From positions 9,176,001-9,240,000 of the forward strand of contig CM074514.1 of NCBI GenBank assembly GCA_037379345.1: a stretch of DNA of 64,000 nucleotides, read 5' to 3'. Below the pieces are notes generated by a model. That model was not told the DNA's origin. It did no database searches and saw nothing but the letters and a program-made list of their open reading frames with translations. Positions 1 through 64,000 of the stretch are shown piece by piece; positions within the stretch are counted from its first letter, which is position 1, and each line of letters begins with the position of its first letter. The DNA comes from Perna viridis. Its lineage: Eukaryota. The translations under genes and the position numbers were made by a program.

Positions 1-1342
1 TTATATTCAGTAGCAATATTTATACAAAGTACTATATAAGAACTTTAGCCATTGCTATTGAAATACATAAAGCATTTATCTTGCTAAATTAAAATCCTGA
101 AATTATTTTATAATAAAGTTACAAAAGTTACAAAAGTTCAAAATAAGTACTTACAATCACAGTAACAGTATATTCCAGAAAATAGTAGTTTATTAAACAG
201 ATCCAAAAAAGGCACTGATACAAGTTTTAAAAATGCACAGTTTATAAAGCAAATACAAAAACCAGATAGAACTAGATATTTTACATAAGACTACTCAAAA
301 TGTCTTAATATTAAAATTAGAAAAACTGACCATGTCTATATATGGTTATAACCTTGAGGTTTATAAAAATAGCCAAAAATTATTCTCAAATAAGGATAAA
401 CAGAAGACAGGTTAAAGTGTTCTAATTAGAATAACACTAAACATACAAAGTGAAAAACAAGGATGAAAACAGCTCACGAACTCAGTCAACTACGACCAAG
501 TTTACCTGCAATTAAATGTAGTATTAATTATCTATGTGATATAAAATAATAAAGTAATTAGTTTGCTGAAATAAAGATAAGAATGATTAATTTACAAATC
601 ATATAAAATAATCATAATCATTCTGAAATATGATAAAACAATTGTCAAGAAAAGAACACATATGTATGATAATATACATGTACATGTATGTACATATAGA
701 GGCTGCAAATTCAAAGTTTAGTTAATAATCTGAAATGGAATTGTACATTTCAAATGCAAATAAATATTTATTATATCAATGATACGAGAATTTGAACTTA
801 ATGTTGTCTGTGTCTTGTCTCTTTTCAGGTGAAGTGGTCGCAATATCATCCTCTGAGAATTGTAAACAGCAGTATCATCATCATTTCCAGACTGGGAACA
901 GCTGTCACTGCCAATGGTATGCGGTTCTTCTATATCAGCTTCAACATGCTTATCGTCTTGTTGGTGACCTTGCAAATTCATTCGGTTGTAAGTTTTTGAA
1001 TTATCTTCATCTGGTGAAACTGCATTCTCAAACACAAGACCTTTTTTTTCAACCACGCAGTATGACTTTTCTTTTTTTTTCTAATATTTATATTATTCTC
1101 AAGAATCAATTCATTGTTACATTATATACATATACATACTGTACATGTTACAAAATATGCACATACAAATATAAATTTAAGTTATATGCTTTTCCAAACT
1201 AAATGTTATTTACTGTTTTACAAGTTTAACTCTACAATTTCATGATAGAATTTTCAACGATATATTGTCACAGCATATAAAGTTATCATAGTAATGACCC
1301 AAGGTAACAATGTTCTGATTCTTAAACATTTTCTGATTCTTA

Positions 1343-1882
1343 AACATCCCTTCGGCTCCTGCGTATGGAGTGTTCATATCACAAATCATACGTTATGCCA
1401 GAGCTTGCCAAAACTACGCAGACTTTTTGTATCGCGCTAGAACTCTAACAAATAGGCTTCTGGAACAGGGTTATGTTCCTACAAGATTGAAGTCATCACT
1501 ACACATCACTACAGAAGTTTTATGGTCGTTATCATGAACTCGTGGATCGTTATGGTGTATCCATCAGCACCATGAGAACTGATTTATTCAACGGGTCATG
1601 GTTTTCCTTCCCTCGTTTGTCTACCCCGGACTTGACTTTTTATGAGCAACTCGGCGGGTGTTTCTAGAAAAGCAGAGGACGCTTACCCTACCGGTGCACC
1701 TGGTCCATGCTCCCAGTTTTTAGTGGAGCCCGAGTTGCTCATTTACTTTTGTTACTTTGTATGTATGATTTTAGTTACTTTATGTTCTTTGTTGTGTATG
1801 TCTGCTTTCCATGTCTGGTCTTTGTCCCTGGATTATATTCTTTTGATTACCGCTATAACCTTGGTTCCCTTGATTACTCTTT
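1343..1882 (+). repeat. 5' pseudo-LTR (RT C-terminus plus 3' UTR duplicated upstream of the ORF)
   Basis: Near-identical to 4788-5311; differs by a 10-nt CATCACTACA duplication, a short indel and a few substitutions. Confidence 0.92.
1644..1740 (+). ncRNA. Putative structured RNA element of the Naiad 3' UTR/pLTR
   Basis: 11-bp perfect closing stem GAGCAACTCGG/CCGAGTTGCTC, inner CGGGTG/CACCTG, palindrome TTTCTAGAAA and GCTCC/GGAGC hairpin; recurs in about 10 copies in the window. Confidence 0.55.
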
Positions 1883-1963
1883 CACACCACTGGGTCGATA
1901 CCTCTGCTGGTGGATTTTGTCCCCGAGGGTATCATCAACCCAGTAATACAATTTTTAAAATTA

Positions 1964-4900
1964 ATGGTTTTAACAAGAGTAATGAAAGAAAAACTGGCTC
2001 GGACGTCGCCCAGTATAAAAAGGTCCGAACCTGACAGCAGATCGGACAGTCTGTTGTCTTGTAAGTATGTGGTGTCCCCAGATGGGAATCTTAGCACACT
2101 CACATCTGGTATGGAAAGTGCCCCGACCAATTCAACTGAAAGTACCCAATCACACGTTCAGTCTGCAGACCATCTATTCCAGTACAAAAATTCTGACCAT
2201 TTTAAAATTATCAAACCATGTTCCATCACTTTAAACGATATATTTGACTACAACGATGACGAACCACATTGTACCATATCAAAATGTGGTATTAAAAATT
2301 GCAAAACATGCAACATTCTTATAACCGACCCTTACTTCTCCAGTTCCCTTACAAACAAAACCTTCCATACAAGAAGTCACGATGACTTAAATTGCAAATC
2401 AACAAACTTAATATATGGATTAGAATGCAACTTATGTGGTTTAATATATGTCGGAGAAACGCAAGAACGATTAAATAAAAGAATGTGCGGTCATCGTTCG
2501 GGAATTAACACCACCAAATTCCCGACAATTTATCAACAGTTTAATCAACAAGATCATTCAATCCTCTCCATGAAAGTTCGTATTTTAGAAAAAAATTTAC
2601 CATCCTACGAACAGTCCCGTTCTAAGTAAAAACTATCGTAGGGAAAGAGAGGAGTACTGGATACGCAGACTAGGTACTGCAATACCTTACGGATGCAATG
2701 ACAACATCAAAAGCATATGAAACCTTTCAAGCCAATATTACAATAACATAAATGTGATGAATTTATTTGACAAAAATCCAAGACAGGAAAGGAGTCATGG
2801 CCATCTCCACTATACGTCACCTAAGTTACATGATGTCTCCATAGATGGTCTCCTTCCTTTCATACAAAAACGTCTTGGAGTTCATCACATTGGAACCAAA
2901 CTTAATTCTATACCTCTCACTCTACTACACTCCCTTTACAAAACAAGACTTGACACTCCTGTTTCTGACCCCACCTCATCATTATACAGACTTGTTGCCA
3001 TCATTTTGGATATTGGTTTCCACAGACTCTTTAAACCAGTTTGTGTGAAAAGTCAAGATGAAGAAAAACGATCATTTCTTCCAATGTCAACAAATGTATA
3101 GGTGCAATTAATTTGGCTAACATACTCCATCATAAAAACGTTACCAACAAAATTCCCCCATATTTCAAAGACAAATCCATACCAATTATTTCATATTCCT
3201 ATACTTCACCCATCGCATCCAAAATTTTCAATTATAAAAGGCTATTGCAGAACCTCGAGATTGAGGACTTCAACGCTAAATCACCTGACTGTTCTTGCAA
3301 AACCTCTCCATTCAAATATGGTCCTTCTGGTCACGTCGTTACGGGAGATTTAACCATTATCGACAACGAATCTCTGCGTAATATCCTTTCTTCAGGTCAC
3401 AAGTACCGTGAACTACGCTCCATAAATTCGAATTATAACTTTAAAGTTCTTATGGATGCCGTCGAGGACTATGCAAGAAAATGGATAAAACGAGAACAAG
3501 AAGACATTGATTCTCTGTCAGAGTGATTAAAGGCCGTGAGGTCTTTAATTTTGAAACGAATGAAAGTTTTAAGTAGGTTAATGACTGCCAAGGCTACATC
3601 ATTTTTCAAAGACCCCGATGTAGCAAAGAGTAATCAAGGGAACAAAGGTTATAGCAAAAACATTGTCTACGAAACATGACAAATATGTTGTCGTACCAGC
3701 AGACAAAGCCCAAAACAACATTGTTTTTGTCTGCAAAACGTTTTATATCCAATATTTATTATCAGAGGTAGACGTAGAAATAATAGCAATGATAAGACCT
3801 ACACTGCTACCACTCTCTCCAAAGAGGAGATTGTGGAAAACCATAAATCTGTGCTATCCTCTTTTGGTCTCTCTACCAAGGACGATGATTGTGATTTACC
3901 GTCTATGTACTGGATTCCTTAACTTCACAAGAATCCATACAAACAACGTTTCATAGCTGGATGTGCAAAATGTACCACCAAACCTCTTTCAAAACTTTTA
4001 ACTTCTATACTCACAACTGTCAAAGAGGGTCTGCAGTCCTACCACAACACTTGTTTCACCCGTAGTGGTATTAATTCAATGTGGCTGCTGAAAAATTCTA
4101 AAGATCTTTTTGTGACATTCAGTTCAAGACTATTATCTGAATATAATAGCATTAAAACCTATGATTTTTCAACACTGTATACTTCTATTCCCCATACTCA
4201 GTTAAAATCCCGACTCAAAAAATTATACATAGTTGTTTTTCCAAAAAAGATGGTACACCTAGATACAAATATATAGTTCTTGGTAGAGATTTCTCATACT
4301 TTTTAAAGAATTATTCCAAATCATCTTCCAAATAAACAGAGGAAGATGTTTACAAAATGCTGGAATTTTTAATCGAATCGACAACATATTTGTCCAGTGT
4401 GGTGGACCTGTCTTTCAACAAACGGTCGGCATTCCAATGGGAAAAAATTGTGCTCCTTTACTTGCTGACCTATTCCTTCACTCTTATGAGGCTGACTTTA
4501 TAGCTGATCTGATCAGAAAGAAAGAATATCGTTTGGTTAGATCCTTCAATCTCAGTTTCCGCTATATAGATGACCTATTATCTTTAAACAATCCTAATTT
4601 CGGGGATTTGATACATCGCATCTACCCAAAAGAACTTGAGATAAAGGATACTACAGACACTGTGAAGTCAGCCTCATATCTTGACTTACACTTAGAAATC
4701 GATGGTAAAGGAAAAGTATTGACCAAACTTAACGATAAACGTGATGACTTTTCATTCAGAATTGTCAACTTTCCTTTCATCTGTGGCAACATCCCTTCGG
4801 CTCCTGCGTATGGAGTGTTCATATCACAACTCATACGTTATGCCAGAGCTTGCCAAAACTACGCAGACTTTTTGTATCGCGCTAGAACTCTAACAAATAG

Positions 4901-5036
4901 GCTTCTGGAACAGGGTTATGTTCCTACAAGATTGAAGTCATCACTACAGAAGTTTTATGGTCGTTATCATGAACTCGTGGATCGTTATGGTGTATCCATC
5001 AGCACCATGAGAACTGATTTATTCAACGGGTCATAG
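1964..5036 (+). pseudogene. Naiad PLE EN-RT ORF, broken by frameshifts and stops
   Basis: ORF pieces 1910-2629, 2754-3101, 3113-3526, 3663-3956, 4079-4276 and 4437-5036 join into one polyprotein starting at ATG 1964 (MVLTR). Stops fall at expected conserved residues, e.g. SLSE*, WIP*LHK. Confidence 0.9.
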
Positions 5037-5311
5037 TTTTCCTTCCATCCTTTGTCTACCCCGGACTTGACTTTTTATGAGCAACTCGGCGGGTGTCTCT
5101 AGAAAAGCAGAGGACGCTTACCCTACCGGTGCACCTGGTCCATGCTCCCAGTTTTTAGCCCGAGTTGCTCATTTACTTTTGTTACTTTGTATGTATGATT
5201 TTAGTTACTTTATGTTCTTTGTTGTGTATGTCTGCTTTCCATGTCTGGTCTTTGTCTCTATATTACATTCTTTTGATTACCGCTATAACCTTGGTTCCCT
5301 TGATTACTCTT

Positions 5312-7990
5312 TGGATACCATAAAACAAAAATAAATCATTCGGGGAAAAAAAAGCAAAAAGAAAAAAAAAAATAAAATGAAGAAAAAATAACAAAGAAGA
5401 ATAGAGAGAATGATTTTTAATAGTGAAGAAGAGAAACCTGATGATGAAATTTCTATAATTGTTTGTTTCCATGCGATGGGTATTTATTCTATCATGATAT
5501 TTTACATAATATATAATCTTATATAATAAAATTGAAACAATTCCATAAATTATCAAAATCTTCCGGTTTTTTGTTTCTTACTGCGATTGTTTTTTCAACC
5601 ATGTATAAATCTTTTAAAATATTTTGTACTGCAGAGAGGGATAACCGTTTTTTGAAATATTTGGTTGTATAGATATATTGTTTTGTTTTGAGGAAAATAA
5701 GATTGAATACCTTGCTCTTTGGTCCTCTAGAAATATCCCCAAACAGGAAGTTCTTTTTAGTTAATGGAATACTTATTCCATTGATCAAAAACCATGAATA
5801 AATTTCTGTCAGTAGATCTTGAATCTTATCACAATTCCTAAGTAAATGTTCTAAAGTCTCAATTTCCTCTCCACAGAAGGTGCAATTATCATCGTCTGTG
5901 GCATTTATTTTTTTTAAGAAACTTATTTGTTGCCAAAATTTAGTGGTTTATCCTATATTGGAGCCACTGCAATTTTGTTATCTTGGTGACCAAAAATGGA
6001 AGTTTGAAGAATTCCCCCCATTCGGATTCATCTACATTTAATATCTCATCCCATTTTCTCTGTCCATTTGGAACAAGATAATTTTTTATCAACACTGTAT
6101 ACATATCTTTTGTTCCTTTTGTGCTTTTCAAAAATAAAGCTATAGATGTCGGAATAAAAGGACAAAACGTGTTGAAATTTTCAGAAATAAATTGCATTTT
6201 GGCTTTACCTAAGGCAGACAATAAACTGTTATATTTCATAGTGTCGACAATTATATCATATTTTGCTGTACTTCTAAACGGGAAAAAATTTTTCCATCAT
6301 CCTTTAAAATATCATTGACATAACATATACCCTTTTCAAACAGCTCTTTATAAAAGATGCAATTATTATCAACTGTGATTTTTGTATTATACCATAATGG
6401 ACTTCGAATAAAATATTCCCAATTTTCATGTCCATCAATATCAATAACAATATTCCATGCTTTAAACACATCGTTCCAAAATTTATTTTTACAATTTACA
6501 GTCATTGCATATTTACTTCCACATTTCAACAAAATGTCTTTATTTACAGAATTAAATAGTATGGTGAGCATGTGTTAATCAGGGATCTTATATTTGTAAG
6601 TTTAGCATTGTAATTCATATCAGGCATATTTTCCAAGTTAACATCAAAATTAATTCCCAATAATGTGAAAGAAGTATTACCCCAAGAAAGCCTTCGCCCT
6701 GGACATAATATGTCCTCACTAAATTTTTTGCTACCCATCCAAATGACTTGAGTTTTATTAAAGTTTATCTTTAGTCCAGAAACATTTGCATACCAATCAA
6801 GTTCTTCCATGGCAGCCTTTAATGACTTTTCACTACCATCTAATATCAAAGATGTATCATCTGCATATTGTGACAGTTTGTGTGTCACTTGTGTGACTGT
6901 AATACCTGAAATATTCTCATTTCCCCGAACCTTTATGGCTAGAATCTCTGCACAAAGGATAAATAAATAGGGTGACAGAGGATCTCCCTGTCGACATCCC
7001 CGGCTTATATTAAAGAAATCAGAGATGTTTCCCCCTTGGACAATGGCTGACTTTATATTTTTATAAAATACTTTAATCATATTTATAATTGAATCACCAA
7101 AAATCAAAGAAATTCAAGACATTAAATAAGAATTTTCATGAAATTGAATCGAATGCCTTTTCAAAATCTATCAATAGTAAACGACCTGGTATATCATTCT
7201 CTTCTGTATATTGAAGCATATCATAAATCATTCTAATATTGTCTCCAATGTATCGACCACTTATAAAACCTGTTTGGTCTAGATTGATAAGTTTATCTAG
7301 GAATTTGTTTGTTCTATTAGCAATTACCCCAGAACCAATCTTATACACAGTATCCAGAAGAGTTATAGGAACTGTCTCGGTTTGTTATCTTTTGGCAGAC
7401 AAGTTATTATACCCTGTCGTTGTGTTACAGAAAGTTCACCTTGTCTAACTCCATAATTCAATAATTATACAATAAATACCTTCAAGTCCTTAAAAAATTT
7501 AAAAAAGTCCGCTGAAAACCCATCAGAACCTGGGGATTTATTGTTTTTCATATTTTTCAGTCTCACTAGCTTCAGACATTGTTATCTCCCCTTCCAAAGA
7601 CATTTTTCCTTATCAGATAATTTGTTAAAAGAGTAGTGCTCATGATCACTGTTAAGATCTTGAAAATCATAATAAGTTAATGTACTGTCTTTACATGTGT
7701 AAAGATCTTCATAAAATTTCTTAGTTTCATCTAATATATCAAACTGTTTTATTATAAGACTACCATCCTTCTTTTCAATTTTTGGTATGATTTGAAAAAT
7801 TTCTAGACTCAAGACCACAAAAGTATTTCGATGGCTTTTCCCCTTCCTCAATTCATTGTGCTCTAGCACGAATCAGGTTACCTTTCAATTTTTCCTTTCT
7901 CAAATTTTCCAACTTTTTGTTGTCTAATTCATGTATTAAGTCATCAGTTGACTGTGACTCTATTCGTTCAATATCATCAGTAAGTGGAGG
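5312..7990 (-). mobile_element. L1/Tx1-clade LINE, 5'-truncated and degenerate ORF2 (RT plus C-terminal Zn-finger region)
   Basis: Minus-strand motifs QTGFISGRYIGDNIR, DFEKAFDS, RGCRQGDPLSPYLF, SQYADDT, LQWLQYRINH and a CxxC near 5870-5885; several frameshifts. The 3' UTR probably continues at ~1066-1342 on the other side of the Naiad insertion. Confidence 0.88.
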
Positions 7991-10979
7991 GGACCAAAGC
8001 AACATCAATAGAAAAAAAGATATGGGTTGCAACATCTATGAAATGGAAAAAAACATATTTGATTTAGAAATTTTCTTAGTGTTTTCATTAAAAACATGTT
8101 CTAAATTTGCCTTCCTGAATTTTATTTCCAAATAATGAATAATTTTGGCATTTTGTTTACTTTTTTCATCATTTTTCTGTGTAAATGTAACAAAATGTGA
8201 TAAAACCATCTTTTTTTTTTATTAAAAACATAAAGGAAAAGTCAATTTCTTTTAATTTTGTCTAAAGAAAATGTCGAATTATGCAAATGTCCTGTAGAGC
8301 AAGCCAACAAGTTGTGAACTTCTAAATCATGGGTTTTTGCTCAAATCAGCTGTTGTGAATAATATTTATTTACACAGGGGATAATAATTTTGTCCCCACT
8401 TTTTGAATTGTTTCTGGTTTTTGTATCATTTTATTTTTTTATTACAATTTTATATATTTTTTTTTATATCAAAGAAGTACTTTAAAAATTGCTTTTATTT
8501 GTTGTAATTGTGTTTTTTTTTCCACATTTTTACCATATTAAGAATTAGATAATTCATGCTTATTTTCTAATGAGTGTTTTTGTTGAAGCAGCTTTTATTA
8601 CTGATAAGATAATTATCTAAGAATAATTACCACTTTAGATTTTGAGAAAATCTTTGTTTAGAAGAAAGTTTGAGAAGTTTTTTTTATATAAGTGGTCATT
8701 TTTAGATTTTTTCTAGTATAAGAAGGTAGTTAAGCAAGGATCACAGTGGATGTGCTTGAATCCAATTTGCCGGATCAAAAGTTGCTGGATTTAACCGAAA
8801 CTTGTCGTCAGAATGATGGCATATATATCAAAATTGTCAAAAAACTTCTTTATTTTGAATTCCAGAACTTGACCGCAACTAATAGGTACGAGATCACAAT
8901 TATCTGCCCTTAGCTTTTCGTTGTATACGAATATAGTTCCTATTTTAATAGGGTTTTTTTTTTAAATTAGACAACCTTACCTTTAGATATTATCTTTATT
9001 TTTTGGTTCAATTGAAAGAAGAATAATGGAAATAATTTAATAGATGACTTTAATTAGTAAAAAATACATATAGGGTGTGATTTGGTGAGATAAGAAAAGG
9101 TCAACTTTTTGGCCTTTGGAACCCATTGTTAGGCAAATTTGAGGGGGTGTATGTGTTGAGGTAGTTAAAATTGAAAAATGATGGTGAAAATTTCTAATTT
9201 TTTTATGGAAGTTTAAGGTAAGATAGTTTATTTAGCTGCCAAAATTTCATTTGATTAGAAGCGGTAGATTTTTTTTAATTTGAAAAATGCTATAATAAAC
9301 TCTGTGTGAAAATTAATTGTGTCCTCGTACCTGAAACTGTAAATTGTTTATTTTAATAAACCTAGCTGACCTATCACTTAGACATACAACAGTCGAAAGC
9401 GGAAGAAAATATGTAAGAGGTATACGAAATGTTCAAATGCAATCGTACAGAAAAACGTTTTGTGTCAATTGTAGAGGAGGAAAATTTTCCAAAATGTTGT
9501 AGATCTAAGATTTTTAAAACATTTCAACAAGCTTTGTTTAATTGTGTTTTAATTGATTATTTATGATTTCTGTAAAAATAAATCTGTACAAATCAACAAA
9601 ATAACAAGCAATTGCAGATTTCCAAGGGAAATAGTGCGCTGAACCCTTGTGAAATATTTTTACCCTTATTTGCAACATTATGCAATGTTTTTTGGTTCAT
9701 ATGCACTTATTACGTATATTTACAGTTTTTAGCATAAGTTTTAACGATATTAATCGGCATGCATTTTATATGGGTTTAACATTTACTTCTTGATTAATCT
9801 TTACAAGAAGTTATTGAATTAAAAAAAAACCGGCTTTCGGATTAGATAAAACATATTGCTTATAATCTAATAGACTAATTTTTATTATATGACTGTGACG
9901 TCATCAATCTTTTATTGGGATTGATCTTATTATCAAATTTTGATACTGAAATTAAACATGAAGAATGGCTATTTATTAGTTTTATCTCTTTTTATGACAT
10001 TTCACACACTGCCGTCTTGCAAACCTGCAAATAACCCGTAGTTCCGGGTATTGTCATTAATCTGTTTTGACTTGATTGGACCATAAGTGTTAAAGCCAAG
10101 ATCACAAATAATTTTGAAACCAATGCACAGATAAAAAGTGTATACATCTTCCATATATTATAAAATGGAGATCAGTTACTTTGAAATTGAAAATAAAGGA
10201 ATTTTAGGAATTCTTAATTTCATTATAAAGTTTTTTTAAGTTACATTGAGTTACGATTTAAATGGAACCTAACATCTCCTTAAAACTTATTTGGCTCATT
10301 TTATTTTCTTGAAATTTTATTAAGTGTTTGACTTTGATGAAAAAAAGCAAAATATATAGATTTGAAGAAATCTTACGCATATTTTTCATTGGAATAATTG
10401 TAAGGAACATATAGTAGCTTGTTCAACAAAATTATTTATCACTAAGATGTCTTGAGTTTGATATCAGAATGTCTTAAAATATTTTTTTTTCTGATTTCTA
10501 CCGAGTTATTCCCATAGGTTTTGTGTTTCCCTTTCAAAGATTTTAGTATACTCAATCGATTGGAAGTTTACGTCCCCTCAAATTTAAAAATACCATAATT
10601 TATACACGGATACAACACGGATACAACACGAAGTGTAGTAACGGTAGCATTGTTTAAAAACAACAAAAATACCTTGACTAAATGTGATGTATGATAGAGT
10701 GAGATACTCATAACAACATTAAAATAAATTGATAGCCGGCTGTTAGATTCTTTCTTTCATAATAACGATGGTATCCATATATTTAATGGAAACCGCAAGT
10801 ACAGATTAAATTAGCTCGTTTAATAGTGATACTCTTAAATAATTGGAGAAAACCATGGAAATAAGTGGATGACAAGTCAAATTTATCATAATTCGTAGAT
10901 TTTGGCTTTTTAGTTGATAGATTTTCCTATATCTTCTTTCTCAAAGATTACATTGAACGGACACACTGAAAAATTGTAA

Positions 10980-11146
10980 GACATAGGTCACCGAGCTTAG
11001 TTTCGAGATTAATGAGCCTAAATAAAGGCGATTTAGACATAGGTCACCGAGCTTAGTTCGAGATTAATGAGCATAAATATGGGCGATTTAAACATAGGTC
11101 GCCGAGCTTAGTTTTGAGATTAATGAGCCTAAATAAAGGCGTTTTT
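10980..11146. repeat. Tandem repeat, 3 x ~56 bp
   Basis: Unit GACATAGGTCACCGAGCTTAGTTTCGAGATTAATGAGCCTAAATAAAGGCGATTTA repeated three times with few changes. Confidence 0.9.
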
Positions 11147-13061
11147 TGCATTTGAAATATATTCTGTAGGGAATTGTCACTGTTTTGCTTTCTGGTGAAT
11201 GAAATAGTTCAACAGTTGTATACAGAACACTTATCTAAATTTATTTCATATTCTGAAAAAAAAATTAGGGTAGCTTAACTTTTTTCTTGTAATATTAAAA
11301 CACCTAAATCCCATTTCAATAGAACATGTTCGCGCATATAAAGAGGGTTTATAAAATCAATGTTTGTAATTTTACATTTGGTTTATTCCGAATAGCCTTT
11401 TTGAATAATTAAAATAAAAAAAAGAAGTTTTTTTTCACTTTTTAAAACTTTATTTAACATTGAAAATACATACTTTTTTTATTTTGCAAGATGACATAAA
11501 AATGCCTCGTGCAATAGATTTGATCGAACTTAAGTGCAAATTATTAAAAAGAGAAAAGCGTTGGGAAAAACGAAGCAAATTAAGAATAGTTGATGCATCA
11601 GATTAAACTCGATGGTAACTTTTGCTATTAAATTTTATTAGAAATCAATGAAAATGTTTTCATTTGTGGGTCGTCCTAAGAATGATGTATGAAAACCAAA
11701 TCGCATATATTTTTTAAAACAAAAAATAAATAAGTGAAACTAAGAGGCAATATCCAAAAAATGTGAAAAATAAGCAAATATTGTTGAAACTTTTGCGGGT
11801 AATGTTTCAATTAAAAATTTCAGGTTAGAAGTTTTAAGATGAAATAATCAAATTGGACTTTTGATAAAACATGATAATTTGAATTTCTCCATAAAAACAA
11901 TATAGGTTATTGTGACTTTTTCGTGTTTCAGCTGTTGCAACGGACTTACACTTCTAAACAATGCTTGCAACGAGTCTAATTCGTCCGATATAATAAGGTA
12001 CCGTACAGGTGGTTCACGTAATAGTGGAGAGGGATCTTGTTCATCTTCTGGAAATTGTACTGTCAGGATGGTTTTTACCAATCTGGAGGACAATGCTGAA
12101 GTAAATATTCAATGGTCTTTTCATTTTTCTGATAGTTTCAACGATTAAAGCCAAACACGTACAATATATATATATATATTTTCATGCAGACCGGTACCAT
12201 TCCATGATGAAAAAATCAGTTTCTCTTTTTTTTTGTGTATTTTGAAAAATAAAGAGGTTGTTTAAAATTTTAATTTCTTTTTTCTGTACGCACCGTCTAA
12301 CCTCAGCTGACTTTGATTACATAACTTTATGCATATATTACAAACGTAATGTTCATAGCTAAGATCAATGGTAATTTCAAGTTTACGCTATACATCGTTT
12401 TTTGTAATTACTCGATTATAAATACCACCCAAAGATTAATACAAAACTCAGTTGTTAATAGTAAGGACACAATACTATTTATTGTTCATGTATCACTGAA
12501 AAATATATTATTGGAATAATTTTTCAAAGTTCTTTAAATGAGACAGCTTAAATTTTCTACTATATTTACTATAATAAGTTTAAGTACCTTAAAAACCATA
12601 TGTATTCCTAATTACATTTTTACTGTTCTTTAGTTTGTCCAAGTATTTCCAATCTTAACCATCGAAGGTGTATCTCAGTAAGTGATAACTATTGTGAATG
12701 GTGTCAGTACGAGATAATGGCCAAGAGGTACTACAGAGGGTATACACGTAATTATGATGGTGCCATGAAACACAGTAGAAGTAAGTCAAAGAATGTTTTG
12801 TAAGTCATAAACTGATTAAATATATAAATGAAAGCGACACAATATCCAACATAAAAACAAACAATCAAAACAAATGATAGAAGATAAACAAAGAAAAAAG
12901 CATAAGGAACATGCATCCAAGACCAATCATGCTTACCAACAAATTTAAAAAAAATCGACATGTTCCATTTTGTTTATTAAAATACAGTTGAACATGTCTA
13001 ATTTGAACCCTAAAAATAAAACATGGTAAAACCATACTTTTCAATGGCCCATTCTGTCGAT

Positions 13062-13062
<1 letters not shown>

Positions 13063-13088
<26 letters not shown>
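13063..13088. repeat. (CA)n microsatellite
   Basis: Uninterrupted ACAC run. Confidence 0.95.
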
Positions 13089-13095
<7 letters not shown>

Positions 13096-13647
13096 CCACG
13101 AACATCTGTCTTCACTTTACATGTTTAGTCGCAAGGTTCCCTGTATATGATAATTGCACATTTAGGTCTATCAGAACTGGGTATGATGCCATTTCAATTT
13201 TAAAAGAAACAATGTGATATCACTAGCTTTTCAATTGTTATTGCTGTAAATAAAATAAACATAATGTATTGAAATATCGTTGTAAAATCTCATTTCAGAG
13301 GCTTGTTTATGGAGATCAGATAGCACCCGATGTTATCCAGGAAACTGTACAAATGAAATAGTAGAATCTTGCTCTTGTATCTCTGGCTTTGGAGGCAATC
13401 AATGTGATGAAAGTATGTTCGCAGTTTTCTATGAATCGTTGTCTCACACCATTCTTACCATTCTTATACTAATTAAATTTCGTATTATTTATATGCTATT
13501 GACGTACAAGCCATTCAATGAATGAGGAGGAGATAATACAGTTTGTATTAACTTTTCCTTATCACCATAGTTTTAAGGGTAACATAATTCTAATTTAATT
13601 TGTGTGGACTTTAACAAGTTACTAGTAATCAATTGATGAAGTCCGAT

Positions 13648-16600
13648 CCGATAAGATTATTGTTCAGTCCTTGTATGGTAAACAGAACCCTCTATGTCAA
13701 GTTTATACTTTTACGCCCTCGGATTGAGATGCGTGTTTATGTATTGTTGTTTCTTGTATTTTGTTTACTTCACTCACTTAACCATGATTTGATTGGTAGC
13801 ACGGCTTTTAGAAAGACGTTTTGCTGGTATATGTTCCAATACAATATAATTCTATGTAATTGATAACTTTTGTTAACCTCTCAAAATTATTAAATGCAAT
13901 AAAAACCTTACCACCCTCTTAGCAACGGAGTTATTTTAGCTATACCATATATAAAATGGTTGTAGTCGAAGCAATAATACACAGAATATATGAATAATAA
14001 TGAAAAATGAGAAATAGTATAAATATTATAAATTGTAATTATATCAAATTATCACATGACATTTTTTATATCACATGTATTATTAGCACAAGGTTTGATA
14101 TTGGCCCAAGAGCGATAGCACGTTCATATCACTCACAGTTTTACGTTTTGTATTATAATATTCTTCATAGACTCTATACATTCCATGGCATCGTCAATCT
14201 CCATTTCCATCCTACTAGGTTGTTCGTCTGCTTCGTCGCTAGACGCGATATTGTAAACAAATACGATAATTGCCGAGCCTTTAGGGAAAGGGGTGTAATA
14301 TCACTTACGGAAAGCCATGTAATATCATTCCGAAGCATGTAATAACATTTTGATATCAGCTCCTTAGACAATCTTGAAAAATATCAAATTTTGGCCCTAC
14401 AACTTGCTTTATTATACAGTAAAAAACGAGACTTATTTTCTATAAGTATATGATAAAACTGAATACTTGTCATCAGCGCGGGACTGACTGCGACCTATGG
14501 GACGAAAATGAGCCCTATCCTAGTCCTTAAACAAACAAACCTTTATGTATCTATATAATAATACAAGTATACAAATACAATAATATTACTGGGTCAGTGC
14601 ATGAATACTGGAGAATATCATCCGAGTAGATATTTATATTGCACGAGTTTACGAGTGCAACATACATTCTACGAGGGATAATATTCCCCGGTTTTGTTCG
14701 TGATTGATCAATAATCCTTTTAGAGCGTACTTCATCAGTTGGTTAACCGAGTAGAAGTTTATACTGCACGTGTTTACGGGTGCAATATACACTCTACGAG
14801 GGATCATATTCCACAGTTTTTAAACAATAATAGCAATATAATGTAATCTTGTTTAAAATTAAATTTTGTCATGGATAACGTCATAAATTTATAAATTTAA
14901 TTAATTTATATTTGCACTTTAGCAATAAGGAAATTTATTGCACGCTGACTTTGCATTGCTTTCTATGGGGAAATCATATTTCCATTCAATAAAACTATAA
15001 TACACTGTATTTATCGCGCAAGAAATTACTCAGACGGATACAAATAAGCATGAAAAGACATCTGAGTAATATTCAAGAAATGACGAGAGTAAAACGTTTT
15101 CGTAGCCTTTTATTTATATCTTACATAGATATGATTTCTTAAGCTTTGAAAAATCACTAATACAAACATAACTTATGATTTTCTTGAGAATCAAACCTAC
15201 CTGAAATTGTAATTTTCAATTATCCACCACTGATGTAAACATACAACTAAAGTTATTATTATGTTACAAAACAGTTACAGAAGAAACATCAATCCTATAT
15301 GCTGAGATAAAGTTATATAATCCCTCTCAAGAAACTGTGATGACACCGACAGATCCAAGTGAGACCGGTCCACAGCCGATGACACCGATAAGATTATTGT
15401 TCAGTCCTTGTATGGTAAACAGAACCCTCTATGTCAAGTTTATACTTTTACGCCCTCGGGTTGAGATGCGTGTTTATGTATTGTTGTTTCTTGTATTTTG
15501 TTTACTTCACTCACTTAACCATGATTTGATTGGTAGCACGGCTTTTAGAAAGACGTTTTGCTGGTATATGTTCCAATACAATATAATTCTATGTAATTGA
15601 TAACTTTTGTTAACCTCTCAAAATTATTAAATGCAATAAAAACCTTACCACCCTCTTAGCAACGGAGTTATTTTAGCTATACCATATATAAAATGGTTGT
15701 AGTCGAAGCAATAATACACAGAATATATGAATAATAATGAAAAATGAGAAATAGTATAAATATTATAAATTGTAATTATATCAAATTATCACATGACATT
15801 TTTTATATCACATGTATTATTAGCACAAGGTTTGATATTGGCCCAAGAGCGATAGCACGTTCATATCACTCACAGTTTTACGTTTTGTATTATAATATTC
15901 TTCATAGACTCTATACATTCCATGGCATCGTCAATCTCCATTTCCATCCTACTAGGTTGTTCGTCTGCTTCGTCGCTAGACGCGATATTGTAAACAAATA
16001 CGATAATTGCCGAGCCTTTAGGGAAAGGGGTGTAATATCACTTACGGAAAGCCATGTAATATCATTCCGAAGCATGTAATAACATTTTGATATCAGCTCC
16101 TTAGACAATCTTGAAAAATATCAAATTTTGGCCCTACAACTTGCTTTATTATACAGTAAAAAACGAGACTTATTTTCTATAAGTATATGATAAAACTGAA
16201 TACTTGTCATCAGCGCGGGACTGACTGCGACCTATGGGACGAAAATGAGCCCTATCCTAGTCCTTAAACAAACAAACCTTTATGTATCTATATAATAATA
16301 CAAGTATACAAATACAATAATATTACTGGGTCAGTGCATGAATACTGGAGAATATCATCCGAGTAGATATTTATATTGCACGAGTTTACGAGTGCAACAT
16401 ACATTCTACGAGGGATAATATTCCCCGGTTTTGTTCGTGATTGATCAATAATCCTTTTAGAGCGTACTTCATCAGTTGGTTAACCGAGTAGAAGTTTATA
16501 CTGCACGTGTTTACGGGTGCAATATACACTCTACGAGGGATCATATTCCACAGTTTTTAAACAATAATAGCAATATAATGTAATCTTGTTTAAAATTAAA

Positions 16601-17117
16601 TTTTGTCATGGATAACGTCATAAATTTATAAATTTAATTAATTTATATTTGCACTTTAGCAATAAGGAAATTTATTGCACGCTGACTTTGCATTGCTTTC
16701 TATGGGGAAATCATATTTCCATTCAATAAAACTATAATACACTGTATTTATCGCGCAAGAAATTACTCAGACGGATACAAATAAGCATGAAAAGACATCT
16801 GAGTAATATTCAAGAAATGACGAGAGTAAAACGTTTTCGTAGCCTTTTATTTATATCTTACATAGATATGATTTCTTAAGCTTTGAAAAATCACTAATAC
16901 AAACATAACTTATGATTTTCTTGAGAATCAAACCTACCTGAAATTGTAATTTTCAATTATCCACCACTGATGTAAACATACAACTAAAGTTATTATTATG
17001 TTACAAAACAGTTACAGAAGAAACATCAATCCTATATGCTGAGATAAAGTTATATAATCCCTCTCAAGAAACTGTGATGACACCGACAGATCCAAGTGAG
17101 ACCGGTCCACAGCCGAT
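13648..17117 (+). repeat. Tandem segmental duplication, period 1737 bp (13648-15380 and 15385-17117)
   Basis: Identical ORFs offset by 1737 (14007/15744, 14174/15911); at least one substitution between the copies (CGGATT vs CGGGTT). Confidence 0.95.
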
Positions 17118-17275
17118 CAAATTCACAAACAAAGGCGATTTAAATGAAGCAGAAATAGAATTTCATGCAAAATTTGTCGCTTTTGGTACACCTCCACCTC
17201 TGGATCCTGAACATTTTGTGACGTATTTTACTTATGGCATTGTTTATGGGCAGATGAAATTGGAATATGTAATAG
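17012..17275 (+). pseudogene. Exon of the giant repeat-protein gene (its 5' part is duplicated at 15275-15380)
   Basis: AG/GT-bounded open frame VTEETSILYAEIKLYNP...KFTNKGDLNEAEIEFHAKF...YGIVYGQMKLEYVI. Confidence 0.65.
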
Positions 17276-17668
17276 GTAAGTTTGTACTCATTATAAAATA
17301 ACAATTGACATTTCTAAATCAATATTAGTGAAAATTTTTTTTTTCTTACATTGTAAAGCAAAAGGAAAATAGTATTTCAGGAATGTTTCTAGTTTCTAGC
17401 TTTTTATGATCTAACCAGATGAGATAGTTCATTCCTTATAACTTAATTTCTAATACGATTCTAATAAGGTTCATTGTCAAACGTTGTCTTTTTTTTCTTT
17501 GGGCTAATTGAATTTCGAAGTGCGGTCCGATCGATGTTCATTACGTCACAGTACCAAAGCAAGTTATACACAAAAATTACATGCAAGAAAAACAACCAAT
17601 TAAAAGGCATGCTACGAATCAAATCAGATTATTATTCAGTGGTTTAGAGAACTTTACCGAATGATTTT

Positions 17669-18388
17669 TACCGAGGAAAATGTTTACAAAATTCTGCAAT
17701 TTTTAATCGACAACATATGTGTCCAGTGTAATGGACGCGCTTTTCAACAAGCGGTTGGCATTCCAATGGGAACAAATCGTGCTCTTTTACTAGCTGACCT
17801 ATTCCTTCACTCTTATGAGGCTGACTTTATAGCTGATCTGATCCGAAAGAAAGAATATCCTTTGCCTAGATCCTTCCATCTCAGTTTCCGCTATATAGAT
17901 GACGTATTATCTTTAAACAATCCTAATTTCGGGGATTTGATACATAGCATCTACCCCATAGATTGAGATAAAGGATACTACAGACACTGTGAAGTCAGCC
18001 ACATATCTTGACCTACACTTAGAAATCGATGGTAAAGGCAAACTATTGACCAAAATTTACGACAAACGTGATGACTTTTCATTCAAATTGTTAACATTAC
18101 TTTCATCTGTGGCAACATCCCTTCAGCACCAGCGTATGGAGTGTTCATATCACATACCCCGTACTTGACTTTTTAAGAGCAACTCGGCGGGTGATTCTAG
18201 AAAAGCAGAGGACCTTACCCTACCGGTGCACCTGGTCCATGCTCCCAGTTTTTAGTGGAGTCCGAGTTACTCATTTGCTTTTGTTACTTTGTATGTATGA
18301 TTTTAGTTACCTAATGTTGTGTATGTCTGTTTTCCATGTCTTTCTTTGTCCCTGGATTGCATTCTTTTGATTACCGCTATAACCTTGG
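17669..18388 (+). mobile_element. Naiad PLE fragment (RT core plus 3' UTR, internal deletion)
   Basis: GIPMGTN, RYIDD, YLDL motifs; 3' UTR matches 5060-5295. Confidence 0.9.
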
Positions 18389-19122
18389 AAGCGCGCAATG
18401 GAGGTACCTGAGATATTTGAACAGAAGAGAAATCTTTTTACATCTACAATAAGAACATCACTCACGGGTATTACAACAACATTGAGTTACACGGTACAAT
18501 GGGATTATATTACTCCTTATTATACCTGTCTACAAAAATTATTCGGACTCACAAATAGATGTAACGGATGTCACCGATCAGGTGATTATAACTTTGCTAA
18601 AGCCATTTATCATTAACAGTTAGTTATCTTATTCATTAAATTAAGAAATTCTCTTGAATTTTCAGTAAAGTTCGAAAACCCAGCGTACAATAATATCAGT
18701 CCTAAAATGAAAAATGATATTTGAGTCAGATATATGTAGCACATATTTAAGAATTCCGTCTATTCTATGTTTTGATTGAGAAACATTGAGCATTAACGAA
18801 AGGACTAAACCTTTAATAAATCCCGAAGAACTACTTTTATTGGAGTAAGTGTTACTGTTATTTAAAATTGTTGTCCTTCTGTCCTCACCTTGTGTTTCGT
18901 GCTTTGTTGTATGTTAGTTTCTTTTGACCTCTCCAGAAGTTAATAATGTTTAAATGGAAATCATGGTCAGATGATTTAGTTGGAGTGGATTTTTATGAGT
19001 ATGAAATATACAGCCTAGCTAATTATGGACCAGTTCTCAGAGAAGCAAACAAGTTGTTTCATTCCAACGGGACAAATCTTAAGGAGGTATGGATATTGCA
19101 AAAAGTAACAAGAAAAACAACA

Positions 19123-19153
<31 letters not shown>

Positions 19154-21249
19154 CAAACAGAAAAAAAAAACAAAAACAAAACAAAAAAAAAAATAAAAAA
19201 AAATAAAAAAACAAAAAAACGTATCATTGTCTAATACCAAATTGAAAAAAAAACTTGTTAACTGCGGTTACAGTTGTTTTATCTGTTCCTTTTGTTGTGT
19301 TATTAGGCATCTTCACTTGTACTCTTACTTTGTAGCGATGAAGACGCTTTGTAATGAAATTAAGCATTGTCATACCGATAAATTGAAAACTACCCCAGAT
19401 GAGGACTCTTGAAATTAGGCATGGTCATTTCGATTTTTTATCACTCCCCCTAGGCATGATAATGGTGTTTGTATGTACGGTGACCCGTGCCCACACGAGC
19501 TTGTGTGGCACAAATCTACCTCGTACCAAAGTCCTTTTTTTGTCATATTCTTGGTTTTAAAGCTACATATTTTTTTTCTTAAGGGTGAATTTAATGTAAC
19601 ACAGCCAGGCATGTACTCCATTATCGTCACAGCTTTTGATAAGGCTGGCAAGTATAAGTCCACGAGATCCTTATTGTTCTTTGATGATCAGTCAGTAGTA
19701 GAAAAAATTCAGGGAGAGCACCCTGGATACCAACCGGACATGGGTAGTCTTACAAACAAATCTACTTCATGTCACGTGGCCTGGAAGATTTATGAATGAA
19801 CGACATGATTTGAATAAATGGCTATTTCCAGTGGAAAACAACAGTCACGTAGACAACTTATATGACGACTTCTTTGAACGAAGGACTGTTAAGTTGTTTA
19901 CTAATGTCAAAGGTATTAGTTCGCCAATATTTACACTTAACTTTGGCTTAAACATACTTTCTTGTATATCTAAAAGGAAAAAGAAACGAGCATTGAATTA
20001 GAAAAGTTTTGTTATTTTGTTTTATACATGTTGTGTACATAGGTACAAGTGGTGAAACAAAACTTTTTAATGTGGTTTCTTTAATCTCCTATAACCAATC
20101 GAAAAAAAAATTGTCTTGAATGATTTTGAAATACACAATGTTTGTTTTGCATATCGCCAAGACGCAAGACTAACGTGCTTTTTATATAATTTGAACTGAT
20201 ATCTACGTGAATAAAACCCGATAATATAGATATTTAATTGTGCTTCGGTTGTAGGAGTTGTTAAATTCGACGTTAACTATACAGTATCCGGTGAAGATGT
20301 CAAGTCGTACAAAGCCTACACCAACGTGATAGATATTTTACAGGAAACGGAAGTGCTTAACGTCGTTTGGGAAGATGGCGAGAAACTAGACATCTTCGTT
20401 AAAGCAACAGACATAATTGGAGAATATATTGAAGATTTTATTACAGTATATCGGGATGTAACCTATCCAATTATAGGAAACTTATGGTTGTCATATGGGA
20501 ATAAAACAGAATTATTTGTACACCGTTTGGAGGACTTTACAGAAATGACGTGAGCAATTTTAAGTTTTCTAAAACAAATATACAATCAATTATTCTGATT
20601 CTTGAACACAGAGATCGCTTATTTTTAAACAGAATACTGTAAAATTACCACTGGATTGAAACTATTTTCATTGTTTTGATCTTGACGCAAAGTTAAAGAT
20701 TAATCTTAAATATGTACTCTTGTAAATGCTGAATTTCACGTTTTTGATCTTGATTCTTCGGTTTTTATTTCTTTCTAACAACAGGTTTGAATGGGATACT
20801 TATGATTACCACAGTGGTCTCCATAGCGCTCATTGAAAATTATACGACAATTTTACAGGAGGTGAAATTCTGCATGGAAATTCCCATCTCCTCGCTCAAG
20901 GCAATGCAGATGTTTATATTTTCAACTCAAATTTACATATGCCTTACTTAACAATTATAGGTTAAAAAAGTACGACAGATGGAACATGCATGACTAAATT
21001 CCATTGGGTGAACCTATGAAGAATTTAATCTCTATTAAATGTACTACTTTCATGACTAAGATGATCAGATAACATCGTTTTTACATAGATTTAGAATATT
21101 TTTTCGTAAACGCAGATATTTCAATTCACTCTTTACAGTGGGAGAGACTGAATCTTAGATCAATATCATTGTTTGTATGATTAAACAAATTCTAAATATT
21201 CCTAATTTCGTGCCATTGTAAAAACAGATTAAACTTGATTAAATCCAAA

Positions 21250-21887
21250 TATCTTGACCTACACTTAGAAATCGATGGTAAGGAACTATTGACCAAATTT
21301 TACGAAAAACGTGATGACTTTTCATTCAGAATTGTCAACTTTCCTTTCATCTGTGGCAACATCCCTTCGGCTCCTGCGTATGGAGTGTTCATATCACAAC
21401 TCATGCGTTATGCCAGAGCTTGCCGAAACTACGCAGACTTTTCGTATCGCGCTAGAACTCTAACAAATAGGCTTCTGGAACAGGGTTATGTTGCTACAAG
21501 ATTGAAGTCATCACTACAGAAGTTTTATGGTCGTCATCATGAACTGGTGGATCGTTATGGTGTATCCATCAGCACCATGAAAACTGATTTATTCAACGGG
21601 TCATAGTTTTCCTTTCCTCGTTTGTCGACCCCGGACTTGACTTTTTATTAGCAACTCGGCTGGTGTTTCTAGAAAAGCTGAGGACGCTTACCCTACCGGT
21701 GCACCTGGTCCATGCTCCCAGTTTTTAGTGGAGTCCGAGTTGCTCATTTACTTTTGTTACTTTGTATGTATGATTTTAGTTACTTTATGTTCTTTGTTGT
21801 GTATGTCTGTTTTCCATGTCTGGTCTTTGTCACCTGGATTACATTCTTTTGATTACCGCTATAACCTTGGTTCCCTTGATTACTCTA
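21250..21887 (+). mobile_element. Naiad PLE 5'-truncated copy
   Basis: Matches 4676-5310 and ends at GATTACTCT. Confidence 0.92.
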
Positions 21888-22192
21888 TCACTTTTATTGT
21901 AACTATTATTTCATACTTATCAGAAAAAAATGTAACATTTTTTTGTCAAGAATATAATTTCATGTGAAGACCTCTACGAGACTGCTCCTGGTGGCCCTAA
22001 TTGTTACTGTACATTATATCATGTATGTTCCATCGACATTTCCATATTAAACCTGAAATAGTATTCGAAACTGGGCTTGGTCAAGGAAAAGACAAGGGAC
22101 TCCTCGAATCGGATTGTTTTATAGAAGTTACTGTTCTTAACCAGGCAATGTTGACTTCAGTACTTACTCGAAAGGTAAATAATTTGATTTCC

Positions 22193-23921
22193 TTAAAGGG
22201 AAAGATCACCTTTGCATTAAGTTATGAAAAATCATACACATGTAACCAAAATAAATAGCCTTTAATGCAAAATGCAAAATCTTTGATGTATATATGTGAA
22301 TAGCTATCTTGTAAAACTCTTTTATTTTGAAGGAATCGGTAATGTTGATCACAATCAGACTTGGTTTTTACCGATAGCTTCCGAAGTCGGTTTGGTACTG
22401 ATACAAGTACGACACGTACGATATATTTATATGTAAACAAATAATATTCAATAAATATTTTTACGATCTTGTTTTTCTCTTCACCAAAACAAGCTGTCTT
22501 GTCAATCTTATGATTGCACAATGATATTACAGAAATATTCAACCAGTTTTTTGACCGGCAATACGAACACTCTTCGGAAGTAACCATTAAAGTTTCCTAA
22601 GAAATACTAGTCTTCTAGCTGCAAATACCATTGTTCGTCAATATTGTCTGACATTAGCTAAGACGTGCTTTAGTCTCTTCTTCTGTGTATTTTGGATTGA
22701 AATTATAAGGGAAAAGTCTTAAATTTGCGCTTTCTTTGGACATAGCAATGGGTTACCTATGTAAGGTGTAATCTTGAGCGGTCAATAATTCCTTACCAAG
22801 TTAAACTTGGATTCATAGTAGAATATGTTGTTCACAAAGAGATATGACAAATGCTATCTGCTAGTCACGATGAGGAATTAAAAAATATTTTCTTTAACTA
22901 TACACCTTGGGTTTTGCTTTACTTAACACATATAAAGGTGGTTAACTATACACTTGATCTAGCAAACACATCAATTGTATCCCCATATATATTGGAATTT
23001 TCAATATCAGTTATAATATCTACTGGCACTATCAATCAAATGGAATAACAAAGTCCTATATCACACACATTCTTAGGCACAAATTAATAGAATAATCAGA
23101 TCCTTGGAAAACGGTATACACAATACAACATGAATGACTGAACGAAATGCTAGCAGCACAAATATAAACTAATGAAGATATTCACTTCGACGCTACAGTA
23201 TTCACAACACAATATAAATCCAATGGATAGTTTCACTAAATTCTGAATCTTAGAATTAAATATAATTGTCTTTTATCTCATGGAATTCACTATTAAATCT
23301 AAAGGAATTACTTACACAGCACAATATAACACACAAGTGAATACGTCAGGCTTGATCAGCACACATTGACACTGAATCGCTGATGATTTACCCTTTTATA
23401 CTACCAGGCTAGATGACCATCATCCGGTTTAACACAACTCAAACATGTCAAGGGTAGCCAGGATAGAAAAATCAGTCGACTTCACAAAATGGATGTTTTG
23501 CTCTATTACCTTTAACGTGCTCCGTAATCAGTGGAAAAAAAACTTTTAAAATATTAGAAAGATATCTCGAAATCCCGTATCTTTCCCCCCATTACAATAA
23601 ATAATATAAACAAAACGGTAAACATACAAACAAGTAAGTCTATTATCGCTACACCTATTTACTTTCACTTTACAAATCGACATCGTTACGTCACAGCTCA
23701 ACCGGTGATTGTGGCACCCATATGCGCGGGAACTTCATAATTATGAATCGTGATTAATTAGTGAAGAAAAGGGTTTTAAACCTTTTTTCAATTCCGATTC
23801 TCATGAACACTTTACAGATTAGTTTCGATATTCATAATTTGCATAATAACATAGTTTTCTCCTTTAGCAACTTAAATAAAAAAAAAAAATAAAAAAGCTT
23901 GTTATCCAAGCTCGCCTTTAA
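22193..23921. mobile_element. Non-autonomous TTAA-flanked DNA transposon (Kolobok-like), interrupted by a solo LTR
   Basis: TTAA-AGG...CCT-TTAA boundaries; both flanks are homologous, in inverted orientation, to 38182-39007. Confidence 0.6.
22760..23653 (-). mobile_element. Solo LTR (Gypsy-like), 894 bp
   Basis: TGTA...TACA termini, 4-bp TSD CCTA, empty site present in the paralogous element at ~38400, and TATAAAAGGG on the minus strand at 23391-23400. Confidence 0.8.
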
Positions 23922-24293
23922 TATATTGGAATTGAAAGACATCAATTGAAATATTTACTTGTATATGGAGAAGCTGAACAAGTGTCGCCACTTTTTGTCA
24001 AAGCCAATGGACTCATATAACTATAATTTATTGTTCGGAATTCTTTTAAGGAAAGCTTCATTTTTATTTAAATGTTTTTTTCTCTCGCAAAAACCTAAGG
24101 CTTACTTTTGTCGTCTATAAGTTATAACCAAATCCCATATTCATTTTGACATTAACTTCAATTTCAAGTGTTTCAAGGAAATTATGAAGATTCAAAAGGA
24201 AAGAAATTTCAATAAAAATATATAATCGTATTTCAAATTAAAAATAACCAAGACTGTGTCAATTTCTTTGGAAGATAAACCATTTTGTTACAG

Positions 24294-24479
24294 ATAAATA
24301 TTAAAACTAGTCCACCACAACCACGCAGTGTACATGATGGTGTAACAGGAAGTCCAGAAGTCGACTATCAACAAGGATTTAACATTAAACTTTCACTGGG
24401 ACGGGTTCTTTGATCCAGTGAGTGGAGTAAAGTCTTACAAATACATAGTGACAAACAGAATGTTTTAACAAGTAATCAG
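24294..24479 (+). pseudogene. FN3/Ig-like repeat exon (frameshifted)
   Basis: TSPPQPRSVHDGVTGSPEVDYQQ...HWDGFFDPVSGVKSYKY, with splice sites. Confidence 0.7.
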
Positions 24480-26381
24480 GTACATAAATTATTTTATCTA
24501 AGGCATAGATGAAATGGTTTAGAACATCGATGACCAACGTTTTGCGCTTTTTCTTAATTATTGAGGTCTTACGTTGGTTTATTTGATAACAAACACACAA
24601 AACGCACTTGAAGGAAAACATAGCGATTTCAAGAGTTGTTTACTTCATCTCTTGTTGTTTCAATAATTCTAAAGCCATAACTCTGCTCTTAGTTTTTACA
24701 TATGGATAAAGATACCAATATTTACTTTACAATTTTTATTGTATGTCATCGATTCATTTCGTTGATAATGTCAGTATCTTTATCCGATAAAAATTATATT
24801 AACATGCAAATAAAACTCAAGTATGCGTTTTGCACTCGTCAAATACATTTGTCCTTATCTGTTCAACATTATTTTATTATAGAAAGAAGAAACCACAGTA
24901 ACCTCTGTCAGCCACACAGCCACTGTAGAGGGTGCATACTTTATTACTGTGGTGGCTATGAACAGAGCAAACGATGCTTCGTATGTTGTATGTTCAGATG
25001 GTGTCACCATAGTAACAATTACACCATCTGTAAAAAAAATGTCGTTGTTTAGGGAGGAAAAACAGCCCCGCAACTCATTGAAGACATGGGTGGTAAAATG
25101 TGGATTTTGGGAAAGAATATGACACGAGCCCCATATAATCATTCTTTAGGCTGTAGGTAAATACATAATAATCGACTTACTTCCCTGACTTTTAAAAGTT
25201 ATATTTTAATAAACAAATTCGTCGGATGGGTTTTCGAACATATTAAGTGTTTCCAGAAACTCGGTCATCTTTAGTGACATGTAAGCAGCAGCTTCTGACA
25301 TCCAATTCTAACCTGTTACAGATTATTCCCCAAACATCTCAAGTTTGTATCATATCTTTATTAGTTTTATTGGTTTTCATATACACAAGCCTATGCTAAC
25401 TTCCTTTTAAAACTAAAAGATTTTAGAAAATATTATATTACATGTATGCAGACAGATTTTCTAATTCACCGAATCAAGTATAATATCATTCGTTCGTTTA
25501 AGAATATATATATGTTATTATAACTAACATTTAAGTAGAATCATAACGATTTTATATTGATATAATGTTCATAAAGAAAATACAAAGTATAAACATTCTA
25601 TATAAGTTTCCTTACCTCCTTAATTTCAAATTTTCAGTCGGTAAATTTTACTAAGCTCTTTATTTCAATTGTTAATCGTACCAAAAGTACATTGTCAGGA
25701 AAACAATACTTATTCTGTATAATCTGTTAACTTTGAGTAAAGTGTAACCAGAATATGAACCTATTGTAATTGCCTGAGCTATAGTGGAAGGTTTGGACCC
25801 ATTGCTGTAAAATATACCCGCTGCAACGTTTGCTCCAGTCCCTAGTCAGGACCCTCAAGCTTATTTAAGGACCATTCACTGAAATGGTATATTGGCAGTA
25901 CCAAGGGCTATTGAAAATCCAACTATACCTTATCTTCTGTTTTTACGTAATTTTATTCTACTTTGTTTGCCACATTGGTCTGTTTCATTTTTCTCACACC
26001 TGGAACATTTACTAAGGTTTTAATTCACCTGAATTGTTCTTTTAATCACAAAATCAATCAAATAATAATTTTTATCTAACTTAAGGACACACTAAAGACC
26101 GAACAGATGTTGCAGGATACCAACCACTGAATTATAACTCTAAATGTTTGCCAACACTTTCACCAGCATGTACAGCTATCGATCTATCTGTGTTAGATTC
26201 TGAGTTACACGCTCATCACATGTACTATGTGACGATTGCATGGTTAAGCACATCAAAGACGTCTGAGGGTTATATACATGATGTCCAGGTGCCTTCAGTG
26301 GGTGTTGTTTATGACATTAATCCAAACGATATTAACAATAAAGATGTTATGGTATGTTTCACTGTGTTGAACCATTAATGT

Positions 26382-27520
26382 GATAAACGCGATAGCTTTT
26401 TATTCCTTATTGTCAATTTTCCTTTCATTTGTGGTAACATCCCTTCAACACCGGCGTATGGCGTTTTCATATCACATACCATACTTTATGCCAGAGCTTG
26501 CTGTAACTACTTGCTAGACTTCTTACAGCAATGCTTCTGGAACAGGATAATGTTGCTACGGAAGTTGTATGGTCGTCATCAGAAACTCTTGGAATGCTAT
26601 GGTGTAACCATCTGGACTATGAAAATCGGTTTGTTCACCGATTCATATTGTACTTTCCTCTTTCGTCTACCCTTGACGTGACCTCCTATGAACAACTCGG
26701 TGGGTGTTTCTAGATTAGCAGAGGATGCTTGCCCTACCGGTGCATCTAGCAAATGCTGTAAGTTTTTATTTACTAATTTGGCTCAAACGGCCACGTAAGC
26801 TATTGCAATCAGTTGGCGTCTGTCTTGGTCGTCCATCGTCGTAACGTATTTTTTAGCTCTTCTCTTCTGACACTACCAAGCAAATTAGAACCAAAATTAG
26901 TAAGGATGTTTCTTTTTGTATTCTGTATCGAACGAATATTGGGATTTTTTATCAGTCGAAAAAGATGGCCATCACACTAAAATAGAACGTAGGAGGCAGA
27001 CAGAAGTTTTTCGCACATATCATAAAAATCGCAAGGTTTAACCCAATATTTACTACTATGAAATATTTCTGATCTGTCGAAAAACATGGCCGCCGTTTCT
27101 GAAAATAGAATAAAGAGGTCAGACAACAGTTTTTTTTTTCAAAATGGTTTGGTTAAGTCAAATTCTGACTAAAGTAAATGATTTGCATAATGGGATCTAT
27201 CTGCGGTGAAATTTTCATGTAGATCTGTTGAGCAACGTTAAAATAATTGCCCTTCTTTGATATGTTACTATAAAAATGTTCTTCTTAGTGGGAGAATTTA
27301 AAGAAAACTGATATGATTGTTCCTTAGGTATGAGCATTAGGAGAAATTTTATCAATGAAAATATACGACAGATTTTACAAAAATTTAATGTTGATTATCG
27401 AGCAATGTAAGAGATTTAGGCCCTCTAGAGCCTCTAGTTGTCCGGGGAACTCATTTACTTTACTTTTGTTTCTTTGTACATATTATTCAATTTATGTCAT
27501 GTTCTTTGGTATGTGTGTTT
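26382..27520 (+). mobile_element. Old Naiad PLE 3' fragment split by a Helentron-type insertion
   Basis: Diverged RT C-terminus and 3' UTR at 26382-26768, resuming at ~27440. Confidence 0.75.
26770..27438 (+). mobile_element. Non-autonomous Helentron-associated (HINE/DINE-like) element
   Basis: GTC-rich microsatellite-like 5' part, internal core repeats (GTCGAAAAA..ATGGCC), 3' hairpin-like segment then CTAGT end in T-rich context. Confidence 0.6.
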
Positions 27521-30500
27521 ATTGAGTTTATTTCATTTTACTGATTGAACAAAAAATGAAATGTATCAATGTCCATGCAGTAGGTATATACATCTGATCA
27601 GATGCATAACCCAATTAGAACAATTGATTTATCTTACATGAAGTAATAGATGTCGATTTTCTGGAAGAATCTGATGCCTTGGCTGTACAATGGAAAGGTT
27701 TTCGTCATCCTCATCTTCCTGTTATGTACATAGTCTGTTTAGGAACAACTCGTGGGGACTGTGATGTCACCAAAAGAGAAAACATTGATGATTCTATCAA
27801 TCGAATTATATTTACGAACCTGAAAATTGTCTTCTTTCTTTGGTATGTTTGGGTTTACGAATGAGATTTTGAACGGGATGATAATTTTGGTGGTTACGGT
27901 GTGAATCAAAGTTCAAAAGTTACAAAAGTTTTGTACAAAAACCGTACAAAAATATTATACAGACAAGGAATTCATGCAGAATGAGCATATTCGATGAAAT
28001 GTATTACAAACAAACTTCCGCCTTCTTATTGTCTCAATACCCTTCTCTATTTCACATACTACCTAAAGGTTGAATAAAAGTGAGATCTTATAGTTTATCC
28101 ATAATTTTTTTCAAAATAACTGTCTGTCGATGTGTTGTTATTGTGTTCTTTGTTTTAGTTGGTTTACTGATATTTGTTCATTATGGACCGTATGTATGCT
28201 ATACCTCATTCTACTTAAATTCTATATGCATTTCGCACGAACTAAAATGAAGTGTAAACATTGACATGATTAAACTCAGAAATGATATCAAAAAATGCAT
28301 GTAACTATAAGATTTGAACTGAAGTGGGTTATGTTTAAAATTCATGAAAAAAATGTTTCAGAAATATTATTTCAATGTGAAAGCCATTACTTCAGCTGGT
28401 ATAGTCGAGTCATATTCTGATGGAGTAATGGTTGTTGACATCGGAACTAAACTATCAGGAATCTCGATACACGACGGTCCCGTTTGCACTTGTACGTAGA
28501 AACATGTTATGTTTAGAGTGTGCGGAAGATGATAAAAAGTTGTTTTGAATTTGCAGACTATTTAAAAAATCATTCAATAACAAAGTTTTTTTCAATTTAA
28601 CACAATAACCGACTTAGTGAATCTAAAACAGGCTTAGTATGAAAGTATAGAACGCGAGATGAATAATTTTTAAAGTCACTTTAAGTGATGTCACAAGCCA
28701 TTAATTGACTCATCCGTGAATATTTCCAATAGAAAACCACATGAAAACTGAATATGATTCATCATTTAAACTTCTATACAATTCAGTTAAACCAGCCATT
28801 CTGGTTCGAAATTCATCTGTTATTTTGAGGTCAATAGTATTAAAATATAATAATAAGTTCTATAGATTATTCATAAATACAGAAACAGTATTCCATTCAG
28901 AAAACTATCACATACATACACACAAATATATTAACAATATACCAATAATGATTTCAATATGTCCATGAATAATTTTAGTTTGACTGGTAACAACCCCCGT
29001 CATATTTCATTGAAGATGAAACAAGACTAAATAAAAGTCATCATACAAATGTAAGTATACAAATCAAATTATTTTTATTTAAATTTGAGCCTGCGAATAT
29101 TATTACTTCAGAAGTTCACGATACACAAATTCATTTTCATGTTTTACCCGTTTTACTTGCACAAATCAACAGCTACATCAGTAAGCCATCAATAAAGCAG
29201 ATAAACTTTAATACATGTCATTAAGGTTTAATTGTTCCAGATTTGTACTGTGATAATTTGGTTATAGGGTATTTTGAAGGACTGTCTACAAGATATTGAC
29301 TACCAAACTTCAACGACTACGTTGTTTGCTAAGTGGGATATTTCCAGAGCTTTACACGATGTTATCAGAAATTCCTGGATATATGTAGATATACGATCAC
29401 CTGTTGGAGGTAAGGGAAATAAAACAATATGCATGCACACAATGTTTATCTTTGAAAGAATAAACATATTGTTTAACTTACATACATGTATATTTGCAAA
29501 GTGCGGCCTACATTTAAATCAACTTGTTTATGTGAAACAAGCCTTTTTACCAGTAATAATAGACGTTATTACCCATACATGTACCATGCATTTTACACCT
29601 ATTGACCTATTGCTAATACACAGACCAACATCAACATTAAAACTTGAAACTGGCTTGAAATGATATGACCCACTCTATGTTCATATAAACATACATACTT
29701 TTACACAGACTACTGGAGTACATTTATTGAGTATAGATACATTGGGAGTCATCATGTATCAGTACTGCGGAATTTAGATATTCAGCCGGGAAGAACATAC
29801 CGGTTGAATATACAATTTTGTTCCAACAATCTTTGCTTTCCTCCATTGAGAAGTGATGGTGTTACAGTCATACCTACTGCTTCAGCTACAGGCTCTATAA
29901 AAGTTCAAGGTAATAATAATAGATAAGTTGAAGGTAATACTTATCAATATGGTAAGTAATGACTTAGGTTACAACATTAAAATTTTGTTAAAGATTGATA
30001 TTATTCAGTTATTTAGAATTTTAACCCCAAAAGTGTACAATAATAGACATTATCGATAGCTTGAGTTATTTTTAATATATTCTGAATTTAATGAGGGAGG
30101 TTTTTTCTAAATAAATTAAAAAGTATTTTTTATAATATGATAAAATTTATTGTTGTTATTTTTTATTTTACCTCACCATTAATCAAAAGATTGCCTGATG
30201 AAAGTGTTTCCATGGATCAAACTGATTCCGCTTCCAATTCAGACACCGTATACAGTTTACGGTAGCAGACATAACCTGTTAGTTGTTATGGGTGTGTTTT
30301 TATCATACCAATATTTATATTTTGTTATTATTTTACTACTCTATTGACCTTAAATATAGAAACAAAAGTATTTATGCACTGGAAACAAATGATTCAATAA
30401 ACTGTACGTAATATATCTCTTTCCTTATATTTGTTTGAATTAATTATCTTTAAGATACCAATGACTTAGTATTTAGTTTGTATTGTAGATGACAGTCCTT

Positions 30501-31754
30501 ACTAAACAAATGTATGACCCTTATATAGATGACACAACGGAAGCGAAAGAAGCGATCGACTTCTATGAATGGGCAATTGTCGACGATTCAAGAGAAGCAG
30601 GTGTTTATAAAAAGTGGGAAAGTGTTTCAACAGTACAACGTATAAATAATGCTCCTGTGAGTTATTTTAATTTTGAATTGCCATGTAATCAAAATATTTA
30701 CCTTTCTGTAATATAGTTTTTGTATGAACGGTATTTTATTTCTTCTTACCGTAATTAAAAAGAAAGTGTGAGTAACTATCAATCAGTCGATAATATTTCT
30801 ATCGAGCGTTTACTTAAGATTGAAAACATGACTCTTTTTTTTTCATTTTAATAAAAAAAAACCAAACGAAAAAAATGAATTTCTGATACTAAGAGTCATT
30901 GAAAAGATTACGAAAAATACAAGAATTGATTTTTAGGTAAACTTTGCCATCATGCTCGGAGAATGTATAGATTTTACTAAGTGTAAAAGAATTGCTTTAC
31001 GAGGATACAATAAAGCTGGCGTATGGAGTGGAGTTCAGACAGAAATAAAAAAAAATGTCTCATAAAAGATGACTATAGCCAGATCATCCCAAAGACAGTA
31101 ATTGACGTCACTGGAAGAAATGGTAGGTACAATATGTATGCTTAATTTACATTTATAATGTGTTGTCAAATTCATGTCAGCTATATTACGTCTGCCAATG
31201 AACCTATATGCGATACAGTGTTTGATAACATAAAGAATAGAAAAGAATGGACTAAAATTGATATTTTCTAATAAAATGTGTTAACATAGTTTTACGACAA
31301 ATAAAATGAGAAGAAATAGCTTTGGAAAACCAAATTACTAAATAAAAAAATCCTCAAAGGAAATTGAAATGAGGTAAGCCACCATGAGCTGATTGATAGT
31401 TGGGTTGTTTTTGACCATGGCTCAAATACACAGGTTAAAAAGGGCCTGTCCGGCCATTATTTATTTTTTTAATAAGTCACATTTGTTGGTACAAAGAGCA
31501 TTACAAATCTTAAATCAAAAAACTTAAGATATTCTAATGTAGAAAACAAGATAATGATATTCTCTTGTGGAATTCTTCTGTGAAATATAACTTCTTGTAT
31601 CTCTCAAAAAAGCTTGAGGTTAGTTGTAAGGAGAACCTGTGTCTAATTCAGAGACAAAATTGGTCAAACTTAGGTGAAAGTCAGTTACAAATTGAAAATA
31701 AACAATAGATTGAATAGAAAGTAAATTTGTTTTCTTTATGAATTCGAAAATTTA

Positions 31755-34700
31755 TGTGAATTAAGAAATTAATTATAGTTTATGAGTCAATTTCATGGGA
31801 ATGCAGATCTGTCACCGTCCAGATTTATCAATGTCAATTGCTAGTTTTAATTGGTTGGATTTACGAGTTAAAGCGAGACCTCAATGTTGCAGGTGCATAT
31901 GATTCAGTTGAAGTTTTAAGTTGAAAGTTAAAGCTTGTAGTTTTTTCGTCAGAAATTTCTATACGTACTTAAAAAGAAATATTATTTTCTTAAGATTATA
32001 CATATATACATATATAATGTCGTGTAGAAAATGAAAAGGCGACAATACAGACTGTTTATCATTGCATCCAACTAAAACCAATAAGTTGGATTTACAGAAC
32101 AAACTTTCCAATATGGGAATTAATGTGCCAAGTAACTTTACACTTAAGCAAATGGAGGCCCTGATTCAGGAAAATAGTAGAACCTCAAGTAATAGTGCGG
32201 TACCCGTTGAAACTGAAAATTTAGATTATCTTCTTCATGTGACGCAAACAGTGACACAAAGGATTTACTCACTACCGTAAAAAAACTCAGTGAAACAGTG
32301 AAAAGACACGAGGAACTTCTTGAAGAGAGGATTAACATCCCCATGGCAATAGTTCGGGAAACTAATTCGGTAAATTCAATGATAGATCCATTTGCTGTTC
32401 CATCGCAGAACAAGGTTACGGATGGAATGTTCTCGCATTTGCATCCAGTGTCAACAACTCAAAGAAATCAGATCAAGGAAGGCAAGTACATTAATTTAAC
32501 TTGTGACAGCTAATGAAACCAATGACATTAGACAGATAGAAGCAGATGGAACATTTATAACACTTAAGACAAAAGACGGCCGCTTACAAAGATATCTTTT
32601 ACTTCAAGAATTTATCGAAAGCTTCAAAATCTACAAAAATGTTGTATGTGAAAATGAAAATCGACGTGTAGAGCTGGATAACTACATGCAAGATGTCATG
32701 ACATTGCAGTAAAATTCCAGGGAAAAACTTTCTATGAATACCATAAAACATTTCTTATGAAATCCATCAAAAGCACAAATGGTTTGACAGTAGATTGGTC
32801 GGTCCGCGACGAAATATTTTACAATACCATTTGTATAGGAAAACCTATAACATGTTCTCACTGTGGTACCTCTTTGAACATATCAGAGATGTGTCAAGCT
32901 ATGTCTTCCTACTTAAGTACTGTTCATCCATTTAGATCTAATGGGTAGATTAAGGCACGTCAATTGCCTCTAAGCAGAATGACACCGGGAGATACGGTCG
33001 TCCATAATTGTTTTTGCAAAGGTAAAGAGGTCTGTAACCATTTTTTAGCCAGCTATTGTGCCAGAGGCAATCTTTGTCGTTATTCGCATGTTGAAACTAA
33101 TCAATTGAACAATAAGTCTGCTAATCAACAGGTATAGCCTTTTATACCCCAGTCAAAATCAAGCAAGGCACCTGCATCTAAACGACTTCTTGCTAGTGAT
33201 GTAGCTTTCAAAGCAAGTACTCAAGTTGACGTCTCAAGACTAGGTTTTGAATTACGAAACCATCCCAACACTAATCTAATTCAGTTTGTAATTCATAGTT
33301 TTACCAACGGGTTTTTAACAGGCTTGTCAGCATCTACTTTTGAATGTAAAAAATTATTATCAACTTAGAAATATCCAGATGACGTATCTCGGCTAATAGA
33401 ACCGGAACTGCAAAATGACTTTATCTTTGGTCCATTTAAAGAATCACCTTTTAGAATACATAGAGTTAGCCATATTGGAATCGTAGAAGGAAAGTATTCA
33501 AAGAAAAAGCGACTTATTCTCGATTTATCAGCTCCCCATAATAATTCCTTACATAGAAGTCTAAATGATCTCATAAACAAGGAGGACTTCTCTCTTTCTT
33601 ACATTCGAATTGATGATGCCATTAAGATTATTAAACAGTGCGGTAAGGGCGCTAAATGTTACAAAACAGATACATCAAATGCGTGGAAACTTGTACCGGT
33701 TCACCCTAGTCTATGGCATCTGTATGGTTTTAAATGGAATGATTATTATTATTACTTCTATACGAGACTTGCTTTTTGTTCACGTTCAAATCCAAAAATC
33801 TTCGATTATTTTTCGTCATTAATTTGTTGGATTTTGCAAACGAATGACAATAATCTTTTCAACGCAAACAGAACAATGCAACGTTTACTTTATGTGTTTG
33901 AACGTTCCACTTGCTTCCCACAAAACAGTTAGACCGGTCACAAAAAATGAATATTTAGGTATCATATTAGACACTGACAATATGCTTGCAAAGCTACCTG
34001 AAGATAAATTATGTCGAATTAAATACTTTTTGTTCTCGTTTTTGAACGACGGACATGTACCAAACGAGAATTTTTTATGTCTTTTATACGATTTTAACTC
34101 TTCAATGAGAGTAATTCCAACAGGAAAATCGTTTATTTCCTTTCTATTGAATATGGCACATTCCGTCAAAGAACTACGTCATCGTGTATCAATCACCACT
34201 GGGTGTCGACAAGAATTTGGATATGTGGCTTAAATTTCTCGATCGATGGAATTGTGTTTCTGTCGTCATAGACGATGATATAATTTCATCCGCTGATTAT
34301 GATGTATACACTGATGCCAGCTAAAAATGTAGTTTCGGGGCATACCTTCAAAATCGGTGGTTCCAAGGAGCTTGGCCAAAAGAAATTATTCTTAAAACAA
34401 AAGAATTATCGATGGCTTACATGGAATTATATCCAATTGTTATTGCCGCTATGATATGGGGTCAGGAATGGACAGGAGAACGAATCCTGTTTCACTGCGA
34501 TAATAAAGCCACAGTGTTTATTATCAAAAAATCTAGATCGAGATCTTTAGAAATTATGAAATTAATGAGAAGCCTTACGTAGTGTTCTGCAAAATTTAAA
34601 TTTGTTGTGCATGCTGAATTTGTTTATGGTAAAAATAACAACATAGCTGATGCCATGTGCCTTCCCGTCACTCAGAAATTCTGAATAATTAAATCGTGCA

Positions 34701-36002
34701 ATTGATAAATTATGGGATAGTAGTATTAATGATACTACACGCAGTGTATATTTATCAGGATTTAAGTGTCTGTGTCAGTTTATGAATTCCAAATTCCCGG
34801 CTCAGGAAGTTAAAACGTGTTTTAAACCATATTTCAGAGGATATCCTAATTTTATTGTGTGTCACATTGTCATTCGGTATTAAATTTGAAGCTATATTTA
34901 GCAGGAATTCGTTATTTTTGTATTTTTATGTAATCGTAAACCATTACTTGATATACATGGTTATTTTTTATTATGGCTAGAAAATATCATTGCTTATAAT
35001 AGTGTTAACCAAAAGTAACCAATAACATATGATGTCGAAAACTGAGGTCATTGGAATGGTGTTGTAATTAAATTTTTTAAGACAAACACAATGATTTGTC
35101 CTTATTATCAACTGAACAGCTACATTGACTATAGACATAAATGCGGTGCATCAGATGATGACCCTTTATTTGTTTGCAGTAATGGCTATCCTCTCGATAG
35201 ATCAACTTTTATAAGTAAACTAAAAACTTCCCTAAATCATTTGGGATTAGACTCGAATAAATACAGTGGACATTCCTTTAGATTAGGCGCAGCTACGAGG
35301 TGCAGTTCTAATTTCGTACAAGATAATATGATAAAGACAGTAGGTCGTTGGAAGTCAGACTGTTACATCAGGTATATTAGGACATTAGATAAAGATATTA
35401 CTGAGGCTCTTCGACAAATGTGTAATTAACATTTTTAAACAATGCAATATTGTTACAATAGCAGAGACGTAATCTCCTATCTACTACATAAAATACTGAA
35501 ATAATTTGGGAGATATTCGTTGCGTTACATGGCATCACCAATGTAACTACTCGTTTGGGCATTGTAAATGGATGTTCCATTCATTTATTGTTCCAAATTA
35601 TTCACCCGAAATATTAGACGGCATATGCCTATAGGTATAAGCCAATCGATATAAGCCTTTAGGTATAAGCCCTTGTCTCGTGAAGCGCTCCGATGTTAAT
35701 TCAGAACAAAACTGGTTACATTAATCAATTCACGAAGGTTGTCCCAAGTCGGGTGGTAAGATAAGAACTGGGTACTAGGCTGGGCCAGTGCTCAATAGTC
35801 CCACTATAATTTACTATCACTTAATTACTAGAGTTCTTACTTTACACTTAAATTCACAATGTTAGGGGTACCCCGTCCTGATACATTCGGGTGTCTGCTG
35901 GGTATGTTATTTCATTCCTCGTTACCTTTATATAACGTACACAAGGAATGTGCATTCTGAGCACACTGTCAGCGACAGAGGCCCATATTTGTGAATTTAA
36001 GT
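31755..36002 (+). mobile_element. Ngaro/DIRS-group tyrosine-recombinase retrotransposon, degenerate (gag-like, RT, RNase H, YR), in an intron
   Basis: Gag-like CCCH finger (CNHF...C...CRYSH ~33033-33088); RT (KKRLILDLSAP, YLGIILDT); RNase H (YTDAS, MELYPIV, FHCDNKA, NNIADA); YR (SGHSFRLGAAT...GRWKSDCYIRYIR). No methyltransferase ORF seen. Confidence 0.88.
35091..35429 (+). pseudogene. Tyrosine recombinase C-terminal catalytic fragment of the Ngaro/DIRS element
   Basis: HSFR-x-GAA box II, GRW and the catalytic Tyr motif (YIRYIR). Confidence 0.9.
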
Positions 36003-36844
36003 ATTGATTTTATAAAAAATGTGTATTGTACGATTGCAGTTAAATGCATATTTGGTTCATATCAATAGAAGTTCAACCAAATGATGCTTTGACATTTTAC
36101 AGAAACTACATTGATATTGTTATCCCCGATCCTTGATCTCATCCAGACATCATCAAATGTGGTCATACAGGTAAATTGTTACTATTAGAGTTGTAATGTT
36201 GATTATAAAAATAAAATATTACCATAATTATTACTAATAAATTTCATACATATACGATGTTACCAGAAGAATCATCTAGCGTTGAAAACTGCTTCAAGTA
36301 GTATCATCAAATGTGATCATAGAGATAAAATGCTTCCAGAAATATTATCAAATTTGGTTATTCTTGGTAAAATGGAACAATCAAACGAGACATGTTCCTG
36401 ATAGTTTCATCAAATTTGTTCATTTTGCTAAATTAAGTAATAATATAAAAAAACATTGTATGAGTACATACATATATAATGGTATAAGCGAATAAACAAA
36501 TGTATTAATGTAGGTACAACTTATTTACGTTAATTGGAGTGGTTTAGAAAACTGACTTGTCTGGAAATAAAACTATTATAGGTGTTTCACAAAAGGTAAA
36601 ATACAAAAAAAGTATATTTTTTGAAAGATTTACAAACCTGAATAATAGGTCAACTTTAATAAAACTATCAAAAACAAACCACTCACATTTAAAACCCTAT
36701 TTTCAAATATTGCTATTTTGATAATTCTTCGAAATTATTCTTTAAAATTAACTAATAAAGCTGTACTGTTACAAACTCAACTTAGGCCTGACGTGAAATT
36801 CAATAACATCTGAATTGACGGCATATAATATCTTTCAATTTTAG

Positions 36845-37067
36845 GAAACAGATATACAAAAATGAACATTTCAATGATTCTGATGAACTTATACATGGAA
36901 AACGATACGCTGTATGTGTCCATGCTGAAAGAAAGGAAATTCAACATGAAAAATGGACAGAAATATTAGATGCTGTATCGACCTGCAGTGATGGTGTAGT
37001 AGTAGACCTTACAGCTCCAATTGGAGGAAATGTCTGGGTGGGAACAAATAAGGATTTATTATATCAG
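36845..37067 (+). pseudogene. FN3/Ig-like repeat exon
   Basis: HGKRYAVCVHAE...STCSDGVVVDLTAPIGGNVWVG; TTAG acceptor and CAG|GT donor. Confidence 0.7.
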
Positions 37068-38181
37068 GTGAATAGCTTATTAGCAAAATTCATACTACCC
37101 AAAGCTTTCAGAGATTAGCGGGAAATAAATTTGAAGTCATTGAATCGAATAATGAAACTCAATACACATAAACCAGACATATATAGACCAGACAAAAATA
37201 ACATATATTAAATAGCATAATATTAATACTCTTGGCAACAAACAAAGGCATAGTCTGACGGGAGATATTACAAATATCATTATACCTGGTAAGAAGTTTA
37301 TTCCAAACAAGGTTTTAAAGGTAGTTATTTGGTCGATATAAATAATGATATTTTGGATGCATATTTATGACACAGTGAATATAATGTTCCATGACGAAGG
37401 TCCGTTTCAGTCATAGATGATTATGATGTTCCTATTTACATTTCTTCAAACAAACATTACAATGACGCCAGAAAATGAAATCGTCAAAAAATCATACTAA
37501 ATTATTTTTTTAAGCAAATAATTTTCGGCGGCCAAAGATAAAATCGAATACAGAACCTGAACACTAAGGAATGATGAGATCTTTCTGGCAGACTTTGAGC
37601 CTTTATCTGGTCAATTCATTGTCGTTTCAGCGTCGTACTTTATTGATAAGCACCACGTCAGCACTAACACTTGCCAAAATAACAAAATAAACTTAAATTT
37701 GTATTTTAGATTTTAAAACAATTTTTTGTCACAGACATCCTCGTCAGATATTTACGTTACATGGGATTCCTTTGTTGATGTTGAAGAAGAAGGGCATTCG
37801 ATGCACTCATCCGGGATATCCCATTACTTGGTCTCTGTTGGTTTGTATCGTTATATAATGAATTATTAGATATTTACTCCTTGAAACTCGTGTACAGCAT
37901 TTCGAAATTTTAAATAAATATAATCGGTATTACCTATAAATCGTATTAGTAACCTTTCATAAGCGTACACACATTTTAGTAATGTCTTTGTGTGCGTTTG
38001 GTTTTATTTTGTTTATGTTTAATTAGCATAGTTACTTTCCTGGTAAAACTTTATTAGGAAAACGATGCAGACGAAGACGAAATATTGTGTTGTGTTTATC
38101 AACAGTTGCGCGTAATGTAAATTTATCGAACTGGCCATTATTTTAGAACTGAAAAGCTAACCCCAAAAAGAAAATCCCAAT

Positions 38182-39007
38182 TTAAGGAAATGACTATGTT
38201 ATTGTGCAAGTCATAAATATCGAAACTACATGTAATCAGTTAAATATTCATGAAAATTAAATTGAAACAAATTAATTTCCTTTTCTTAATTAATAAATCG
38301 AGATTTATAATTAGGAAATTTGAATTTCCCGCGCCTATGGGCGCCACCATGACCGGTTGAACTGTGACGTCACGAAGTCGGTTTGTAAAGTGAAAGTAGA
38401 TAGGTAACTGATCACGATGTCCGAAGATATCGCAAATTTGGGACTTTTCACCTATAATTTCAACCCAAAATAAAAGAAGGAGAGATTGAGGCACAACATG
38501 TATAAGCAAATGTCAGACATCATTGATGAACAACGGTATTTGCAGCCAGATGACTAGTATTTGTAAGGAATGGCTACTTGGGAAGAATGTTCGTGTGGCT
38601 GATTAAAAAAAATTAGAACATTTCTCTTTCACCATTCGTGCAATCGTAAGCTTGACAAGTCATCGTGTTTTTGGTGATTAGATAAACATGATCGTAGAAA
38701 TATTTACGGAATATTCTTTGTTTATTTACTATTTGCAGTACTTGTATCAGTACCAAACCGACTTAGTGACGTCATAAGCCAATCGGAAGCTATCGGTAAA
38801 AACCAATAAAATCTGGCTATGATCTTCTTTCAGGTAGAGGAGTTCTGCAAGCTGGCGATCCCCTTATATTTCAAGGATTTCGAACTTTGCAATGGCCTTG
38901 AGCATTTTATAAAAGCGCATTTTGCATTAAAGGTTATTTATTTTTGTTTACGTGGGTTGATTAATCATAAGAGCCTAACTTAATGCAAAGGTGGTCTTTT
39001 CCTTTAA
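38182..39007. mobile_element. Second, uninterrupted and inverted copy of the TTAA-flanked non-autonomous DNA element
   Basis: Reverse-complement homology to 22193-22759 and 23654-23770; right end CCTTTAA. Confidence 0.65.
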
Positions 39008-40656
39008 CAAAAAAGATAAATGAAAAAGAAATAGTCATACGCATGACTATTAAAAAAAATAATACAACATTGTATCTTTTAGATTAGTGATAATTGTTAT
39101 CTTGTTTGAAGGCTCTGTTAAAGATGGTGATGATGTTATTGACAAACGAAATGTTGGCATTATCAATCACGCGTCTTTCCACGGCCTGACCTTACAAGAA
39201 GACCACACATATATCATTTCTGTATCAGGTAAGTTTACTTTAACTGATTATCAAAATTGTTTAAAATGAGTTCAACTGCACTTTTAAGTCTTCGCAATGG
39301 AAGTTTGAAATCTCTGTCTAAACTTCTTAATTTCTGGCCAGTAGTTTAATAAGCATACAATTACATGAATGTTGTTGAATTTTATCATCAGGTGTTGATT
39401 TCATCAACCGAACGACAAAAGTCTATGCCAATCCCGTAACAGTAGATACTACACCCCCAGTAGTTTCATCAGAATCTATGTATATTGGTGGCAGAATTTG
39501 AACTAATTTAAGCCAGATAGAGATTTGGTAAATATAATTGCAGTAGAATGGCCTGATTGTAATTACTTAGAAATAATAAGTTCAAACGTATTTTGTTATA
39601 TGAGACAATATATGAATTTTCTACTCAATATAAATTATAAATACATACATTAAAACTTGACTTCGTAAGGACAAGAACGTGCGGGTAACTATGCATTTTT
39701 TGTCAGATTATTTGAAAGGTTCCATATTAAAGAGTGTTCAATTCTATTTTGGTTCCATAAGATCGCCAGATAATACTTTTGGAAAGATCAGCTCTGTATT
39801 TGATATACAATGGTCATATAGAAGAGTCATCTTATCTAAAAAGCCACATTTACAAGAAGGATTCAAAATCGAAATAGTAATTGTTCTACACAGATCATAG
39901 TTCAGAAATATTGCTGAACAAACCAACTGTATAAGAATTATAATGTACGTTGACCGTGGTTCCTTTGCATCAGTTCGACCACTTGTTTTAGTACACTAAA
40001 ATACCTGTTCAAACCCGATATTAAAGTTTTTTTTATACTTGCGTTTAATGTATCATTGTTATTAAAAGTCAACCGAAATATTTATTAGAATTGGTTATTG
40101 GAATTCATTATTGGAATTATGAATAAATGATATGAGATGTACTTAAGAACACTACAATTTCGTTCTAATCAGGATTAAAATGCATCATCTATCGTTTAAA
40201 TTATTCATCCAATTATCATTAAAAGGCGGCTCTTAATTTCTGAACTTTCCGTTTGAATGATGAATGAATTTACAAGAATTGAGCTCTCCAGCTTCATGAA
40301 GATGCCCCGAATAACATTAAATTTGTATGTTCGTTGTATGAAGTAAACTAGTAAAGGGTACTTACAAAACGCTTCATACGTATTAATTATGTATTTGTTG
40401 CTTTCATGTGAAATTCATTTCCTTCTTTTTGTAAAACAAATATACACAACTAAAATAAATTTGTATCCTCCATTTTAAGCTGTGAGAGACAAATAATCAC
40501 CATATAAAACATTATGTATGCTCATCATACGACATTACATGACAACTACGTCCATTTGGAATTATTTCATATATGTAACAATGCTCTTATTTTGAAGGCT
40601 GTATTACAGACAACCTGTTTATTTGAATATTTCATGACTGATTTTGTTGTGTTTAG

Positions 40657-40934
40657 GCATTCAACAAGGTCGGACTTTCAGCCAGTAAATCATCCGTAGC
40701 ACTCATTTACGACATTTCATCTCCTGTTGCCGGACATGTCTATGATGGGAAATCGGACACAGTATCGCCTCACTCTAAAGATATAGATTACCAGACAGAT
40801 ATGATACATTTATCTGTTTACTTGGAGGGCTTTTATGATCCTCATTCAGTTATAAAGTGCTACCGTGTTTATATCGGAACTTTTTTCTGGATGTGATGAT
40901 ATCATGAAGGAACAAGTTGTAGGTGCTCAAACAT
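40657..40934 (+). pseudogene. FN3/Ig-like repeat exon
   Basis: DISSPVAGHVYDG...DIDYQTD...EGFYDPHSVIKCYRVYIGTFSGCDDI; AG acceptor and GTAAGT donor. Confidence 0.72.
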
Positions 40935-43900
40935 GTAAGTATTTCAGTCCCGCACTTGTTTCTCACATTGAGTTTGGATATGTAAATACACTGACCTTAA
41001 AAGTTAAGCCCCGACCAAAAAATAAAACAAAAAAGAATTTTTCTATCTCATCGTTGTTGGAATGTATCAAAACATTGACTTCGATATTTCAAACAGACCA
41101 AGTGCAATTGAACAAATAAATGCATGAATGCAATCGTTCTTCATGAATTAAGAAATATATTTGTAGGATAGTAACCTCGTATAAAAATGTGATATAAGCC
41201 AAGGGGTATTGTGAGCACAGGTTAACATTTAATATTTTTTTTCAGATTTTTCCTGGTCTAATCATGTCGCCCTGGAGGCTGGTCGTAGATATTATTCTAC
41301 AGTAACAGCATGTAACACCGGAAATATGTGTAAATCTGTGACATCAGACGATGTTGTTCAAGATGGCTCTGCTGAATATGACATCGAATTCTTGTCGGTT
41401 AGGTAAGTAAGCGTCTCTTTTATTCAAAGTTCAAGATAATATGTTTCATAACTACCTGTCTTGTAATAGATAATTTCTTTTTATTTTTGTTAAGATATTT
41501 TTTCAAATATCTTCCACAGATATAATTTCAAGTAAGTCCAATTTTAGTGTCTTATTTTGTTATTTTTGTCCTAATATCTTTCCAGGGATTACATAGCGGT
41601 AAAATGGTTCGGATTTAATGATCAACAGACTGATACAGATTACATTGTGGTTCGGGTTGGTACATCCCCAGGATCATTTGATGTTTATCACCCACGTATT
41701 ATAAGTGAAACATATATGGTGATTATGACAGACCTACCAGCGCCTCTACCTCCAGGCCAGAAAAATAAAGTTAGCAAAATGTTGTAATATAAAATAAATT
41801 CAGTTTATGTTTTCAGATAAGTTAACATTCTCTTAGTTTCATATTTATGACCTCAGCTGGTTTATAAACAGAATCTACATCAAAGGGATTTCTTGTTGAT
41901 GTGTCACCCCCAGATGTTTTGGAGCCACCAAAATTATCACGTGATATTGGCTAAATAACTGACGACACATCTGTCTTGAGATCTGCAATAAGATTCTAAT
42001 GGGATGTTGAAGATAAACAGTCATCTAAACTTAATCTATAATTATTTTCCTTAGTACATTTGCTGTAATACTGCTATATAAAAATAACTTAAACGGTTAT
42101 TCAATCACAGCAGTTCCCGTAATTTACATGAATACAAAACAAAATATCATTGTCGTTGGTACTTTATTTAAATAATAAGACGATGCAATGGATAACACAA
42201 TATACAATGTGTCAAATTATTTTACATAAATGGAATACTGAGAGAATATACGCTGACTGGTTTAGAGTTACATGACGGAGGAACCTACTACTTCAAACTG
42301 GTAGTTTGTAATGGAGCTTAGATCTGTAAAGAGACGGAATCAGAAGGAGTGTTGTTAGATACAAAGTAAAAACGAACAACATCGGATAACATCGGATAGT
42401 TGATATCACATAAATCTCTAATAACAATATACAGGGATATATAGTTAATATTCGTTTAAATTTGTACTTTTTATTGCAGTTTCTAACAGTGTCTTTTCCT
42501 GCCTGCTAGAATTGAAAAATTGCATTTGTTACAAATGTATAATAGTTTAATAGTCATTAAATTCAAGGTTAAAATTTTTTTATTGAAAATCATGTATTAT
42601 TTTTACCATTTTGCTTCAAGGTATGCTTGCTATTGGTACTTATCACGCTGCTGAACTCACGAGATATACAGATGGGTGGATGACTTGGTCTGACTATACA
42701 CTGAACTAATCATGGGTTGGATTTTCTGATCTTCATACTGGTATAGACAAATACTATACTTGTTGAGAGTCAGTTCATGGGGAATGATTTAAACAAGGGA
42801 TGATACACACACTGGTATGAACAAATAATGTTTATCTTCTGAGAATTATTATGTGGGAAATGACTTCAAGAAGATATGATTTACACACTGATATAGACAC
42901 ATTCTAAAGGAATGAATAAAAAGACAACATTGTAATTACTAACTTATTACACAAATATAAGACTACTTCAGTACATGTTAATGTGTGTGCACAAATATTA
43001 TCTAATACTCAGTGCATCACATATCCTTGGAATAAGCGGACTTCCCATTATACAAATATAATATAAAAGTATAAAAGCACTTTCAGTTTCTTGATTAAAG
43101 CTGGTGTTGCTCACACCATTTTTGAAACAAAGTCCGATGGATTTATTAAATGCCCTTAAAAATTATTACAATTTTCAAATCCCCTGTCTATTATGGAACC
43201 TTGTTCTCACAAATACAGATAATTTATCCGTAATTGTGACCCTACGTAAAAATTAAGTCTTTTTTTGGTATTGCACCACCTCAAATCTTGTCTATCACTT
43301 TGATAGTATTTGTTATTTTATAAAGGTTATACGATGATGTTTTTGTTGCTTTGTTCCTTTTTTATTACTCCTTGTTATCGTCAGAACGTATTACAAGAAC
43401 AATAATATCTTAGCACTTTTTAAAACTAAATGAGGCTTATTCAGTTTATTGGTGACATCACAGTCGATCAAAACCTAACGTTTATAAGTTGATATTGTGT
43501 TTTTTTAGACAAAAAAAACGATAAGTTGTCGCGAAATAATCATCTGTTGTCATAATGGAGAGCGATACTATTTTAAGTACCGTGAAAATTAAAATGAAAC
43601 AGACACATAAATCAACAACAGAATAGAGCACACACTTTATCCACGAAAAATTTATGGTTGTATTTGTAAAACAAAATGTGAATAATTCATTACTGGCTAA
43701 AGACCTCGGAGTCGATATCAGGATTTCGGGCTTACAGCAAGGGCAAAATGAAAAGACCATGTATTAATCTATAGATAGTTTTCAAAGAAATTACAGTTGG
43801 TCAAAATACAGACCCATTATAATTCAGTCCTTTTGTTTTTTGTTTGTACCTGATCAAAATGTTTGATTAAAAAAAACTCTATACTAATTCATTGTAAAAT

Positions 43901-45014
43901 TTGTCGTTAATAGGTACCAGGAATCCTTACAGAACTGTCGCATAATGATTCTTCTGTAGAGTAGGAAGACAAAGGTCATTTACAGTATTTTGTAGTCTCT
44001 ACTCAGCATCTTGTTAATTATGAACATGTTTTCATTAGTGTATGGGCAACCAATAAGGTAATTTTGTATAGAAAAGCATTTAACAAAAAGTTGAGAGTGC
44101 ATTGAAATCACCATCCTTTTCACGAGTTCACCCATAATTCTTGAAAACCAGTTCAGCATTTAGTTTCCTTCTTATCAATCTGGAATCTGAAAGAATCACA
44201 TTTTTACAAAAACACAAACTGTGAATTTTATCGAAAATAGAGAAAGTAAAGTAAAATTGAAGTCCAAATAGTTGGTTCACATTAATGAAAATTTATTTTC
44301 TTTATTTTTCCCACCACAGCAGATCACTTCATAACCAATTCCCCTAATATTTTCAACCTTCTGCACGACTTTGAGTAGTTTTTAAAGCCTAATATCGACC
44401 ATACATGATAATAATATATCTATAAATATTTAATTAATCTATTAAAAAGTTGACGAATGGTACAAACTGAATTCCTTTTTCAAACTAAACGTATAGTATA
44501 ATTGATGTCAGGAAGTATTTTAACATAAGTTTGTACAGATTTTAATTGACTGTAAAACGTGAAATTTACCTTTGGTAATATGTACAAAATCGTTCTTAAT
44601 CAAGAAAAAACTTAAAATATAAAAAACACCTCAATGAAGGTACATCTACACATGAACACATATCTCTGCAGAATTTATTTTATCTTAAAACCCCCAAACA
44701 TCTTGCTTATGACTATGCATTAGTGACAAACTATAGAAAAGTGTGTATGGGCAACGAATAAGGTAATTGTATATAAAAAAGCATTTAACACAAAGTTAAG
44801 GGTGCATGTTAATCATATTTCTTCTACAACGTTTAAGAAAACTAATTGATGAATATCAATAAAAAGAAGGATTCTATAAGAATAAAACAAACATATTATG
44901 ATCCTTAAATGAAACTGTACTTCCGTTATTAAGGTGAATAATAACAACCATAATTAATTGTCAGGTATAATATGCGTAATAATATCAAGAATTAAAATCT
45001 GATATCAACAGTTT

Positions 45015-45660
45015 TTCAAGACGCCTCCGTTTAAGGGAAGAATTCGGATTTAAGAAAGACGATGACAAATCTCTTGTAAGAAATAAATCAGATTACACTC
45101 CCAAACCGGGTAAAGATGTATATTTAGACTCTTCCATTGAGACTATCTCAAAATTACCTATTAATATACAGAAATGTAAACAAAGACAAGAAATTGTCTT
45201 TGTGAACGGGTACGTGTTCATGAGGAACAAATAAAACATCCTGCATACAGGAATACACCAGTAAGTGCCCATCTGGATATATGTGGCAATTGACACTTTA
45301 AAATTATGCCTTTTTTAAATGTTACCGGGATGAAACATATCGGAAAGAAATGAAGCGATATTTCATACAAACTTTCAAGTCGAAATTGAATCCCGAGAAT
45401 ACAAAAACTTAATGTACAACAAACAATGCTGGAACGTCATAAACCTCCGTAACGACGTTACCCATAACGACGTCAATTCAGTTATCCTGAAGAGTCCCTA
45501 CAATGAAATCTCCCCTTCATTTAAGTAACGTCACGATAACGTTACTTAGCTACAATAACTATAGATATCTGTACACACCTGAGGATTGTTTGTAAACATG
45601 AAAGCGCTAGAGTATATTACAGATTTAGAAAACTCTGGTCATGTTTTATTTTATAACGAT
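45015..45660 (+). mobile_element. C-terminal-EN Penelope-like (Neptune-type) fragment with 3' UTR
   Basis: Degenerate GIY-YIG C-terminal half (ERVRVHEEQIKHP...VSAHLDICG..FKIMPF...FKSKLN), then an ACGT-rich UTR and a hammerhead core. Confidence 0.7.
45567..45624 (+). ncRNA. Minimal type I hammerhead ribozyme (degenerate)
   Basis: CTGAGGA core, stem II TGTTT/AAACA, GAAA, palindromic stem III AGCGCT, UA cleavage site, outer stem ATCTGTA/TACAGAT; the proximal part of stem I has mismatches. Confidence 0.65.
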
Positions 45661-46937
45661 ATATATATATATATGGGTTGGAGCAGAGCCAATGTGAAAT
45701 CTAATCATTAATGGATGCTCATATACATTTTTTAAAAAATTATTGTTTTTGATGGTCATATTTCAAATCCATTTGATAGAAGAGAACACAAAGATAACTG
45801 TTGATGACATTCTAGATCTCTCTGGATCTTCTCAATCTGGCGTAAAGTTTACACCTAGCAATTCTTTATTGGCAGCGAAATGGAAGACCACAAATCAGTA
45901 AGGCTTACACCCTCAATGGTATTTGGTTTTTCATTATTATTTTAGGTAATAAAGGGGTAAACTACAACGAGTGTAATTGCTTCTCAGTTGTTTTAATATT
46001 AAAATGAAGAATAATAACAAAATTACCAAACTGATAAATGCTAGGCAACAGTTAAATTGAATAGTCAATAGGAAAGTCCGTATAACAAATGACAATATCA
46101 GGGTTAAAACCAGAAACCAGGAACCAAATCACTGATCCTGTCTTGGTTCATGCATTTCCGATAGAAATGGTATGTTAAACAATATTTTCTAGCCAATTAA
46201 ACCACTCGCTTTCATTTAATTTATCTTCCCCCGGTATATTTAAGGTATGAGTGGAGTGTTGGTCTGTCGTCTCAAGATTCTCCAGAAGGTTTTATTGATA
46301 CATCAACCGATCCACTGTGGAGACATTCTGGACAGAAAGCACAAGCAATATTTTGTTTAAAGCCAGATTTGTTTACGTTTTGTACTCGAAAGGAAAGCTT
46401 TGAAGTGTATAAAAAAATTATGACCAAACAAGATTTTCATAATTAAAAATTAATTCAGATAAAAAACAATAATTTTTTATCAATCATTCAGTGGCAAAGG
46501 TGATGTACGAAAGAATCAAACCTTAAACCTTCCTTGATGGTATGATTGGGTCACAGTGAACTATAAAACGATTTGTTTCCAACCCATGTCTGTTTAATTT
46601 ATTGGTCGCAACTACACAAATAATAAATGTATTGACTCTTTGCTTGCTGGACAAGAATAAAAAGAACTGTATACGTACTCCATCTTTGTTAGAGTTTGGT
46701 ATAGTAGTAATAAGAATGCTATATTTAAATCCAATGGTATCACAGTTCAATCTCGCTCTATACATGTGCATGACCGACGTGGAACCGCAGGAAGTCTAAA
46801 TTTTAAGGGTTTGTTTTTATTTTCAGGTTCCATTGTAATTGTTATGTAATTAGAAAACATATTTAGCAACGTACATTATAAAATAACTAAACGTTTGATT
46901 AAATCTACTAATATGGTCTAAGCTCCAATAAAGTAAT

Positions 46938-47295
46938 GTTGCTACAGAAATTGTATGGTCGTCATCATGAACTCGTGGATCGTTACGGTGTATTCATCTG
47001 TACTATGGGAACCGATTTGTTCACAATCAATGTCATACTTTTCTTTTCCTCTTTCGTCTTTCCCGGACTTGACATGCCCAGTGTTTCTGGAAAAGCAGAG
47101 TACGCTTACACTACCGATGTACCACGTCCATTCTTTAACTTATAGTTGAGTCCGAGTTGTTGATTTCCTTTTGCTTCTAGGTACGTGTCATTTTAGTTAT
47201 TTCATGTTCGTTGTTGTGTGTGTCTGTTTTTTTTCAGTCTGATCTTTTTCCTTGGATAACCTTCTTTTAATTTTTGCTCGATCCTTGGTTCCCTT
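46938..47295 (+). mobile_element. Diverged Naiad PLE 3' fragment
   Basis: LQKLYGRHHELVDRYGV followed by a decayed 3' UTR. Confidence 0.8.
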
Positions 47296-47590
47296 CTTAT
47301 CAAAATACTTTTAGTTTTACAAGTTAATATTAGAACCTGGTCCGTTCTTCTCATTTTTGGTAGTAGGGTCCAGATTTCATTTTCTTCTATAAACATGTTT
47401 TTTTATTATTTCGTATGGGTTATTTGTTATGATTGTGTATTTTAGAATATTATAAAAATCTAGTATAAAAATCTTTAACGTGTACCTAAGTACTTATCCC
47501 GAAGGCAACTAGCTAAAACCAGAAATTTTTATGATGTGTAGATTTTTAATATTTTAAATAGATTAATCATTTAAGGTGTTAAAGGATGCG

Positions 47591-47777
47591 ACTCATTATG
47601 CATAGTTCAAACTCAATCAAAGTGCATTCCATTCTATGATCTACATCATATCACATATCTAATTTTAATGTGTTTTTTAAAAAGCTGTTAAAAAACACAT
47701 TAAAATTAGATATGTGATATGATGTAGATCATAGAATGGAATGCACTTTGATTGAGTTTGAACTATGCATAATGAGT
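47591..47777. repeat. Perfect inverted repeat, 90-bp arms with a 7-nt spacer (foldback/MITE-like)
   Basis: 47591-47680 is the exact reverse complement of 47688-47777; outer GGATGCGACT/AGTCGCATCC motifs and TTAA flanks. Confidence 0.93.
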
Positions 47778-47827
47778 ATTTACATGTAGTCGCATCCCAC
47801 TTAAGGCCTTACATGGTGTATTCGAAA

Positions 47828-48178
47828 GAGTAATCAAGGGAACCAAGGTTATAAGGTTATAGCGGTAATCAAAAGAATATAATCCAGGGACAAAGACCAG
47901 ACATGGAAAACAGACACACACAACAAAGAACATAAAGTAACTAAAATCATACATACAAAGTAACAAAAGTAAATGAGCAACTCAGACTCCACTTAAAACT
48001 GGGAGCATGGACCAGGTGCACCGGTAGGGTAAGCGTCCTCTGCTTTTCTAGAAATACCCGCCGAGTTGCTCATAAAAAGTCAAGTCCGGGGTAGACAAAC
48101 AAGGAAAGGTAAACTATGACCCGTTGAATAAATCAGTTTTCATGGTGCAGATGGATACACCATAACGATCCACGAGTT
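47828..48178 (-). mobile_element. Naiad PLE 3' fragment
   Basis: Reverse complement of 4971-5311. Confidence 0.9.
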
Positions 48179-49149
48179 CGAAGAAACCCAATTTGTGTTG
48201 AATATTAGGTTTATGAAACGGTGTAGGATACAGAATGCACGATGAACCGGACCATAGTGGAATCGGACCAACATATTTAATTTTTATGCCTGCTCATTAT
48301 TTAAGGATACGCGATTAAAAAAAGAATTTTTACTAGCTTTGCAATGAATATATAAGTAGTATTCATATTTACTTGAAGTTATAAATGCAAAAAAAAAAAG
48401 ATTTTTGTCATTTATTTTCTACCGGGAATATATATATGTATAATGTAAAGTCCCTGTTTTCTAGTAGCATATTTTGTTTTATTTAAAACTAACTGAATGA
48501 AGGGTATTTTAACATCCTTGTCTACCCTGATGGATCTCGCAAGGAGCGAACCATTTTGACGATTAAAAGGGAAGTATGTTTTTTAACCAACACCAATCAC
48601 AATTTTTGATTTTTTTTAAAACTATGCTTTTTAAAACAATTTATGGTATTAATTATGCTTATGGAACTCGTTAATTCAATGAAAATGGATTAATAAACAA
48701 GATTATCATAATGTGTCAGTACGTCAACATTGTAAATGATATGATAAGCTGGATTCTGTCTTACACTTTGTTATCTTGTTAAAAATATTTGTTCGCAAAT
48801 GTCGTCTTTTAATGTGCCTTCCTCAACAATTATACAAATATGTTAATATATAAAATAATGTTTTTTGTATACCTTTGCACAACATAGGTTCCCCAGAATA
48901 AATGACATATATGAAAAATTATTACTCATTCACTTCTCTTAGAAATATTTTTTTTTATTTTCTCATCCATGATTTTTAAAAATTACCGATATTCATTTAA
49001 ATGTAAAGGGTTTATTTTCTGATCAGAATAAATCTATTTAAATTAATTATTGAGAAAAATTTACGGGCCATTTGTTTTCTAGAGACCCATAGTGCAAAAG
49101 ACATCGAAAAACAATAGAAAGATGAATCGCGTTGTAAATGAAGTTAAAT

Positions 49150-50850
49150 GAAGAGGAAATAGTCCAAAATTCAGAAAACGACAGCATCTCAATTGGAAAT
49201 ATAATTTCAAAATCATAATGGATGCTGTTAAAGATTATGCCAGATCGTGGATAAAGAAAGAAAAGGACCAAGAACCAGAAGTCAAGTACTTGCCAGATTA
49301 AATACGTACCATCCGATTGTAAGTACGGAATCGTATTGAAACTTTCAAGAAACTGGTCTCTGTAAACAACACTACATGATAAATTAGTTATCGTCCCTGT
49401 GGATAAAGCTTAAAAAACATTGTATTTGTTTGTAAAGCTCATTACCTCAGCTACCTCATAAAGTAATTGGGCACTGATACTAACACCTCAAATAATGCCA
49501 CATACAAACATACTACTTTTGACAAAGATGAAATCCTAAACAACCATAAGTCCTTCATGTCTTCCTTCACGAAACATCAAAACAAAATGTGAGAACTTGA
49601 ATCACTTGTATTGGATTCTCAAACTTCATTAGAATCCATCCAAAGAAAGGTACATAAATTGTTCTTCATCTTGCTTCACGAAAGAGATACCAATTCACCT
49701 TACAAAGATATTGTCCACAGTGAAAGATGCACAACAAGCTAGTTGAAATATTAAGACCATCTACTTTCTTAGTGGCATTAATCATATGTGGATACTTAAA
49801 AATTTTAAAGTTTTAGAAAAAAAAAATATAAAATCCAGCAGGTTTTCGGAAATTAGTTCTCTTCAAACTTTTGAGTTTTCTACACTTTACACTACGTTGC
49901 CACATGATAAATTGAAAACTCGTTTTAATGGATTTATTTGTTACTCTTTTGCTGATTAGACAAATTATGTTGTTCTTGGTTACAAATCCACATATTTATT
50001 TTTAACATCTCAGAAAAAGTGTGCTTGACTTTATCACTGATAACATATTTTTCATGTTTGGAGGATATATTTTTCAGTAAAAAGTTAGCATTCAAATTGG
50101 TACTAATTGTGCGCCTCTCCTAGTCGACTTGTAATGGTATTAAAATGAGACTGATTTTTTCAGAATCACGTAAAGAATAAAAATATAAAAGATGCGAAAT
50201 CCTTTAAATTTCATATACAGATATATTGATGTATGTATTGTCCATTAACAACCCTTCTTTTTGTAAATTGTTATCTTCAATATATCCAGCAGAACTTGAT
50301 ATAATGAGACTACCGAAACAGTTATTTTAGCCTCTTCAATTCGACTACAGTGGTCATATCTGTACTAAGATAAATAATAAAAGAGACAACTTTAGTTTTA
50401 AAGTCATAAAGTTTCCTTTCTTGCACCGCAACGAACCGTCATCTCCTGCATATGCTGTTTGAATTTCACAATTGATTCGTTACACTAGTGGAAGTACTTA
50501 CTACTCTGATTGCCTTGAACACCAAAAATATCTGCGTAATATACTCCTTAATCAGGGATACGTCTCAAAAGATCTCTTAATAAATTATTTATCTGATATC
50601 AGTCCTTGGTTGAAATTACTCAATTTATCTAAAACAATGAGTAATAGTTGCTTTTGTAGATTATTCTTTGAACTAATATGACCACTGATAAACCGATTAT
50701 GATACAATAGCATGCGAATACTATTTAATCACCACCGGGTTTTTCACGCTCCAATGGAAGAGGGGGTTGTTTTGTGCATTGTAAAACCTTGATTAGTTCA
50801 CCAATTCGTTTGAAAGGCCTGCACCAAGTAAGTTTCATTATAGTACCAGC
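49150..50850 (+). mobile_element. Old, highly degenerate Naiad-type PLE of a second subfamily
   Basis: Colinear remnants FKIIMDAVKDYARSW, VIVPVDKA, YWILKLH, MWILKN, FSTLYTTLPHDKLK, GTNCAPLLVDL, RYID, SQLIRY; its 3' UTR differs from subfamily 1. Confidence 0.8.
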
Positions 50851-51985
50851 TACTCCGATGATTTAATATTTATTTTGTTAGATTTAATTTGGATTTGAGT
50901 TGAAAATGGATCGGATAAGTGTTCAGTAATTTTGTTGTTACTCTTATTTTCAAGTTTATTCTAGTAGATTATATTTAGGTAGTCCTTAAAACTAGAAATT
51001 ATAAGAGATAATACATAATCTACATAACGGAAAATAAAATTTGAGGACTTGTATATTTAACACTTTTTTTCTATTCTAGCCTTATAGAAATCCTTCTCAT
51101 ACGAATATAGGAACAGACCGATCAAGAGTGGCACACAGTCCATTCCCACATGTAGTCTGATGGTCTGTTTGAAAGTCTAAGCATTGAAATGTCATTCAGA
51201 AATCAAACCTTTTAACTACATCAGACTCGACGTGCACGTAGCACTAGTCACTCACAGTTTTCCTTATATGTTTAAAATAGTTATATGCTGATGAAAGTAA
51301 TCACATTTACGCCCGTCAGTCACACACTGACTCAGATGGTATAACCATAGTAATAACTATACCATTTTTAAAATTGCCATTGTAATGGAAGCAAGAAATG
51401 TCTCGCAAATTATTGATGACATGGGTGGTGAACTGTGGATTTTGAAAGAAAATATGACACAAGCACCATTAAATGATTCTTTAATCTGCAAGTGTTCAGA
51501 GTGTGATATAATAATTTTCCTAATATTCAACGATTAGATTTTAAAAGACAAATCTTTTGCATAGAGTTAACACATTTGTCGTAAAGTGTTCGTCTATCTA
51601 ACTGTATTTTACATTGAACTGTAGTGTACTCCTGATAGGTAACTTAGTTAAACTTAATTTTTTCAGCCCCAGTTCTTTGATAATAGATTATTTAAAACTG
51701 ATTCCCGAAACTCGTTCATCTTTAATGACATGAAACCAGTTTCAGACATCCAGTACTTATATATTGCAAATTATTTTCTAAAGACCTCACGATTGTACTA
51801 CAACTTTAATACTTATATGATTTACTTTGCTTTGTAACAAGCTTTCTGATTGGCTGTTTTTCTTTGAGCAATTCAGGTTATGTTATGTTGTATACCGTCA
51901 TATGTGTTACGGTGCACATTCCGCGATTAAAATAATCCAAAACAAAATAACGTTTTGGTTACAAATCAATTATTAATATTTGGAC

Positions 51986-52505
51986 TGTAATCTTTTCAAC
52001 AAACAGTCGGTATTCCAATGAGAACAAATTGTGCTCCTCTATTAGCTGGCCGATTTTTTTTCAATGTTATGAGGCTGATTTTATAGCTGATCTGATACAA
52101 AGTAAGGAACATCGTTTAGTCACATCCTTTAATCTCAGTTTCCAATATATAGATGATGCAGTGAAATAAGCCTTATATTTTGACCTACCTATTTAAGTTT
52201 ACCCTGGACTTGACTTTTTATGGACAACTCGGCAGGTGTTTCTAGAAAAAAAGCAGAGGTCCTTTACCCTATCGGTGCACCTGGGCCATGCTCCTAGTTT
52301 TGGTGCCCGTGTTTATAGAAAAGCAGAGAACGCTTACCCTACCGGTGCACCTGGTTCCTGCTCAAAGAGTCCGAGTTGTTGATTTACTTTTGTTTCTTTG
52401 CACGTATCATTTTGGTTATTTTATGTTGCTTGTTTTCCTGTCCGGTCTTTGTCCCTGAACAACGTTCTGTTGATTTCCGCTATGATCTTGACTCCTTTGA
52501 TTAGT
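51986..52505 (+). mobile_element. Naiad PLE fragment with internal deletions and a partial 3' UTR duplication
   Basis: GIPMRTNCAPLLA and QYIDD, then a UTR with AGAAAAGCAGAG...GCACCTGG present twice. Confidence 0.82.
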
Positions 52506-53460
52506 CATCCATAAGAAATCAATTTATAAGCAATGTTTCTTATTCATTTATCTTCTTTTAATGACATATACTCAATAACCAGATTTTGGCCAGTTTACAT
52601 ATGCGATTTCGCATACTCTGTTAAAAAAATTGGAACATTCCTTAAATATATTCACATAGACATAAGTCTAATGGTAACTGCGATTAAAAAATGATAAATG
52701 AATTAAAAAGAATTTTATCATATATGTAGACAGAATGATTATCGTATTTTCTGAATATTATCCAATATCCTTCGTTTAAAAATACATCCATGTAATTATA
52801 ACCAAAAAAAAAAAAAAAAAAAAAATAAATAAATAAAATAAAAATAAAAATAAATAACAAACAACTTAAAACACAACATTTACCATGATCTTTCTGTAAA
52901 GATTTATTTAGAAAATTGGGAGGTATATATACACTGATGTAAGTTTTGTTACAAAGCCTGCTTCTTTGAACTACAGTCATTTGTTTGTGTTTATTACTGG
53001 TAGTCATAAGACTTATTTGCAAGTGTCTGATCAATGAGTTGTGTTGTCGTCGTCTATAGATGGTTATAACATGGGACTCTTTTGACTTTGAATTGGATTT
53101 GAAATCCAACAGACAAAGTTCCAGTTCTGATACTTTTCCCTTCCGTACAATCAAACACCAGAGACAATTCAGGGTAAATTATCTAGACCTAAGGTCATAT
53201 AAACTCATCACGTTGTGTCTATTGTCGTCAGTCGTAATAGTATATCTTTGAAACCGCTTAATAAACTGTTAGCAACTTGGATCATCAGTACACTTGAAGT
53301 ATCTACAAATGTATTTAAAAATGCGTCGATTATGTTTCTTTAATCAAGCATATGACATAGCCGCAATTGTTATATTTAGACCACAATAGTCAAGTCACAA
53401 ATTTCGACATATTTCTGAAATATATAAATGAGATACCGGAAAATAAGTAGACACTTTCTT

Positions 53461-53638
53461 CGGATAGCTGATCTGATTCGAAAGAAAGAATACCGTTTAG
53501 ATAGATCCTTTAATCTCAGTTTCCGCTACATAGATGACGTTGTATCTTTAAACAATTCTAATTTTGGGGATTTGATGTATAGCATCTACCCAAAAGAACT
53601 TTAGATAAAGGATACTACATACACTGTAAAATCAGCCT
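53461..53638 (+). mobile_element. Naiad PLE RT fragment
   Basis: Matches 4500-4673 (ADLIRKKEYRL...RYIDD). Confidence 0.85.
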
Positions 53639-53999
53639 TCTGACACTATCATATGTTAATAAAGTTATCAACAAAAAAGAATTGTAACGAATATAAACAT
53701 TTGTATTGTTAATACGGATTTAACATTATGTGGACCAGAGTTTCACACGTCATCAATCAATAACAGAGCTGACACGAGTTTAAATAAATCCTAAATAACA
53801 TTTCGCAACTAGAGACAGACATATTACTTCGTTAAGGTAAGATACCCAAAACTTCCTGTTTAAGACAAATATTAACAAACAAAAATAAAATAAAATAAAA
53901 TAAAATAAATAAAATAAAAATAAAAAAACAAAAAAATTAAAATAAATAAAAATTAAAAAAAAAAGAATTTATACATCAAAACTAATTGTTATTTTGTAC

Positions 54000-54230
54000 G
54001 AGTAATCAAAGGAACTAAGATTCTAACGAAATCAAAAGAATGTATTCCAGGGACACAGACCAGACATGGAAAACAGACAAACACAACAAAGAACATAAAG
54101 TAACTAAAATAATACATACAAAGTAACAAAAGTAAATGAGCAACTCGGACTCTACTGAAAACTGGGAGCATGGATTAGGTGCACCGGTAGGGTACGCGTC
54201 CTGTGCTTTTCTAGAAACACCCGCCGAGCT
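54000..54230 (-). mobile_element. Naiad PLE 3' UTR fragment
   Basis: Reverse complement of the UTR, from the structured element to GATTACTC. Confidence 0.85.
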
Positions 54231-55090
54231 GATCAGTATTCATGATAAATATTTGAAATCATCATCAAAATCTAACGTAGTTAAAGTTAATACTCGTAAT
54301 ATTGTAGAATGTTGCCATCAATACACAATTAAGTTTTTCAATCAATTTAAAGATCCGTCATATACTCGATACTCCGCTCATAGTCAAATCATCTGGCAAA
54401 ACACTTCTAGTGATACTGTTTTCTGCCATAGAATTAGAAAATCGTTTAGACGGATGAGCAATATGTTCAATCATACATAAACGAATACCCGATTTCGAAA
54501 TAACAGAATCAAATCTAACCATAATATAGAAATAACTTTAAGTTTTATACGCCATTTATTTTTATTCAAACACTTTTTTTTCAAATTTTCCAAGTGTTTG
54601 GTCAAAGAAATGTTCATCCATTTATTTACAGAGAATGACAAAGAAGGTTTTTGTTTATGTTATACTGAGCTTAACTGTATCGGAGGCCTATTCAAAGTAA
54701 GTACGAAATTTAAAAAAAAACCGTTCATATAACAATATATTGGATTTTAAATACAAATCTTCACCCGATGAGGAAACGACTATTGAAATGCACCAGTAAT
54801 TTTGCGTGTAGAATAATAAAGTTGGAGTGATAAATGTTATTTATCTGAAAAAAAAAATTATCTGAAAATCCAGATTATCTGCCACGATCCAACCTTGTTG
54901 CACTTGTGGTGTGGATAATTGTATAATATAAACTGTAATATACTACATATGATCTGTTGTGATATATCGTAATTATTATAATTTGTTTTGAGTAGCTGTT
55001 ATTAAAATAAAACATGCCCAAGTATAATAAAAAGTCTTTTTTTAAATTTCATAAAAGAATTATTTTTAAGGTTGAAAAAATAACTTTTTT

Positions 55091-55610
55091 AACATCCCTT
55101 CAGCACCTGCGTATGGAGTGTTCATATCACAATTCATACGTTATGCCAGAGCTTGCCGAAACGACTTTTTGTATCGCGCTAGAACTCTAATAAATAGGCT
55201 TCTGGAACAGGGTTATGTTGCTACAAGATTGAAGTCATCACTACATAAGTTTTATGGTCGTCATCATGAACTGGTGGATCGTTATGGTGTATCCATCTGC
55301 ACCATGAAAACTGATTTATTCAACGGGTCATAGTTTTCCTTTCCTCGTTTGTCTACCCCGGACTTGACTTTTTGACAACTCGGTGGGTGTTTCTAGAAAA
55401 GCAGAGGACACTTACCTTACCGGTGCACCTGGTCCATACTTCCAGTTTTTAGTGGAGTCCGAGTTGCTCATTTGCTTTTGTTACTTTGTATGTATGATTT
55501 TAGTTACTTTATGTTCTTTGTTGTGTATGTCTCTTTTCCATGTCTGGTATTTGTCCTTGGATTACATTCTTTTGATTACCGCTATAACCTTGGCTCCTTT
55601 GATTTCTCTT
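55091..55610 (+). mobile_element. Naiad PLE solo pLTR-sized copy
   Basis: Matches 4788-5311 and starts at the same AACATCCCTT as the 5' pLTR. Confidence 0.9.
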
Positions 55611-56284
55611 TAAATACCTTTATACTTTTAACTTCTTCATTACAAATATTGTCAATACGCCAATCCGTCCATTTAAGTTCAATTTAATCTCATCGTTCGT
55701 CTGAATAGGTAAACGATTTGTCAACCAAATATAGGGAAATAAATACTTCCTTTTTTAAGTACAGCAAGCTAAATAACAATCCATTATTTTCGTATGTTAT
55801 AACTCAGTTATACTTATATGTTATCAATAAGGTCCAAATTTGGCCACACTACACATGCATCAGTTTTATACCTTTTAATTCCGCCTTTTTCTGATCATCA
55901 CTTTCTGACAAATATGGGCTTTATTTCGCCATAATTTCCCTCTAATACAGACACACCAGTGCACTTGATAAAATGGTTGAAAGCATGGTTGGGCATAAAT
56001 AATTGTCAATAATAAAAATTGATTTTCTGTTTAAAAGTATAAAAATCCCAACTTGATATCACTGTTCACCTTTTATCAATTCTACAGTATGCGAAAATAA
56101 ACTATGTTGAGGAAATGTTTTGAGATATTCAGCACATATTAAACGTAAACCATATTAAAATTCCTGAGATTTCAATAGAAAAACGACAGACACAAATACA
56201 CAATAGGTGATTTAAACTTTGTAAATATTTAGACCGTATCTATTGAATTAAGCAGTTTGTTTATTGTGTCATCTCCTGCAAATT

Positions 56285-56600
56285 TTGGTCATTTTTAATT
56301 TCATGCAGCGATGGACGATTTAAAATTTTCCCATTTTACAAACTGAGAGACAATGATAAAGATTTACGTGAAGCCAAAGAAATGATGTTTATTCGTAAAT
56401 TTAAATCGAAATTGAATGGACGTTAACATTTTTCATGTTTAACTCCCTTTATACTATTATAACGTCACTATATGTATAACGTTACCATTAACTACGTTGT
56501 CGTTATGTAATGTCACCTTAAGATCGGCAGCAGTCATAGAAGCGCTAGTGATGTGAATACATAAATATATCGTGAAAATCTGATCGTTTTGGATTTTTAT
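56285..56600 (+). mobile_element. C-terminal-EN Penelope-like (Neptune-type) 3' fragment
   Basis: SDGRFKIFPFYKLRDNDKDLREAKEMMFIRKFKSKLNGR*, followed by an ACGT-rich UTR and a decayed hammerhead-like segment (GAAGCGCTAG). Confidence 0.65.
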
Positions 56601-57890
56601 ATATATATGTATGCAAATTGTTTATCAAATCAACACTGGCAATCTAAATGAACCCCAAACCAATATTTTCATATATTGTGATAAAAGAAGAAATACGTTG
56701 AGAACAATTCATTGTATACAAGCGTTTTAAAAGGTTTAAATCCCTAATTATTCTAAATATAACAATTTTATCTGTACATTGTATGTTTGTGCGACTGGAT
56801 GGTTTTGAATTTGGAAGAACCGTAAAGTCTTATAGCCTTAAGATCCATTAAAATTATTGAATAATAAAGGGATTAATTATTTATGATAAAAACGCACTTA
56901 AAAACCCCCCAAAAAACATGGCCTAAACGTGAACTCATGAAACTGAATTTGATGCCGTTTAATGTGATATTGGGAGGAGTCTACCACAATTGAAAATAGG
57001 ACTGTTAATACTATGTGTCTAACTGATTTTTCAGTGCGTTTTTATCATTAATAAAATAAATATATGTATTTAGCAGCTGTTTATATAGACACAAAATGAG
57101 AACAATAAAAGACAATACGTGTTTTCTTCATTGAAAATTGTTTCGGCCAAAGGTTTCACACACCGATGAAACATGCAAAATGGAACATTCCATTTTTCAA
57201 TGAAAGAAGTGTAGTTGGATTTTTGTATTGAAATGAATTTTTGACTTTGTGATATTATTTTATCGCGAAAATAAAACCAAAAAATCAAGTGAATATAGTA
57301 AATTAATGAAAATTTCCATTTCATACACATAAAGTGTTTTCAACAACCATAAAGCAAGCAATTTAATGCTGTTAAAAAACAAACCAAACAAACAAACAGA
57401 GAAACAAATACACAAAAACAAGAACAAAGCAAAACAAAAACTGCGTGTTTTCTTTTTAACTGTTTTTCCTATGATTCTTTGTTTGCATATAGTAAGTCTT
57501 TGAATGTCCTACTCTTGATACCTTAGAATGTAGTTGTTCTTGAAGATTTTACCGAACTTACGGACTTTAGTATGGAGTATGAGCTAAATTTTAATTAGCC
57601 GTAGTTTTCACGGGATGAACCAAGATTTTTTTAAGTGTTGTTAGAGACTTGGAGGTCAATGTTCTGGAATTGACTAATTGCAAATTACAAATGCAAATAT
57701 TCACTTGGCATCAGCATAGGGTCCGTTTTTACTTTCTTTTTTTAACGAATTATTCATCACCTTAAACATAGGTAATTGAAGACTAAAAAAAATTTAAAAA
57801 AATAATCATTGTTCTATAATACCAAAATCCCATAAATCTAGAAAAGTATTCTTAAATCCGAATTCTTAAAAAATACATGGTAAAATATAA

Positions 57891-57921
<31 letters not shown>

Positions 57922-58267
57922 CAGAACGTAAGAAAGATTGAGTTCAAAAGTATTTCAGCGTGTAAATAAAGGTATAAAATTTACAGGACACTTTTGTAGA
58001 AGACGACTTATCAGCTCAAAACGTTGATTCAATTAAGGAAATGTCAATTATTTTGTTAGTAACAATGTTGTTATACCATGGAAAAGCAGCTTTATCTTCT
58101 GCTTTGAAACCCGGTTCTACGTTTTAGATCGACTGTGCAAAGACTATTATGTCAGGACATTGAGTAATTGACTAATTACACAACTAAACGTGTAAAAAAA
58201 AAATAATATTTTTTATCAATTGAATTCATGCTTAATTATGCTTTTCAGCTATCTAGTTACATTAAAA

Positions 58268-58583
58268 CATATTTACACCTTTCTCATTATGTTGAACTCG
58301 TTCCAAACACAATTTATTTTTTTTACTTTTGCGTGTCTTATATTTTACCACACAATATGTAAAGGCATAATACAGATTGACTTAAATTTGAACTGTTTCG
58401 CTTTTGATGACATTTAATTCTATCCATATTTACACCTTTCTCATTATGTTGAACTCGCGCCAAACACAATTTATTTTTTTACGTTTACGTGTCTTACATT
58501 TTACCACACAATTTGTAAAGGCATAATACAGATTGAACTAAATTTGAACTGTTTCGTTTTTTGTGACCTTTAATTCTATCCAT
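58268..58583. repeat. Tandem duplication, 2 x 157 bp
   Basis: CATATTTACACCTTTCTC... starts at 58268 and again at 58425, with scattered substitutions. Confidence 0.9.
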
Positions 58584-58667
58584 AACATTATAACATACGA
58601 GTAGTGGTTCTTTTAATTACTAACTATTGATTTTCCTTTTTTTTTTGTTTTTTTCTCAACTGTAAAG

Positions 58668-59340
58668 GCTGAATAACTTTTCTCTAAGGCTACTTACATG
58701 TTTGTGTTCGTTAATTATATACAGGTAAATACAGGTATTGTTTCAAAGTTGTGTAAGAAATTCTTCAAAACAATTTTGTACTAACAAAAGAAATGGATCT
58801 ACTTTACTTTTATTTTATATCAATAATCTCTTAGTGAAATGTCTTTTATGAGTATAGTATGTCTTTACAGAGTATGTGGACACTATTATCAGACGTATCA
58901 GTATTGGGATGGGTACCATAGTTGCGGTTGGTTGAACCGGCGATATCATACCTGGTATTGATACAAACCATTCTTACACCAAAACCTTCACGTTGAAAAA
59001 CTACTTGAATATAAGTATAAATTATGACAAAAACTACGTTTGTAAAGTTTTTTTATCTTTAAAAAGAAAAATAGAAAAACAAAATAATCACACAATATAG
59101 AAAAAACCGTCAAGTAAATATATTTACAGGTCACTTTTTGTTCAAGCAAAATCTATTACATTTCTGACAGATCGATGTTCAAGGGAAACTGCTGTAATAA
59201 ATGCTATAGTTAACACAACTAATTGCTTTAAAAAAAATCAGCATATGGTTTAATATATGGTAATAATGCATCTTTATATTTCAGCACTAAGTACTCTGAG
59301 TATTGCTGTACCGGCTATGAACACTATCCTGCCTGTTATC
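58668..59340 (+). CDS. First three exons (58668-58724, 58871-58954, 59285-59340) of a putative secreted Cys-rich (EMI-like) protein; may be a pseudogene
   Basis: Phase-compatible AG/GT exons give LNNFSLRLLTCLCSLIIYR-VCGHYYQTYQYWDGYHSCGWLNRRYHTC-TKYSEYCCTGYEHYPACY. No ATG seen (CTG at 58669). Confidence 0.5.
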
Positions 59341-60536
59341 GTACGTACCATTCATACAAAAATGATATTTTTTTACATTGATATGATTTTATGCGTTAGC
59401 TATGATGGACAGAGTTCATTATTTGCTTACGGTGCATCACCATGTCGCTAGAATGGGTGGAGATAAAGACAGACCATTTTCTCCTATTTTGACTTCTGAT
59501 TTTTCTGGTCTATTCTGGTCTTTTTGAGATTTATTTCTACCCGCTGAATGTTGCTATGGGTAAAGTCTTATTCGGTGAGGAGAATGTGTGAGACTTTCTC
59601 TGGGAAAGCTTAATACATTTCTACACAGCCAATCATTTCCAAATTATTATTAAATAGGTACTAGTAAGTAAATTTGAAATAGTATCTATCGGTGTAAACA
59701 TGAATTCACACTTGTCATTTTGCTTCCAATGACCAAAGATTTATCTGCGAATAACCTTTTGACGTTAATGAAACAATGTGACTTTGAATTGTTACATCAT
59801 TAATTATTAAGTTGAAGGAGAATTCAGTGCGAAAACAACGGGAAAATATATTATTTTCGACAATAGCTTTCACAAGTGTAAATATGTCTATTGAAAGACA
59901 AAAGAGTGCTTCTGTTCTTGCGTAATCGATCGTCTTCTTTCGACTTCTGTCAGAATATTTTTAAGTCATTCATAGTTCTGGTCTTAAATTTTACATTTAT
60001 AGCACATCTCTGACGCTTCGTCCATATTATATAAAAAACGGTTTGAGTACGATTCATGTAAGATGGTATATTTTTATATGGAATTGATTTATCTAATTGG
60101 GCAATATTTAACGAAAATAAAGTGAAAGCAAATATAGATATAGCAAATATGGTGCCACTTTTCTTATTGAAATAAGAAAAAATAATTCACACTTATTAAC
60201 ATTAAGCATTATAAGTCTTTAATAACGTTTCTATTCAGTGTGATAGAAAGCGTCCTGGTAATCAAACTTAATATTATGAAGGTGAAATCTTTTAACGCTC
60301 CCAAACATACATTAATTAAAAAAAAACTTTGATAATTTTGTCAGCTCTGATTTGATATATTATGCTTACAACATTCCAAAATGATAAATTTTGTAATGAT
60401 ATGTGGTTTTAATTGTTCTAAAACATTATACTAATTGTCGTGGTCTGATATGTCTATCGGCCGATTTGTCCGGCATTCATAAGGGTTTATGGATTGTAAT
60501 GGTCCGAAATGTCTTTGGGTGGAATTGTCCGATACA

Positions 60537-60752
60537 GGTACACATTATAGTTTTTGAAAATTGCGAAACGTCTTAAAATATTTCTTTTATTTAATTTAGT
60601 TTCGTATCATTCTGTTTCGATTTGTATCGTTGAATTTTATTTGTATTTCGTTTTGATTCATTTTTCTCGAATTGCTTCGTTTCGATTCCTTCTTTTATCG
60701 ATTTTCTTCGTTTCGTTTAGTTTCGTTATCATTTTGCAATTTTGAAGTACCC
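60537..60752. mobile_element. MITE-like element with TTTCG micro-repeats
   Basis: Imperfect terminal inverted repeats GGTAC..AAAATTGCGAAA / TTTGCAATTTT..GTACC around TTTCG-rich sequence. Confidence 0.45.
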
Positions 60753-61389
60753 TAGAATTATTTGTAACATTGATTACGTAATTTTCGTGAATATCTGGGG
60801 TACAAACTGTTATGGCTAACTCTATGTTGGAAAAACTAAGATTGGTATTTAATCATTGAAACTTGCGAATATTTTCCGAGACCGGTTTACAAGATTACTC
60901 AAATGAAGCTGCCATGATGGTGTGTTTCAGCTCCTGAAAGTGAAGTTGCAAACTTTTCAAATTTTCAAAACTTTATAACTTTGTTATTTTATATCAAATT
61001 TTAGTTCTGTAAAATGTTTCTTTTAGATAAAATAATTCATATTACGTATGTGAATTCATAGCTCTTTTACTTGAAAAATAAATTTGTAGTGATATTTATA
61101 TGTACATGTAAACCTCTATTTTTGTATGAATTTGTAAATTAAATCTTATGCACATGTAGTCTAATTACTGAATATTTATTTACAAATTAAATGGATAGAA
61201 AAAAAATTATTTGCAATGTTGGTAACCAAAATAATTTTTCAGTTATCTATAAATATGAAAAAAGATATGATGATTTAAACTTGATGCCCCATGCCTCGCA
61301 ATGAATTTTTTGCCAACCAAAATCAAATGACAGGTTAGTGATGACATCACAAAGAACTCCCCTATAAGAGAAATGAAGGAAACTAAGAT

Positions 61390-61650
61390 TAATTATTCTG
61401 GCGGAAATAAAAAAAATGTTATTCAGGGACAAAAACCAGACATGGAAAAAGACAAACACAGCAAAGAACATAAAATGACCAAAATAATACATACAAAGTA
61501 ACAAAAGTAAATGAGCAACTCGGCCCAACTAAAAATGCATGAACCAGGAGCACCGGTTGGGTAAGCGTCCTCTGCTTTTCTAGAAACACCTGCCGAGTTT
61601 CCCATAAAAAGTCAAGTCCGGAGTAGACGAAAGAGGAAAGGATAATAACA
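61390..61650 (-). mobile_element. Diverged Naiad PLE 3' UTR fragment
   Basis: Reverse complement of the UTR including the structured element. Confidence 0.82.
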
Positions 61651-61719
61651 TTCACGTGTCCACGAAACGAGTAGAAGTCGTCTCCTGTTTCCTTTTCTGT
61701 CTTTTGAGAAACATATCGT

Positions 61720-62090
61720 CAATTGACTTCGTTTTGGCGACTTAATAATAATAAGAAACGGAGCAAATATATTAAGTCGCAAAACTTCGTTTTGACGATT
61801 TAATAATAATAATAATAATAATAATTTCATTGAAATTGAACAATGTTGACATTTCGCCTATTTTGACGGCCATTTTGAAACAATGGTGGCTTTTTTGACA
61901 AATTCTGAAACCGCCATTGTATTTAGGACGTAATGTTTACCCTAGAAATAAAATTTCATTGAAATCGAACAATATTGAAATTTTGCTGATTTTGGCGGCC
62001 ATTTTGAACAAGAAATGGCGGCTTTCTGAAATTTTTTTTCCGCCTATGATGTCGACAAGTCAGAAACAGCATTTTGAGTTATTTTCATAC
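61720..62090. mobile_element. Helentron/MITE-like non-autonomous element
   Basis: Two hairpin-like ACTTCGTTTTG(G/A)CGA units, (AAT)n, and two core repeats CATTGAAAT..AACAAT...CGGCCATTTTGAA. Confidence 0.45.
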
Positions 62091-62162
62091 ATATAATGAG
62101 TTCCACTAATTTTATAGAATTTTTTAATTTTTTTTCTACGTAGTTTCGGCAAGCTCCGGCAT

Positions 62163-62797
62163 ATCGATTTCTAAGTGTAGGTCAAGATATGAGACTGACT
62201 TCACAGTGTCTGTAGTATCCTTTATCTCAAGTTCTTTTAGGTAGATGCGATGTATCAAATCCCCGAAGTTAGGATTGTTTAAAGATAATACGTCATGTAT
62301 ATGGCGGAAACTGAGATTGAAGGATCTAGCCAAACGATATTCTTTCTTTCTGATCACATCAGCTATAGAGTCAGCCTCATAAGAGTGAATGAATAGGTCA
62401 GCAAGTAAAGGAGCACAATTTTTCCCATTTGAATGCCGACCGTTTGTTGAAAAACACGTCCACTACACTGGACAAATATGGACAAAAATTCCAGCATTTT
62501 GTAAACATCTTCCTCTGTATATTTGGAAGATGATTTGGAATTATTTCTTACAAAGTATGAGGAATCTCTACCAAGAACTATATATTTGTATCTAGGTGTA
62601 CCATCTTTTTTGGAAAAAACAACGATGCATAATGTTTTTAAGTCGGGATTTTAACTGAGTATGGGTAATAGAAGTATACAGTGTTGAAAAATCATAGGTT
62701 TTAATGCTATGATATTCAGATAGTAGTCTTGAACTGATTGTCTCTAAAAGATCTTTCGAATTTTTCAGGATCCACATTGAATTAATACCACTACGGG
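62163..62797 (-). mobile_element. Naiad PLE internal RT fragment
   Basis: MWILKNSKDLL, TYDFSTLYT, RHIHD (from RYIDD), YLDLHLEID on the minus strand. Confidence 0.9.
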
Positions 62798-62799
62798 AG

Positions 62800-64000
62800 T
62801 AACAAGTGTTGAAGCTTACAAAATCAGGGATATCGGGTACTCTATTAGAGTGGTTTCGTAACTATTTATCGGGTAGGGCTCAAAGGGTTGTTTTAAATGG
62901 GTCACATTCGGATTGGTTGTTTATAAATGCTGGAGTAACACAGGGGTCTATTCTTGGACCCTTGTTGTTCCTAATATTTACAAACGACATTGTTGACGAA
63001 ATTCAAGCAACAATCAAACTATTTGCTGATGACACAAGCCTATATGTTATTGTTGACAATCCTATCAGCGCGGCTGAAACTTTAAATAGTGATATCTCAA
63101 AAATTTATAAAAGGTCTCTAGATTGGCTAGCGAAATTCAATCCACAAAAAAAGTGAAACAATAAGTGTGTCTCGTAAAGTAAATAAACCTATTCACCCTT
63201 CACTAGAAATGAACAGTCGCGAAATTGCATCTGTTGAAAATCACAAGCACCTAGGTGTTTATTTATCGAGTGATGGTAAATGGATTGACCATTGCAATTA
63301 CATAATTGATAAATCGAACAAAAGAATCAACATTGTCAGAAAATTAAAATCATTTTAGATAGATTTAGTCTTGAAAAATTATACTTGTCTTTTATACGTC
63401 CGATTTTGGAATATGCAGATATAACCTGGGATAATCAAAACCAAACTATTATTGATAAAATTGAAAATGTACAATTAGACGCTGCTCGTATTGTAACAGG
63501 TGGAACAAAATTAACCAGTATTCTAAAACTCTATGACGAAACCAGATGGGAAAAACTGACAGACAGACGTAAGAGACACAAATTATTATATTTTCATAAA
63601 ATGGTCAACAATACGGCCCCACAATATCTTGTTAATTTAGTGCCCAACTGTGTCGGTAGTAGACTCGAGCATAATACTCGACAGACGGAAAATTTATTAA
63701 ATATAAACACTAGAATCAGTCTTTATGCGGCCTATTTCCTACCTTCATCTATCAAACTCTAGAATTAGCTTCAACCTGAGATAAGGACATGTAATTCAAT
63801 TTCGCTTTTTAACAACTAAGTCCCAGTCTATTTCTACATCGAGTGTCGTCTCCGTCAAATGTTACACGCCAGCATGCGCATGAACACAAATTCCCATTTA
63901 TTTGTAAGGAATTTAACTGATTCACCCAACTGTCGCTGCAGTTCGCCTGAAACTAATAGTCATTTCTTACTAACTTGTCCCTTATACAGAAATCAAAGAA
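62800..64000 (+). mobile_element. CR1/L2-group LINE RT fragment, degenerate, running off the window end
   Basis: AGVTQGSILGPLLFLIF, KLFADDTSLY, KHLGV, FIRPILEYA; frameshift and stops. Confidence 0.88.

Follow-up and report, generated by a model that had tools for sequence, protein, structure and literature searches.

Dimerisation initiation sites are familiar from the RNAs of retroviruses and LTR retrotransposons, for example SL1 of HIV-1 with its GCGCGC or GTGCAC loops, while stringent LINEs and R2 elements use recognition structures located in their 3´ UTRs. In bivalves and other invertebrates, Naiads, a clade of Penelope-like elements (PLEs), rank among the most abundant retroelements. In other PLE clades, hammerhead ribozymes are dimeric through their palindromic helix III (Cervera & de la Pena 2014, PMC4209133). 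Dimeric minimal hammerheads in pseudo-LTRs (pLTRs) are credited to Lunse et al. 2017 in PMC6765202, which also reviews the R2 element. The Naiad clade was defined by Craig et al. 2021 (PMC8557442), with the change of DKG to DKA among its traits. The same paper reported that canonical hammerheads are missing from Naiads, stressed this difference from other endonuclease-bearing PLE clades, and left the role of hammerheads open. It also presents the PLE reverse transcriptase (RT) as the sister of TERT, and the transcription start and promoter of Penelope and Chlamys as lying within the pLTR.

Here we analysed a window of Perna viridis DNA (the whole stretch of 64,000 nucleotides) and an RNA motif found in it, with the features collected in Table 1. 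The unit 1642-1742 (+) belongs to a Naiad-type PLE and lies in its 3´ UTR, hence also in its pLTR. The first-pass annotation had recognised this host, and its marks are all in place: GIY-YIG upstream of RT, the Naiad DKA at 3702 (VVVPADKAQNNIVFVCK), YIDD at 4563 on the same strand and 3´ of GIY-YIG, and the pLTR repeat 1343-1885 / 4788-5312. In self-BLAST of the window, 1343-1882 matches 4788-5312 at 95.6%. The GIY...YVG motif is situated at about 2420-2447, within ORF 1910-2629 and N-terminal to RT; its Pfam match (E 0.0027, 18.4 bits) falls under the 22.6-bit cutoff. The Naiad ORF is interrupted by stops, with open pieces of only 239 aa and 199 aa. The 3´ end of the pLTR is at 1882-1886, followed by unrelated A/T-rich flanks in many contigs. 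The unit is found about 40 nt 3´ of the RT stop codon and about 140 nt 5´ of the 3´ terminus of the element. PLEs insert as partial tandems, so that the upstream pLTR contains the unit once more. The earlier view of it as a conserved RNA with several stems, occurring two times in each pLTR-flanked unit, is supported. The unit is kept in 5´-truncated and internally deleted copies of the element as well.

Table 1. Positions of the Naiad element, of the parts of its 3´ UTR unit and of all units in the window
Feature	Position	Strand	Remarks
Pseudo-LTR	1343-1885	+	5´-truncated upstream copy: last ~100 codons of RT ORF and Naiad 3´ UTR
P1, 5´ strand	1642-1654	+	13-bp closing helix with 1730-1742
P2, 5´ strand CGGGTG	1655-1660	+	near-invariant, with conserved G.U pair; partner 1697-1702
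pal1, 10-nt self-complementary TTTCTAGAAA	1661-1670	+	pseudoknot loop
PK, 5´ strand GGAC	1677-1680	+	partner 1703-1706; from mutual-information scan
pal2, 6-nt self-complementary ACCGGT	1690-1695	+	pseudoknot loop; missed in the earlier description
P2, 3´ strand CACCTG	1697-1702	+	partner of 1655-1660
PK, 3´ strand GTCC	1703-1706	+	adjoins P2 3´ strand
P3 hairpin GCTCC/GGAGC	1709-1729	+	conserved U-rich loop
P1, 3´ strand	1730-1742	+	partner of 1642-1654
Decayed Naiad body	1886-5312	+	GIY-YIG region, DKA, RT with YIDD, stop 5034-5036, then 3´ UTR
Unit	1630-1756	+	covariance model
Unit in the element's own 3´ UTR, damaged	5065-5186 (5079-5170)	+	5-nt deletion in P3; one palindrome mismatch, TCTCTAGAAA
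Unit	18163-18288	+	covariance model, 80.2 bits
Unit	21635-21758	+	covariance model, 86.6 bits
Old truncated unit	26676-26780	+	covariance model, 32.6 bits
Old unit without P1 5´ arm	47062-47170	+	covariance model, 22.1 bits
Unit	47959-48085	-	covariance model, 85.7 bits
Unit with tandemly duplicated inner domain	52208-52380 (model match 52208-52317)	+	covariance model
Unit	54122-54250	-	covariance model, 72.9 bits
Unit	55357-55485	+	covariance model, 79.3 bits
Diverged-subfamily unit	61497-61617	-	covariance model, 65.9 bits

The motif recurs well beyond this element. Within the window, the stem word occurs 14 times (0.15 expected) and the palindrome TTTCTAGAAA 7 times (0.18 expected). A covariance model finds 11 units, covering every place listed in the first-pass annotation and adding one. 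In the unit with the duplicated inner domain, both PK helices are still complementary (GGTC/GGCC and GAAC/GTTC). Among 83 loci fetched by RT protein homology alone, nhmmer detects the motif in 59, nearly always just 3´ of the ORF and on the same strand. Model R1 yields 80 units in the RT-fetched loci and 11 in the window; in the distant full-length Naiads L174 and L177 the motif was found with neither model. By a rough count, the first pass of the searches flagged candidates on the order of 100,000 in the Perna viridis genome.

For comparison we used 44-88 units from related elements, with RT C-termini between 95% and ~44% identical to that of the window at the protein level. Alignment A3 (MAFFT) contains 44 of them and A5 contains 88; many are decayed genomic copies from metagenome contigs, and the alignment cells counted below are not independent events. 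In A3 the share of paired cells is 85.1%, against 76.4% after shuffling, and 0 of 500 shuffles attain it. The covariation score is 0.298 (0.157 shuffled, 0.06-0.11 for slid partners) and rises to 0.344 in A5 (0.162 shuffled). Folding energy by itself is only mildly better than shuffled (z -2.65 for the + strand, -2.98 for the - strand), so that the case for a structure rests on comparison between families. RNAalifold on A3 predicted only the three outer pairs of pal1; it was defeated by decayed copies and register shifts, and named structures were counted instead.

The ~97-nt unit is located at 1644-1740, as originally proposed. Its closing stem P1 comprises 13 bp instead of the 11 first described, with both sides changed in 11/13 pairs in A3 and 13/13 in A5. 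The inner helix CGGGTG/CACCTG (P2) is likewise paired, in 90-93% of cells, but almost without covariation in A3 and A5. Its G.U pairs outnumber A.C by 37 to 6, which marks the + strand. A helix absent from the earlier description, PK, covaries strongly: both partners change in 5/5 column pairs, with pairing in 92% of cells (A3). Since PK crosses P2 and the 3´ strands of the two are adjacent, they make up an H-type pseudoknot. P2 is near-invariant, so its pairing and the pseudoknot topology rest on conservation, one G.U pair and the adjacency to PK, not on covariation. The GCTCC/GGAGY hairpin (P3) stands, with changes on both sides in 3/5 pairs (A3) or 5/5 (A5) and 70-74% of cells paired. The helices follow one another in the order A B C B' C' D D' A', with P1 closing the fold. 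Across divergent families, then, covariation is found in P1, PK, P3 and pal1. The variants first quoted as keeping the pairing, CGGGTG>CAGGTG and GGAGC/GGAGT, are weak or involve one side only; what decides is the covariation of P1, PK and the palindromes. We discarded the small AGC/GCT stem proposed around ACGCTTA, which has zero covariation and 14 A.C mismatches to 1 G.U. An alternative GGGT/ACCC pairing was rejected because ACCC changes to ACTC or ACCA uncompensated. Long stretches of the unit, one of them containing ACCC, are invariant and unpaired. High conservation of unpaired stretches would fit catalysis too.

Judged by comparison of sequences, the fold of about 100 bases, in which P1 encloses the P2/PK pseudoknot and P3, is evolutionarily conserved. 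It is also undescribed. With gathering scores applied to the entire window, Rfam gives zero families; on 1400-2100 at E up to 10 there are just chance matches, and ten representative loci yield nothing relevant; no family already described there matches the unit, which we call type A. A search of a literature library by text and motif words found no description of the motif.

The 10-nt palindrome, pal1, is present as claimed, and all 5/5 of its pairs covary, with 93% of cells paired (A3, A5). This includes the adjacent central pair, seen as UA 49, AU 23, GC 4 and CG 1 times and complementary in 79/82 units of A5. At least 13 distinct perfect palindromes occupy the equivalent position across families. 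The sequence of pal1 is wholly different between families, and its flanks are fixed. Out of 63 anchored units, 36 carry perfect 10-nt palindromes (13 distinct sequences), and a further 12 contain a single G.U. The palindrome pairs had no part in building model R1, and the palindrome test is thus independent of it. New distant R1 matches nevertheless carry new perfect palindromes in place, namely TCGCATGCGA, TTGCATGCAA, GCACTAGTGC, TCTATATAGA and TCTAATTAGA; one weaker match, outside the tally of 63, has CAACATGTTG. On a tree made from non-palindrome columns, at least 7 switches between perfect palindromes are counted. The Perna viridis genome itself harbours a wobble intermediate, TTTCTAGAGA (2 copies), together with the compensated form TCTCTAGAGA. 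The second tract, pal2, likewise remains self-complementary as its sequence changes, being TCCGGA in most families, TCGCGA in L050, CCATGG in L046 and TTTGCAAA in L059. It covaries in 2/3 pairs, and its variety is low, TCCGGA being present in most units. Self-duplexes have computed energies of -9 to -18 kcal/mol in the case of pal1 and of about -8.5 kcal/mol in that of pal2. Over all pairs, G.U exceeds A.C by 109 to 66, and in pal1 by 14 to 4, an excess that favours RNA of the + strand over a double-stranded DNA signal.

Within one strand, the two neighbouring bases at the centre of pal1 cannot pair with each other. The selected pairing is therefore one between two RNA copies, and the unit most probably causes such copies to associate. 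We lean towards the view that it is a dimerising cis-acting module of the 3´ UTR which links two template RNAs and also serves as a platform for RT. A dimerising RNA was one of the options in the first-pass annotation, and the covariation of all five pal1 pairs, the adjacent central one included, lends it strong comparative support. In such a mechanism, each of pal1 and pal2 would pair with its counterpart in a second RNA copy, either on another molecule or in the second unit of the same pLTR-flanked transcript. Two template RNAs would thereby be joined in the ribonucleoprotein of the element, whose RT probably recognises the unit. A linked second template would then ease the template jump that gives rise to the tandem pLTR arrangement. 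Family-specific palindromes would prevent pairing between families.

The joining role would be that of palindromic helix III in the dimeric minimal hammerheads of other PLE clades. The two systems share the class of host (Penelope/Poseidon, Neptune and others on the hammerhead side), the place in the pLTR and at the 3´ end, and two copies per tandem unit. In both of them a short palindrome needs a second copy, and sequence variety is accompanied by compensatory changes. The architecture is different: the Naiad unit has neither the CUGANGA nor the GAAA core and no three-helix junction, and consists of P1, a pseudoknot and a hairpin, with palindromes of 10 and 6 nt. Cleavage is known for the hammerheads only. 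With retroviral dimerisation sites the unit has in common a tract that varies between lineages yet stays palindromic, as pal1 does through its changes of sequence, in an RNA that is the template for reverse transcription. The proposed role is also the same, i.e. linking two templates and favouring template switching. Unlike those sites, the Naiad tracts are two, belong to a PLE with target-primed reverse transcription and no capsid, and lie in a 3´ UTR pseudoknot instead of a 5´ leader hairpin loop; type A pal1 is not visibly placed in a closed hairpin loop. The Naiad dimer is predicted from sequence comparison and computed duplex energies.

It is possible, if rather unlikely, that the type A unit cleaves itself as a ribozyme that probably has to be a dimer for activity and is either a derived relative of twister or a new class. 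Tandem or read-through transcripts would then be trimmed to unit length, as is thought for hammerheads in other PLEs. The idea stays alive owing to a sister motif, type B, which resembles a permuted twister with palindromes at P1. It occupies the same place in distant Naiads (L049, L056, L080, L083, L084 and L175), and the Perna viridis genome contains very many candidate copies. The order of its elements is that of type-P5 permuted twister (Rfam clan CL00120). Its hairpins P3 and P4, arranged as in twister, bear the loop GTCCCAAGTC, most commonly GTACCAAGTC, the 8-nt P4 loop T-N-C-C-A-A-G-Y being shared with twister as well. TAA (N/AA in twister) precedes a short C-rich strand corresponding to that of P2. 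In twister the P4 loop pairs by CCC with a GGG strand beside P1 (T1) and by GC with a GC beyond P2 (T2). Both loop pseudoknots are present in type B, T1 paired in 92% and T2 in 97%, and T1 has one covarying pair (GGG/CCC versus GGT/ACC). The palindromes stand exactly at the positions of the twister P1 strands. In type B a possible GGTTT/AAACC stem may present pal1 in a loop.

Type A shares with type B the order of G-rich strand, pal1, pal2 and C-rich strand, and with twister only this order and an outer closing stem. Its fold is pseudoknotted with invariant unpaired bases, and dimeric action has a precedent in PLE hammerheads (PMC4209133). Nevertheless, the catalytic signatures of both hammerhead and twister are missing from type A. 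At the position equivalent to the cleavage site, pal2 is not followed by AA (pal2-G-CACC, where type B reads pal2-(T)/AA-CCC), and there is no T1 strand, i.e. no G-rich strand after P2. The P3 loop, CRGTTTTTAGT, is different and becomes short in distant members such as L057. Where hairpin P3 stands in type B, type A has a pseudoknot helix. Two self-complementary tracts take the place of the twister P1 in types A and B alike. For type A, none of the ribozyme families of Rfam gave a match even at E up to 10, and for P3-P4 of type B the Rfam twister models score a weak 15.4 bits (E 0.79) and 12.8 bits (E 9.7), far under the gathering scores of 39.9-67.2. Moreover, 40 genomic copies that were sampled incidentally show no pile-up of their 5´ ends at the motif.

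Other known folds were considered too. Hammerheads of type I or of the minimal PLE form have CUGANGA and GAAA core strands on either side of helix II and a UH cleavage site ahead of helix I. No canonical hammerhead is present according to Rfam, either at gathering score or at E up to 10, in agreement with the first-pass annotation; CTGATGA was seen by eye only in L042, where it comes with an insertion, and no GAAA follows P3. SECIS elements, which have a kink-turn core with an AUGA ... GA non-Watson-Crick quartet, are present in the 3´ UTRs of selenoprotein Naiads, but in our unit ATGA 1642-1645 pairs canonically with TCAT 1739-1742, and no Rfam SECIS match was obtained. An HDV-like ribozyme is a nested double pseudoknot without an outer closing helix. 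This fold was rejected in view of the A B C B' C' D D' A' order, closed by P1, and no Rfam match was found.

We regard it as unlikely, but worth stating, that Naiads carry dimer-activated self-cleaving RNAs of their own, type B being a P5-permuted twister and type A its pseudoknotted cleaving derivative. In type B, helix P1 would then be formed between two molecules by the palindromes. If so, type A would be effectively a new ribozyme architecture, and all PLEs that bear an endonuclease would share, by convergence, a need for RNA processing that depends on dimers. If the link to type B holds, twister ribozymes would be extended to a trans-assembled form inside a retrotransposon.

A monomeric platform for RT binding, similar to the telomerase RNA core or to the 3´ UTR structures of LINEs and R2, would make the palindromes mere small hairpins or protein contacts. 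The location in the 3´ UTR near the start of target-primed reverse transcription, and the long invariant single-stranded stretches, one with ACCC, would suit it. LINE and R2 structures are similarly conserved, folded 3´ UTR RNAs of elements with target-primed reverse transcription, but they resemble our unit neither in sequence nor by model, and no selected palindromes are known from them. The closing helix around a pseudoknot and the conserved single-stranded ACCC tract recall the telomerase RNA core, all the more so as the putative binder is an RT sister to TERT (PMC8557442). This resemblance is topological only: template, template boundary and triple helix are not demonstrated, and neither is a template-like repeat. 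We rejected the idea of a telomere template, as a match of just 5-6 nt to ACCCT(A) is not meaningful. Neither a hairpin nor a protein site needs central bases that covary and remain complementary in nearly all units, or a palindrome that changes wholly between families while its flanks stay fixed. A purely monomeric platform is thus improbable.

We give little credence to an element for RNA stability, export, localisation or translation (for example an exonuclease-resistant one) that has no part in reverse transcription. Exonuclease-resistant RNAs of viruses typically show three-way junctions with pseudoknots in the 3´ UTR, and depth rises ~4-fold near 1622, just 5´ of P1 (in assembled contigs, of uncertain run type). 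However, ordinary 5´ truncation accounts for this step, none of the Rfam xrRNA families gives a match, and the selected self-complementarity is left unexplained. A discrete RNA 5´ end near 1622 (start, cleavage or stall) had been suggested by the step and by loose ends. The earlier sample of boundaries was biased by the choice of loci; the 40 incidental copies used in its place are unbiased, and their boundaries, spread before, inside and after the motif, do not support such an end.

Least credible is a DNA-level pLTR signal, a promoter or enhancer with the palindromes as sites of dimeric transcription factors: palindromes are typical of factor sites, TTCTAGAA looks like a heat-shock element, CACCTG is an E-box, and Penelope and Chlamys do start transcription within the pLTR (PMC8557442), but DNA-binding sites need no compensatory changes linking positions 25-100 nt apart (P1, PK), nor an excess of G.U over A.C with a G.U intermediate en route to a compensated palindrome, and a palindrome different in every family could serve no single factor.

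Taken together, at a place equivalent to that of the hammerheads in other PLEs, Naiads have a conserved pseudoknotted RNA whose loops are selected for self-pairing. This suggests that PLEs require two RNA copies to be joined at this place and do not necessarily need cleavage. Two linked templates would favour the template jump of RT, which would explain the hallmark tandem pLTR structure. The unit is a compact natural RNA, apparently built for homodimers or larger assemblies, for which nature provides many "compensatory mutants", and the covariance models could serve to annotate very many repeat copies in mollusc genomes.

Comparative evidence demonstrates a conserved, pseudoknotted RNA module of about 100 nt in the 3' UTRs and pseudo-LTRs (pLTRs) of Naiads, with covariation showing two tracts to be selected for self-complementarity. 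Self-comparison of the window places this type A unit in a 540-bp repeat (1343-1885), seen again at 4788-5312 and at nine further sites. A decayed ORF lies between these two copies (see the table). Diagnostic features of the Naiad clade are an N-terminal GIY-YIG, DKA replacing DKG and a pseudo-LTR derived from a 5'-truncated upstream copy (PMC8557442), and the host element carries these Naiad-clade diagnostics of Penelope-like elements (PLEs). From the positions of the ORF stop and of the element 3' end, the unit, about 40 nt past the former and about 140 nt short of the latter, lies wholly within the 3' UTR and recurs in the pseudo-LTR. At 1599-1601 the pLTR copy reads TGG in place of the downstream TAG stop, and its frame thus extends to a TAG within the palindrome.

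The genome (723 Mb, about 32% G+C) gave about 150,000 rough candidates in a first look with R1, the covariance model of the unit. Sampled genomic copies share one 3' end and start at scattered positions, the pattern expected for target-primed reverse transcription. The sequencing runs that contain the sequence are all assembled contigs of uncertain type; four of them show it with strong 3' bias, and these contigs show neither ends nor strand. Their summed depth over 1200-5400 is roughly a thousand-fold higher in the 3' UTR than in the 5' part of the element, a contrast that fits massive 5' truncation of copies and is not readable as expression. An apparent step in depth near 1622 vanished once genomic copies were sampled without bias. 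A 17-18-nt tandem duplication (TTCTGATTCTTAAACAT x2) at 1314-1348, immediately 5' of the pseudo-LTR start, possibly marks the junction or "tail" of the insertion. The 31 nt at 3625-3655, within the ORF and shortly before the DKA motif, repeat the element 3' terminus (1852-1882) in inverted orientation with 96.8% identity. The segment 18114-18388 is an internally deleted copy, with 1343-1383 fused to 1622-1864, that retains the whole RNA unit and tail.

Features of the host element, helices of the type A unit (pair counts on alignment A3) and type B motifs
Feature	Position	Strand	Both-sided changes	Cells paired	Remark
GIY...YVG endonuclease motif	~2420-2447				in decayed ORF
DKA motif	3702				in decayed ORF
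RT YIDD box	4563				in decayed ORF
Stop codon	5034-5036				end of decayed ORF
P1 (closing helix)	1642-1654/1730-1742	+	11/13 pairs	82%	
pal1 (10-nt palindrome)			5/5 pairs	93%	
P3 (hairpin)			3/5 pairs	70%	
P2 (CGGGTG/CACCTG)			0/6 pairs	90%	
Type B	L049:1877-1972				related locus
Type B	L056:1970-2067				related locus
Type B	L080:1828-1924				related locus
Type B	L083:1369-1468				related locus
Type B	L084:1785-1898				related locus
Type B	L175:2410-2508				related locus
Type B	46122-46221	-			decayed, window
Type B	50750-50844	+			decayed, window

The first-pass annotation had read the sequence at 1644-1740 correctly, and the recurrence it described holds: the window holds 14 occurrences of the stem word GAGCAACTCGG over both strands (0.15 expected) and seven of the palindrome TTTCTAGAAA (0.18 expected). 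Its 11-bp closing stem was too short; P1 has 13 bp, ATGAGCAACTCGG with CCGAGTTGCTCAT. Single-sequence folding is modestly better than that of shuffles, and alike on the two strands (z of -2.65 and -2.98), so that energy by itself settles nothing. We therefore rely on comparison, with the short RNA unit as the part aligned and modelled. Pairs were counted on A3, in which MAFFT aligned 44 distinct units. P2 is near-invariant, including one conserved G.U pair. The small AGC/GCT stem of the first-pass annotation found no support in pair counts or mismatch types, and one helix was missing from that annotation. Scanning a larger alignment for mutual information revealed this helix, PK, formed by GGAC (1677-1680) and GTCC (1703-1706). 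All five of its column pairs covary, 92% of cells are paired, and other families carry GAACT/AGTTC, GATCT/AGATC, GAGTT/AACTC, GAAAT/ATTTC, AGACT/AGTCT, AGGAT/ATCCT, ATTGC/GCAAT or GAGAC/GTCTC. Since its 5' strand lies within the P2 loop and its 3' strand adjoins that of P2, the two helices make an H-type pseudoknot inside P1. On A3 the whole model scores 0.298 for covariation against 0.157 when shuffled (none of 500 reached 0.298) and 0.06-0.11 with slid partners; for 88 model-aligned units the corresponding model and shuffled values are 0.344 and 0.162. Mismatches of G.U type outnumber those of A.C type by 109 to 66 overall and by 14 to 4 in pal1, an excess that points to pairing in plus-strand RNA and not to a symmetric DNA site. 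At 52208-52380 the inner domain is tandemly duplicated inside a single P1, so that palindrome, PK strands and CACCTG are each present twice; the two PK helices are each complementary via different base pairs.

Among 63 units anchored on the GGTG preceding pal1, 36 have a perfect 10-nt palindrome (13 sequences) and 12 more have one with a single G.U; an arbitrary 10-mer would be palindromic with a probability of about 1 in 1,000. Perfect palindromes at this position in other families are TTTCATGAAA, CCACTAGTGG, CCACATGTGG, TCCTGCAGGA, TCTTATAAGA, CCGTATACGG, TGACCGGTCA, TCGCATGCGA, TTGCATGCAA, GCACTAGTGC, TCTATATAGA, TCTAATTAGA and CAACATGTTG. Palindrome pairs were left out of R1 on purpose, and new palindromes in its distant matches are thus an independent test. 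The central adjacent columns of pal1 read TA 49, AT 23, GC 4 and CG 1 times, with 3 of 82 unpaired; because adjacent bases are unable to pair within one strand, the constraint must concern a duplex between two copies of the tract. In the closely related loci L065/66/68, L071 and L087 the only differences are compensated changes in the pal1 centre, and a tree built from the remaining columns (20 rows with a perfect palindrome, seven types) requires at least seven palindrome switches. The expected compensation path is visible within the genome of the window, from TTTCTAGAAA (52 copies) through the T.G wobble TTTCTAGAGA (two) to compensated TCTCTAGAGA (one). The second tract, pal2, follows the same rule and varies less: it reads ACCGGT here (1690-1695), most families have TCCGGA, and others carry TCGCGA, CCATGG or TTTGCAAA. 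By computation, a pal1 self-duplex has an energy of -9 to -18 kcal/mol and a pal2 self-duplex one of about -8.5 kcal/mol. The invariant unpaired stretch at 1683-1690 has ACCCTA here and ACCCTT in most families. A telomeric reading of ACCCTA, a 5-6 nt match to the TTAGGG C-strand, is too short to be meaningful alone.

For the last 199 RT residues, two protein collections list 6,686 and 19,287 relatives, respectively. DNA of relatives was picked solely by protein homology: three contigs (L031-L033) and 80 metagenome contigs (L034-L113; protein identity 39-78%). A profile derived from three units detected the motif in 59 of these 83 loci, almost without exception on the coding strand directly past the ORF. 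A 3' UTR recognisable at the nucleotide level beside a protein of just 50-70% identity is in itself unusual. Eight 3-kb metagenome loci (L081, L092, L099, L101, L113, L050, L064, L072) hold two to four units each, direct and inverted, the complex tandem/inverted arrangement described for PLEs. Within L031-L113, many contigs deposited as metagenomes, marine or other, code for Naiad retrotransposons of invertebrates; DNA from hosts or larvae is evidently frequent in those assemblies.

Naiads whose RT C-terminus is about 44-59% identical to that of the window carry a sister motif, type B, at the same place; in this genome its copies are very numerous. It comprises an outer stem, then a G-rich strand, one or two palindromes, a TAA, a C-rich strand and a pair of hairpins, and the loop of the final hairpin is GT(A/C)CC(A/C)AGTC. 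Rfam twister models match the final two hairpins far under thresholds (15.4 bits, E 0.79; 12.8 bits, E 9.7). Read as a type-P5 permuted twister, type B offers a counterpart for every element: the outer stem is P5, the GGG/CCC helix P2, a TAA precedes the P2 strand, P3 and P4 follow, and the loop GTCCCAAGTC (commonest form GTACCAAGTC) compares with the consensus GTCCCAAGCC. Its loop pseudoknots are 92% (T1) and 97% (T2) paired, with one covarying pair in T1 (GGG/CCC vs GGT/ACC). It lacks the intramolecular P1 of twister, and palindromic tracts stand in its place, one after T1 and one ending at the putative cleavage site (in L175, ACGGCCGT and AAATCGATTT). These features suggest that the core is twister-like and that its P1 would form between two molecules, the same trick as in minimal hammerheads of other PLEs, where helix III is formed by two molecules (PMC4209133). 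Our literature search found no paper tying twister to PLEs.

The likeness of type B to twister keeps alive the reading of type A as a ribozyme, which we nevertheless consider improbable. Type A shares with type B the outer stem and the order of G-rich strand, pal1, pal2 and C-rich strand; having a pseudoknot helix instead of P3, and no AA, T1 strand or twister loop, it is not a twister. Type A may be a derived form in which self-association was retained and catalysis lost or altered. Other known classes are rejected: hammerhead cores are absent, helix order differs from HDV-like ribozymes, and Watson-Crick pairing of the ATGA at the P1 foot speaks against a SECIS element. No Rfam family reached threshold across the window, and scanning the region and ten representative loci with permissive settings gave chance matches only; neither Rfam 15 nor the literature searched yielded a prior description.

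Taken as a whole, we slightly favour a module that pairs two RNA copies and also serves the RT. Such joining of copies would plausibly explain template jumping and the tandem pLTRs, and in Naiads the type A module would take the role that dimeric hammerheads play in other PLEs.
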